Source: Dictyostelium discoideum (Eukaryota). From it: a stretch of 64,000 bases of DNA. The notes under the pieces were generated by a model that saw only the letters and a list, made by a program, of their open reading frames with translations, made no database searches and had not been told where the DNA came from. The DNA lies in contig CM000154.2 in NCBI GenBank assembly GCA_000004695.1, forward strand, positions 2,400,001 through 2,464,000, in the 5' to 3' direction. Positions 1 through 64,000 of this stretch are shown here, piece by piece. The position numbers and the translations under genes were made by a program. Numbering within the stretch: the first letter of the stretch is position 1; the number at the start of each line of letters is the position of its first letter.

Positions 1-678
1 ACTGCTATACCATTTGGAGGACCAGGTCAATCATTTGGAGGATCGGCTACAAGTGGTGGCTTTGGTAGCACTGCTCAATCATTTGGAGGTCCAAAACCAA
101 CCACAATTGGAAGCAGTGGTTTTGGTAGTACTGCTGTATCATTTGGAGGACCAGGTCAACCATTTGGAGGATCGGCCACAAGTGGTGGTTTTGGATCATC
201 AACACCACAATCAACTCCAGCTTTTCCAAGTTCATTTGGAATTGGAGGTAAATTTGCTGCTAAAATTCCACCATCAGCCTCTATCCCTGCTAGTGGTTTT
301 GTCCCTCTTGCCTCAAACATATCTGCAACTCCAACTGGTTTATTCAGCAATACCCAACATTCTCTAAAAAATATTCCACAAAATATGGGTGGTAGTAGTG
401 TATCAAACGTTTCTCTTTCTATTGCTAAACCTGCCACACTACTCAATTCTACACAATTCTTGGAATCCTCAGTTATGGCTCAATGTTTATACTTGGTAGA
501 TGATTTATCAACAACAAAGAAATTACCAGATCAAACCGTAAAAAGAATTAAAGAATTACTTTTCTCTCTTTATTTACCAATCTTTAATTGTTTTGAAGCT
601 TTCCTTTTAAATACAAATGAAAAAGCTTTAATTGAGAATCTTTTATTGGCTTTAAAAAATTATGATCAAAAACAATAA
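1..678 (+). CDS. 3' terminal part (about 225 codons, 5'-partial) of an FG/GFG-repeat nucleoporin-like protein; stop TAA at 676-678
   Basis: Frame 1 is open from base 1 to the TAA at 676-678. The translation carries repeated FGGPGQSFGGSATSGGFGS / GFGSTAxSFGG units typical of FG nucleoporins, followed by a non-repetitive C-terminal domain. Track ORF 14..367 is in another frame and is rejected; 385..678 is an internal Met in this same frame. Confidence 0.5.
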   Translation, partial: TAIPFGGPGQSFGGSATSGGFGSTAQSFGGPKPTTIGSSGFGSTAVSFGGPGQPFGGSATSGGFGSSTPQSTPAFPSSFGIGGKFAAKIPPSASIPASGFVPLASNISATPTGLFSNTQHSLKNIPQNMGGSSVSNVSLSIAKPATLLNSTQFLESSVMAQCLYLVDDLSTTKKLPDQTVKRIKELLFSLYLPIFNCFEAFLLNTNEKALIENLLLALKNYDQKQ

Positions 679-1827
679 GAGAAGAGGTTTTAATTAGAAA
701 AAAAAAAAAAAAATCTAAAAAAAAAAAAACAAAAATAAATAAAAAAAAAAAATATTATCTTTTAACTTTTTTTTTATTAAATTAATCATTTTAATTGTGA
801 TTGTTGGAAAAAAAAAATAAAAAAAAAAAAAAAATAAAAAAAAAAAAAATCTATTTTAAAAACTATTTTTAAATTATCTCCGATAAAAATTTAAATTTGA
901 CTTATTTTAAAAAGTAGTAGGACTTTAAAATTTTAATTAATTAAAAATAAAAAAATTAAAAATTTTAAAAATAAAAATAAAAATTAAAAAAAAAGAGATT
1001 TAAAGAAAAAAAAAAATAAAAAAATTGGTCAACCTTTATTTGTTTTTACAATTGTTTGAAAAGTTTGATTAAAAAATATTTAAATTAGTTATTTTATTAA
1101 AAAAATTAAAAAAAAAAAAAAGGAAAATTTTTTTTTTTTTTTTTTTTTGAGATTTTAAAATTTAAAAAGGAAACTTTGTAATCTTAAATTTTTTAGATTT
1201 AAAACCCCAAAAAAAAAATATAAAAAAAAAAAAAAAAATTAAAAAAAAATAAAATTTTTTACCCCCCACCCAGATCAACTGAATCAAACAATTAAAACCC
1301 CAACTTTTGATGATTAACTGACAAATTTCCCAACAATTAACTTTTTTAAAAAAAAAATTATTTAAAAAAAAAAAAAAAAAAAAAAAACCAATTAAATTTT
1401 GAGGATGAGGTGGTTTTCGTTTACCATTATAATAGGCTCAAAATTACAATCACAAAAATGATTTATTTTTTCTATCATATTCAACCTCTTTATTATAACT
1501 GATTTTCAAAGAATTAAAAAAAAAAAATAATAATAATAATAAAAATAATAATATTAGATAAATCACTTACTCCAAATTTGAACCAACACAAGATTTCTCA
1601 TCCATGTAAAAAAATTATAATCACAATCATAACAATAATAATATTTTTTTTTTTTTTTTTAATAAATATTAATAAAAATAAAAAAATAATTAAAAATTAA
1701 ATAATATTATTTAAATTTTAATCACGTTTATCATTCAAAATAGTTCTCTCTCTGATTGATTTTTTTTCCTCACCACCATACTATAAAAAAAAAAAATAAA
1801 AAAATAATATTAAAAATAAATTTTATA

Positions 1828-1873
<46 letters not shown>

Positions 1874-2109
1874 AGATCAATTGTTTTATTTTTTTTATTC
1901 ATTTTTGTATTTTATTAAATCAACAAGAAAAAAAAAATTAAAATACCTCAACAATTTTTACTAAATCACATATATAAACTTATTTATATATGTTTTTATT
2001 TTTAATTTATTGACCTCAATTGTATTATATCATATATATATATTTATATATTAATTATTCGAAATTAATATAAAAAATTGTAATAATATTTTTTTAATGT
2101 AATCTAAAA

Positions 2110-2146
<37 letters not shown>

Positions 2147-2264
2147 AGTAATAAAAAAAAATAAATAAGAAAAAATAAAAACAAAAATAAAAATAAAAAA
2201 ATTAAAAATAACCCGGAAATCACTTTTTTTTTTTTAATTTAATTTTTTTTAATTTTAATTTTAA

Positions 2265-2295
<31 letters not shown>

Positions 2296-2420
2296 ACCCT
2301 AATAACTAAATAAAAAAAAAAAATAATAATAATAAAATTAAAAATAGATAATTTTAAAATTTTTTGTTGTATAATAGATGTTTTTAAAAAAAAAATTAAA
2401 AACTTAATAAAAAAAAAAAA

Positions 2421-2551
2421 ATGTTTAATAATAATAATAATGATAAAATTAATAATACAATGATGTCAAATAATCCAAGCGGCCAAATTATTAATTTAGA
2501 ATCAATTGATTGTAATAGTAATTTAAGTAATACTACTAGTATTAAAGATTC

Positions 2552-2592
<41 letters not shown>

Positions 2593-2814
2593 TTAATAAT
2601 AATATTAATAAAATCAATCCAAATATTGATAGAAAAGTATTGGATGATTTTAATAGTAAAAGTATAAAAATAATTGATAATAAATTAAATAAAAAAAATA
2701 GTAAAAAAAATTTATATAGTAAGGAAGTTGATGATGACATCAACAAAATTAATTTAAATAAAAAAATAATTCCAAATGAAACCAATAGCAATAATAGCAA
2801 TAATAATAATAATA

Positions 2815-2855
<41 letters not shown>

Positions 2856-3516
2856 TTTAATTACAATAATAATATAAATAGTAATAATAATATTATTAAT
2901 AATAATAATAATATTAATAATAATAGTAACAATAACAATAACAATAATAATAATAATTCAATATCGCTATATGTGGATACACAAGAAAAGTCAAAAAAAA
3001 AAGTAAATGCTGAATCTTTAAGAGGTCCAATAATATTCCAAAATTTTATTCTTTATACTTTTTTTTTAATTGTAATTGGTACTGCTGAAGGAACCAGTTG
3101 GGCACCTGAAATTAGAGTAGCGAATTTTGTTCCATGTAAGTATTTTTTTTTTTCCATTTCTTTTTAAAAAAAAAAATAAAATAAAATAAAAATAGTAAAA
3201 AAAAAAAAATAAAATAAAAATAAAAATAATTTTTGTCTAAGGATAGAAATTTGTTTTTTTTTTTTTTTTTCATTTTTTTTTTTTAAATTTTTAATTGAAA
3301 AAAATGACACAATTATCAATAACCTCTTTGGGAATATGGTTTTTTTTTTTTTTTTACTAATTTTGGTTTAAAATACTATTTTTTCAGATTGCGTTATGTG
3401 TGTCGTTTTACTAGAATTTAATCGGTTACATAAGAAACCTTTACTAAGGATAATATTTCCATTATATACCTCAAATATTCCATTTGCCTATATGTGTATT
3501 TTTTCAAGAGAGGCTC
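2421..3516 (+). CDS. Asn-rich membrane protein of unknown function; exons 2421..3135 and 3388..3516, with the 3' end unresolved
   Basis: ATG at 2421 opens a long poly-N ORF that ends in a hydrophobic segment (IIFQNFILYTFFLIVIGTAEG). A GTAAGT donor sits at 3136 in phase 1. An acceptor ttttttcag at 3385-3387 restores the frame (..VPC/YCVMCVVLLEF..). A second GTAAGT follows at 3517, after which I could not find a convincing downstream exon. Confidence 0.4.
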
Positions 3517-3550
3517 GTAAGTGTTTTATAAAAAAAAAAAAAAAAAAAGG

Positions 3551-3589
<39 letters not shown>

Positions 3590-3880
3590 ATTTCAAAAAA
3601 TATGAAAACTAATTTTTTTTTTTTTTAATTTTTCTTTTTTAATGGGTTCCCACATTATTTATATATTTATATATCCAATTTTTTTTTTTTTTTTTTTTAA
3701 AATGGATGGTTAAATTTTATTATTTTTATCAATTTATTAATTGTTTAAAAAATTTATTTTTTTTTTTGTTTTTTTTATACTGTTTTTTTTGTTTTTTTTT
3801 GTTTTTTTTTTGCTTTTCTATTTTTTTTTTACCTTTTTGTTTAATAATATTAAAAAAAACTCTTTTCTTTTATAAATCTT

Positions 3881-3925
<45 letters not shown>

Positions 3926-4148
3926 AAACTATTTTTTTATTTTTTAATTTTTTTTTTTTTTTTTTTTTGCCTATAAAAAAATTTTTATTTATATATATAT
4001 ATATTTATATGACATAATTTAATCATTTTTATTTTTTATTTTTTTTTTTTCCCAAAAAATCATTTTTAATTTTATAATTGAATGAAAAAAAAAATAACAA
4101 TCAAAACCAAAATCAAAATTTTAATCAAAAAAAAAAAAAAAAAAAAAA

Positions 4149-4671
4149 ATGATTATATATTATTTTTTAATAATTTTATTTTTAATTATAAAAGATGTTT
4201 TAATTTCATTATTATTTTTTGCAAGTTGTTTATGTATATTTTTACAAAGTGGTATACCAGATCTAAGAAAACATATTGTTATATTTTGTATTATATTTAT
4301 GATTAATTATGGATGTTGTATTTTATTTATGGATTGGTTTTATATTGATACCACCGGAACCAAACCATACAGAGGTAGAATTTTAGCAACCAAAATTCAT
4401 TGGGGTGAAGAAGCAACCATTCTCGTTAGTATGGCATTATTAGGTTGCATTTTTATTGTTTTGGAGAAATTCATTAAATCTTATGCAAGATGTGTAGCTG
4501 AACAACATTATCAAATTCAATGTTTACAAAAAGAAAAAGAAAAACTACAAACTGAAATTAATATTTCTTTAAAAAAATTAGATCTTGATACACCAATCGA
4601 AAAAATTATGGATATATTAAGATCAATGATTAATACATCTGGTAAGTATTTTTCATAATATTTTTGGATCG

Positions 4672-4702
<31 letters not shown>

Positions 4703-5759
4703 TAATTATTATTTTTTTTTTTTTTAAAAATTTAAAAGAAAGCGAAAATGATAAAAAGCAATTAATTAAAGTTATTGCAGTTTTAGGATCAAATAAATTA
4801 TATGATCCTGATTTTAAATTTGAAACATGTACAGATGATGCAGAAGTTTATTCTTGGTTACAATCAATGTTAAATAGAGAAGTTGGATATAGTAATGTTA
4901 ATAATAATAATAATATGATGATGATTGAAAATAACAATAATAATACTATAATCAATAATAATTTAATTGAACCAACATCACCAAATTTTTCAAAGAAATT
5001 AACAAGTAGTGATTTAATACCAAGAATTAGATCAATGCCAGAGATAACAGATCAAGGTATTCAGGAATTAATAATTAATAATTTTTTAGAATGGGATTTT
5101 CCAGTTTTTCAATTAAGTGAAATTACCGATGGTAATCCATTATTTTATATGTCATATTTTTTATTTAGTAGACATAAATTCTTTGAAAAGTTTAAAATCG
5201 GTATTGACTGTTTTAAAAATTTTATGCGTAAAATTGAATCTGGTTATGATTCAACCAATCCATATCATAATTCAATTCATGCAACTGATGTATTACATAA
5301 TTTAAATTATTTCATTGAGAAGAGTTTTGGTAAATTCTTAACTGATATTGAACTATTTTCAATGATATTGGCTGCCATAATCCATGATTTCAAACATCCA
5401 GGTGTAAACAACCATTTTCAAATTAATTCAAAATCAAGATTAGCTTTAAAATATAATGATAAATCAATTTTAGAAAATTATCATTTACATCAAGCTTTCA
5501 TCATTATGAATGAACCTGAATCTGGTATACTTTTAAAATTATCTGATTCTGTTAGAAAAGAAATTAGAGAAACAATAATTGCTTTAGTTTTATCAACTGA
5601 TATGGCAAAACATTTTAATTTAGTTGGTAGATTTAAATCAATGGCTAATAGTTTCCCAACAACAACTAATACCCAACAACCTTCTTCTTCCTCTTCTTCC
5701 TCTTCATCAACAACAATTCCAACTTCAACAATAACTCCAACTCCAAATTCAACAACCTC

Positions 5760-5797
<38 letters not shown>

Positions 5798-6561
5798 ATA
5801 ATAATAATAATAATAATTCAAATAATAATAGTTTAAATAATATTATTAATAATTGTAGTAGTAGTAATGGTAGTATGGGTGCCAGTGGTGCTGATAATAG
5901 TAATAGTAATAATACCAATAATAGTAATAGTAATAATCAAAATCAATGTGGTTCAAGTATTTTCTTGAATTCAAATAAAAAAGATCGTTTATTATTAATG
6001 AAAATATCGATTAAATGTGCAGATATTTCAAATCCTTCAAAACCATGGAATCTTTATACAAATTGGTCAAATAGAGTCACAAGTGAATTCTATAAACAAG
6101 GTGATAAAGAAAAAGAAAGTAATATGGATGTTTCTGCTTTTATGGATAGAAATAAACCTGCAACTACAAAATGTCAAATTAATTTTATCAATATTTTTGT
6201 TGCTCCAATTTATGAAATTTGGTCTCACCATTTTCCACAATTTAAATTATGTTATCAAAATATTTTATCAAATTTATCAAGATTAGAAATTGAACAACAA
6301 CAACAATTACAACTTCAACAACAACAACAACAACAATTGCAACAACAACAACAACAACAACAACAAATTCATCAACAACAACAACAACAACTTCATCATC
6401 ATCAACAACAGCAACAATTTCAACATCAACAACATCAACAACAACTTCAACATCAACATCAACAACAATTGAATAATCAAAATCAAAATCAAAATCAAAG
6501 TAATAGTAATAATAGTAATAGTTTTGGTTTAACTCAATCAAATTATTTAATTGTTGTTTAA
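4149..6561 (+). CDS. pde4: Class I (HD-type) 3',5'-cyclic-nucleotide phosphodiesterase with an N-terminal leader plus two TM segments and a coiled-coil, then a Q/N-rich tail. Exons 4149..4641 and 4739..6561 give 771 aa
   Basis: The catalytic domain carries the class I signatures YHNSIHATDV and HDFKHPGVNNHF. Exon 1 encodes three hydrophobic helices and ends in a GTAAGT donor at 4642 in phase 1. The acceptor AG at 4737-4738 keeps the frame (..NTSE/ENDKKQLIK..). An in-frame TAA at 4122 makes the ATG at 4149 the 5' limit. The topology excludes RegA (no receiver domain) and the small cytosolic Pde3, so the pde4 symbol is an inference. Confidence 0.65.
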
Positions 6562-6941
6562 AAAAAAAAAAAAAAAAAAAAAATTAATGTATTAAATATT
6601 GTAGCAAAAAAAAAAAAAAAAAAAAACAAATAAAAAAACAAATAAAAATTTAAATAATCAAAAAAAATAAATAAATAATGATAAAATAAAAGTTTAGATT
6701 TAAATAAAAAAAATAAAAAATCATCAAATGTTATTTTTTTTTTTTTTAATTAATGTTGTGATATTTAACAATTTTTAAAAAAAAAAGGCCAAAATCTCAA
6801 AATTCGATTTACAAAAAATGTGGTTAAAAAATCTTTACAACATAAAAGGTGAAGTAAATTAGATTAATTTAAATATTATTTTATTTTTTTTATATTTATT
6901 AATTTTTTTTTAATTATTATGTTTTTTATGTTTTATGTTTT

Positions 6942-6984
<43 letters not shown>

Positions 6985-7680
6985 AGGGGTTAATATAAGT
7001 TGATCAGACATATATTTAAAAGGGGTTGAAAAAAAAAAAAAAGAGAAAAAAAAAAAAAAAAAAAAAATAATTGTAATTTATTTTTTATTATAAACAACTA
7101 GTAACCCAAAATAAAACAATCAAAAAAAAAAAAAAAAAAAAAAAAAAAAGAAAACAAAACAATATAATATTGTTAAATTATTAGATTCTATCTTACCTAT
7201 TTTGTGATTTATTTTTTAAATAATTTTAAATAGATTAAAAAATAATGACTTTAAAATGTCTGTTGGTAAAGTACGTGTGTACATCATGGTTTTAAAAATA
7301 AAAATAATAAAAAATAAAAAAAATAAAAAAAAATATTAAAATTTGGATATATATTTTTTTTTTTTTTGGATTTTCTAACTTTACTACTAAATATTTTTAA
7401 TTTACTTATTATTTTAGTTTTATTTTTATTTTATTTTTATTTTAATTTTTTAAAAAAAAAAACAAAACAATTATTTAATCAAAAAATTTTGATTTGATTT
7501 TTTTTTTTTTTTTTTTTTTTTTTACTAATAATAATTTTCAATCTATTTTTTATTAAATATCTAACAAATAAATATTTTATTTGATCATATAATTATTTTT
7601 TATTTTTTTTAAAAAAAAATAAAAATAAAAAAGAAATTTAAAAAATATAAAAAAAATAAAAAATAAATAAAAATTGGAAA

Positions 7681-7925
7681 ATGTCGGAATTGGAATTAAA
7701 TCAAATTCACGATGGTAATAAATTATTAATTTAAAATTAAATTAATTAAAAATTTATATATTAATTTTTTTTTTTTTTTTTTTTTAGAAAAAGAAAATGA
7801 TACTGTTTTACAAGAACAAACACCAAATCAAGTTGGTACAAATATAATACATGATACACCAAGTTTAAATGAAGAACAGGATATACCATCATCATCATTT
7901 TCAACGAATTTACAAAATAATAATA

Positions 7926-7956
<31 letters not shown>

Positions 7957-9472
7957 TTTAAATAATAATAATAATTTTAATAATATAATAAATAGTATGA
8001 ATACAAATTATAATAATTTAGGTAAACAATCAAATTTAATAATGGATAGTAATGAATCATTAAATTCAGCACTTCATAATTCAAATATATCATCATCAGC
8101 ACCATATAATGAATTTTCAACTAAAAATTCAGTTGATGAAATTTTATTATTTAATAAACCACCATCATTATCATCATTATCATTTAGAATTGTAATTTCT
8201 TGGTTATTTGGATTGGTTTCAATGATAATATTAATGTTATTTAATCCATCACATCCTATGCAATTTATTTGGGGTGTACTTTGTATTGGGTGTGGTATGA
8301 CAGCAATATTTGCAATCACATGGAGTTCATTATTATTGAAATTTCCAATTACATTTTTAATTACATTTGCAACTACAATCTATTGGGTTGGCACACCAAT
8401 AACATGGCAAATTCTTTATGTGATCAATATGTATCCACCACCAATCGGTGTATTTACTTGTATTTTCCCATTTGAAGGTTTATCATTGGTCTTGGTATGT
8501 CTATTGATTCCAAGAGTGATTCGTAATAAAAATGGGTATAAAAAAAAGGTTATCTCTGCATTTTCATCATTGGTTGCACCTTATTTAAGTTTTGTAAGTG
8601 GGTTGATTTATTTTAGACTTTTCCAATATTCAAATAATGTTGGTCGTATTTTACTTCCACCAGTTTACACTGTAGTTATGAAAGTCATTCAATTAGGTCT
8701 TGATGTTATTTGTATTCGTTGTGCTCACTCTGGTTCTAATTTATTGATTATCATTGGTCGTATCATCGCTTCCTACTATTCATTCGCTGTGTTATCATTT
8801 GCAAAGAATCCAGTCTCATTGGTTTCTGTGGTACTCTCAAAATTTGGTTTGCACATTTTCATGGCAATTTTTATTATTTTCCCATCGATTGAAACAAAGG
8901 TGATCTCAATGTTACCAAAATCATTGATTGATTGGAAAAATACTTTTGAAAAAGGTCATCATGAGAAAGATCCAAATGAAGCCGAAGCTATGAATGAATT
9001 CGATAGAATGGCCTTGGAAAATGATCCAGTATATACAAAAATTCATACCAAAGGTACAAATCTTTGGTTCTCTCAATTCTCTGATATCCTTGCAATCTTA
9101 ATGGCCCTCTCAGTTTATACAATGGGTCGTTATGGTCCAACTAATAATCATTATAATTCAATGTTTCCATTTGATAATAATTCTCATATCTTGGGTATTG
9201 AAGACTCTTTTCATGTTTTCTTAATTTTCCTTTCAGTTTGTTTCGTTTCTCTAATTATCATCTATGGTGGTATGTGGATAGTTTTATCACGTTTCATTAA
9301 AACTTTGGAAATTAGAAAAATCATTGCTCTCATTAGTGTAAATTGGTTCCCACTTCATCATTTTTATGTTAGTTGTATCAATTTTATGATGGGTTATGTG
9401 ATTGTTGTTGTCGCTCTTATGCCTGATCTATTTTATATTCCTGGAATTGATTTTTGGAATACTTCAAATTAA
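7681..9472 (+). CDS. Polytopic (about 10 TM) membrane protein of unknown function; exons 7681..7714 and 7788..9472
   Basis: A long ORF is rich in hydrophobic helices. The frame stays open upstream of the track Met (7997) back to an acceptor tttttag at 7786-7787. A mini first exon ATGTCGGAATTGGAATTAAATCAAATTCACGATG ends at a GT donor (GGTAATA) in phase 1 and joins in frame (MSELELNQIHD/EKENDTVLQEQ..). Confidence 0.55.
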
Positions 9473-10247
9473 ATAATTTAAATAAAAAAAATAAAAAAAA
9501 AATAAAAAAATAAAAAAAAAAACAATTATAATAAAAATAATTACAGAAAAATAAAAAAATAATAATAATAAAAATAACTAAAAAAAAAAAAAATTAATAT
9601 TTAAATAATAACTAAAAAAAAAAAAAAAAAAAAAAAAATAAAAGTAAAATTATTTATACAAAAAAATTAAAAACGATTTGTTAAATATGAATTAAGATAT
9701 TTTATAAAAAACAAAACAATTTTATAAAAAAAAAAAAAAAAAAAAAATGGTTTCCAGTTCAAATGAAAATTTTTACCCATGGGTCTTTTTTTCAACAGTG
9801 TTTTTATTATAATGTACACAAAAAAAAAAAAAAATTTAATTTTTTAATTTTTTTAATTTTAATTTTTTTAATGGGGAATTTTTTTTTTTTTTTTTTTTTT
9901 TCCAACAAAAATATTTTCGCATCATTAGTTTAAAAGTTTAGTTTTTTTTTCATTTTATAAAAAAGTTTATTTATATATATTTTTATAAATCTTTTTTTTA
10001 AAAAAAAAAAAAACTTTAGGAAGTAAAAAAAAAAAAAAAAAAATTAATAAACTTTTCATTTTTTTTTTTATTTTTGGATTTTTATTTATTTATTTATTTA
10101 TTTTTAAAACCCACCCAATTTAAAAAATCAATTTGATTTTTTATTTGAAAAAAAAAAAAAAAAAAAAAAATTTTTTTTTACCACATTGTAAATCAAAAAA
10201 AAAACAAAATTTTTATTCATTTTTTTTAAAAAAAAAAACAATTAAAA

Positions 10248-10634
10248 ATGGTAAATAAAAACAGAACTAATTTTTTTATCTATATTTTTATTTTTTTTTG
10301 GGTCATCATTTATTAACTTTTTTTTTTTTTTTTTTTTTTAATTTTTTTTGTTTTTATTTTTGGCAATCAAAATCATTTTTTTATTTTGGATTTTATAATT
10401 TTTAGTCAAAAAAAGTTCAAGCCAAACAAGGTACGGATGATCTTGTTATGCTTCCCAAAGTTTCGGAAGATGAAATTTGTGAAAATTTAAAAAAAAGATA
10501 TATGAATGATTTTATTTATGTAAGTATTTTACTTTTTTTTTAATTTTCTAAACAAAAAAAAAAAAGTCAATAAAATAATTGTTATTAATTTTTTTTTTTT
10601 TTTTTTTTAATCAAATAAATAAAATAAAATAAAA

Positions 10635-10666
<32 letters not shown>

Positions 10667-13600
10667 AATAAAATAAAATAAATAAAAAAAAAATTTTAAA
10701 AAAAAGACAAATATTGGTCCAGTATTAATTTCAGTTAATCCATTTAGAAATTTAAATAATTCAGGACCAGATTTTATTGAAGCATATAGAGGTAAACATG
10801 CACAAGAAGTACCACCACATGTTTATCAATTAGCAGAATCAGCATACAGAGCAATGAAGAATGATCAAGAGAATCAATGTGTAATTATTTCTGGTGAATC
10901 TGGTGCAGGTAAAACAGAGGCAGCAAAATTGATTATGGGGTATGTTAGTGCAATTAGTGGTTCTACAGAGAAAGTAGAATATGTTAAACATGTAATTTTA
11001 GAATCCAATCCATTGTTAGAAGCATTTGGTAATGCAAAGACCTTACGTAATAATAATTCTTCACGTTTTGGTAAATATTTTGAGATTCAATTCGATAAGG
11101 CAGGTGATCCAGTTGGTGGTAAAATTTACAATTACCTTTTGGAGAAATCACGTGTAGTCTATCAAAATCCAGGTGAACGTAATTTCCATATTTTCTATCA
11201 ACTTTTAGCAGGTGCATCAGCTCAAGAGAAAAGAGATTACGTTTTATCATCACCAGAGAGTTATTATTATCTCAATCAATCCCAATGTTATACAGTCGAT
11301 GGTATTAATGATGTCTCTGATTATGCAGAGGTTAGACAAGCTATGGATACGATTGGTTTAACCGCTCAAGAACAAAGTGATATAATTAGAATTGTAGCCT
11401 GTGTACTTCATATTGGTAATATTTATTTCATTGAAGATGATAAAGGTAATGCTGCAATTTACGATCCAAATGCATTGGAATTGGCTGCAAGTATGCTTTG
11501 TATCGATAGTGCAACACTTCAAAATGCTATCCTTTTCCGTGTAATTAATACTGGTGGTGCTGGTGGTGCTGGTAATCGTCGTTCAACCTATAACGTTCCA
11601 CAAAATGTTGAACAAGCCAATGGTACAAGAGATGCATTGGCTCGTACAATTTATGATCGTATGTTCTCTTGGTTGGTAGAAAGAGTCAATCAATCTTTAT
11701 CATACTATAAATCACCATATCAAAATGTTATTGGTATTTTAGATATTTTCGGTTTTGAAATCTTTGAAAAGAATGGTTTCGAACAATTTTGTATCAATTT
11801 TGTAAATGAAAAACTTCAACAATTCTTTATTGAATTAACTTTAAAAGCAGAACAAGAAGAGTACGTTCGTGAAGGTATTAAATGGGAACCAATTAAATAT
11901 TTCAACAATCAAATCGTATGTGATTTAATCGAAGGTAAATCACCACCTGGTATTTTCAGTTTATTGGATGATATTTGTTCAACTCTTCATGCTCAATCAA
12001 CTGGTACCGATCAAAAGTTTTTAGAGAAAATGGCCGGTATTTATGATGGTCATTTACATTGGAGAGGTATGACTGGTGCTTTCGCAATTAAACATTATGC
12101 TGGTGAAGTAACTTATGAGGCTGAGGGTTTCTCTGATAAGAATAAAGATACATTATTCTTTGATTTAATTGAAGCCATTCAATGTAGTAAAATGCCTTTC
12201 CTTGCTTCACTTTTCAATGAAGATACTGGTTCCCTTCAAAAGAAAAGACCAACCACAGCTGGTTTCAAAATTAAAACAAGTGCTGGTGAATTAATGAAAG
12301 CCCTTTCACAATGTACACCACATTATATTCGTTGTATTAAACCAAATGAAACCAAAAAAGCCAAAGATTGGGAAAATTCACGTGTTAAACATCAAGTTCA
12401 ATATTTGGGTCTTTTAGAGAATGTTAGAGTTAGAAGAGCAGGTTTCGCCTACAGAAATACATTTGATAAAGTATTAAAACGTTACAAGAAACTTTCAAGT
12501 AAAACTTGGGGTATTTGGGGTGAATGGAAAGGTGATGCAATCGAAGGTTGTAAAACCATTTTCCAAGATATGAATTTAGAAGCTGGTCAATGGCAATTGG
12601 GTAAAACCAAAGTATTCATTCGTCATCCAGAAACTGTATTCTTATTAGAGGAAGCATTGGATAAGAAAGATTTCGATTGTACTGCTAAAATTCAAAAAGC
12701 ATTCCGTAATTGGAAAGCAAAGAAACATTCTTTGGAACAAAGAGCTCAAATCGCTCATATGTTTAAAGATAAAAAAGAAAGACAAAGAAATTCAATCGAT
12801 AGAAAGTTCACTAGTGATTACATTGACTTTGAAAATCAATTTGGTTTACAAGAGGCAATGCAAAATGCACACAAGAAAGAAAGAGTCGTTTTCGCTGACA
12901 CTGTCATAAAGATTGATCGTCGTGCCAAACAAAAGAATTATGAAATGGTTTTAACAGATCAAGCACTCTACTTTGTTGAGAAATCAATAAAGAAGAAAGT
13001 TTTGGTTCATACTTTGATTCGTCGTGTTGGTTTACGTGAAATTAAAGGTGTTTCAATCTCTACTCTCTCTGATAATGTCATTGTTTTCCATTTACCAGAG
13101 CATGATCAAGTCATTGAAAATGATAAGAAAACTGAAATCATCATTGTTTTGGTTGAATATTTCAAAGCAATTGGAGGTGGTTCATTAAATGTTCAATTCT
13201 CTGATAGAATCAATTACACTTTGAAAAAAGGTGAACAAAAAGAAATCTCTTTCCAAAAATCTGAACAATGTCCAACTTTAGTCGTTAAAAAAGGTGGTAA
13301 AGGTTTAATTGGTACAATCGCTTCTGGTTTACCAAGTTCAACTGATTCAACTCCAAAGAATTATAATCCAAACTCAATGTCACAAGCTTCTTCTCGTCCT
13401 GCCCCACAACAAAGTGCTGGTAGAGGTAGAGGTATGCCACAAGGTGCTGGTCAACCACAACCACAACAACCACAACAACAACAAAGACCAATGCCACAAC
13501 CACAACAAGGTGGTGGTGCTCGTCCAATGCCACAACCACAACAAGGTGGTGGTGCTCGTCCAATGGGTGCACCACAACAAGGTGGCGCTCCACAACAAGG

Positions 13601-13925
13601 TGCTGGTCGTCAATTACCACAACCAACTCAACAAGGTGGCGCTCCAGGTGGTAGAGGTGCTCCAATGGGTAGGGGTGCTCCAGGCGGTGGCCCAGCAGGT
13701 GCTGGTGGAAGACCATTACCAACTGTTGCTAAACCAGCTCCACAACCATCAAGACCAACTGCAAAAGCACTCTACGATTATGATGCAAGTTCAACTGATG
13801 AATTATCATTTAAAGAAGGTGATATCATTTTTATCGTTCAAAAAGATAATGGTGGTTGGACTCAAGGTGAATTAAAATCTGGTCAAAAAGGTTGGGCTCC
13901 AACAAATTATTTACAATATAATTAA
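10248..13925 (+). CDS. myoB: Long-tailed class I myosin heavy chain (motor, IQ, TH1, GPQ-rich TH2, C-terminal SH3). Exons 10248..10250 (ATG only), 10406..10519 and 10707..13925 total 1111 aa
   Basis: P-loop GESGAGKTEAAK, switch and actin-binding motifs are present. The C-terminus is the SH3 sequence ALYDYDASSTDELSFKEGDIIFIVQKDNGGW. The ATG is followed directly by a GTAAAT intron. Exon 2 (SKKVQAKQGTDDLVMLPKVSEDEICENLKKRYMNDFIY) ends in GTAAGT. Exon 3 starts TNIGPVLISVNPF. The assembled length of 1111 aa and the N-terminus match my recollection of Dictyostelium MyoB. Confidence 0.8.
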
Positions 13926-14225
13926 TAAAAAAAAAAAAAAAAAAAAAAAAAATAATAAATAAAAAAAAAATAAAATAAAATAAAAAATGTACAACAATAT
14001 AATAAATAAATAATTCCATTTTTTTAATGGAAAAAAAAATATAACAATTAATTTAAATAAATATTTTATTAATAATAATAATAATAATTTAAAATAATAT
14101 TAAAAGAATTTGTTTTAAATTTTTGTTTTTTTTTTTATAAATTTTTTTTTTTTATTTTATTTTTTTTTAAAAGTAAATAAATAAATAAATAGTTAATTAA
14201 TGATACATAGTTAGTTTTTGATAAT

Positions 14226-14258
<33 letters not shown>

Positions 14259-14264
<6 letters not shown>

Positions 14265-15536
14265 ACAAATTGGTACACCTTGGTTTGGAATTATAACTTT
14301 AACTCCATGATTATTTATTTCTTGTAATTGTTGATAAACCATACGTTGAGAAGTTAAATAATATTGATTCATACCTACTTGTGGTTTAATATGTTCAATA
14401 ATTAGTTTAACATGTTTTAAATTTGTTTTTGGTGGTGAAGTTTGAATTGAATTCTCTAGTAATGAATCCATTAATTTCATAATATCTTTTGGACGTAAAT
14501 GACCAAATAATACATTATCAGCAACTTCATTTGTGAAAGAGGATTCAATATAAACAGCTTTTAATTTATCGATTTTAATATTTCTCCAAACTTGTAAAAT
14601 TTTAAATTCCCAGTCACATTTGGTTGTTGAGATACCAGTATCAGAAAAGAAAACAATTTGTTCACCACTTTGAGAATCAGTTAAAATGAAAGCAGTTGAG
14701 GTAAGAGAATCATGGCAAATTTCAAAAGATTTTACCAAATGATTGAATGGAAAATCATTTTGAACTTTTGTAACATATTTATTTGCATATGGTGTTAAAT
14801 CTTTAAAAGAATATTGATTACCATTTCCTAAATAATAATAGGAATAACGACCATAATTTGGTAAGGATGGCCAAACAAAGCCATTAAATAAATCAGTAGC
14901 CATAGAGTATAAAGTTTCATTAATACCAATGATTGGTTTCTTTTGATCTGGAATGGAAGTAATATTTGGAAAATCAGAGACATAGCCCATTTTATGAATC
15001 ATTTCAATACAACCTCTATAAATCTCTGGTTGACTAACTTCAAGTTCATTTTTCTTTGGAGATAATTGGTCTTCGGCAGATTCAACAATTAAACCTCCAA
15101 CATGATCCAAATGACTATGACCAATCAAATAACCTTGAATATGATTTTTAATAAACCAAGTAGCTCTTTGTTCTGGTAATGTTGCCCAAGGTGGATAAGT
15201 AATATTAAAAACGGAATTAAAATCTTGAAGCATTGTTAATCTCCTAACTCCTTGCCAAACTGTACCAGCATCTAATCCAATAAACAAGGATGACCCTTTT
15301 TTTGTTAATAAAAATGATGATAAACTACCCTCATCTAATCCACCAGTAACTCCCAATGGTATCGTTATATATGATGAGTCTTTACAATGTTGTTCTGAAT
15401 ATCCACCACTATAATAATTTAAATTCTCTGGAATGTAATAATCTTTTAATTCACTAAATAAATTACCAGAATTTATAAGTCTTGATCCATTATTAATTTC
15501 AATAAAAAATATTAAAATTAAAATTAAATATTTCAT
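14259..15536 (-). CDS. pde7: Secreted class II (metallo-beta-lactamase-fold, PdsA-type) cAMP phosphodiesterase, 425 aa, single exon
   Basis: An N-terminal signal peptide (MKYLILILIFFIEINNG) and the class II PDE signature HxHxDH (GHSHLDHVGG) are present. It has catalytic-domain-only architecture, unlike GbpA/GbpB. It is shorter than PdsA and lacks a coding intron, so pde7 is chosen by elimination and the symbol is tentative. Confidence 0.6.
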
Positions 15537-15570
15537 TTTTTATTATTATTTTATAATTTTAGAGTTTATT

Positions 15571-15610
<40 letters not shown>

Positions 15611-16194
15611 TTGGGAAATGTGATTAGAAAAAATAAGAAAATAGTTGATTTATTGTTATTAAATTAATTATTTTAATTTTTAAATTATTTATTTTATTTT
15701 ATTTTATTTTATTTTAACAGATTTGTGAAAAAATGAAAAAGAAAAAAAAAAATAGATTTATACTTTTTCTTTTTTTTTTTTTTTTTTTTTTTTAATTATT
15801 TTTTTATTTTTAATTTAATTTTTTTTTTTTAAAATTATTCGAAAATTTTAAAATTGTTTTGTTTTTTCTTGTACTGATTGAATATTTTATTGTACAATGA
15901 TAAAAAAAAATAAAGAAAGGTTGGAAACACACCCCAAAAATTAAAAAATTAATTGATTAATAAATTACAAATTTTAAAAATAAAAACAAAAAAAAAAAAA
16001 AAAAATATTTGAAAAAAAATAAAAACCAGAAAAAAAATTAAATTATTTTATTTTTGGTGAATAATCAAATTATTTTATTTTTAGATTACCAATTTTTTTT
16101 TAAATATTATGTATGTCATAGAATGAAAAGAAAAAAAAAAAAAAAACATTAAAAATAACAATAAAATTTTTTTTGTGTATATCATAGAACACAA

Positions 16195-16300
16195 CACAAA
16201 AAACTGAAATGTGCTAGTGAATTGTGATATTGTAGGTGATTGTGTTTTTTACTTACTATTAGGTGTGTGTGTGTGGTCTAGTGAGTGGTGGGTGTTCAAA
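16195..16300. promoter_or_regulatory. GT-rich / CA-rich (G-box / CAE-like) tract about 0.7 kb upstream of the class II PDE gene
   Basis: ggtgtgtgtgtgtggtctagtgagtggtgggtg on the plus strand reads CCACACACACACC on the gene strand, and ggggtgtggtgg lies at about 16481. Such tracts are rare in the otherwise A/T homopolymeric intergenic DNA. Confidence 0.25.
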
Positions 16301-17038
16301 TTAAAAAATAATTTTTTTAATTTCAGAATTAAAATGTTATTTATAAAAAAAAAAAAAAAAAAAAAGACAACAACCTAATCACTCATCTCATATAAATTAA
16401 TACAATAATTAAAATAAAAATAATGATAAAAACTTTATTTTTTATAAAAAAAAAAAAAAAATAAAAAAACAATTTGGGGTGTGGTGGTTTTATTTTTAAT
16501 TGAAGGGTTAGCATGCATGATGTGATTTAATTAATCATATCTATTTTAAGAATTACATATGAAATAAAAATATATTTTTTTGACCCCTCCTTTTTTTAAA
16601 CTTATAAGTTTATTTTTTTTTTTAAAAATATATGATAGTTTTTTTTTTTTTTTTTTTTATTTTTTATTTTTTATTTTTTTTTCTAATCAAAAAAAAAAAA
16701 AAATTTTAAAAATAGTTTGTTGATAAAATTAGAAATACCATGATCTTAAATTTTAAAAATCAAAAGTTTAAATATTTATTTAAAAATATTGAAATAAAAT
16801 AATTGTAATTAGAAAAAAAAAAAAAACTATCAAATTCAATAATAATTAATTTTCATTTAGTTTTACAATTGTTAATAAAAAAATTTATTTACAAAAATTT
16901 AAAAAGTAAATAGTAAAAAATAAAAAAATAAAAAAATAAAAAAATAGATTTAAATTGTTTTTGATCAGATTTTTTGTCAAAAATCTTTTTTTTTATTTTG
17001 AAAATTTAAAAAGTTCAAACAACACACATCTACATCTT

Positions 17039-17072
<34 letters not shown>

Positions 17073-17309
17073 TTTGTTAATAAAACAATTCAAATAATTT
17101 GGTTAATAAAAAAAAAAAAAATGATGAAATGAAAATAAAAAAAAACAAAAAAAATAAAAAAATGGTGAAATGAAATAATTATTTAAGATAATAGATAATT
17201 TCGACAAATTATTATTACACTAAAAATAGAGTAATGATAATATTGTTATTGTTTTTATAAATAATTATTTATTTTTATTATTATTTTATTTGTAAAAAAT
17301 AATAATAAT

Positions 17310-17342
<33 letters not shown>

Positions 17343-18146
17343 CTAATCAAACATTTTTAATTTTAAAGCTTGACCTAAATCTTTATTTAATAATGATTGA
17401 CTAACTAATTTATATGATTCTATTTTTAAACAAGAAAAAGTTAATTTATCTTTGAACCCAATTTCTTTGGCCAATTTAATTGATTCCTCTAAAATTGTGG
17501 AAGGATTTGAAGTTCTATCTACCAATTGTAATTTTTCAGCATCTAAGCCACCATATCTTTTGCCCATTAAAACAAAATCTCTATAGAGTGATGGATTGTT
17601 GATTTTGCATTTCATGGTATCGATTAAACCAGGTGGTAATGGTATATTATTATCTATTGCATTGACACAAATGAAACCTTTACTATCATTCATAACTCGA
17701 TAATCGTGTGCTAATGAGAATATAGCTCCACCAGCATATGAATGACCATTGATACATGATATAGTTGGTATTGAAAATGTTAATATCCTCTCTAATAAAA
17801 CACATAAATCGTAGAGTAAATTAAAGAAACTTGATTTTCCCCTTGGCTTGACCCATTCCAAATCTAATCCTAATGAATAATACTTTGATTCGTCAGTACC
17901 TGTAGTTATTAAACAACAACAATCCTCTATTGATTCAATATAATCTAATGCTTGATTAATATATTTTAAATTTATTGGATTAAATCTATTTTCATTATCA
18001 TTCATTTTTAATAATATAATTTTATTATTATTATTATTATTTTTATTATCTTTATTTTCTATTTCATTCTCATTATTTTCTATTTCATCTTCTTTATATT
18101 CCTCAACACTAAATTTCCCAAATTCTTTTTTATTAATCCATTTCAT
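17343..18146 (-). CDS. Enoyl-CoA hydratase/isomerase (crotonase) family protein, 267 aa
   Basis: ATG confirmed on the minus strand. The crotonase-fold motif region ISCINGHSYAGGAIFSLAHDYRVM is present, with an N-terminal acidic Asn-rich extension. Confidence 0.65.
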   Translation of the reverse strand: MKWINKKEFGKFSVEEYKEDEIENNENEIENKDNKNNNNNNKIILLKMNDNENRFNPINLKYINQALDYIESIEDCCCLITTGTDESKYYSLGLDLEWVKPRGKSSFFNLLYDLCVLLERILTFSIPTISCINGHSYAGGAIFSLAHDYRVMNDSKGFICVNAIDNNIPLPPGLIDTMKCKINNPSLYRDFVLMGKRYGGLDAEKLQLVDRTSNPSTILEESIKLAKEIGFKDKLTFSCLKIESYKLVSQSLLNKDLGQALKLKMFD

Positions 18147-18950
18147 TTTTTGTTATTATTGTTGAGAAAAATAAAATAAAATTAAAAAAATAAAAATCTT
18201 TAAAAAAAATAAATAAATAAAAAATTTTAAAAAATTAAAAAAAAAATTAAAAAATTAAAAAAAAAAAAATATATAATATAATTTATTTATTTTTTTATAT
18301 AATTATTTGAATACAGATATTATTTATTTGGGTGTGGGATTTTGTTTGAAAAAAAAAAAAATTCAAAAAAATGGTGTAATAATAATACCAAAAACACAAC
18401 ATGAGAAAAAAATACTTTAACAAATGAAACATCAAATATCCAAATTAAATATATTAAAATAGAATATAAAATAATAGATAAACGCCTGAACTATTTTCAT
18501 ATTTTATTTTTGGGAAACATTGTGGTGTGCTTTTTTTTTTTTTTTTTTTTTATTCACTATTAATTACTAATTTTATTTTATTTTTTTTTATTTTTTTATT
18601 TTTTTTATTTTTCTTTTCTTTTCTTTTTTTTTTTCCTTTTTTTTTTTTTCTTTCTTTTTTTTTTTGGCAATGCCATTTTATATTCTAATTATTACAAAAA
18701 ACAGAAATGGAAACAAAGCAATAAAATATTTTTTTTTCTTTTAAATTTATTGTGCAGCAAAGCAATTTATTGTGAATGGCAAAAAATAAATTTTCACTAA
18801 AACTTGAAAAACTGAGAAAAAAAAATTAAAAATAAAAAAAGACAAAAAATAAGAAAAAAAAATTTAAAAACTTGGTGATATTGTTACACATAAAAAAAAA
18901 AAAAAAGAATTAAGGTAATTTATTTTTATTTCATTCATTTTAATTTTTTT

Positions 18951-18989
<39 letters not shown>

Positions 18990-19395
18990 TTTTATTATTT
19001 AGTTCTTTTATTTATTTATTTTTTTTTACTTACCATGGCACACTCTCATCAACTATAAATAATTTACAACGTGTCAACTGATTTTACCGTTAATCAAAAC
19101 GTAAAAAATTTCACACAAAAATATCTTTTTTTTTTTAAACATTTATTTTTAATTTTTTTTTTTTTTACTTTTGATTGTTTTTTTTTCACCCATTTAGATT
19201 TTTTGTTTTAAAATTTTTTTTTTTTTTTTTTTTTTTATTAAAATTTTTTTTTTTTTTAAAAAACAAATTTATACTAATAAAGATATTTATTATTTGTTTA
19301 TTTTTTTTTTAATTTTATTTTTTTTTAGTTTTTTTTTTTTTTTTTTAATATTATTTACATATTAAATATAAAATACACACATAAATTAAAAAGAA

Positions 19396-20128
19396 ATGGG
19401 TCAAGATAATATTAATTTAAATAAAGTTGATGGTCAACCATCAAGTCCACCACAAGAACAGCAACAACAACAACAATATCCACCACAAGGTTATCCACAA
19501 CAACAACAATATCCACCACAACAAGGATACCCACCACAACAATATCCACCACAACAAGGATACCCACCACAACAATACCCACCACAACAAGGATACCCAC
19601 AACAACAACCACCACAACAATATCCAGCCCCAGTTGGTGCTCCACAACAACCATATATGGCAACTCAACAAGTCGTTGTTCAACAAGTTTATGTTCAACC
19701 AACTTTTGGTGTTGTGTAAGTTTAATATTATTATTTTATTAAATATTTATATTAAAAAATAGTTATTAATAATTTAATTTTTTTATTTATTTTATTTTTA
19801 TATTTTAGACCGGTTGATTGTATTTGCCAACATTGCCAAACTCGTATGTCAACTAAAACAAGCTACAAATCAGGTTCAATGGTTTGGTTAGTTTGCGTTT
19901 TATTAATTATCTTTGGTTGTTGGTTAGGTTGTTGTTTAATTCCATTTGGTATTGACTCATTAAAAGATGTCCAACACAAATGTTCACATTGCAAGAAAGT
20001 TGTAAGTATTCTTTTTTTTTTTTTTTTCAATATTTTACTTTTTTTGATATAAAAGTTACTAATTTATTATATTTTTTATTTTATTTATTTAATAGTTATA
20101 CCGTTTCGATAGAATGAGTGGTAAATAA
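19396..20128 (+). CDS. LITAF/PIG7 (zinc-ribbon plus membrane-helix) domain protein with an N-terminal (YPPQQG)n repeat. Exons 19396..19715, 19809..20001 and 20096..20128
   Basis: A GTAAGT donor follows ..TFGVV (phase 2). The acceptor tattttag at 19807-19808 gives the middle exon [10 protein letters not shown]..hydrophobic stretch..HKCSHCKKV, which has the LITAF CxxC...TM...HxCxxC layout. A second GTAAGT donor and the acceptor aatag at 20094-20095 give the terminal [10 protein letters not shown]. Confidence 0.65.
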
Positions 20129-20541
20129 ATAGTTTAAGAAAGATGAAATAAAAGAGATTTGTAATTTTTAAAAAAAAAAAAAAAAAAAAGAAAACAACAA
20201 AAGTTTAAAGAACTCCAACTAGTTTTTAAATTTAAATAAAAAAAAAGTTAAATATTTATTTATTAATTTTTTAAACATTAGTTTTTATTAAAATCTTTTT
20301 TTTTTTATTTATTTATTTATTTATTTATTTATAAATTGTGTGTATATATTTTTTTAACCAAATAAATTGTTTTTTGGTTTTGGTAAAATATAAAAAATTA
20401 TAAAACAATAAAAATGATATTACAAATATATTTGTTTATTAAAAAGAAAATTAATCCATTTTATTTTATTTTTTTATTATTATTTTTATAAATATATATA
20501 TTTATATGTATAAATAATTTTTTTTTTTTTTTTTTTTTTTT

Positions 20542-21607
20542 TTATTTTAATAAAGATTTATCTTTTTTTAATTGAGATTTTAATTTTTTATATTTATCTT
20601 TTTGTTTTTCATATTTAACTTTTAGAGATTTTTCTTGATTTTTTTGTTTATAATTTGATAATACGCTTGCTAATTTATCCATAGTTTCTTTTGGTAATGA
20701 TAATTTTTCAAATTCAGATTGTAAATCCAAACAAATTCTATCAACGCCATATTTTGATTTATCTTTTTTAAATGAACCACCAGTTGATTCATCGCTACTA
20801 CTACTACAGCCGCTGCCGCCATTACTACTATTGTAACTATTGCCATAACCAAAACTACTATTTCTACTATGACAAAAGTTATTATTATTATTATTAATAT
20901 TATTATTATTATGATTTTTAACAAATGGACTTGTACCAAGTAATAAATTTTCATAAGAACCACTATCACTATCTTTTGACATATGAATTGGTCTAAATTG
21001 TCTTTCAATTGTACCATTACCATTATTGATACTAGTTGAACCGCCGTTATTAATATTATTATTGTTATTATTAATATTGTTATTATGTTGTTGTTGTAAA
21101 TGATTATTTAAGAATGAAGAAGATGGTGAAGGTACAGGTGATTGTCTTTTAATTTCTAATAATTCTTTTTGAAGTAAAGATTTTTCATTTTTTAATTGTT
21201 CAATAATTTTTTCTTTATCAGAATTCAATTGATCTGATGCGCATCCTAAATCTATTGAAAGTGATGAAAGTTCTGGTGATGTAAATTTATCACCACCACC
21301 TCCTCCATTTTCAATTGGTGATGATGATGAATAAGTTTCTGATGATGAACTATCATTTTCAAAATCTAATGAATTCATTAATTGAATTTTAGTTTTATTA
21401 ATTGAATCATTAATTGTTGATGTTGTTGTTGTTGTTTTTGTTGTTGATATTTTTTCTAAATTATTATTATTATTTTCTAAAATTACAGTATTATTATTAT
21501 TATTATTATTATTATTTACATTATTATTTAAATTTAATTCTAAATTAATTTTAATTTTATCATTTTCATTTTCATTTTCATTTTCATTTGATTTTTTATC
21601 TAAAATT

Positions 21608-21654
<47 letters not shown>

Positions 21655-22700
21655 TTCATCATTTGATTTAATTGGAGTTAATGATGGAAATAATTCAAAA
21701 ACAGTTGATCTTGATTGTTTATTATGACCCATTGTTGTATTACCACCATTTGTTCTTCTGAGGGTATTGAATTCACGTAAAGTTTTCAAAGTACCAACAA
21801 TTGAATTCTTACCACAAGTTGTACCAGCTATCCAAGGATGTTTTAAAGTTTGATCAATTGTAAATCTTTTTGATGGATCATTATTTAGTAAACCTTTAAT
21901 TAATGATTTTGCGGAATCTGAAATGTTATCCCATTCTGGTGATGGAAATTCCAATACGTAACCAGTGGTTTCATCAAATGGTGGAAAACCACATAAAAGT
22001 ATATAAGAGATAACACCAATACTCCAAAGGTCCACTGGTTTGCCATAGCCCGTACATGACGATATCTCTGGTGCCATATAGGTCAATGTGCCAACCAATG
22101 ATCTTAATGGACTACCCGATCCACAACGTTGTGATAATCCAAAGTCACATAACTTTATAATTGCTTGATCACTATTATCAGAATATAATAAATTCTCTGG
22201 TTTTAAATCACAATGTACAATATCTTTTGAATGTAAATATTGAATCACTTTTGTAACTGTTCCAATCAACGTTGATGCATCTTGTTCTGTATAAAATTCT
22301 CTTTCAACAATTTTATCAAATAATTCACCACCTGTTACTCTATATAAATATTTATATATATATAAATATATTAATATAATAATTACTTTTAATTATTATT
22401 ATTATAATTATAAATTATTTACAATTCCAAAACTAATAAAACTTCATTGTCAGTTTCATAAACTTCTTGTAATTTAATAATATTTTGATGATTAATTTCA
22501 GTCATCATTTCAATTTCTTTAATTATTGCAGATTCTTCAACAATTGATTTTTTCATAATTTTAATTGCTGATTTCTTTCCTGTACTTTTATTTGTACCAG
22601 AGTGAACTTGTGCAAATTTTCCATTTCCAATTTGTGATCCAATTTCATAACTTTTATGAATTGAGCTACTTATACTACCAGCTATTATATTCTTTCCCAT
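20542..22700 (-). CDS. Ser/Thr protein kinase (CaMK-like catalytic domain) with a long Asn/Ser-rich, coiled-coil C-terminal tail. Exons 22423..22700 and 20542..22339
   Basis: Exon 1 holds the Gly loop IGNGKFAQV and the AIKIM lysine. A GTAAAT donor after ..VLLVLEL is in phase 2. The acceptor TATAG restores LVTGGELFDKIV, and HCDLKPENLL, DFG and APE follow in exon 2. The track ORF Met at 22269 is internal. Confidence 0.8.
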
Positions 22701-22929
22701 TCTTTTTTTTAATTTATTATTATTATATATTTATTAAATTAATTAATTTCTTTTTTGAAAAAAAAAAAAAAAATTTTTTAAACAATTTTTTTTTTTTTTT
22801 CTTATTCCTTATTTCTTATTTATTGCTTTTTTTATTTTTTTTTCCTTTTTTTCGAAAATATATTAAAATTAAAAGATATTAATGTATTATTCGATTTTTC
22901 TTTTTTTGATTTTTTTTGATTTTTTATTT

Positions 22930-22966
<37 letters not shown>

Positions 22967-23043
22967 TACAAAAAATATAATAAATAAATAATTATAAAAT
23001 ACAACAACAAATAAATAATATTTATTTAAAAGAAAACCACACT

Positions 23044-23113
<70 letters not shown>

Positions 23114-23174
23114 AAATTTAAAATTAAAATTTAAATAATAAAAGTATTTATTAATTAAATAAAGATAAAAAATT

Positions 23175-23206
<32 letters not shown>

Positions 23207-23773
23207 GATTTAATTTTTTAAAAATAAAAATGGTGTAATAAAAATACAAAAAAAATATATATTTATATATACTTTTATAAAAATATGAATAGGATTTTAT
23301 TTAAAAAAAAAAAAGATTTATTATATAAATATATGGGAGTGAGGAAAATAAAAATAACAATGTTTTATAAAACAATAATTTTACATATAAATTTGACTAT
23401 TACTAATATTATTAAATAAATAATTGATTAAATAAAATTACATAAAAAATTAAATACTAATGATACAATCCACCCCAAAATTTTTTTAAAAAAAAAAAAA
23501 AAAAATAAAAAAAAAAATTTTTGATTACTATTTTTTTTTATTTTTTTTATACATATATAATTAAAGTAGAATATAAAAATAAAATATAAAAATTAATTTC
23601 GAGAAAAAAAAATATAGGGGTAGGACTATCCAAAATTATATTTTTTATTATTTTTATTATTTTTATTAAAAAAAAAAAAAAACAAAAATAAAAAAATGGG
23701 TATTTGCATTTATAAGAAAGTTTTGTTTTTTTTTTTTTTTTTTTATTATTTTTTGTTTTTTCCACATTTTTAT

Positions 23774-23849
23774 GATATTGGTAACATTGTTGAGAGCGAG
23801 TGGGGGGTTGGAAAAAAAAAAAATATCCGACCAACCCCCGCCAATATCA
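23774..23849. repeat. Nested imperfect palindrome or stem-loop: outer arms tgatattgg/ccaatatca, inner 9-bp GC stem gggggttgg/ccaaccccc with a 19-nt A-rich loop
   Basis: Seen directly: 23803-23811 gggggttgg pairs with 23831-23839 ccaaccccc, and 23774-23782 tgatattgg pairs with 23841-23849 ccaatatca. It lies in the 2.9-kb interval between the kinase and Myb genes. Confidence 0.6.
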
Positions 23850-23869
23850 CATTATGATGACACTATGGG

Positions 23870-24050
23870 GTATAGTGTGTGTGTTTGTGTGTTTGAGACG
23901 AGAAACAAATAGAGAAAGGTGTTTTCATATGTATATCTTGTGTGTACTAAGAGTGGAGAAAAGTGTGTGTGTGTGTGTCTGTGTGTTTGTTTGTTTGTTT
24001 GCTTGTTTTTTTTTTTTTTTTTTTTAATTGTTTGTGTGTCTTTTGTCTAC
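23870..24050. promoter_or_regulatory. GT-rich tract (gtgtgtgtgtttgtgtgtttg ... gtgtgtgtgtgtgtgtctgtgtgtttgtttg) about 1.2 kb upstream of the kinase gene
   Basis: (GT)n / (GTTT)n-like sequence is seen directly. It is CA-rich on the kinase-gene strand and adjacent to the GC hairpin. Confidence 0.25.
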
Positions 24051-24332
24051 TCACAGTTTTATTATTATAATTTTTTTTTTTTTTTTTTTTTTCAATAAAA
24101 AAATTTTTATAATTTTTTATATCGCTATATCTTTTAATATGTATTACTTTATTATTATTGATATTTATTTAGACTGATGATAAAAATTGTAATAAAGAGT
24201 GAGAAAGAAATGTAGTGAGTGGTTGAAGTGTTTTATTTTGTTTTGTTTTTTTTTTTTTATTAATTTATTCTCGATAAAGTGATTATTCGTGTTTGGGATG
24301 ATAAAAATAAAAAATAAAAATGAGAAAAAAAA

Positions 24333-24377
<45 letters not shown>

Positions 24378-24610
24378 AAAGCGTTTGCGTAAAGATTTTT
24401 TTTTTAGTGAAAAAAAAAATACCAAAAAAAAATAATAAAATAAAAAAATAAAAAAAAATAAAAAAAATAAAAAAAATGAAAAAAATATAAAATAATCTAA
24501 TAATAGATTTTTTTTATTATCATTATTATTTTTTTTATTTTTTTTCTTTATTTATTAAATATTTTGTGGTGTTCAAAATTCAACCCACCAAACACATAAA
24601 ATTGCATCTC

Positions 24611-24652
<42 letters not shown>

Positions 24653-25159
24653 TGAATTAATATTAATAGATTTAAAAAATCTCGATTAGTGTGTGGTGTA
24701 ATAAAAAAAAAAAATAAAAATTAAAAATAAAATAACAAAAATAAAATAAAATAATTAATATACAAAATGGAATTCCAATGGAAGACCAATAATAATAATA
24801 ATTTAATTAAATCCATTAAAAACAACAATATTTCAGTTAATATTTGAACTCACCAATGTCCTAAAAATAGAAAATCGTATTTAATTTTATTTTCCAACAT
24901 TGCAATTATTTACTTTTATATATTACGTATACAAATATAAAAGAAATAGTTAAAATTTTGTAAAAAACCAAAATTTTAAAAAAAAATTAAAAACAATATT
25001 ATTTGGATTAACTTAGATGAAATGGTGTATCAAATATTTTGAAGAAAAAAAAAAAATGGTATATCAAATTTTATGGATACTGATAATTCAAATAATAATA
25101 TTTTATTAATATAAAATTAAAAATTACTAAAAATTTTTTAATAAAAAATAATAAATAAT

Positions 25160-25196
<37 letters not shown>

Positions 25197-25623
25197 AATT
25201 ATTTTGTATCAATTAAATAAAAAATATAATAATAAGACCAATAATATTTTTTTTTTCATTTAATTTTAATGGGTAATAAAGTTTATACAATTATAAATTT
25301 TTTTTATTTATTTAATATTATTTTTAAAAGTTTGGTTCATAACAAAATTGACAGAGAGTAAGTTCATTAAAAATATCAAATAAACAACCAATTGGTTATT
25401 TTAATTATTTAGGGGAGATTACAAATGATTTTAAAATGAAAATAATGCCAAATGTGTAAATAAATTTTTTTTTTTTTTTCTTTCTTTCTCAATTTTAAAA
25501 TAATAAATAAAATTTAAAATACCTTATTGGTTTTTATAGATGTGCATATGTGTATATATAAATTTTTATTTTTATTTTTATATGGGTTTTGAATATATTT
25601 TATTTTTTATTTTTTTATTTTTT

Positions 25624-26401
25624 TTAACTTTGTGAGTTATTTATAGAAAGTGAGGTATTTGAAAAAGCTGTTATTGTTTGGTTCATCCCCCAACCAGTTG
25701 GAGAGTCCGTTGCTTGATATTGATGCCATGAACCTGATCCGTTACTACTATTATTACTACTATTATTATTTTCATCACTGCTATTATTTAAATCGCTTAT
25801 ATTGATTCCACTACTACCGCTACTATTATTATTACTATTATTACTATTATTATTACTGTTATTATTATTGTTGTTACTATTGTTATTAAAATGTGGAGAT
25901 TGTTGTGGTGGAGCATGAGGAGATTGTTGTAATGGAACATAATTAATTCCATGACTTGGTTCCATTCTTCTATAATCATACATTAAAGTATTATTTAATG
26001 GGCCAGGCCAACGAATTGAATGAGAAGTTGGTGAAGTTATTAAAGGTGATGGTGGATGAAGTGATAATGATGGTGATGGAACTAAACCCAATGGTGATTG
26101 ATTACCACTATAGCTACTACTATTACTACTACCATTACCATTATTATTATTTCCATTATTTAAATTATAATGTGGTGATTGGGCAGGTGAATGAGATGGT
26201 GAACCTGATAATGGTGTAACTGGAAATTCAGGTCTTGATACATTTACAGGTGGTGGTCGTTTTTTATTATTATAATTTGGTGATCTCACAAAATCGCCAT
26301 TTATACTAGAAATATTTGGAGATGAATTTCCACTATTACTATTTAAATTTTGTTGATATATTTGTTGTTGCTGTTGTTGTTGCTGTTGTTGTTGTTGTTG
26401 C

Positions 26402-26492
<91 letters not shown>

Positions 26493-26738
26493 GATATTGC
26501 ATTTGCATTTGTTGTTGCATTTGTTGTTGTGGCTGGAATTGTGATTGTAAAACTTGTGATTGAGGTGATGGCATTGGTAGAGTTGGTATTATTTGGTTTT
26601 GCATCATCATTTGTTGCTGTTGCATTTGTTGTTGTTGGACTTGTTGTTGTTGTTGTATTATTTGATTACTACTATTATTATTGTTGTTATTGTTATTATT
26701 AATATTATTACCATTATTGTTGTTATTGTTATTATTAA

Positions 26739-26772
<34 letters not shown>

Positions 26773-27165
26773 GTTATTATTGTTGTTACTATTATTATTA
26801 CCATTATTATTATTGTTACTATTATTGTTATTATTAATATTATTATTATTATTACTATTATTATTACTACTATTATTATTGTTATTGTTATTATTATTAA
26901 TAATATTATTGTTGTTGTTATTATTATTATTATTATTATTTTGATTACTATTTTGATTATTATTATTATTCAAAAGTTGTTGTTGTATAATTTGTTGATT
27001 AATTTGTTGGGGTTGACTTGATAAAAGATTTGGGCTATTTGGCCCATTATTATTTATATTATTATTATTTATACTATTATTCATATTATTATTATTAATA
27101 TTTGAACTATTATTGTTATTATTGTTATTATTATTATTATTATTATTAGTATTGTTATTGTTATT

Positions 27166-27208
<43 letters not shown>

Positions 27209-27626
27209 TTATTACTATTATTGTTATTAATATTATTATTATTATTATTATTAATATTATTATTATTGTTATTGTTATTATTATTATTATTTATATCTTT
27301 TTGTTTCAAAACTGCTTTTTGAAAAGCATGATAAGCAGATTCAATATTTTCCATTGATTGCATTGGTAAAAAGTTTTCTTTAATTAATTTACAAAGTGAA
27401 TGAATATCATCTTGATCGATATTTGAAATTAAACCTTTTGAGAATTGTTCATAATCTGAGGGCGTCCAAGAGGTTGGTAAGATTGCAAGTACTGCATCTT
27501 TATATAAGAGTGCAGATTTTGCTTGGGTTGCGGTGATTGTAACGGCTTCTCTTTTTCTTTTTATTAAAGGACTACTGTTACCACTATTTACATTACTATT
27601 ACTACCACTACTACCATTTATATTAA

Positions 27627-27683
<57 letters not shown>

Positions 27684-28557
27684 TACTGTTGCTATTATTA
27701 TTATTATTACTACTTATTATTAATGAATTTGAGAATGGATTTGCCACAGAATTTGTGGTTGGTGAATTTGAACATGAAGAATACTGTGTTGGACTACCTT
27801 CGTCATTATATTCTTCACGTAACCAATCATCATCTTTATCTGCGCCACCATTAATAGATTCTTTAGATTCAAGTTTTCTACCACGTTCACGATCAATTCT
27901 AAGGAAATACTTTTGTGCATGTGTACGAACCTGAGTTGGATTTCTTGTTGAGACATATTGTGAAATGGATTTAACATCTTTATGACCATATTTACTTAAT
28001 GCTTCAATAAATCTTGAATGTTCTTCAGGTGTCCAATAACGTGATTGTTTCTTTTTTTCAGACTGTTTCTCTTGTTCATATTTGGCAACTTGTGATTGTA
28101 ATCCTTCGATTGTATCTCTTTTTCTTGAAATTTCTTCTTCTAAAAATTGGATTTTTCTTTGAAGTTCTGAAACAATATTTGATGGTGCATATGATTTATC
28201 AAGTTGTTGTTGTTGTTGTTGTTGTTGTTGGTGGTGGTGTTGTTGTTGTTGTTGGTGATGTTGTTGTTGTTGTTGTTGATGGTGTTGTTGTTGTTGTTGT
28301 TGTTGATGATGATGTTGTTGTTGCTGTTGTTGTTGTTGATGGTGATGATGTTGTTGTTGTTGTTCATGATCACTATTATCCATTACTTGATGATGTGAAT
28401 TATCAAGAAATCTTGGATATTGAGGTAAAGTCCCATACATAGGCTGAGGAGGAGGAGGAGGTGATCTATAAATTGGACTATACACTGGTGGAGATGGTGA
28501 TGATCCAAAATCATATGAACCATCTTGATATCTAACCATACTTTGATTATTCATCAT
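25624..28557 (-). CDS. SHAQKYF-class Myb/SANT DNA-binding protein with coiled-coil and extreme poly-Q, poly-N and poly-H tracts, 977 aa, single exon
   Basis: The Myb repeat RYWTPEEHSRFIEALSKYGHKDVKSISQYVSTRNPTQVRTHAQKYFLRI is present. The rest is homopolymeric, including about 45 consecutive Gln from (CAA)n at about 26365-26494 and His/Gln runs near the N-terminus. Confidence 0.75.
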
Positions 28558-29215
28558 TTTAAATTAATTTTTTTTTTTTTTTTTTTAAACTTTGGTCTTA
28601 CTTTTTTTTTTTTTTTTTTTTTTTTGGTAAATCTTTTTTTTTGGATTTTTTTTTTTTTTTTTTTTTAGTAAAATAAAATTAAATTTTCTATATTTAAAAA
28701 TAAATAAATATATAAAAATCATAATATTAATATTTATTTATTATTAAAGAAATAATAATAATAATAATAAAAAAAAGAATATTTTTGAGATTTAAATTTA
28801 CCAATTTGATTTGAAATAATTAATTTCGTGGGAACTTGAACAGAGAATTGAATTATTTTTTTTAATTATAATTATTACTACTATTATATTATTTGAAAGT
28901 GGTTATATATATATTATTACAATTATTTATTTTTTTTATTTTTTTTTTGCTACTATTTTACAATTTTGATGTTATTCGATAAAGATTTTAACGAATTTAG
29001 GTTGATTTTTATTTTTTTTATTTTTATTTTTACTAAAATTACAATTTGGTGTTGTTAATATATAAAAAATATTTTTGATGGTATTTAATTTAAAAAAATT
29101 TTATACAAAAAAAAATAAAAAAATAAAAAAAAAAATAAAAATCTAATAATAAAAATAATTTTAAAATTGTGATATTTCTTTTTAATTGTTTTTTTTTAAA
29201 AAAAAAATATTATTA

Positions 29216-29252
<37 letters not shown>

Positions 29253-29670
29253 AATTGATTATTTGAAGAGAAAAATAAAATAATCAAAATTAAAAAAAAT
29301 AATATTCAAAAGGTAAAAAAAAAAAAAAAAAAAAAAAAACTTAACACACAAATGTTTAAGTGGTAGTTGTACACTTTTTAGCTAATAAACGGTCTTTTTT
29401 AAAATAAACAAAGGGTGCTAAAGTAGAGGAATCATGTGTGGTATATATTAAAAAAAAAAAAAAATAAAAAAAAAATTAAAAATTAAAAAATTAAAAATGA
29501 AAGAATGTTATGTTTAAAGGAAAAAAAAAAATATCTTTTGATTGTGTGGGTTTTTTTTTTTTTTTTTTTTTTTTTAGATCAAATTTTTAACGAAGAGGGT
29601 GATGGTAATTGAATGACACAATAACAATAAATCAATGATGTTATTGTTTAATTGTTTTTTTATTATTATT

Positions 29671-29715
<45 letters not shown>

Positions 29716-29833
29716 TTTATTTTTATTTTTATTTTATTTTTATTTTTTTTTTATGAGGAAAGAACCACAAAATAAAAATTTGATTTTGGGCACAAAATTT
29801 AAAAGTATTTTTTTTTTTTTGATTTTATTTTCA

Positions 29834-29864
<31 letters not shown>

Positions 29865-30064
29865 TGAGAGTACTTATGTGGTGTTGTTTTGAATGAAATT
29901 TACAAAAGAGTAGTATTGTGTTTTTTTTTATTATAAAAAAAAAAAAAAAATCAATAAAATTAATTGAAAGGTTTGAAATATAAAATAAACTTACATCTTT
30001 TTTTGATTTTTTTTTACTTGTATGCAAGAGTGAATAATCTATATTTCCTTTTTATTTTTTTAAA

Positions 30065-30095
<31 letters not shown>

Positions 30096-30380
30096 TTTTT
30101 AAAAAAAAAAATAATGAATGTAATTTTAAATAAATAATAAAATATAAAATTTGAACTATTATTGGATAATTGTATGAAATACAATTTTAAAATTTGATTG
30201 ATGATATGTACACAAAGTGGAATTATTTATATAAATAAGATTTATAAATTTGATGTTTTATATTGATTGTTGAATGAAATTATTTACAAAAATAAAAATA
30301 AAAAAAAAAAAGGAGAAGAAAATGTGATTTTTTTTTTTTTTATTAAATGAGAATTTTTATCTCTATATCTTTAATTTAAT

Positions 30381-30429
<49 letters not shown>

Positions 30430-30676
30430 GATTTAATTTTAACATAAAAATTACTAATTATAAATAAAACTTGTGATCAAAAAAAAAAAAAAAAAATTTT
30501 AAAAAAAATGAAAAAAAATCTTAATTAAAAAAAAAAAAAAGAAAAAAAAAAAATTTATGATCGTTTTACAATTAAAGTCAAACTGCGATATCACAAGCTC
30601 AGCTCCAACCATTTTTTTTTTTTTTTTATAAAATTTTTTTTTTTCCTTTATCAAAAAATATCTTGATTGTAATCAA

Positions 30677-30716
<40 letters not shown>

Positions 30717-31997
30717 AAAATAAAATTTTTTTTATGATGATTTTTAAGGTTTTAAGAAAAAAAAAAAAAAAAAGAAAAAAAAAGAAAAAAAAAGAATAAA
30801 AAAAAAAAAAGAATAAAAAAAAAAATAAAAAATAAAAAATGTATAAAAAAATATAAACAATAATAATAGTAATAAATAAATAAAATGATTACAAATAAAA
30901 TAAATAATAATAAAAAAAAATTAATAAATAAAAAGTTATTATTATTTTATATCTCTCCATTTTTAATTTGAAAATATCTTTTTTTTTTTCTGAATAGGTC
31001 TTGATTTTTTCGAATTGGCCCAATGTCAATTAGAGATTTTTAATTTTTTTTTTTCTCAAATCAATTTTTAAATTAATATCTCAATCACATTTTTTTTTTT
31101 TTTTTTTATTTTTCATCATTTGTATCACCAATATATTATTATTGAGGTAGCTACCTAAATTGGTCATTAAATTAATATATATAAAACTTTTTATTTTTTA
31201 AAAAATTTTCCCTTTTTTTTTTTTTTTTTTTAAAATAGAATATTTTTACAAAAAAATCTAATCATATAACCAAATAATTTGATTTTTTTTTTTTTTCTTG
31301 TAATATTTTTAAAATTTCTTTTACACTCTTTTTTATTTTTTTTTTTTTTTTTTTTTTTATTTTTAATTTTAATTTTATTGTGATCTGTCCTTTTGGGTTG
31401 AAATGTGATCATTTATTTAAAAAAAACAACATTTTAATTTATTTTTAATTATTTTCTTTTTATTTTTTTGGTCAATGACTATGAATTAATCCACACACAC
31501 ATTAATGAATAGAAAACCCAATAATTATTAAGGAAAGGAACTCAATGGGTATTTCTAAACTTAAATAAAAAGTCAACCAAAGGGAAAGACTAATACGAAT
31601 TTTGTTATTAATAAATGTTTTTCATGTGAAAAGTTTGTTTTAAACAAAGGTAATTCCGGCAAGAAAAAAAAAAAAATCATATTATTTTCATTGCTAACAT
31701 TTAAATAAAACCATTTATGGATACTTAAAACTTTTTGTTTCGCATGTTTTATTATCTTAAAAAATAAAATAAAAAAAAAAAAAAATAAATAAATAAATAG
31801 TAAATAATTTATTTATGGTTAGACGATAGGAATAATTATTTCAACATTTTTAATTTTTTTTTATTGTTTTTTTTTTTTTATTTTATTTTAACAAAAAGCA
31901 GAAATAAATAATATGAAAAAAAAAAAGTAATCAAGAATGAAAAAAAAAAAAACCCATTAAATTAAAATTTATTTTTAAAATATATGGTTTAGGGCCA

Positions 31998-32035
<38 letters not shown>

Positions 32036-32358
32036 AATTAAATAAATATTAATAAGTTATTTATATTTTTGTGTAAGGGAAAAAAAAAAAAATAATGATA
32101 ATGATAATAACTATGAAACCCATTCACATAAATGGATTTTTGAAAAATATCTAATTTCTTTTTTTTTAATTTTTTTTTTTTTTTTTTTCAATTTTTGATT
32201 TGCGCCACTCTGTTCAGGCAATTATTTTTAAAATATGAGCTTAAAAAAAAAAAATTAAAAAAAAAAAAAAAAAAATTCCCAACTTTCGTCTTTTTTGAAA
32301 TTTTTTTTTCTTTTTTTTTTTTTTTCTTTTTCACTGTACATCCTCCAAAACACATAAA

Positions 32359-32595
32359 ATGGATTCAAAATACATTCAAAAGACTCTTTCAGCCATCACT
32401 GAACAAATCACCAAAAATGCTGCTGTTCAAAAAGTTTTAGACAATAAATTTGTCAAAGAACACAAATACGCTGCTGCTGCTGCCACCGTTGGTCTTGGTG
32501 TTGTTGCTGCTACTACCATCGTTAAAGCAGTTAACTGTGAAGGTAAAAGATATAACTATGATGCTATTCCAGTAAGTAATAATAATAATTTTAAT

Positions 32596-32647
<52 letters not shown>

Positions 32648-34043
32648 AAAAATAAAAATATATAAATATTTTAAAAAATAAAATCTAATTTTAAATTTAT
32701 TTTTAAAATTTTAAAATTTTTAGAACTTATCATTTGATGATGAATCAATTTATGATGTTGCAACAATTGGTGCTGGTCCATCAGGTTCAGTTTTAGGTTA
32801 TTATTTAGCAAGAGAAGGTAGAAAAGTTGCACTTTTAGAAAAGAAAGTTTTCCCAAGAGATAAATATTGTGGTGATGCAGTTGCAACTATGGCTCAAGAT
32901 ATTCTCCGTGAAATGGGTGTCATGAAAGAATTAGTCGATGAAGATTTAGGTCATTTCGCTCAAAATGGTGGTTTTGTATCTCCAAATGGTAATTCATTCA
33001 TTGGTAACTCTGCTAAAGAATTAAAACGTGATGCCAAATACAACAGAGGTGCCGTCATTGCCGTTAAACGTATCGTTTTAGATGAAAAAGTTGCCAAAGC
33101 TGCCAAACGTATGGGTGCTGATCTCAAAGAAAACACCACCGTTGAAAACGCCACTTTTGATCGTTCAACCGGTGTTTGGACCATTAACTGTGTCGACTCT
33201 GAAGATAACACCAAGAAAATCGTTTACAGAGCTCGTGTTTTAGTTTGTGCTGATGGTTCACCATCCAACGCTGCCCGTCAATTAGGTTACGTCCACACTG
33301 AACCAAATGGTATCTGTTCAAGAGCCTACGTTAAAAATAACACCACTTTCCGTTACGATGGTGTTGTTTTCTACCCACCATCACTCTTACCAGGTTATTG
33401 CGCCATCATCCGTGAAGCTCGTGATGAACTCAACTATCTCGCCTATATCATTCCAGGTGGTAAAGTTACCAATGACGATTTATCCAAATACCATCACCAA
33501 TATATGACTGAAGATCCATTCATCTCAGCTGCCCTCGGTCCAAACCCAGATATTGAACGTATGAAAGCTGCCCCACTCCGTCTCGGTGGTATTAAGAAAT
33601 CATATGATGATCATTTATTAATTGTTGGTGATGCTGCTGGTTTCATCGATCCATTAACTGGTGAAGGTATCCAATACGCTATGGAAGGTTCAAGATTAGC
33701 TTCACTCGCTTTAATCCAAGCTTTCAACGAACGTGATCTTTCTCACCAATCTCTCAAGAGATATCAAGACTTCTGGATGGCTAAATTCGGTCACGAATTC
33801 TCAATGTCCATGACTATGTCTCTCTTCTTATACAGATTCCCAATCGTTTTAGATGCCGCCGCCTCTTTAATCGAAAAGAGAGGTTCACGTTTCCTTGCTG
33901 AATGGGCTGCCGTTATGACTGGTGTCAAACCAAAGACTTGGTTCCTTCGTCCAGATGTTGGTCCATTAATTGTCTTAGAAATCTTTGGTGAATGTTTCAG
34001 AAGAGTTTTCCAAGGTAAAAAACAAATTAAAAAATTAGATTAA
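32359..34043 (+). CDS. FAD-dependent oxidoreductase of the geranylgeranyl reductase family. Exons 32359..32571 and 32724..34043
   Basis: Exon 1 has a hydrophobic segment and ends in GTAAGT (phase 0). The acceptor ttttag at 32722-32723 is followed by the FAD dinucleotide fold DVATIGAGPSGSVLGYYLAREGRKVALLEK, and the remainder aligns to ChlP-like reductases. Confidence 0.7.
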
Positions 34044-35580
34044 ATTTCTCAAATTATAATTAAAAAATCAAAAAAAACTATAGATCAATTTCAATATGTA
34101 ATAATTTTTTTAAAAAAAAAAACAAAAAAAAACAAAAAGGTAATAATAATAAAAAAAAAAAAAAAAAATTAAATAATAATAATAATAAGTAGTTTCATTA
34201 AAAAATAATCAAAATTTTGTCTTCAATTTACAAATTTCTATCGAGGCATAAATATTGGAAAAAAAAATAATAATTAAAGAACTAAATAAAATATTATTGT
34301 TTGAAAGTTTTTGAAAAAAAAAAAAAAAAAAAATCTTTAATTATCTCTTTCGTGATTAATTTTGATTTTTACAAATTTTTCAACTGGGATTTATCTCGAA
34401 ATAATCTTTTTAAAATGATTTCAATTTACAATTTTATTTTTTTTTTTATTATTTTTTTTTTTTTTCTTAATTATTTGGATTACAATTTAAAAATTTCAGA
34501 TAAAATATATATAGCGTTAACTAAATTAATATTTTTTTTTATGTAATTATTTAACGTTATTTTTTTTTTTTTCTGATAATTTGAGTGTAAAAAAAAAAAA
34601 AAAAAAAAAAAAAGTAAAAAATTTTTTTTTTTTGTCAATCACCCAAAGCCAAAAAAAAAAAAAACTTTTTTTCTTTTTTTTTTTAAACATATTCACGTGC
34701 AGTTGTATGTATTTAAATTTTAGTTATAAAATTGTAAAATTTCTTTGGGAGGAAAAAAATAAATAATAAATAATAAATAATAAAAATGAAATGATGACAC
34801 CATACTTTAATCTTTGAGAACTAAAAAGAGTGGGCACATTCTATTAAGCCATGTTGACACAAATTAAAACGTCTGATTTATAATTTTTTATTATTATTAT
34901 TTATTTATTTTTTCCCAAAGGGAAAAAAAAAACAATAAAATAAAAAACTATAAAAAAAAAAATAAAAAATAATCAAATATTAACTTTTTTTTATTTCTTT
35001 TCTTATTTCGAAATAGATATTTGAAGTGCTTTTTTTTTTTTTTTTTTGTTTTCTCTCCCTTTTCCTGAACATTTCATTTTTGAATTTTTTTTTTTTTATT
35101 GTTTCTAAGAATAACTAAAATAAAAAACCATAATAAAATTTATTTAAAATTAATTTATTTCTTTTTCAAAAAAAAAAAAAAAAACATATTCCACATTTAT
35201 TAATACTGCCCCAAAAAAATTGGAAATTGTATTTATTTCTGTTTAAGAATATCCGCATATTTTGTTGTAATTCTTTTTTTTTTTTAACAATGATTTAATG
35301 TCAATTTGGAATATAAAAATAGAGCAATCAAAAATACATAAAATATGTTTAGATACAAGTCCAGCACAGTGCCATAGCTTTCCCATCATTTTTTCCCCAA
35401 AATTTATCTTTTTTTATATCCAACGTTGATCTACTGTACCTGATAAACCTGTTTAAGCTGATGAACCTGAACCGGATAAACCCACTAAAAATGTAAAACC
35501 TGTACCTGTTAAAGCATCATGATGAAACTGTACAGCTTGTACATATGTTACTAAAAAAACAATAAAACAGACCAAGCGAA

Positions 35581-35621
<41 letters not shown>

Positions 35622-35749
35622 AAGTTTTTAAATCAAAAAATCTAATTCTTATATAAAATTTATTACCTGCTCATTGTTTTTTTCAAAATAAAAAAACAAT
35701 TACAAAAAATGAAAGGTAAATTATTTAATTCTAAAAATAAAATATAATC

Positions 35750-35780
<31 letters not shown>

Positions 35781-36010
35781 AAGAATGAAATTTTTTATTT
35801 TTTTATTTTTTTTTATATTTTTTTTTTTTTTATTTGAACATTTTAAAAAAAGAAAAAAACAAAAACAAATACTTTCACAAATAAAAATGGTATATATTTA
35901 ATTATTATAAAAATTGAATTTATTTATATTAATAAACTTAAATTTGTACTAATATATTTTAAAATATTTAGAATGATGAAGAATTTTTTAGCCTTTTAAA
36001 TCAATATCCA

Positions 36011-36407
36011 ATGAGAAGTGATAACCCCTCAACTACTACAGTATGTTTCAGTTTTTATTCATAGATATTCCAATATATATAAAATACAACAAAATTATTA
36101 ATCATTTGTGTATTTTCTTTTCTAAAAAAAAAAAAAAAAAAAACAGACACAAACAAGTAGTCAACCAAATTTGTTTTCAATTTTTAATAATATGATGGGT
36201 GGAATGAATAGAAATCAAAATCAAAATCAAAATCAAGATCAAGATCAAAATCAAAATCAAGATAAAAAGGATAAAGAAAGAGAATTTTTAGTAAAATTAA
36301 AACAATTTTTAGATAATAATGTAAACAATCAAGAAGAAGCAGATTTAATTTTTACCAATTTTAAAAAGAACCATTTAAAATATATTAAAGAAAATAATCT
36401 ACAATAA
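36011..36407 (+). CDS. Small hypothetical protein, model only. Exons 36011..36040 and 36147..36407, about 97 aa
   Basis: The track ORF 36171 starts at TTG, not ATG. The frame is open back to 36147, directly after an acag acceptor. A GTATGT donor at 36041 closes a 30-nt exon that starts with ATG ([10 protein letters not shown]), giving a typical 106-nt AT-rich intron. It is Gln/Asn rich ([10 protein letters not shown]). Confidence 0.3.
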
Positions 36408-36600
36408 ATGTAATATATATAAAATAACAAAATTAATGATACATATTCAACTTTATTTAAAAAAAGAAATAACAGAGGGGGTTTTAATTATAAAATACCA
36501 TTGTTAAAGATTTGGATTATATTTATTTTATTTTATTATTTTATTTTATTTTATTTATTTATTTATTATTACTACAATTGTATTATTATATTTTTTATTT

Positions 36601-37281
36601 TTAAAATTTTGGTTTAATTGGTAAAAATTTAGTATGTGAACCTTTAGCTACAACTAAACCACTATCTTCAGAACCTAAATAAATTGTTGTCTCTGTAAAT
36701 GCGATATTTCTTCCTTGTCTATACATTGATGAAACTATAAAAATTTTAGAACCAACAGGTGCTGCTGTTGAATATTTCGTACTAAGTTCAACTGAAACAC
36801 CTGGATTTATATCATCTAAATTTGTACTTATAATTGCAAATGTTGATATAACATCTATAAAAGTTGTCAGTAAGAACCCAATTAAAAGAAACAAACAAAC
36901 AAATAAATACAATAAAAAATATAATTAATAATACTTACCAATTAGAGTTGCTATACTGCCACCATGTAATGTACTTGAATTAAATAATAATTAAATAATA
37001 ATTAATATAAATAATATATTTTTTTTAATTGTTTTTATTTATTTATTTATTTGTTTATTTATTTATTTATTAAAATTAAAAAATTAGTATTACCCTAAAC
37101 CATTGCAATGTCTTTGCTCTACAACCATTGACATTACAATTCTACCCTTTTCATATGATTCGCAGGTACATATATCTAAAAATTGTGTATCAAATTGTTC
37201 TATTGATGACCATCTTTTAATTATTAATGAGAGTTTTTCACTCAATTCTTTATTTTTTGCTTTAATTATCATCTTTGACAT
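36601..37281 (-). CDS. Hotdog-fold acyl-CoA thioesterase (PaaI/Them2-like). Exons 37094..37281, 36939..36973 and 36601..36854, about 158 aa
   Basis: The spliced product reads ..SMVVEQRHCNGLG/GTLHGGSIATLI/DVISTFAII.., which reconstitutes the thioesterase-superfamily N-x-x-G-x-LHGG-x-x-A-x-L-D motif across two GTAA-type introns. Confidence 0.65.
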
Positions 37282-37373
37282 GTCTTGGTATTGTTTTTTT
37301 TAAAAATTAATTAATTTAGTTTCAAAAAATAAAAAATAAAAAAAAAAGGAAATGAAAAAAAAAATTAAAATAA

Positions 37374-37406
<33 letters not shown>

Positions 37407-37451
37407 AAAATAAATAAAATCGAAAATTTTCGTATAAAATGTTTATTAAAT

Positions 37452-37748
37452 TTAAATTAAAGAGGGAATATCCTCTTCATAATTTTTTTGAGCATTTTGA
37501 TCTTTTTCTATAATTATTATTTTATTATCTAAATTATTATTATTTTTAAACTTTTTGAAAAAATGTAATATATTTTTTTTAGATTTTTTATTTTGTTCAC
37601 TAATTATTATATTAACAGGATCAGAAATAATTTCTTCTTTATTTATTTGGGTGGTTGTTGTTGTTATTGTAGGATCATTTTTAAATAGATTTCCAGTTTT
37701 CTTCTTTTTTAATAAATTTGAATATGCTTTGGCTTCGTAAAATTCCAT
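37452..37748 (-). CDS. Hypothetical 98-aa protein
   Basis: An ATG-initiated ORF (MEFYEAKAYSNLLKKKK...) of moderate complexity with no recognisable domain. Confidence 0.3.
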   Translation of the reverse strand: MEFYEAKAYSNLLKKKKTGNLFKNDPTITTTTTQINKEEIISDPVNIIISEQNKKSKKNILHFFKKFKNNNNLDNKIIIIEKDQNAQKNYEEDIPSLI

Positions 37749-38034
37749 TTCTTTTTAATTATTATTTTATATATTTTTTATTTTTTAATTATTATTTTTA
37801 TTTTTATTTTTATTTTTATTTTTATTTTTATTTTTTAGTTTATTTATTTATTTATTTATTTATTTATTTTTTTATTCAATTTTTTTTTTAATTTATTGTT
37901 TAGAAAAAAAAATAAAAAATCAATTTATACTTTTTTTTTTCAACTTCGGCATTTTTTGAGAAGTGTTCTTTTTACCAAAACAACCAAAAAATTGGGAAAA
38001 ATCTCAAAAAAAAAAAAAAATAAAAAAAAATTGA

Positions 38035-38070
<36 letters not shown>

Positions 38071-38511
38071 ATAAAAAATAAAAAAAGAACTCATCGAAAA
38101 TTACAACAATTTAAAAAAAAAAATAAAAAAAAAAAAAGAATTATGAGGGGTAATCTATAAATAAATTAAAAAATAAAAAATAAAAAAAAAAAAAAAAAAA
38201 AGAATAGAGAATGAAAAAAAAGAACAATTTAAAAAAAAGAAAAAATAAAAATAAATTAATAAAAGTTATTGTGTGTAAAAGAGATCTATTTTAAAATTGT
38301 TTTTATTTTTTTTTTTATTTTTTATTTTTTTTATTTTTTATTTTTTTTATTTTTTATTTTTTTTATTTTTTATTTTTTTTATTTTTTATTTTTTATTATA
38401 TTAATACAATAACAGTGTTTTTACATTCAAAAAAAAAAAAAAATAAATAATTCAAAAATCATAATGGTTATATTCATTTTTTTATATTTTATATCGTTTT
38501 GTTTGAGTTCT

Positions 38512-38654
38512 ATTTATTAAGGGGAGTCGCATAGAAAATAAAAAATATAAGTAAAAAAAAAAAAAAAGAGGCGACAAACCCACCAGCGCCGCATAAAATT
38601 ACTTTTCACCAGTTTAATGCTTAAATTTTTACATCCGACCACCCTTAATAAATC
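38512..38654. repeat. 143-bp element bounded by a 13-bp inverted repeat (ATTTATTAAGGGG ... ACCCTTAATAAAT) and enclosing a GC-richer core
   Basis: The left arm at 38512-38524 and the right arm at 38642-38654 match 12 of 13 as reverse complements. The core (gagtcgcatag...gaggcgacaaacccaccagcgccgc) is much more GC-rich than its surroundings and has an internal GTCGC/GCGAC inverted pair. Confidence 0.6.
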
Positions 38655-38821
38655 TTGTTTATTTTTCCTATTTAAAAGAACAGAAATTTAATTTTACGTA
38701 CAATGAGGGTTTGTTAATCACTATTAAATGATTAGCTTTATTTTATTTTATTTTCATATTTTAATTTTAGTGTTTTATTTTTTTTAGAAAAAATAATGAA
38801 CCAAGTTCTATACCTAAATCT

Positions 38822-39145
38822 TTACCAAGTCATAGATTTAGCCTCCATAGATGAAACCTCTTCTTGAAGAATACCAATAGTTTTTAAATTATTTGTTCTG
38901 CCAAGTCTGTTAGAATTTTTTATATAATTTTTAGCTTTTTCTACGGTAATATTCAATTTTTTTGAGAGAGTGATCGCTGTTATATTCTGTAAACCAACTT
39001 CTGCAATGTATTCGGCAAGTATAATTTTTTGTTGCTCTGAGAGTTCCTCTAGTTTAGGTTTTGGAACAGAAAGTGGAGCTAAAGTAACACCAGAGTCGTT
39101 AGCCTCTTTTTTAATATCATTTATTATTTTGTCAAGTGGGTCCAT
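38822..39145 (-). CDS. Small (107 aa) helix-turn-helix protein with a CENP-B N-terminal / pipsqueak (pogo-transposase N-terminus)-like HTH
   Basis: The first real ATG is at 39145 (MDPLDK...); the track start at 39208 lies in a poly-F low-complexity region. The sequence KPKLEELSEQQKIILAEYIAEVGLQNITAITLSKKLNITVEKAKNYIKNSNRL fits the psq/CENP-B-N pattern, with some resemblance to sigma-70 region 4. Confidence 0.5.
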   Translation of the reverse strand: MDPLDKIINDIKKEANDSGVTLAPLSVPKPKLEELSEQQKIILAEYIAEVGLQNITAITLSKKLNITVEKAKNYIKNSNRLGRTNNLKTIGILQEEVSSMEAKSMTW

Positions 39146-39586
39146 GTTTGGTGTGAAAAAGAAAAAAAAAAAAAAAAAAAATGAAAATAAAAAAAAAAAG
39201 TTTTGCAATTTGGAGAACTCAATTTATAGGTTGTATTGTGCAGGGAGAAAAATGAAAAAAAAAAAAAAAATCAAAATTTCAATTTTTATTGTTAATTTTT
39301 CTTTCAATTAAAACAGTGTTTATAAAATTTACCCATACCTTTTTTGTTTTTATCTATTTTCTTCTCTTTTAATTAATTTTAAACTATTTTGTTTAAAAAT
39401 GAATTATAACCTATTTATTTATTTTTTATTTTTAATTTTTTTAGTTTATTATTTATTTGTATTAATTAGAAAGTTATTCGACTGTTTATAAATGTAAAGT
39501 AATATTTTTTAAATTTAATCTTTTTTTTAATTTGTTTAAAAAATCAAAAGTAAAATTTTAATTGACGAGTTATTTTTTTTTTTTTT

Positions 39587-40335
39587 TTAGTATGTAAGAC
39601 TAACCCAATAAACATTAAATGGATTATTTAAATAACTATTTGAAAAAATTGTTTTCTTTGATTTGAAACCATGATTAAAATCTACCACCTCCAATAAGAA
39701 TTGATTTTCATCGATATAAGTAATAAAAACCAAAGAGGATTTATCTCTTGATAAAAAGTAAGGAGAGAAAGCATAAGGAACAGTACCAATATTATATTTG
39801 AATACACCAAAACATTCCATTAATATAGAATCTACTTCACATACAAAGACATCACCACTATTATCTTGATATACTAAGAATAGATTACCCAATTTATCAG
39901 TGAACATCATTGTAACATCAAAACCTTGAATATTTTTAAGAATACCATAAGTTTCAATAATGTCAGAAGTAGTTTCATTAAATGCCACTAAAACATTATT
40001 ATTTGATGAATTATAACATGCGAATACGTAATCATTCAATTGATCATATGCAACATTTGGTATACTACCAGCGGTTGAAATTTGATTTTCATTTGATATA
40101 TTTACAAATGTACCTTTACCACTTTCAAAATCTAAACGTAATAAACTACTAAGTTCACCACCACCATTAATATCTACCACTGGTTTATACAATACCTTTT
40201 TTTCACTAATAAATACACTTGGTTGAAGCATATCTTCAAATCCTGCTATTGGTGGTGTTATTTTATTAATTAATTTTGATTGTAATGTCTAATAAATAAA
40301 TTAAAAATTAATAAATAAATTAATAAATTAAAAAA

Positions 40336-40402
<67 letters not shown>

Positions 40403-40889
40403 ATTAATAAACAAATACATTTGGGTTAATTGAAATCAATGATTGATTTGTACTTTCAGAATAAACAATAAACTAAAATAAATAAATGAAAAAAAAAAAA
40501 AAAAAAAATTTAGGAAGGTTAGAATATTATTTTTTAAAAAATAAAATGATAATAATAAAAATAAAAATAATTAATTTAATAATTACAGTATTTGATTCTT
40601 CAACAATTAAAATATCATCAATTTCGAAATTAAGTTGTAAAGATTCACTTAAAATTGTATTATTTTCCCAAGGATCAATAATCAAAAATTGTTGTTGTTT
40701 ATAATTTTCAATAACTGCAATTGCATAAATATATTTTGAAGGTGCAGGTGAGGATGAACTTTCGGATGAAGACCATGATGACGAAGACGATGATGATGAT
40801 GAAGACGATGATGATGATGAACTTGCAAATGAAATTGATATAAAAAAAAATGAAATTATAAAAATTAAAATTGTTTTTTTAAATATCAT
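39587..40889 (-). CDS. Secreted Ser-rich protein of unknown function. Exons 40587..40889 and 39587..40288, about 335 aa
   Basis: There is a signal peptide and a poly-Ser tract. A GTAATT donor after ..EESNTV is in phase 0. The acceptor TTATTAG restores the frame (TLQSKLINKITPPIAGFEDMLQPSVF..). The intron holds an (AAAT)n microsatellite. Confidence 0.55.
40333..40404. repeat. (AAAT)n microsatellite of about 18 units inside the intron of the secreted-protein gene
   Basis: A direct read: aaataaataaataaat... Confidence 0.9.
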
Positions 40890-41550
40890 TTTATTTTATT
40901 TTATTTGTATATATTTAGTTACAAAAATATTTTTTATTGTGATAAGTTTTAAAAAAAAGTAAATAAAAAAAAAAAAAAAATAGAACACTGCGATTACAAT
41001 TGTGTTTTATATTGATTTTTTTTTTTTAATTTTTTTTTTAATTTATTATTTTAGAAAAGGTTTATTTTTTGAAAAAAAAAATCAAACACCACACGAAAGA
41101 AAAAAAAAAATCTAAAAGATATTTTTTTTTTGGGATTTTTAGATTTTTATTTTTATTATTTAGGAAATCAAATTTTAATTTTATTAATTTATGTAATCAA
41201 TAAAATGCGACATAATTTTTAGATAAAAAACTTACATTATATTATTGTTTTAATTAACTTAATTTTTTTTTTTCTTAATCCAGAAAAAAAGAATTTCATT
41301 CTTTTTGATTATTTTAATATCTTTTTTTTTTTTTTTTTTTTTTTTAAAAATCAATGTATTGTAATGATAATTCAAGTTTGCCCAATTTTGTAATTTAGGA
41401 TATTTTTAAATTGGGAAATCATAAAAAAATAATTTTCAAATTTCGAAAAGTGTGCAAACTTGAATGATTGTTACAATATTTAGATTATTTTTATTTTTAT
41501 TTTTTTTTTTTTATTATAATTTTTTTTTTATTTTTTTTTTTTTTAAACAA

Positions 41551-42522
41551 TCAATATAATTTTGGAATTTCAATATTTGATTGTTTATCTTTATCTAAAT
41601 CAGTAGAATTTGAAAGATTTGACCATTTTTCATTCTCTTTTAAATGAGACTGTAAAAGATTTGTACATTGATTTAAAGAATCTGAACCTAAAAATAAATG
41701 AGTTGGAATTTCATTCATACTTGGTAATTGAATTATAACATTTGCAGCTTTTTCAGGATCACCAATTGCAATTGGAGAATATTTATAAAACCTTTGAATT
41801 AATTCATTTGTTTTATATTCATCAATCATATTATTTGGTATTTGAAAATTACAAAAATAACCGTCATTATCATTCTCATTTTTATCTTTGTAACCAATTA
41901 CAAACCCAGTTCTGAATCCACCAGGACAAACTAAAATTACATTTACATTGAATGGTTTTAATTCTTTTTGAGCAGAGAATGTAATTGAATTGACAGCATG
42001 TTTAGTTGAAGAATATGCTGAATAGCATTTCATAGTACCCCAACCTAATGTTGAAGAAATGTTAATGATAGTACCAGACCTTTGTTTTCTAAGATATGGT
42101 GTTGAATGTCTTAGTAAATTTAAAACACCAAATACATTTACATCATAAATCTTTCGAAATTCAGTATCGGTTAATTCTTCAATTGACCCAACTAATCCAT
42201 ATCCTGCATTATTTATTACAATATCAATTCTTTGGAATTTCTTTATTGTTAACTCTATTGATTCTTTAACTGATTGATCATTAGTAATATCAGTTTTAAT
42301 AATTAATAAATTCTCTTTCTTATAATCAATTAGCTTTAATTGATTCTCTAATTTTTCTGGTGTACGAGTTAATGCTGAAATTAAATTTCCATTTTCTAAT
42401 AAATTTTTTACAATTATTAATCCAAAACCACTTGATGATCCACTTATTAACCAAACTTTTTCTTTATTATTAGTAAAATCATTATTAATATTATTATTAT
42501 GATTTTTATTATTTAATTCCAT
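41551..42522 (-). CDS. Short-chain dehydrogenase/reductase (classical SDR), 323 aa
   Basis: The motifs ISGSSSGFG (TGxxxGxG-like), NNAGYG and the catalytic S...YSSTK are present. Confidence 0.8.
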   Translation of the reverse strand: MELNNKNHNNNINNDFTNNKEKVWLISGSSSGFGLIIVKNLLENGNLISALTRTPEKLENQLKLIDYKKENLLIIKTDITNDQSVKESIELTIKKFQRIDIVINNAGYGLVGSIEELTDTEFRKIYDVNVFGVLNLLRHSTPYLRKQRSGTIINISSTLGWGTMKCYSAYSSTKHAVNSITFSAQKELKPFNVNVILVCPGGFRTGFVIGYKDKNENDNDGYFCNFQIPNNMIDEYKTNELIQRFYKYSPIAIGDPEKAANVIIQLPSMNEIPTHLFLGSDSLNQCTNLLQSHLKENEKWSNLSNSTDLDKDKQSNIEIPKLY

Positions 42523-42789
42523 TATATTATATCATAATAATTATAATAACCCCTTTTAAAAAAAATAAAATTATTATTTCTTAAATTTAATTTTTTTTTT
42601 TTTTATTTTTTAAATTATTTTTATTTTATTTATATTTTATTATTTTTTTTTTTAAAAGACTCATTTTCACCCTATTAGTATTAGTACAAAAATTCCATTA
42701 TAATATAAATTAAATGACCCCTTTTAAATAAAGAAAAATTAGTATTTCTTAAATTTAATTTTTTTATTTTTTTTTTTTAAATTTTTTTT

Positions 42790-43450
42790 ATTTTTTTTTT
42801 ATTATGTGAAATACAGCAAGGTGGTAATATGGAGAATTACCAAATAAAATTATGAATATCATTATTCAGTAATTTTAGCTTTTTTCTTGAGGTTCAGAAT
42901 CTTTTGTTTGATTCAGCTAACATTTTGATTCTTCTCTGATTTAAGGGAATAAATGATGTAGGCTAGTGATTCTGTATCAAATTCTTTCATTAAGTCTAGA
43001 ATTCACCACCTAATTATATTCTATTGAATTGATAAATGGNNNNNNNNNNNNNNNNNNNNNNNNNNNNNNNNNNNNNNNNNNNNNNNNNNNNNNNNNNNNN
43101 NNNNNNNNNNNNNNNNNNNNNNNNNNNNNNNNNNNNNNNCTCGTTCTTGCGTCTATTTTTTGAATGTTATGGACTTTTTAATATTTCATCTTAGCCATTT
43201 ATCAATTCTAACCTTGATGTGTAATGTCATGTCATTAAAGGGTTTGAGGCTTTCTGTCTTGATTCTTTTCGGCTACATTCTCTTTCTTCCTTCAAATTGC
43301 AATCAAAGTAACAAATTGTATCTGTCAAACTTAATTAAGTTGTTTGTTTACCAACTTTGTAATCTTTCAATCCATATTCTAATTTTTACGGTTTAATGCA
43401 ATAGAATATTATTAGCTTTGCCAATTGATTTCTATCAAAAAACGATACAA
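42790..43450. mobile_element. Non-coding complex repeat of roughly 65-70% A+T, likely a transposon or LTR-derived fragment, interrupted by an assembly gap
   Basis: The composition and complexity change sharply relative to the flanking poly-A/T intergenic DNA. There is no ORF. It flanks 100 Ns on both sides. Confidence 0.3.
43040..43139. other. Assembly gap (100 N)
   Basis: A run of 100 n characters, the conventional placeholder for a gap of unknown size. Confidence 1.
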
Positions 43451-43880
43451 TTGAATATTAAATCAGATAACATAGTGGAGTCTATTGTTAAATTTTTCTT
43501 GGAAATTGAAAAATCCAATAATCTTGTTAAAACTTTTTGATCATTATTTTCAATTATATAATATATTGGACTTTTTCCATATGAATCTTTCAATTTATAA
43601 AAAAAAAAAAAAAAGTTAGCAACTAAATAAAATTTAAATATTAATAAAAGTACCTACACATTTATTAATTTTTGTGTTCCTTTTTTAGTTTTTATCCCAT
43701 ACAAAAAAAAGGTGAAAAAAAAAATAATTATTATATATTATTTTTAATTCCATTTTGTAAAAAAAATAAAATTATTATTATATAATATTTTTTTATTATT
43801 TTTAAAAAAAAAAAAAAAAAAAATTATTTAAAAAAGTATTAAATATTGTGGATTAAAAAAAAAATTATTAAAAAAAAAAA

Positions 43881-44072
43881 AATAACAATATTGGTGACCA
43901 AAAAAAAAAATCACAATATTGGTGACCAAAAAAAAAAATAATATAAAATCACAGGATTGGTGATCAAAAAAAAAAATTAATAAAAAATCATAGGATTGGT
44001 GATAAAAAAATCACAATATTGGTGGTCAAAAAAAAAATTATATAAAAAAAAAAAAATCACAGGATTGGTGAT
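43881..44072. repeat. Array of 6 spaced copies of a 15-16 bp near-palindrome TCACA(AT/GG)ATTGGTGA, separated by oligo(A)
   Basis: Copies sit at about 43884, 43911, 43948, 43987, 44011 and 44057, in two subtypes (..AATATTGGTGA and ..AGGATTGGTGA). TCACCAATATTGGTGA would be a perfect palindrome. The array lies 70-260 bp upstream of the WD40 gene ATG at 44140. Confidence 0.85.
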
Positions 44073-44139
44073 GAAAAAAAAAAATTATTAAAAAAAAAAA
44101 AAAAAAAAAGTCAATTTCAAAAAAAAACTGCAATGTGAA

Positions 44140-45479
44140 ATGAATAAAGAAGCCAGTAATAATAATAATAGTGCACCAGACCCATATTATATATTAAGAG
44201 GACATAAATTTAATGTAAACTCAGTTTTATTTGATAAAGTCAATCCAAACTTACTGTATTCTGGGTATGAAATTGAAAAAACACACACACATTCATATTT
44301 AAGAAAACAATAAATTTATTTAAAAGGTATCACTAACAAATATAAAAACAAAACAAAAATTATTAACATTAACAATAATAACATTAAAAATAATATTAAT
44401 TATTATTACTATTATTATTATTATTATTTTTATAAAAATAGATCAGGAGATGGTGAATTAAAATTATGGAATATTGAAGAAAAGAAATGTATATCAACAC
44501 AAATAGCACATTCAGAAGGTATTGGAGGTGGTGTATTATCATTACAATGGTTATCAAATGATAATAATAATGAAAATAATAATAATAATGATGAAATTTG
44601 TGGTAATATATTAAGTCAAGGTAGAGATGGAGTTATTAAAATATGGAGTATAATTGATAATTGTACATTTAAAAACACATATAGATTAGAAACCAATTCA
44701 TTATCATTAGGTAAATGTTCAAGTTTATCATCTAATCTACTATCAATATCAGGTAGTGCTATTGATCCAACATCATCAACATCACAAGTTGAAATTTGGG
44801 ATTTAAAGAATAAACAAGTTATAAATAAATTAAAACCAAATAATCAACAATTATTTGAAAAATTAGGTTTACCAATGTCTTTAAAATTATATTATGAAAA
44901 TGAAAATAATGATAATAGCAATCAATCAAATGATCAAATTAGATTATGTACTGGTTATGAAAATGGTGAATTATTAATATGGGATTTAAGAAATACTTCA
45001 ATACCATTAGTATCTTCAAAATTACATAATGAACCAATCTTATCATTTGCATTATCAAATAATTCAACTAAAGGTATATCAGGTTCTGGTGATACAAATA
45101 TTATTGAATTTAATATAAATTATGAATCTGTAAATATTATTATTACAAAAATAAATTTATTATTATTTTTAATATTAATACTAATTTTATGTATATATTA
45201 ATAAAAAAATAGAAACAATTTAATATTACAAAAACTCATAAATTAAATAATGGTGGTATTTCAGAAATTAAAATTAGAAATGATGAAAAAATTTATGCAA
45301 CTGCTGGATGGGATAAAAGAATTAGAATTTTTAATTTTAAAAAGCAAACACCATTAGCAATTTTAAAATATCATACAGAAAGTGTTTATTCAATTGATTT
45401 TAATTCAAATAATATTTTAGCATCAGGTTCAAAAGATTGCAAAATAGCATTATGGGATATTTATACTACAAAGAAATAA
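44140..45479 (+). CDS. WD40-repeat protein. Exons 44140..44264, 44442..45129 and 45213..45479
   Basis: The sequences [39 protein letters not shown] and [12 protein letters not shown] are WD-repeat signatures. A GTATGA donor in phase 2 is followed by the acceptor aaatag at 44440-44441 (..[14 protein letters not shown]). A GTAAAT donor in phase 0 is followed by the acceptor AG at 45211-45212. Confidence 0.7.
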
Positions 45480-45520
45480 TAAACATATAAATAAATATAT
45501 TTATTTTTTATTTTTATTTT

Positions 45521-45532
45521 TTAAATAATATT

Positions 45533-45585
<53 letters not shown>

Positions 45586-47671
45586 TAAAATTTTTATTTT
45601 GACTATGAATAATCCTTTCATTACCATCATAATTCTTTTTTATATAAACTTGAATTGAAAATAAAGCTGAAGGTGTTATACCAGAGATTTTTGAAGCAGA
45701 AGAGAAATTTGTTGGACGAGCTTTTGATAGAATTTGTTTTGATTCTGTTGATAATTGAGAAATATCCCAATAGTTTAAAGATGGTGGTATTAATTGATTC
45801 TCTCTTTTACGTAGATTATTGAATTCAATAACATGTTTATCTACATAATTTGAATATTTACATTCACTATCAATGATTGATATATATAGTGGTGGTATTT
45901 TCTCCAAGAGATCAGTTGGTAAATAACGTTTAATCAAATTGAAATCAACATGTGGTCTTCTTAGAATTTCAAATAGTGATTTCTTTTCATGTACATTTTC
46001 AATACCACATTGGGTTAAATATTCTGATGGTGATTTTTTAATTTCTTTTAATTTACTGTAAACTTGATCTAGCAATGATTGTTTCTCTTTTAACGCTTGC
46101 AATTGGTGATTTGAGGCACTACCAAATTCAAATGCCTTTTCGGTTAATCTTTGGTCGGAATTATGAGCACGTAATGATATACGATACTCTGAACGACTTG
46201 TAAACATTCTATAAGGTTCAGTTACGCCCAATGTCACCAAATCATCGATTAATACGCCAATGTACCCCTCGGATCTGCTAATGATCATTGGGGGACGATT
46301 TTGATGGGAGAGACTTGCATTTATACCCGCGACAATACCTTGAGCACCTGCTTCCTCGTAACCAGTGGTACCGTTGATTTGACCGGCTAAAAACAGACCA
46401 CTGATTTTTTTAGTCTCCAATGTATGATTGAGTTCCCTTGGGTCTATATAATCATACTCTACGGCGTAGCCTGGTTTTAACATTTTCACATTCTCCAAGC
46501 CTGGTATGGTTTTTAAAAATTTCATTTGTACATCCTCTGGTAGGGAAATCGAGATACCGTTTGGGTAGATCACATCGGTGGTGTACCCCTCGGGCTCTAT
46601 CCACACTTGGTGGGTCTTGCCTTGGAATCGCTCGATCTTTGTCTCAATCGATGGGCAATAACGTGGGCCTAAACCTTTACCATCTTCACCCGACTCTAAT
46701 GCGGGTCTACTTGAAAGATTATCAATGATGATTTGATGAGACTCTTCAGTGGTTCTCGTCATAAAACATTTCAATTGTCTTTGATCATTCTTTACCTTAC
46801 TATTACTAAATGAGAATGGTAATGGTATCTCATCACCAACTTGCTCAACCATCACACTATAATCAATTGACTTACCATCCAATCTTGGTGGTGTACCAGT
46901 CTTTAATCTCCCCAATTCAAACCCTATCCTATTCAATGTCAATGATAATGCAGTGGCAGCTTTATCTCCCATTCTACCAGATGGTATTCGTTTATTACCA
47001 ATATGAATTATACCACCTAAAAATGTACCTGTAGTAATCACAACTTTCTTACATTTTATAATTTCACCATTATCCAAAATTATACCTTTAATTGTTTTTT
47101 TATTTTTACCATTGTCCCCTTCCTCTCCTCCTTCTTCTTCATCTAAAATTATATCTTCAACCATACCTTCTTTAATTGATAAATTACCACCATTGTCTTG
47201 AGTGATTTTCCATAATAAATTATGAATTGATTCTCTATATAATTCACGATCGATTTGAGCACGTGGACCATGTACTGCACTACCTTTACTTTGATTTAAA
47301 ACTTTAAATTGACAACCACTTTCATCAGCTGCCAAACCCATTATACCACCGATTGCATCGATCTCTCTAACTAAATTACCTTTACCAACACCACCAATAG
47401 ATGGATTACATGACATTACACCAATAGTATCAATACTTTGAGTTATCAATAATGTTTTACTACCAACTCTTGCTGAGGCTGCTGATGCTTCTGTACCTGC
47501 ATGTCCACCACCAATTACAATCACATCAAATTCTTTAATTTCATTTTCATTCTTTAATGGTGATTTAAATAATTTTTCATTAATTTTATTATTATTATTA
47601 TTATCATTATTATTGCTTTCTTCTTTTAAAATATTTGTTGAAAATAATCTTTTATTATTATTTATTATTGA

Positions 47672-47728
<57 letters not shown>

Positions 47729-47857
47729 TATTATTAAATTATTATTATTATAATAATTAATTATATTTTTATTAAAATAATAATTATTTAATAATATTTT
47801 ATTTTTATTTAATTTTAATGATTCTTTGAATATGTTTTTATTTAAACATTTTAACAT
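45521..47857 (-). CDS. mto1: Mitochondrial tRNA uridine-5-carboxymethylaminomethyl modification enzyme (MnmG/GidA homolog, MTO1), 778 aa, with a presequence and a C-terminal poly-Q
   Basis: The FAD-binding [16 protein letters not shown] is present and GidA-family similarity runs throughout. The N-terminus is an Asn-rich extension. The C-terminal (CAA)18 encodes Q18. Confidence 0.8.
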
Positions 47858-48282
47858 TTTTTCGTAAATTAATTAAAAAAAAAAAGTAAAAAAAAAAAAA
47901 TCACACTTGTCAGGTGTGGTGAATCGATTTTTCAAAGTATTTATTTTTTTTTTTTTAAATTTTTTTTTTTTTTTTTTTAATTTTTTTTAATTTTTTTTTT
48001 TTTTTTTTTTTTTTTTTCATTTTTAATTTAATATATTACAAATTCCATCTACATCCAAATTAACACATAAAAAAAATATAAAATAATAATAAAAAAAAAA
48101 CAATAATTTTATAAGCAATAAATATTTATTTACATATGTTTTATTATTAATATTATAATTTTTTATTTATATATATATATATTTTTTTTTTTAATGAACC
48201 AAAGTAAATAAAAAAAGTGTATATGACATTTTTTTTTTTTTTTAATAGATATATTAATATATATCAAATAAATAAATAAATA

Positions 48283-48856
48283 ATGTCATCACCATCAAAT
48301 TCATCACCTATTAAAATTGATTCTACAACGACAGCAGCAACAACAACAACACAAGGAAGTGGTAGTACAATTAATATTGAAACAGCAAATAAAAATGAAT
48401 TAATCGAATTTATAAAGAAACAAGCAATTCATATTAAAAAATATGAAAATAAATATTCAACAGTGATTGAAACTTATAAGAAATTAAAGAATGAAAATTT
48501 GGAATTAATTAAAAAGCAACAAAATCAAGAAGAAGAAATTTCATTATCAAAACAAACTTCAAATTCAATCATTGAATCATTACAATCTGAAATCAATAAA
48601 TTATCATCATCTTCAAATACTCTACAAAAAATGAAAGAACAAATTGAAGAGAATCTACAAAATAGATTTCAACATGAGAAATCATTATTTCAAGATGAAA
48701 TTAAATCATTACAATCTCAAAAACAAGATTTACAATTAAAATTACAAAATATTGAACAACAACATCAATTAGAATTACAACAACAACATCAAAAAATTCA
48801 ACAAGAATTTCAACAAGAAATTATAAAACAAAAACAAGATTTTGAAAATTTAATTC

Positions 48857-48906
<50 letters not shown>

Positions 48907-50566
48907 GATTTAAAACAAGAAGATCAACAACCAAAACAATTAAATAAACAATTAAATTATGATAGTGACTATTTAGAAAGTTTACCATTGGAGAAAAAGA
49001 TTAATATAATATTAGAAGAAGAAATAACAGAAGAAGATGAAGAAAAAGAAAATAAGAATAAAGAGGAAAAAAATATAAATAATTTAGTTGAAGCTGAAGA
49101 AGAAGAAGAAATTAATAATAGTGATAGTAATAATAATACAAAAGAATTTTATGAAAAATTTATAAATGAAAAAGAAAAAACAATTGAATTTTTAAATAAA
49201 CAAAAACAAGAGATTGAAGAAATGGTATTGGAATTTAAAGATGAAATTCAAAGTTTAAAGAAATTAAATCAAGATAAAGATATTGAATTGGAACAAGTTA
49301 AAGAGAATCTACAACAGATCGTTGAAAAGAATAATGTAACTAAAACTGAAATCATTAATAATAATGTACAAGCTGAAGAAGAGTTTACAATTCAAATCAA
49401 AAAGTTGGAGAATGAATTAGCTGAAAATAAATCTCTTTTAGAATTAAAGAATGATCAAATTGCAAAATTGAATACATATAGTGATGAGAAAATGGCGAAA
49501 TTAAAATCACTTTTACTTGGTGCTCAAAAACATGTTTCAGAACAAAAGAAACAAATCAATGACAAGTCCAATGAAATCTCACAATTGAAAGAAACAATTG
49601 AAAATTTAGATAAGAATCAATCAGAAAATGAATTACTTTCAAATGAATATGATGAAATGAAAAATAATTATGAATATAATTCTCAAAGAATTAAATTATT
49701 AGAATCTCAACTATCACAAACAAATCAATCATTATTATCAATTCAAAATGAATATAATGATTATAAAATTAAAGTTCATTATGCAATTAAAAAGAATCAA
49801 TTTGATGATGATGATAATGATGATGATGATGATGACGACGATGATAATAATAATAATAATAACAAAAATGATAAAGATAAAATAAATCAAGATGATAATA
49901 ATCAAAAAGAAAATGATAATTTAGAAAATAATAATGATCAAAATGATGAAAATTTAAATAATTTAGAAAATGACAATCTAAAAAATATCAACAATAATCA
50001 AATCATTGAAAATTTAAAGAATACATTTGAAATTGAAAAGAATCAGTTAAATGAAACCATTCAATCATTATCAGATCAAGAGAAACTATATAAAAAAGAG
50101 ATTTCAAAGATTACTGATCAATATGAAGATTCAAAAGATAATATAATAATTTTAAATTCAAAGATTCAAAATTTAAATCAAATTATTGAAACTTTAAAAG
50201 ATGATTTAAGTCAACAACAACAACAGCAACAACAACAAATAACACAAACAAAACAAGATCAACCAATAGAAAATAATAATAAAATTAATAATAACAATAA
50301 TAACGATAGTGATAATAATAATAATAATGATAATAATAATAATAAGGTTGAACAAATTAAATTAACATATGAAAATGAAATTAAATTAAAAGAAGAGAAA
50401 TATATTGAATTACAATCACAAATGAATTTATTTAAAAAAACAAATAATTCTGTTTTGAGAGAAAAAGATAAACAATTACAAGATCAAAAGAAACAAATCG
50501 AATCTTTAATAGAGGATTTGGAATCATTTAAAAATAGTAATAATAATAATAATAGTAATATTAACA

Positions 50567-50604
<38 letters not shown>

Positions 50605-51363
50605 TTAACAACAACCACAACTACAACTACAACATCTACCATTAGTCCAGTTACTAGTGAAAACTATAATAAATTATCACCATATTCATTATCAAATGAA
50701 AATGAAGTTTTTAATAATGATAGTGATAATGAAAAAATTGATGATATTAATAAATTTAATCTTGAAAATTTAATTAATTTTAATTCAACAAATAATTCAA
50801 TTTATAATAATAATAGTAATAATAATAATAATAGTAATAATAATAATAATAACAATAATAGTGGTAATAGATATATAAATAAAATTAGAAAACCAATTAA
50901 TTATATGGGTAATAATACAGATAATAATAATAATAATGATTTAAATGGTATAATTGAAATGGTGAAATCTGATAAAACTCCAACAGAAGTTGAGAATCTT
51001 TTACAAAATTTTGCAAGTAAACAAGCTGGAAGGGATGAGGAATTAAGAAAATGTCAAATTGAAATCAATAAATTAAAATACCTATTAGAAGAAAGTGAAT
51101 CAAATGAACAAAGACATCTTGAACAAGAGAAAGTATTAAAAGAAGAAATTAGAAGTTTAGAAAGAAACGTTAACTTGGGTAACCTTCAACCAATGTATTT
51201 AAAGAATATATTATTAAAATTCATCGAAACTGATGATAGTGATTCTTTATTACCCGTATTAACAACTGTTATGCAATTCACTCCTGATGAAGTTAAACGT
51301 GCCACTGACGCTGTGAAAGCTAGGAAAAAAGATAATAATTATTGGAAAGTTAAATTATTTTAA
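48283..51363 (+). CDS. Long coiled-coil golgin-like protein with a C-terminal GRIP domain, 1026 aa
   Basis: About 900 aa of heptad-rich E/K/Q/L sequence is followed by the GRIP signature ..GNLQPMYLKNILLKFIETDDSDSLLPVLTTVMQFTPDEV. Confidence 0.7.
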
Positions 51364-51918
51364 AAATAATAAAAACAAAAATATTTATATACATTATAAA
51401 TTATTTATATTAAAATAAATAATTATTGTCTGTTTTTTTTTTTTTTTTTTTTTAAACCACTAAATCGGTCCCCGAGTATTAATTTAAAATAAATTTAATT
51501 TTGGTGTTATCAACACTTAATAAAATATAAATAATTATTTATGTTTTTAATTTAAAAAAAATCTATTTTTATTTTGTATTTTTAAATTTTTTATTATTAT
51601 TATCTGTTTTTTATTTTTTTTTTATTTTTTAATTCCAAAAATAATAGATACAGATATTTGATCACTCAAATTTTTATTATTTTTTATTTTTATTTTTTTT
51701 TATATTTATTTTTTTTATTTTATTTTCATACCAAATTTGTTAATTAATTTTATTTAATTTCATATTTTATTTTTTTTTTTTTTTCCAACAGATTCACTAG
51801 TTAAAATAAAACAAAATAAAAAAAATATTAAAGATTAACAAAATAAATTTTCATTAATTATTTTCTTTTTATTCAACATTAATTATTTTAAAAATTGTTT
51901 AAATAATATATTATAAAA

Positions 51919-52870
51919 ATGGTAAAAGGAAAGAGTAAAAAAGTAGTAACCTCAACGATTCAAGAAGAAAATGTCTCAAAAGAACCATTGGCTCCAATTG
52001 TCCCAATTGTTCCTGACATTTTAAGGAATGAAGAAGAATTGGTTTTTATTGAAATAGAGAAAAGAGATAAAAATGAAATAGTTAATGTTCCAATAACACA
52101 AACAAATCCAGTTGTTCAAACAAATAACAAAACCAATAATAAAAATAATATTAATAATAACAATAATAATAATAATAACAATAATAATAATAATATTAAT
52201 AATAATAATAAAAATAATAAAGTAAAGAAAACAACCACAACAACAAAAAAAAATAACGAAAAATCAAATGAAAAACAAAAGAGTGTAAAATTTGCAAATA
52301 AAATAAATGAGTCTCGTTCAGCTCGTGCTGATTTAACATTTCCAGTTTCTCGTATTGAAAAAATGATTAGAGAAGGAAGATTTGTATGTATATATTTATA
52401 TATATTCCCATAAAAAAAATAAATATTTTTCAATTTTAATACTAATTTATTTTAATTTTCTATATATATTTCAGACCAAACGTTGTTCATCAGATGCTCC
52501 TGTATTTTTAGCAGCTGTTTTAGAATATTTAACTTTGGAAATATTAGAACTTTCAATTACATATGCAAATCAAAAAAATAAAACAAGAATTACACCACAA
52601 CATATTCATTTATCGATTTGTTGTGATGCAGAATTGAATGATTTATTAAAAAGTAAGTTTTTTTTTATTTAATATATTTTCTTAATGTTTACTAACTAAA
52701 TTAATATTATAATCAATAAATTTTAAATAGATGTTACAATTGCCAATGGTGGTGTTCCAAAATTTATTCATCCTATTTTATTGGACACACCTAAAAAAAA
52801 AGGTCATCAACAAAATATGAATGAAAATGATATTTCAAAAGAAAAAGATATAAAATCAAGTAAAAATTAA
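51919..52870 (+). CDS. Divergent histone H2A-fold variant with a roughly 115-aa Asn/Lys-rich N-terminal extension. Exons 51919..52383, 52475..52652 and 52731..52870
   Basis: SRSARADLTFPVSRIEKMIREGRF aligns with canonical [24 protein letters not shown]. Exon 2 has APVFLAAVLEYLTLEILEL...KTRITPQHIHLSI...AELNDLL. Exon 3 has VTIANGGV. Introns start GTATGT and GTAAGT with consistent phases. Confidence 0.7.
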
Positions 52871-53089
52871 ACCACCATCTAAATAGATTTATCATATATT
52901 TTTTCTTTTTTTTTTTTTTTATGTAAATAATTTTTAAAAAACAAATAAAATAAACAAAAAAATTAAAATTTTTTAAAAAAAAAACCTATTATTTTATTAT
53001 GTACATTGTTATAAAATATATTATTATTATTACTATTATTATTATTATATATTTAGTTGATTATTATTTATTATTATTTATTAATAAAA

Positions 53090-53879
53090 TTATTTTTTAA
53101 ATTCTTTAATTAAATATTTAATAGTTTGAGAAGATGACATATCAATTGGAGTTTTACTATCTTTATTTTCAATTGTTGTATCAGCACCATGTTTCAATAA
53201 ACATTCAACAACATCCTCATGATTGTATTCAGCAGCAATATGTAATGGTGTATCACCTTCATTATTTGTTGAATTTATATTTGCTTCACCTTTTAATAAT
53301 CTTTCAACTGTTGCAACTGAACCATTTGATGAAGCTCTATGAATTGGTGCTGATCCTGTATCATCTTTTCTATTCTTTGCTCCATGTGTTAATAATAAAT
53401 CAACAATATCTGATCTACCTTTTGATGATGCCTAAAAATAATAAATAAAAATTAATAAAATAAAATAAAATAAAATAAAATAAAATAAAATAAATAAAAT
53501 AAATAAATAGATAGATACATACATAATGTAATGGAGTTCTTTTTGAATCATTTACAGTGTTTGGATCAGCACCAAATTCTAATAATAATTTAACCATATG
53601 AGTATGACCAGCAGAGGTAGCACTGGTAAGAGGTGTCCAACCACCATCATCATTTGTATTTGGTGAACATTTACAATTATCCATTAAATATTGAGCTACT
53701 GATATTTGACCTTTTGCAGCTGCCCAATGTAATGGTGTTCTTTCATCTTCATCCTTACAATCTGCTTTAACACCTTGATTCTCGATTAAATCTTTAACTT
53801 CTAATAATTTACCAACTTTAACAAATTCTAATAAATCATCCTCTTTTGTACCACCAGTTCTAAATTTTGTTCCTGACAT
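53090..53879 (-). CDS. Ankyrin-repeat protein similar to the 26S proteasome non-ATPase regulatory subunit 10 (gankyrin). Exons 53523..53879 and 53090..53431, 232 aa
   Basis: There are 6-7 ankyrin repeats (TPLHWAAAKG, TPLHY.., APIHRASSNG, TPLHIAAEYN). A GTATGT donor follows ..TPLHY in phase 0, and the acceptor TTTTTAG is followed by ASSKGRSDIVDLLL. Confidence 0.7.
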
Positions 53880-54070
53880 TTTATTAATTATTTATTATTT
53901 AAATATATATTTATCTATTTATTTATTTATGTGTGTGGGTATTTAAATTAAAATAATAATAAAAAAAAAAAAAAAAAAAAAGTTATGTTCATTTTTTTTT
54001 TTTTTTTTTTTTTTTTTTCTAATTTTTTTTTTTTTTTTTTTAATTTTTAAATTTTAAAAAACAAAAGAAT

Positions 54071-55111
<1,041 letters not shown>

Positions 55112-55466
55112 ATAGAAAAAAAAAAAAAAAAAAGAAAAAAACTGATCACCTTCAATTCCTTTTTAAAATATCTGTAATAAAAAAAAAAACTACTAAATTA
55201 TTAATTTATTCTCCAAATCAAACTCTTTCTTTTTTTTTTTTTTTTTCAAACCTCCAATAAAAACTTCACTTTTATTGGAAAAAAAAAAAAAAACCAATAA
55301 ATAAAAATAAAAATAAAAATAAATCAAAAATAAAATAAAAAAAAAAAAAATGTAACTTCCTTTTTTTTTTATTTTTTTTTTATTTTATCTTTATCAATCA
55401 AAAACTTAAACACAATTTAAAAATAAAAAAAAAAAAATAAAAATAAAAATAAAAAAAAAAAAAAAA

Positions 55467-56419
55467 ATGAAAAGCAATGGTCATCCCTCAAATAATTCTA
55501 TAAACGAACCAATAAAGCAACAAGAAACAAAACAAAACAATAAATCCAGTCATAAAACTCCACATAAGCCACCATATTTAGCCCGAGCAAAATTTCAACC
55601 AAAAACATCCTCTTTTTCAAATTCTTCATTTCAATCATCAACTCCACCCAAACCACAGATTGCATTAAAATCCCCATCACCATCACCATCTCAACCAAAA
55701 ACATCCTCATCTTCATATTCTTCATTGTCATCCCCATCACCATCTCAACCAAAAACATCCTCTCCTTCATTACCATCATCAACTCCACCCAAACCACGAC
55801 AAATTGCATTAAAATCCCCATCATCATCATCATCATCTCAACCAAAAACATCCTCTTCTTCATATTCTTCATTACCATCATCGACTCCACCCAAACCACA
55901 GCATATTGAATTAAAATCCCCATCAACTGTTAAGAAATCACCAATTGTAAAGAAAACTAACTCCCCAAAAGGATCTAAATTTAAAAAAACAATTCGTTCA
56001 AGTCGTTCTACTCGTGCAGGGTTAACAATTTCAGTTTCCAGAGTTGAGAAATTATTACGAGGAAGAAGATACGTAAGTATTTATTATTTTTATTATTTTT
56101 TTATTTATTATTATATTAACTTTAATTTTTTTTTTTTTAAAATCAATCTCATAAATATTATAAGAGTAAAAGAGTTAGTCCAACTTCATGTGTTTTTTTA
56201 GCAGCTGTTTTGGAATATATGGTACTTGAATTATTGGAGTTATCTCTAAATGAACTTAGTCTTTCCAAAAAATCAAGAAGGATTAAGAATAGACATATTA
56301 ACCTTTCTATTTTAAAAGACGTTGAGCTCAGTGCTCTATTAAATGACGTTATAATTTGTAGTGGTGGTGTTTTATCCTCTATTCATCCAAGTTTACTAAA
56401 ACTAAAAAAAGATCAATAA
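55467..56419 (+). CDS. Divergent histone H2A-fold variant with a roughly 170-aa Ser/Pro/Lys-rich repeated N-terminal tail. Exons 55467..56072 and 56165..56419
   Basis: The tail has three tandem roughly 35-aa repeats (SPSPSQPKTSSSSYSSL.SSTPPKPQ.IALKSP). Then SSRSTRAGLTISVSRVEKLLRGRRY is followed by GTAAGT, and the acceptor aag at 56163-56164 is followed by SKRVSPTSCVFLAAVLEYMVLELLEL..SGGVLSSIHPSLL. Confidence 0.7.
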
Positions 56420-56762
56420 ACATCAATAATGATAAAAAATAATTTTTCTGGAAAATGAATGTTCATTTAAGTATAACTTTTTTTTTTCAGAAAAAAAAAA
56501 AAAAGTAAATTCTGTAAAGTATTCAAAATAATAATAATAATAATAATAATAATGATAAAAATAAAACATATGAAGATATTTCAAATAAAAAAAATGGTGG
56601 GGTCAATGTTTTTTCAATAATTATTTTAATTTCTGTGTGGTTTGAAGATAGTAAAATAATTTTTTTTTTTTTTTATTTCATTCTATTTTTATCTTTTTTT
56701 TTTTTTTTTTAATTAAAAAAAATAAAATATATAATAAATTAATTAAAATTAATTTTTATAAT

Positions 56763-57653
56763 ATGGATAAAGAAAAAACAATTAGAATTTTATATCCTCA
56801 ATGGCAAGGAGGAAATAATAGATTATATCCACTTGGATCAAAATTATTAGAATGGTTAGCACCAGAAAGTAAATTAAAATTAATAACTATTCCAGTAAAG
56901 GAACCACCAATATCAGAAAAAGAATTTAAACAAGTTAAATTAGAGAATGGTATTGTTTATAGAAAGGATATAATTGAATCAATGATAGAAGCAAGAAAAA
57001 TTATTGAAAATGAAAATCCTGATAAAATAGTTGTTTTTGGTGGTGATTGTTTAGTTAGTCAAATTCCATTTGATTGGATAAATGAAAAATATAATAATAA
57101 TGTTGGTATTTTATGGCTTGATACACATCCAGATGTTAAAACACCAAATGATTATACAAATTCACATGCAATGGTACTCGGTAATATATTAGGCGAAGGT
57201 GATAAAGAATTGTCATCTTTAATGAAATCAAAATTCTCTCCAAAAAAGGTAATGTATGGTGGATTAGTTGAAAAAGGTTTAACAGATCAAGAGATTGATG
57301 TAATTAATAGATTTAAATTAAGAATTGCTTCACCTGAATCTTTAAAAGATAATAGTGAATTAATTGAAAATTGGATAAAAGATGAAAATATTACAAATAT
57401 TGCAATTCATTTAGATTTAGATGTTTTAAATCCAGATTTATTTAGAGCTTTATTATTTGCTGATCCAATGCCGGAATTTAATTGGAGAGAAAATGTTCCA
57501 TTTGGTAAAATGACTCTAAATCAAATTTCAAGAGTAATTAATGATGTTTCTTCAAAATCAAATGTGGTTTGTCTATCAATATGTGAACATTTACCATATG
57601 ATGCTTCTAATCTTCAAAAAATGTTGGCATCAATTCCAATTTTAAATGAATAA
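56763..57653 (+). CDS. Arginase/agmatinase/formiminoglutamase (ureohydrolase) fold protein, 296 aa
   Basis: The three metal-site motifs are recognisable but variant: GGDCLVS (for GGDHS), LWLDTHPDVKTP (for DAHxD) and IHLDLDVLNP (for SxDxDxxDP). Confidence 0.6.
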   Translation: MDKEKTIRILYPQWQGGNNRLYPLGSKLLEWLAPESKLKLITIPVKEPPISEKEFKQVKLENGIVYRKDIIESMIEARKIIENENPDKIVVFGGDCLVSQIPFDWINEKYNNNVGILWLDTHPDVKTPNDYTNSHAMVLGNILGEGDKELSSLMKSKFSPKKVMYGGLVEKGLTDQEIDVINRFKLRIASPESLKDNSELIENWIKDENITNIAIHLDLDVLNPDLFRALLFADPMPEFNWRENVPFGKMTLNQISRVINDVSSKSNVVCLSICEHLPYDASNLQKMLASIPILNE

Positions 57654-57889
57654 TTTAATTATTTTTTTTTTCTTTTTATATATAAAAAGTAAAAAAAAAA
57701 AAACCAAATGTAGTAAATAAAAATAATTTTAAAAATAATTATTTGAATTTATTCTTATTTTTTATTTATATTAATTTATTGTTTTTTATTTATTTTATTT
57801 TTTTTAGTATAAATTATGAAAATAAAAAAAATAAATTTAGTTTTTTAAAATTAAAAAAAAAAAAAAAAGAAAGAAAGAAAAGAAATAAA

Positions 57890-58267
57890 ATGAAAAGAAA
57901 TAATAATTTAATAATACCACTACTAAAGATTAAAAAACTTTTAAAAAGAAAAGGATGTAAACGTATTCAAAATTCTGCATTAGTATTCTTTTCAAAAGTA
58001 TTACAATATTTAATTGAAGAGCTATTAGAGATTAGTATGAATGTTTCAATTTTAAATAAAACAAAGAAATATAGAATTAAACCAAAAGATATAAGTTGGA
58101 GTATTCAATCTGATCCAGAATTTAATTTATTATTTAGAAATATTATAATTCCATCATCAGGAAGAATTTCAAATAAATTGAATAGAATTATACAAAGATC
58201 ATTTAAATTTAAATCATTCAAATTTGATGACTATGAAAAATCAGATTATTCTTCAAAAACATTTTAA
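57890..58267 (+). CDS. Third divergent H2A-fold protein, 125 aa, with no long N-tail, single exon
   Basis: The first in-frame ATG is at 57890; the track start at 57743 is a TTG in low-complexity sequence. LIIPLLKIKKLLKRKG..ALVFFSKVLQYLIEELLEIS...YRIKPKDISWSI..PEFNLLF..IIIPSSGRI aligns over the entire H2A histone fold. Confidence 0.6.
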   Translation: MKRNNNLIIPLLKIKKLLKRKGCKRIQNSALVFFSKVLQYLIEELLEISMNVSILNKTKKYRIKPKDISWSIQSDPEFNLLFRNIIIPSSGRISNKLNRIIQRSFKFKSFKFDDYEKSDYSSKTF

Positions 58268-58396
58268 ATTAATTAATTTATAAATAAACAATTGATTTTA
58301 TTTATTTATTTATTTTTTAGTTATAAATTTAATTGTTATTATCTTCTTTTTTTTTTTTTTTCTTTTTTTTTTCTTTTTTTTTTTTAATGATTTTTA

Positions 58397-60459
<2,063 letters not shown>

Positions 60460-60642
60460 CTATCTAATGAAAATGTTGATTTAATTGATGTTGATTGTAA
60501 TTTACTTTAAATTTTTTTTTTTTTTTTTTTTTTTTATTATTATTATTTGGGTCCAATGGTTGATTGAGGTAATAACGAAAATGGTTGATTGAGGTGAAGA
60601 TGGTAATTGTGATAATTTTAAAAAATAAAAACAATAATATTT

Positions 60643-60673
<31 letters not shown>

Positions 60674-60809
60674 GAAAATAAAAATATTAATAACCCAAAA
60701 AAAAAAAAAAAAACCAAATATATTGTGTAATTTATTTATATTTATTTTATTTATATATATATTTATTTATTTATTTATTTATTCAAAAAAAATGAAATTT
60801 AATTATTAC

Positions 60810-60913
60810 CCATGTTGACTTTGGTCAATGTCACCTAAGATTGATGATAATGGATCATCATCTTGTTTACTTTTTTTATTTGGCCCATTCGAATCATTAT
60901 TTGAACGTTTCAT
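60810..60913 (-). CDS. Candidate additional 5' coding exon of the capping-enzyme gene (MKRSNNDSNGPNKKSKQDDDPLSSILGDIDQSQHG), joined through a roughly 350-nt intron
   Basis: A minus-strand ATG at 60913 opens a hydrophilic, NLS-like ORF that ends exactly at a GTAATA donor (phase 2). The acceptor GATAG at 60460-60461 lies 4 nt upstream of the annotated ATG and joins in frame (..QHG-G-VMNRIIEL). Without splicing, an in-frame TAA blocks upstream extension. Confidence 0.3.
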
Positions 60914-60933
60914 TGAATTTTATTGTTCTTTTA

Positions 60934-60964
<31 letters not shown>

Positions 60965-61602
60965 GCTATTTATATTTTATTTATGTGATTCGCTATGTTG
61001 CTTTTGTTATTTATTAATATTATTTGTTTGGTATTTTTTTATTTTCTTTCTTTTTTTTTTTTTTTAATAAATAATTCTAACCCAATAATAAAACAAAATA
61101 TTTGTAATTAATTAGGAGAGAGCAAGTAAAATGCAAACAAATACACACACCAAACAGATATTTAAAAATAATAAAAATGAATTTTTAAAAAATTCCTAAA
61201 AATTTAAAACAAAAAAAAAAAAAAAAAAAAATTGAAAAAATAAAAAAAAATAAAAAAAATAAAATAGTAAAAAAAAAAAAAACTATATTTATCTATAAAA
61301 TTTTTTGTTTATTATTTATTTATTAATAAAAGAGCTATTTATTGTTTGATCACTTTATGGTGTTTTTTTTTTCTTATACCAAATAAAAAAAAAAAATAAA
61401 AAATAAAAAATAAAAAAAAATAAAAAATAGAAAATAAATAAATTAATTTTGTGCATCAATTGTTTAAGCCAAAAAAAAGACTAAAAATAAATAATGATAA
61501 AGAAGTTTTAATTTTTTTTTTATTTTTTTAAATTTTTTTTTATTTTTTTTTTTTTTATTTTTTTTATTAATATTTATATATAAAAAATTTTAATTAATAA
61601 AT

Positions 61603-62705
61603 TTAATTAATTAATGGATCTTTTTCATCTTCTGGATTCAAATCTTTAACACGTTGTTTCATTTTAGCGGAAGGAATATTAACCCAACGATTTTTAATAT
61701 CGACAAGGATGATAATAATTTGAACAACAAAACATAAACAAGCGAGACCGAAAAAGACAAGTTCAGCAACGTGATAAGCATTTGGTGATGCGTATTTTGG
61801 TATTGGAATACATGAACTTGAGCCTGCTGTGGAGTTTGTATCTATATGATGTGAAGTGGAGCTTAATAAAGTATGATTTGATGGTGATGGTGATGGTGAT
61901 GAATGATGATCAGAAGAGGTTGCTGGTTCACATGATCCACTTGAATCTGAGGAGACTGGATTGGTGTTAAAGTGAGCAATGATTGCATTAATGATTAAAC
62001 CAAATGAGGCAACGGCTGCATTTTGACAAGCAAAAGCCAAACCATAGGCAGAACCTAAACTCTTGCTTGGTACTAAACATGGAATGGTAACCCAAATAGA
62101 AGCGGCCATAAAGGCATAACTTCCACCTAAAAATATGGCACCAGCCCAAACGTTGATATCACTGAATGCGAACAAACCATGAGCAACAACCAAGAGGGCT
62201 GATGCAAATGTGGTGAATGCAATATTGTGACCAGTACGATCAACGATGAAACCAATGATTGGTGATGAAACTGCTGCATAATAAGGTACTGATGCGATCG
62301 ATGTTGCTAAATCTGCTGAAATACCATATTTACTTTGGAAGAAATCTGCACAAATTGAAACGAAAACAAATAATGGTACATAAAATAATACGACTGATAA
62401 ATTGATTAACCAAAGAGTACCTGGGAAATGGAAAACATCTTTAAATGATCTTAAGATATCCATAAATGATGATGCTGTTGTTGTGTTTGGATCATCTTTA
62501 TCTTTTTTACCTCTAATAACATCAAGTACAACTAAAATAATACATGATGCAAATGAAATACCACAAACAATTGCACCAACCCAAATTGCTGCTGGTACTC
62601 TACTAACTTCATTATTTTCAATTTTTGGTGAGATTTGGAAATTAATTGCACTACCCTAAATTATTATTATTATTATTAAAAATGAATAAAATTAAATTAG
62701 TAAAT

Positions 62706-62784
<79 letters not shown>

Positions 62785-63352
62785 GATATTTACAATTCTT
62801 GAAAATGCAAGAGTAATTGCAAATGCAAAATTAATATCACCTCTACCTTTGAACCAAGTTGCACAAAAAGTTGATTGAGCAACACTAAGTGATTCACCAC
62901 CAAGACTATATAATTAAAAAAAAAAAATTTGTTAATGATTCCCTTTTCTCTATCTCTTCAATAATTGAATAATTAAGCACAATAACTAAAAACCAATACA
63001 AATATATAGATATATATATAAAATACATACCCAAAAATGGTTCTACCAACTAAAGCTAACCAAAATAATTTTAAGTTTGATGAAACTGAGAAAATGATTT
63101 GACCGGCCATAACTAAACAACAAAAAATGATTGCACCTTTTTTAAGACCAAAAACGTTATCAATAAAATAACCACCAAAAAATACAATAATCATATTTGG
63201 AAAACTGTATACTGAATATAAAAGATTCCATTTAACATTATCTACTTTATATAACTAAAAATAAAATGAAAAAAAAAAATTATTATTATTATTTTTATTA
63301 TTATTAGAAAAAAAAAAAAAAAAAAAAATGTTATTATTTATTATTTAATTTT

Positions 63353-63419
<67 letters not shown>

Positions 63420-63570
63420 TAATAGTTATAATACATACTGTTTCAATACCTGTTTGTAAAGCAGCTGGAATATCATAAATATAATAGCTACCTAATGTGA
63501 TTAAACAAATAAAAAGCAAACCGAAATAACGGAATGCATGTCCGAAAAAACTTGTCTTGTTTTCACTCAT
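61603..63570 (-). CDS. Major facilitator superfamily transporter. Exons 63439..63570, 63031..63254, 62794..62905 and 61603..62655, about 506 aa
   Basis: Twelve-TM-like hydrophobic periodicity is seen across the four exons. The MFS loop motif is ..WLALVGRTIFG/GLGGES.. and ..AFSRI/GSAINF... Donors are GTATGT, GTATGT and GTAAAT, and acceptors are TTTTAG, TATAG and TTTAG with consistent phases. The third intron carries an (AAT)n microsatellite. Confidence 0.7.
62711..62781. repeat. (AAT)n microsatellite of about 23 units inside the MFS transporter intron 3
   Basis: A direct read. Confidence 0.9.
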
Positions 63571-64000
63571 TTTATTTGTATATATAAATATTGTTATATA
63601 TATAAATAATTAATGTGTGTGTAGGGAAAAAAAAAAAAAAAAAATGAAAATTAAAAAAAAAAAAAAATAGATAAAAAAATTGAGACCCCTGGGATGATAA
63701 AAATTTCGTTTTTTTTTATTATTTTAAAAATTCAAAAAATTAATTTGAAAAAAAAAAAATAAAATAATTAAAATTAAATTTGATGAGAAATATCTAAAAA
63801 CCTTTCAAATATTCCAAAAGAGGACAGGATTGTAGTTAAATGATTTTAGAATAATCGATGCGACCTCATTCTTTTTTTATAATTTTAAAAGAATTAAATA
63901 ATTATTAGTTTAATAACCACTTATAGTCTTTTTTTCAAATTTTTCTACATATGGGCATAAAAATAAAAATAAAAAAAAAAATTAAAAAAAATAAAAAAAA

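Follow-up and report, generated by a model that had tools for sequence, protein, structure and literature searches.

The 107-codon ORF at 38822-39145 is matA, the type-I mating-type gene of Dictyostelium discoideum, and codes for a homeodomain-like three-helix protein

The window, that is, the whole stretch of 64,000 nucleotides that was analysed, has a GC content of about 20%, long A/T runs and coding tracts of poly-N and poly-S, a composition typical of Dictyostelium. On its minus strand, an ORF extends from an ATG at 39145 to 38822 and comprises 107 codons and a TAA stop, its product upon translation being MDPLDKIINDIKKEANDSGVTLAPLSVPKPKLEELSEQQKIILAEYIAEVGLQNITAITLSKKLNITVEKAKNYIKNSNRLGRTNNLKTIGILQEEVSSMEAKSMTW; the preliminary description of this DNA had both the coordinates and the reading frame right. 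A longer version initiated at a TTG merely adds a poly-T/poly-F tract upstream. We identified the ORF as the coding sequence of matA (DDB_G0289165; 38822..39145, minus strand), which has no intron, from the translation and from identity in the PDB and in protein databases. In a sequence search of the PDB all 107 residues matched chain A of 5NR5, the "MatA protein" (107/107, 100%, E 1.7e-63), the second match was 5NR6, the "MatB protein" (E 1.2e-31), with no further meaningful match. The same sequence was found at 100% identity in a collection of 5.8 billion proteins, as DDB_G0289165 of D. discoideum AX4 and as the UniRef "MatA protein". Moreover, assembly GCA_054883475.1 annotates a matching 107-aa gene on a 5.29-Mb D. 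discoideum chromosome record, to which the window is 99.5-99.9% identical around matA. The mating-type (mat) locus has been placed on chromosome 5 (PMC6369745). We put at about 97% the probability that the ORF is matA, reportedly the only gene in the type-I form of the D. discoideum mat locus on chromosome 5, and nothing that we found contradicts this identification. The gene itself was already known, having been in the literature since 2010, with its structure and mechanism described since 2017 (Hedgethorne et al., 2017; PMC5580921). The preliminary description had recognized a helix-turn-helix (HTH) mini-protein here, but missed its identity as the mating-type I determinant MatA (PDB 5NR5).

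The immediate upstream neighbor of matA is a two-exon gene on the minus strand (39587-40889) that codes for a 352-aa protein whose N-terminus resembles a signal peptide; the protein contains a poly-Ser tract and has no Pfam family. Next on the same side is an SDR gene (41551-42522, minus strand). A 4HBT thioesterase gene (36601-37281, minus strand) lies on the other side, and beyond it, in order from matA, come a small gene and then an FAD monooxygenase. On the 5.29-Mb record matA has the same flanks, with the 352-aa gene and the SDR gene on one side and the 4HBT thioesterase and the FAD monooxygenase on the other. A sequence search detected one MatA-like sequence in the 64,000 nucleotides, consistent with matA being the sole MatA/B-type gene there. 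Ordinary cellular genes account for the ten largest ORFs of the window, which code for class I and class II phosphodiesterases, a myosin I, a kinase, a Myb protein, an FAD monooxygenase, GidA/MTO1, a GRIP-domain protein, an arginase-family protein and one protein without a Pfam family. Scans of the window for tRNA genes and Rfam families were empty.

MatB (PDB 5NR6) is 57-59% identical to MatA and shares its length and architecture, while differing in the C-terminal tail, which holds the functional specificity. Besides MatA, the 5.8-billion-protein collection contained only a 108-aa D. dimigraforme protein with 73% identity. A phmmer search of 1.84 billion representative proteins returned only D. 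discoideum MatB (59% identity), an 823-aa protein of D. citrinum and TPR-repeat proteins (P0004 and P0007), which we rejected as relatives, their multi-repeat matches to the low-complexity C-terminal tail being spurious. Among 1.84 billion proteins, MatA-like ones still occur solely in species closely related to D. discoideum, which is one of the points added by this analysis. A second addition is the D. dimigraforme homolog as a syntenic, 73%-identical matA: it occupies the position between the same neighbors, collinear with the window on both sides. The 352-aa neighbor gene is conserved there at the DNA level in blocks of 78.3% and 87.3% identity. The blastn block that contains the matA homolog (L002 9921-10307 in D. 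dimigraforme, 39224-38839 in the window; 81.6% identity) extends past the ATG at 39145, so that about 80 bp directly upstream of the start codon (39146..39224, minus strand) still align with the D. dimigraforme locus; presumably, this segment is the 5' UTR or the proximal promoter.

Two further observations concern these relatives. In D. dimigraforme, about 4.3 kb of extra DNA (L002 5566-9921, corresponding to window positions 39224-39584) separates the 352-aa neighbor from the matA homolog and carries broken pieces of a polyketide synthase (ketoacyl-synt and Acyl_transf_1, in frameshifted ORFs); because of this extra DNA, the interval adjacent to mat is structurally variable between species. 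The D. citrinum protein shares a 90%-identity cluster with another hypothetical protein, their lengths being 823 and 840 aa (KAN0021641.1 and KAN0024493.1; P0005 and P0012). The first 73 residues of the 823-aa P0005, and by cluster membership of P0012, are MatB-like and 55% identical to MatA, and the rest is unrelated sequence without a Pfam family. Probably, these entries are gene-model fusions of a matB-like gene with a neighboring gene of the type-II locus; the long non-MatB part had no match in the window.

The function of MatA has been studied in published work that combined NMR, EMSA, a K72A/K76A mutant, chemical-shift mapping, tail-swap chimeras and the selection of parasexual diploids (PMC5580921). 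D. discoideum has three mating types, of which type I is specified by matA, type II by matB together with matC, and type III by matS, and none of the mat proteins has recognizable sequence homology to known families (PMC5580921). Deleting matA has a sterile, homeotic phenotype, and matA on its own is enough to confer the mating behavior of type I (PMC5580921; PMC6369745). Cells that lack matA can fuse and can form parasexual diploids, but not macrocysts (PMC5580921), and diploids hemizygous for matA (null heterozygotes) grow like haploids, a homeotic loss of zygote identity (PMC5580921; PMC6369745). A protein that behaves as MatA is compatible with partners of types II and III, MatB being the type-II homolog, and chimeras with swapped tails showed that which of the two behaviors results depends on the C-terminal tail and not on the DNA-binding core (PMC5580921). 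As to the locus, Bloomfield and colleagues reportedly found in 2010 that its type-I version contains matA alone, without matB, matC, matD, matS or matT.

The structure solved for MatA by NMR (Hedgethorne et al., 2017, Sci Adv 3:e1602937; PMC5580921) is that of a monomer with a folded, homeodomain-like core of about 45-50 residues, made of three helices (36-50, 56-64 and 68-79) and flanked by long, largely disordered tails. Binding to double-stranded DNA was weak and non-specific in EMSA and was abolished in the K72A/K76A mutant; helix 3 contacts the DNA through a basic face with K72 and K76, and the largest DNA-induced shift changes were seen in helix 3, at E69, I75, K76 and N77, and immediately ahead of the core, at L32 and L35 (PMC5580921). 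Projected onto the minus strand of the window, residues 1-35 (39041..39145) form the N-terminal tail, which by NMR is largely disordered with a residual helix at about residues 4-14 (PMC5580921); its last residues, 29-35, make up a basic arm that adjoins the core and includes L32 and L35, with their DNA-induced shifts, as well as K29 and K31, which an ungapped threading aligns with positions 3 and 5 of the homeodomain. The homeodomain-like core, residues 36-80, is encoded by 38906..39040, with helix 1 at 36-50, helix 2 at 56-64 and the recognition helix 3 at 68-79. The flexible C-terminal tail, residues 81-107 (38825..38905), sets the specificity of MatA versus MatB in the chimeras (PMC5580921), and in our alignment it is the most divergent part among MatA, MatB and the D. 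dimigraforme homolog. An AF2 model of MatA, of low confidence overall (pLDDT 52.7), placed helices at H37-50, H57-64 and H68-83, in agreement with the NMR limits, together with a low-confidence helix at residues 3-17 and pLDDT values below 50 for residues 79-107. MatA therefore has a fold of three helices, the third of which contacts DNA, and an N-terminal arm, with support that comes mainly from the published structure, and the mini-protein of the preliminary description was, in this respect, a sound prediction of a small, stand-alone HTH DNA-binding protein.

To which family of HTH proteins this core is related is a harder question. The authors of the structure favor a divergent homeodomain; they could not confidently place MatA/B in the homeodomain tree and allow for an origin from another HTH family, for example archaeal HTH-10 (PMC5580921). 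Our profile searches were largely silent. At E<=10, Pfam returned 0 families for full-length MatA and for the MatA and MatB cores and none that is relevant for the D. dimigraforme core, whose single match was to z-alpha (E 0.15); the full MatB and D. dimigraforme proteins had no Pfam family either. Pfam includes CENP-B_N, HTH_psq, HTH_Tnp_Tc5, Homeodomain and Sigma70_r4. A profile search of the PDB with the MatA/B alignment (E<=10) retrieved nothing besides MatA and MatB, and no homeodomain. In NCBIfam, MatA gave a lone match to S25e (E 0.0022) that we discarded as a generic HTH resemblance, its 18 bits being below the cutoff of 171. Comparisons of individual sequences were made against references checked in the PDB (CENP-B 1-60 against 1HLV, psq from 2ELH, and MATalpha2, PBX1 and Antennapedia likewise). 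With 2000 shuffles, Smith-Waterman alignments of the MatA core to the homeodomains of MATalpha2 and PBX1 reached z values of 3.6 and 3.5, respectively, both weak. When we threaded the proteins without gaps on the homeodomain of Antennapedia (60 residues), one register, +26, came out best for both MatA and MatB, with a score of 3 versus -24 or -21 for the next best. This register pairs K29/K31 with R3/R5, I42 with L16, Y46 with F20, L52 with L26, Y74 with W48, I75 with F49 and N77 with N51, and puts N79 in the place of R53. It should be approached cautiously, as its z is only about 2, 4-5% of shuffles reach its score, and for the D. dimigraforme protein a different register is the best. Textbook homeodomains have helices at 10-22, 28-37 and 42-58, and simple arithmetic brings these limits, shifted by +26, close to the NMR limits of MatA. 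An hhalign comparison of MatA/B with a two-sequence profile of TALE homeodomains gave a non-significant probability of 6.4%. Sequence statistics do not support the membership of MatA in the true homeodomain family.

MatA has several features in common with homeodomain regulators of mating and zygote formation (MATalpha2/MATa1 of S. cerevisiae, the HD1/HD2 proteins of basidiomycetes and GSP1/GSM1 of Chlamydomonas, along with the TALE proteins PBX1/Exd). Shared are the three-helix fold with helix 3 on DNA, the basic N-terminal arm, the flexible tails that serve partner specificity, and the codominant control of the switch from haploid to diploid; in the +26 register of MatA and MatB (z about 2), core hydrophobic positions and N51 would also line up without gaps. 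A Foldseek search with the MatA model found 5NR5 (2.5e-6) and 5NR6 (0.011) as the sole matches with E <0.25, and Exd and PBX1 appeared at E 0.65-1.4 with 24-28% identity; because the model has low confidence, the rankings of such a fold search cannot tell HTH classes apart. Unlike the homeodomain regulators, MatA has a shorter helix 3 (12 residues), does not conserve R53 (N79), shows no significant sequence or profile match, and has so far been measured to bind DNA weakly and non-specifically, and its likely partners, MatC and MatS, are without a homeodomain.

The psq/CENP-B-N domains belong in SCOP to the same broad homeodomain-like superfamily to which the NMR structure assigns MatA, and the preliminary description had read the ORF as a member of this group and possibly as the domesticated N-terminus of a transposase. 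In that case, MatA and MatB would go back to the head with which a pogo/Tigger-like transposase binds DNA, recruited as a mating-type regulator, and not to an ancestral homeobox gene. The CENP-B N/psq HTH of pogo/Tigger transposases and of their domesticated descendants CENP-B, Jerky, TIGD and S. pombe Abp1 is, like MatA, a small tri-helical unit of the homeodomain-like superfamily, and the two are loosely alike in a K..L(S/T)..(E/Q)K..II ... (F/L)NI ... I.KN pattern. This much of the motif claimed earlier holds; set side by side, the K29-P-K31-L...L35-S-E-Q-Q-K40-I-I...G51...L60-S-K-K-L64-N-I66...Y74-I-K-N77 of MatA and the K-R-R-Q-L-T-F-R-E-K-S-R-I-I...F-N-I...I-L-K-N of CENP-B match only with shifts of register, and the resemblance does not rise above chance statistically. 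The MatA core scored z=1.5 against CENP-B N (1-60) and z=1.6 against psq (2ELH) in Smith-Waterman alignments, values at chance level that 9% of the 2000 shuffles reach, and ungapped threading on CENP-B N yielded no preferred register. What speaks for a psq/CENP-B-N origin is a slight preference of hhalign, which aligned MatA/B with CENP-B/psq over 49 columns across all three helices, at full length, with a probability of 27.5% against the 6.4% for TALE homeodomains; both values are non-significant, and the former, obtained with two-sequence target profiles of low power (Neff ~1.5), lies far below any accepted threshold. The target profiles were this thin because the search for CENP-B-N homologs gave three near-identical sequences of human type. 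With Pfam empty at E<=10, and hence no significant psq or CENP-B profile match (the outcome that the preliminary description had itself named as refuting its reading), pairwise z values of about 1.5 and an hhalign score from such thin profiles, the family assignment did not stand up.

The transposase origin fared no better. That MatA carries no transposase domain and that the locus has no terminal inverted repeats had been stated correctly at the outset: such a domain is absent from MatA and from the ten largest ORFs of the window, and an inverted-repeat search around matA detected only overlapping A/T low-complexity tracts, 71-81% complementary, and no TIRs. Unlike proteins derived from pogo/Tigger, MatA thus has neither a Pfam match nor a second HTH, DDE catalytic domain, TIRs or transposase relatives; an exhaustive phmmer search of the 1.84 billion representatives revealed no DDE/Tc5-type body or recognizable transposase joined to a MatA-like head. 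Apart from hhalign, our tests are neutral between the origins or favor the homeodomain register. We regard descent from a psq/CENP-B-N transposase head as very improbable, and the broader proposition that the MatA/MatB core may stem from such a head or from another non-homeobox HTH, instead of an ancestral homeobox, receives a similarly small share of our confidence. A fold of the prokaryotic type, be it like sigma-70 region 4 (the alternative raised in the preliminary description), like LuxR/GerE or like another class such as the archaeal HTH_10, and independent of homeodomains, is in our judgment very improbable. For the sigma-70 region 4 and LuxR-GerE classes we obtained no profile match, Pfam included, and no clearly best structural match; the structural matches that suggest such a fold are non-significant and come from the low-confidence AF2 model, all tri-helical HTH units score alike at the length of MatA, and the gapless register with the canonical 60-residue homeodomain (N77 on N51, basic N-terminal arm) favors a homeodomain-like reading. 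Nor is the ORF a non-functional relic or a chance frame in AT-rich intergenic DNA, as its shortness, its lack of a Pfam domain and its very few homologs might lead one to think. MatA could be purified and has a solved structure (5NR5), mating is clearly affected when matA is deleted or complemented, and the protein is 73% identical in the syntenic position of D. dimigraforme and 57-59% identical in MatB; the published genetics (PMC5580921; PMC6369745) contradict the relic proposed earlier, and we give either notion practically no chance.

Taken as MatA with a homeodomain-like core, the product of this ORF would act as proposed in the model of the structure's authors (PMC5580921). In haploid type-I cells, MatA would regulate the transcription of type-I gamete genes as a transcription factor; once cells have fused, it would meet the MatC or MatS of the partner, and its C-terminal tail would then, directly or indirectly, turn on the zygote (macrocyst) program and stop mitotic growth. 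The gene is one of the master switches in a three-sex system, and MatA underlies the claim that eukaryotes ancestrally controlled zygote formation by homeodomain-like proteins. A non-homeobox origin of MatA/B, if true, would undercut the published argument for a homeodomain-based switch from haploid to diploid in the last eukaryotic common ancestor. To this discussion our analysis adds that sequence statistics still do not assign the MatA domain to a specific HTH family, the values for CENP-B/psq (27.5%) and TALE homeodomains (6.4%) both being non-significant.

Finally, two observations were made elsewhere in the window. A class I cyclic-nucleotide phosphodiesterase (4867-6558, plus strand), a myosin I with a TH1 and SH3 tail (10854-13922, plus strand) and a class II cAMP phosphodiesterase (14262-15536, minus strand), all ordinary Dictyostelium genes, lie together within about 11 kb (4867-15536). 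Moreover, the alignment of the window to GCA_054883475.1 has its sole break at 43039-43208, where about 100 bp are unaligned and a 67-bp piece is inverted, probably a low-complexity or palindromic indel between strains or assemblies.

Follow-up and report, generated by a model that had tools for sequence, protein, structure and literature searches.

The six-copy array that precedes the start codon of the gnb1l gene in Dictyostelium discoideum AX4 is most probably a degenerate promoter minisatellite, specific to the AX4/NC4 lineage and amplified from one copy of a short box, and we put the probability of this reading at about 0.8. As far as the sequences go, comparison of related loci establishes that the copies arose in tandem, that the array is restricted to one lineage and that outgroups lack it; its effect on gnb1l expression is likely to be weak or neutral, at most modulatory. 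We regard the array as an ordinary promoter tandem-repeat polymorphism and not as a conserved regulatory array: tandem duplication, rather than selection for many sites, accounts for its reiteration, and the orthologous promoters do not need the box.

The window, by which we mean the whole 64-kb stretch of AX4 chromosome 5 that was analysed (G+C content about 20%), carries the array between two divergently oriented genes (Table 1). The splice model of the downstream gene translates cleanly, and its 359-aa product is an exact match to XP_636324.1, ‘guanine nucleotide-binding protein subunit beta-like protein 1’; homologues of this protein are named GNB1L, or DSE1 in plants. We take the gene, which the original prediction had called a WD40 gene, to be the GNB1L orthologue, a WD40 protein. 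GNB1L acts as co-chaperone for kinases of the PI3K-related family, among them TOR and ATM, and gnb1l is a conserved housekeeping gene. Its neighbour encodes a short-chain dehydrogenase (SDR). The array had been assigned to a divergent SDR/WD40 promoter, and it does lie between both genes, but the AX4 spacer is 1.6 kb long and the SDR ATG is 1.36 kb from the array, with a long hairpin element in between. On the SDR side, a ~100-bp stretch from the 5′ end and promoter of SDR (CAT..ACCCCTTTTAAA..TTTCTTAAATTTAATTTTT) is duplicated at ~42526–42633 and ~42706–42803, ~180 bp apart; this duplication is present in 3/3 D. discoideum lineages, and the sequence is single in the sister species.

The box, TCACA(AT/GG)ATTGGTGA, recurs in six same-strand copies within positions 43883–44071. 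We searched for it with TCACANNATTGGTGA in place of the pattern suggested at first, TCACNNATTGGTGA, which is one base short and matches 0/6 copies. At 0–1 mismatch, TCACANNATTGGTGA has six matches in the 64-kb window, all on the plus strand, one at the start of each of units u1 to u6 and every one inside the array. Dinucleotide-preserving shuffles of the window (n = 100, ≤1 mismatch) gave an expectation of 0.09 matches per 64 kb, and 0/100 shuffles reached six. TRF independently detected arrays of period 28, 38/39 and 46 with matches of 85–95%. The array is identical in L001 (GCA_054883475.1), a gap-free assembly of the same lineage that differs from the window by 1 mismatch in 13 kb, which rules out an artefact of the AX4 assembly gap close by. 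The claim of a six-copy box upstream of the WD40 gene is thus borne out, and its finer dimensions had to be corrected: the start-to-start spacing is 28, 38, 39, 23 and 46 bp (27–46 bp had been given), the subtypes follow each other 5′ to 3′ as AT, AT, GG, GG, AT, GG, so that the alternation that had been described is not strict, and 68 nt (70 had been given) separate the end of the last box from the gnb1l ATG.

Table 1. Features of the SDR–gnb1l region in the window, and spacer length and box number at the related loci
Feature	Position	Strand	Description
Short-chain dehydrogenase DDB_G0289167	41551..42522	-	323 aa, exact AX4 match; divergent neighbour of gnb1l
Hairpin-bearing element	42798..43345	.	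Common to three D. discoideum lineages, ~92% identity
AX4-lineage-specific block	43346..43838	+	Non-AT-rich fragment 43346–43614 ending in A16, then AT-rich filler
u0	43839..43882	+	Decayed box TTAAATATTGTGGA + TT + A10 + TTATT + A13; spacer layout as in other units
u1	43883..43910	+	TAACAATATTGGTGA (AT subtype, 1 mismatch) + CC + A11; short unit
u2	43911..43948	+	TCACAATATTGGTGA (AT subtype; same as single box of L002, L003) + CC + A11 + TAATAT + A4
u3	43949..43987	+	TCACAGGATTGGTGA (GG subtype) + TC + A11 + TTAAT + A6
u4	43988..44010	+	TCATAGGATTGGTGA (GG subtype, 1 mismatch) + T + A7; short unit
u5	44011..44056	+	TCACAATATTGGTGG (AT subtype, 1 mismatch) + TC + A10 + TTATAT + A13
u6	44057..44109	+	TCACAGGATTGGTGA (GG subtype) + TG + A11 + TTATT + A20
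Proximal promoter box	44110..44119	+	GTCAATTTCA in AX4, GTGAATTTCA in other isolates; A-run after
ATG-proximal box	44128..44139	+	CTGCAATGTGAA; (T)CACAATGT or (T)CACAATCT in D. cf. discoideum, D. citrinum
gnb1l	44140..45479	+	Exons 44140–44264, 44442–45129, 45213–45479; 359 aa
AX4 lineage (window, L001)			Spacer ~1.6 kb; 6 boxes + 1 decayed
D. discoideum L002			Spacer ~1.6 kb; 1 box, start 122 nt before ATG
D. discoideum L003			Spacer ~1.4 kb; 1 box, start 73 nt before ATG
D. cf. discoideum L004, L009			Spacers 435, 239 bp; 0 boxes
D. citrinum L007, L008			Spacers 183, 171 bp; 0 boxes
D. firmibasis L005			Spacer 581 bp; 0 boxes
D. purpureum L006			Spacer 321 bp; 0 boxes

All units share one layout, in which the box is followed by 2 nt (CC, CC, TC, T, TC and TG), A10–11, a TTATT/TAATAT/TTAAT piece and a second A-run; the units of 28 and 23 bp stop after the first A-run. 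Since homology spans box and spacer of whole units, the copies are tandem duplicates and not independently evolved sites. The array reads as a degenerate minisatellite of 23–46-bp units, with head-to-tail arrangement, whole-unit homology and a copy number that differs at the orthologous site, and u0 as a seventh, older, decayed unit. The original prediction had taken the reiteration for a series of dimeric transcription-factor sites; this is not supported, given the duplication of whole units, the confinement of the array to the AX4 lineage, the absence of the box from the orthologous promoters of six related assemblies and the mutated arms of the palindrome. Five of the 15 box positions differ among units, from which we infer that the expansion is not a recent laboratory event. 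The 3′ flank of the u4 box, GATAAAA, agrees with that of the single-copy isolates, and the single box of L003 aligns pairwise to the u6 position. AT-rich minisatellites of 20–50 bp occur in many intergenic regions of the 64-kb window, of which the gnb1l array is the sole intergenic tandem repeat with an information-rich core.

The orthologous SDR–gnb1l locus was identified in eight other assemblies via protein look-ups. The single box of L002 and L003 is TCACAATATTGGTGA, followed as in AX4 by an A-run, the GTGAATTTCA box and CAATGTGAA-ATG. These two loci are ~97% identical to AX4 in coding DNA and ~90–92% identical in alignable spacer. In the six outgroup spacers (L004–L009) the best match to the box has at least 5 mismatches. 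Among these assemblies the box is thus found only in D. discoideum sensu stricto, where the AX4 lineage alone carries the array. With D. discoideum represented by three lineages, the polarity of the change, expansion versus contraction, follows from parsimony with the zero-box outgroups. L002 and L003 (GCA_054859355.1 and GCA_054859385.1) are both labelled D. discoideum; their GNB1L proteins are ~97% identical, at 353 and 357 aa versus 359 aa, and the spacer identity of ~90–92% to AX4 amounts to a deep divergence under one species name.

The spacer between SDR and gnb1l is structurally hypervariable. The AX4 assembly gap (43040–43139) coincides with the middle of a near-perfect, ~175-nt hairpin, whose two arms measure 74 nt each and show 95% complementarity; the hairpin maps to the window flanks at ~42990–43210, to 5323–5497 in L001, to ~3299–3470 in L002 and to ~3340–3511 in L003. 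L002 and L003 still form a long hairpin (MFE −98 to −109 kcal/mol), in which differing near-loop sequence still pairs. The hairpin is a candidate miRNA/siRNA locus, or else a small palindromic element, that read mapping to the AX4 reference would miss. Rfam gave no match on the spacer of the window and, on the gap-filled spacer, only sub-threshold plant miRNA-precursor matches of the hairpin, which at 73.6 bits versus a gathering score of 140 do not make it a member of such a family. Its arm 13-mers are absent from the supplements of PMC11014262.

Downstream of the hairpin-bearing element, L002 and L003 carry 560–660 bp of unrelated sequence in place of the AX4-lineage-specific block. As both keep the box without the fragment 43346–43614, the box did not arrive with that fragment. 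The fragment stands between AACTTAAT and AACTAAAT, which may represent an imperfect target-site duplication, and it may itself be a 5′-truncated retroelement or a retro-copied fragment. Its short ORFs (the longest 52 aa, on the minus strand) gave nothing significant in Pfam, and ORFs, which reach at most 78 aa, likewise have no significant Pfam match. TRE elements usually target tRNA genes, and there are none in the window or the related loci.

These surroundings bear on a mobile origin, which the original prediction had raised as an alternative in the form of a terminal repeat region. In this view an element inserted between SDR and gnb1l would have left the array as its subterminal repeats or as some other remnant, its boxes being transposase-binding or element-derived sequences. 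We consider this very improbable. The spacer has indeed lengthened, from ~170–440 bp at the D. citrinum and D. cf. discoideum loci to 1.4–1.6 kb in D. discoideum; it holds the long hairpin and, in AX4, the lineage-specific A16-ended fragment together with its possible imperfect target-site duplication, and the box sits at the inner edge of the inserted material. Like the subterminal repeats of DNA transposons of the CACTA/En-Spm type, the array repeats a short box, palindromic in part, at irregular intervals close to inserted DNA. Unlike them, (i) it has no terminal inverted repeats, the only true inverted repeat being the 74-nt-arm hairpin ~700 bp away, and no inverted partner box stands at the other edge; (ii) it is accompanied by no transposase or reverse-transcriptase ORF or Pfam match; (iii) outside this site, neither the 64-kb window nor ~70 kb of related loci contain a further copy of the box, the hairpin element or the fragment; and (iv) the box persists singly in L002 and L003, where unrelated sequence replaces the neighbouring fragment. 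Furthermore, no tRNA gene is nearby, and ordinary oligo(A) spacer forms part of the units. On this local evidence, a transposon terminal repeat is unsupported.

A metagenome scan with a two-box pattern returned 24 contigs, all of them unrelated tandem repeats with 29–62% G+C and no oligo(A) spacers. An unrelated contig of 32% G+C (Ga0116226_10059046, positions 1–420) contains degenerate dispersed repeats, TCACATAATTGGTGACCAAA and CCATAGGATTAGTGATCAAA among them, that resemble the box and its 3′ flank. It illustrates that similar boxes can be dispersed degenerate repeats, a point in favour of a mobile origin; its context is not dictyostelid-like, and the repeats are probably a coincidental family rather than relatives of the box.

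Within the minisatellite, the box itself is unevenly preserved. ATTGGTG is unchanged in the six AX4 boxes and the two boxes of the single-copy isolates, and together with T1, A3 and A5 it makes up the invariant part. All three singleton changes (TAAC in u1, TCAT in u4 and GTGG in u5) fall in the TCAC/GTGA arms and are uncompensated, and the inner CAATATTG palindrome, which the AT subtype has, is lost in the GG subtype. Of the imperfect palindrome described at first, only the 4-bp arms TCAC/GTGA are common to both subtypes, and they are intact in 3/6 copies; neither half-site maintenance nor compensation is seen across the six. Conservation within the box is thus lowest in the palindrome. For any factor that binds the box, ATTGGTG would be a likelier contact than the palindromic arms. 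This heptamer lies about 65–125 nt before the gnb1l ATG in the single-copy isolates and contains ATTGG, the inverted CCAAT pentamer, which is present in 6/6 AX4 boxes and in both single boxes.

NF-Y sites commonly occur in reverse orientation. The box is like a CCAAT/NF-Y element in Y-box orientation in its invariant ATTGG and in its distance of tens of nucleotides to ~120 nt 5′ of the coding start in single-copy isolates; it differs in its flanks, (A/G)(T/G)ATTGGTG(A/G), which fit the metazoan NF-Y consensus poorly, and in that the six orthologous outgroup spacers contain zero CCAAT/ATTGG pentamers. In the AT-rich DNA of the window there are no further box matches at ≤2 mismatches outside the array, and other occurrences of ATTGGTG in the window are all in sequence that reads as coding. 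Literature searches for the box in both orientations and for 8-mers yielded nothing beyond PCR primers and papers on other subjects, and the motif has no record there; those on CCAAT or NF-YA in Dictyostelium returned nothing usable.

Other known sites were compared and set aside. The box does not match the DUSE ([AT]CCCA[CT]AA), GBF G-boxes/CAEs or STAT TTGA repeats. The AT subtype (ACAATATTGG) approximates a CArG/MADS site, CC(A/T)6GG, which the GG subtype destroys; the HD-Zip site CAAT(N)ATTG is spaced differently and likewise resembles the AT subtype alone; and TGATAA, a GATA site, occurs only in u4 and the single-copy isolates.

Considering these features, it is unlikely, although less so than a mobile origin, that the array is a homotypic cluster of transcription-factor sites, bound by a dimer on TCAC-N7-GTGA or by an NF-Y-type complex on ATTGG, whose amplification was selected or is active and raises or re-times gnb1l transcription. 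As in multimerised enhancer or operator boxes, several boxes in the same orientation stand within 190 bp near the start codon. The box is promoter-proximal in the single-copy isolates (Table 1), it is identical across the three D. discoideum lineages with ATTGGTG invariant throughout, and the AT subtype is nearly a palindrome of TCACAAT, the heptamer that adjoins the ATG in D. cf. discoideum and D. citrinum. Vinces and co-workers reportedly found in 2009 that unstable promoter tandem repeats tune expression in yeast (Saccharomyces cerevisiae). Against a functional cluster, the multiplicity of the box is accounted for by whole-unit tandem duplication; the copies are recent duplicates that are not conserved in orthologous promoters, the box being kept within D. 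discoideum sensu stricto only, and no cognate factor is known. The six orthologous promoters lack the box and any CCAAT pentamer, the arms carry uncompensated mutations in 3/6 copies, the inner palindrome is destroyed in the GG subtype, the flanks suit NF-Y poorly, the box occurs in no other promoter of the window, and the motif is without record in the literature searched. What survives of the original promoter-box reading is a possible single box, common to the three D. discoideum lineages at the orthologous place, but not an array of dimeric sites.

The minisatellite reading suggests the following history. A young box would have been born in D. discoideum sensu stricto at the junction between the hypervariable spacer and a conserved core promoter that consists of the GTGAATTTCA box, an A-run and CAATGTGAA-ATG. 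A unit of ~38 bp, comprising the 15-bp G/C-containing box, 2 nt, A10–11, a TTATT-like piece and an A-run, would then have been amplified from one copy to six plus the decayed seventh, most likely by replication slippage, or by unequal exchange, between the oligo(dA) tracts on both sides of the box, with partial duplications producing the 28-bp and 23-bp units. The change of the AT dinucleotide to GG may have had a single origin and been copied thereafter. If a factor binds the box, the array would multiply its site, shift the upstream DNA ~190 bp away and modulate gnb1l transcription without being required for it. [quoted passage not shown]

In its head-to-tail units of 23–46 bp in A/T-rich promoter DNA, the array resembles promoter VNTRs, for instance those of Saccharomyces cerevisiae, and other intergenic repeats of D. 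discoideum; its copy number varies by lineage (6–7 versus 1 versus 0), its homopolymer flanks are a likely slippage substrate, and modulation of expression is possible at gnb1l. It differs from them in that the unit contains an information-rich 15-bp G/C-containing box and not pure A/T filler. This difference is a counterpoint to the minisatellite reading, the box being far more information-rich than the other intergenic tandem repeats of the window. Another is that the box is kept at 15/15 positions between lineages whose spacer is ~8–10% diverged or unalignable; this identity is weakly suggestive of constraint, with which it is compatible, the chance of it being 0.9^15, or ~0.2. A further one is the persistence of a G/C-containing box in six copies despite the A/T bias of mutation in this genome.

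The main outcome is a correction of the original reading; beyond it, the locus is of modest value as a Dictyostelium case in which a short G/C-containing promoter box with oligo(dA) flanks appears to have been born and then amplified, with 0, 1 and 6–7 copies in different lineages, and in which the AX4 reference differs from its wild relatives in the gnb1l promoter. If the box binds a factor, these loci would constitute a natural series for relating site number to the output of a Dictyostelium promoter.

A second box at the gnb1l locus behaves likewise in other lineages. The GTGAATTTCA + A-run box is more widely conserved than the 15-mer, being kept in D. discoideum and in D. cf. discoideum L004, and L009 has only the looser ATTTCAAGTTCA at this position. 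GTGAAT(T/A).. with its A-run is duplicated in tandem, with three copies in L002 (~2400–2480, minus strand) and two in L004 (2927–2975), and the same duplication process has therefore acted on a different box of the same promoter.

The ATG-proximal box touches on the origin of the 15-mer. TCACAAT, the left half of the 15-mer, equals the heptamer that adjoins the ATG in D. cf. discoideum (aTCACAATgt, L009 2478–2490) and in D. citrinum (gTCACAATct, L007 2469–2500). The AT-type box reads TCACAAT + ATTG(G)TGA and looks like an inverted duplication of this heptamer. As a speculation, the TCACAAT half of the 15-mer may derive from the ATG-proximal box. A more far-reaching reading makes the 15-mer a genuine binding site of recent origin for a CCAAT-type or dimeric factor, created by inverted duplication of the ATG-proximal TCACAAT, whose six-fold amplification measurably changes gnb1l expression in NC4/AX4 relative to wild isolates; we hold this to be improbable, and if true, it would mean that natural variation in promoter copy number affects the phenotype of the standard laboratory strain. 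In one of the two D. citrinum assemblies, L007 and not L008, an independent 18-bp perfect palindrome, TGACCTTTGCAAAGGTCA, is joined to the TCACAAT heptamer.
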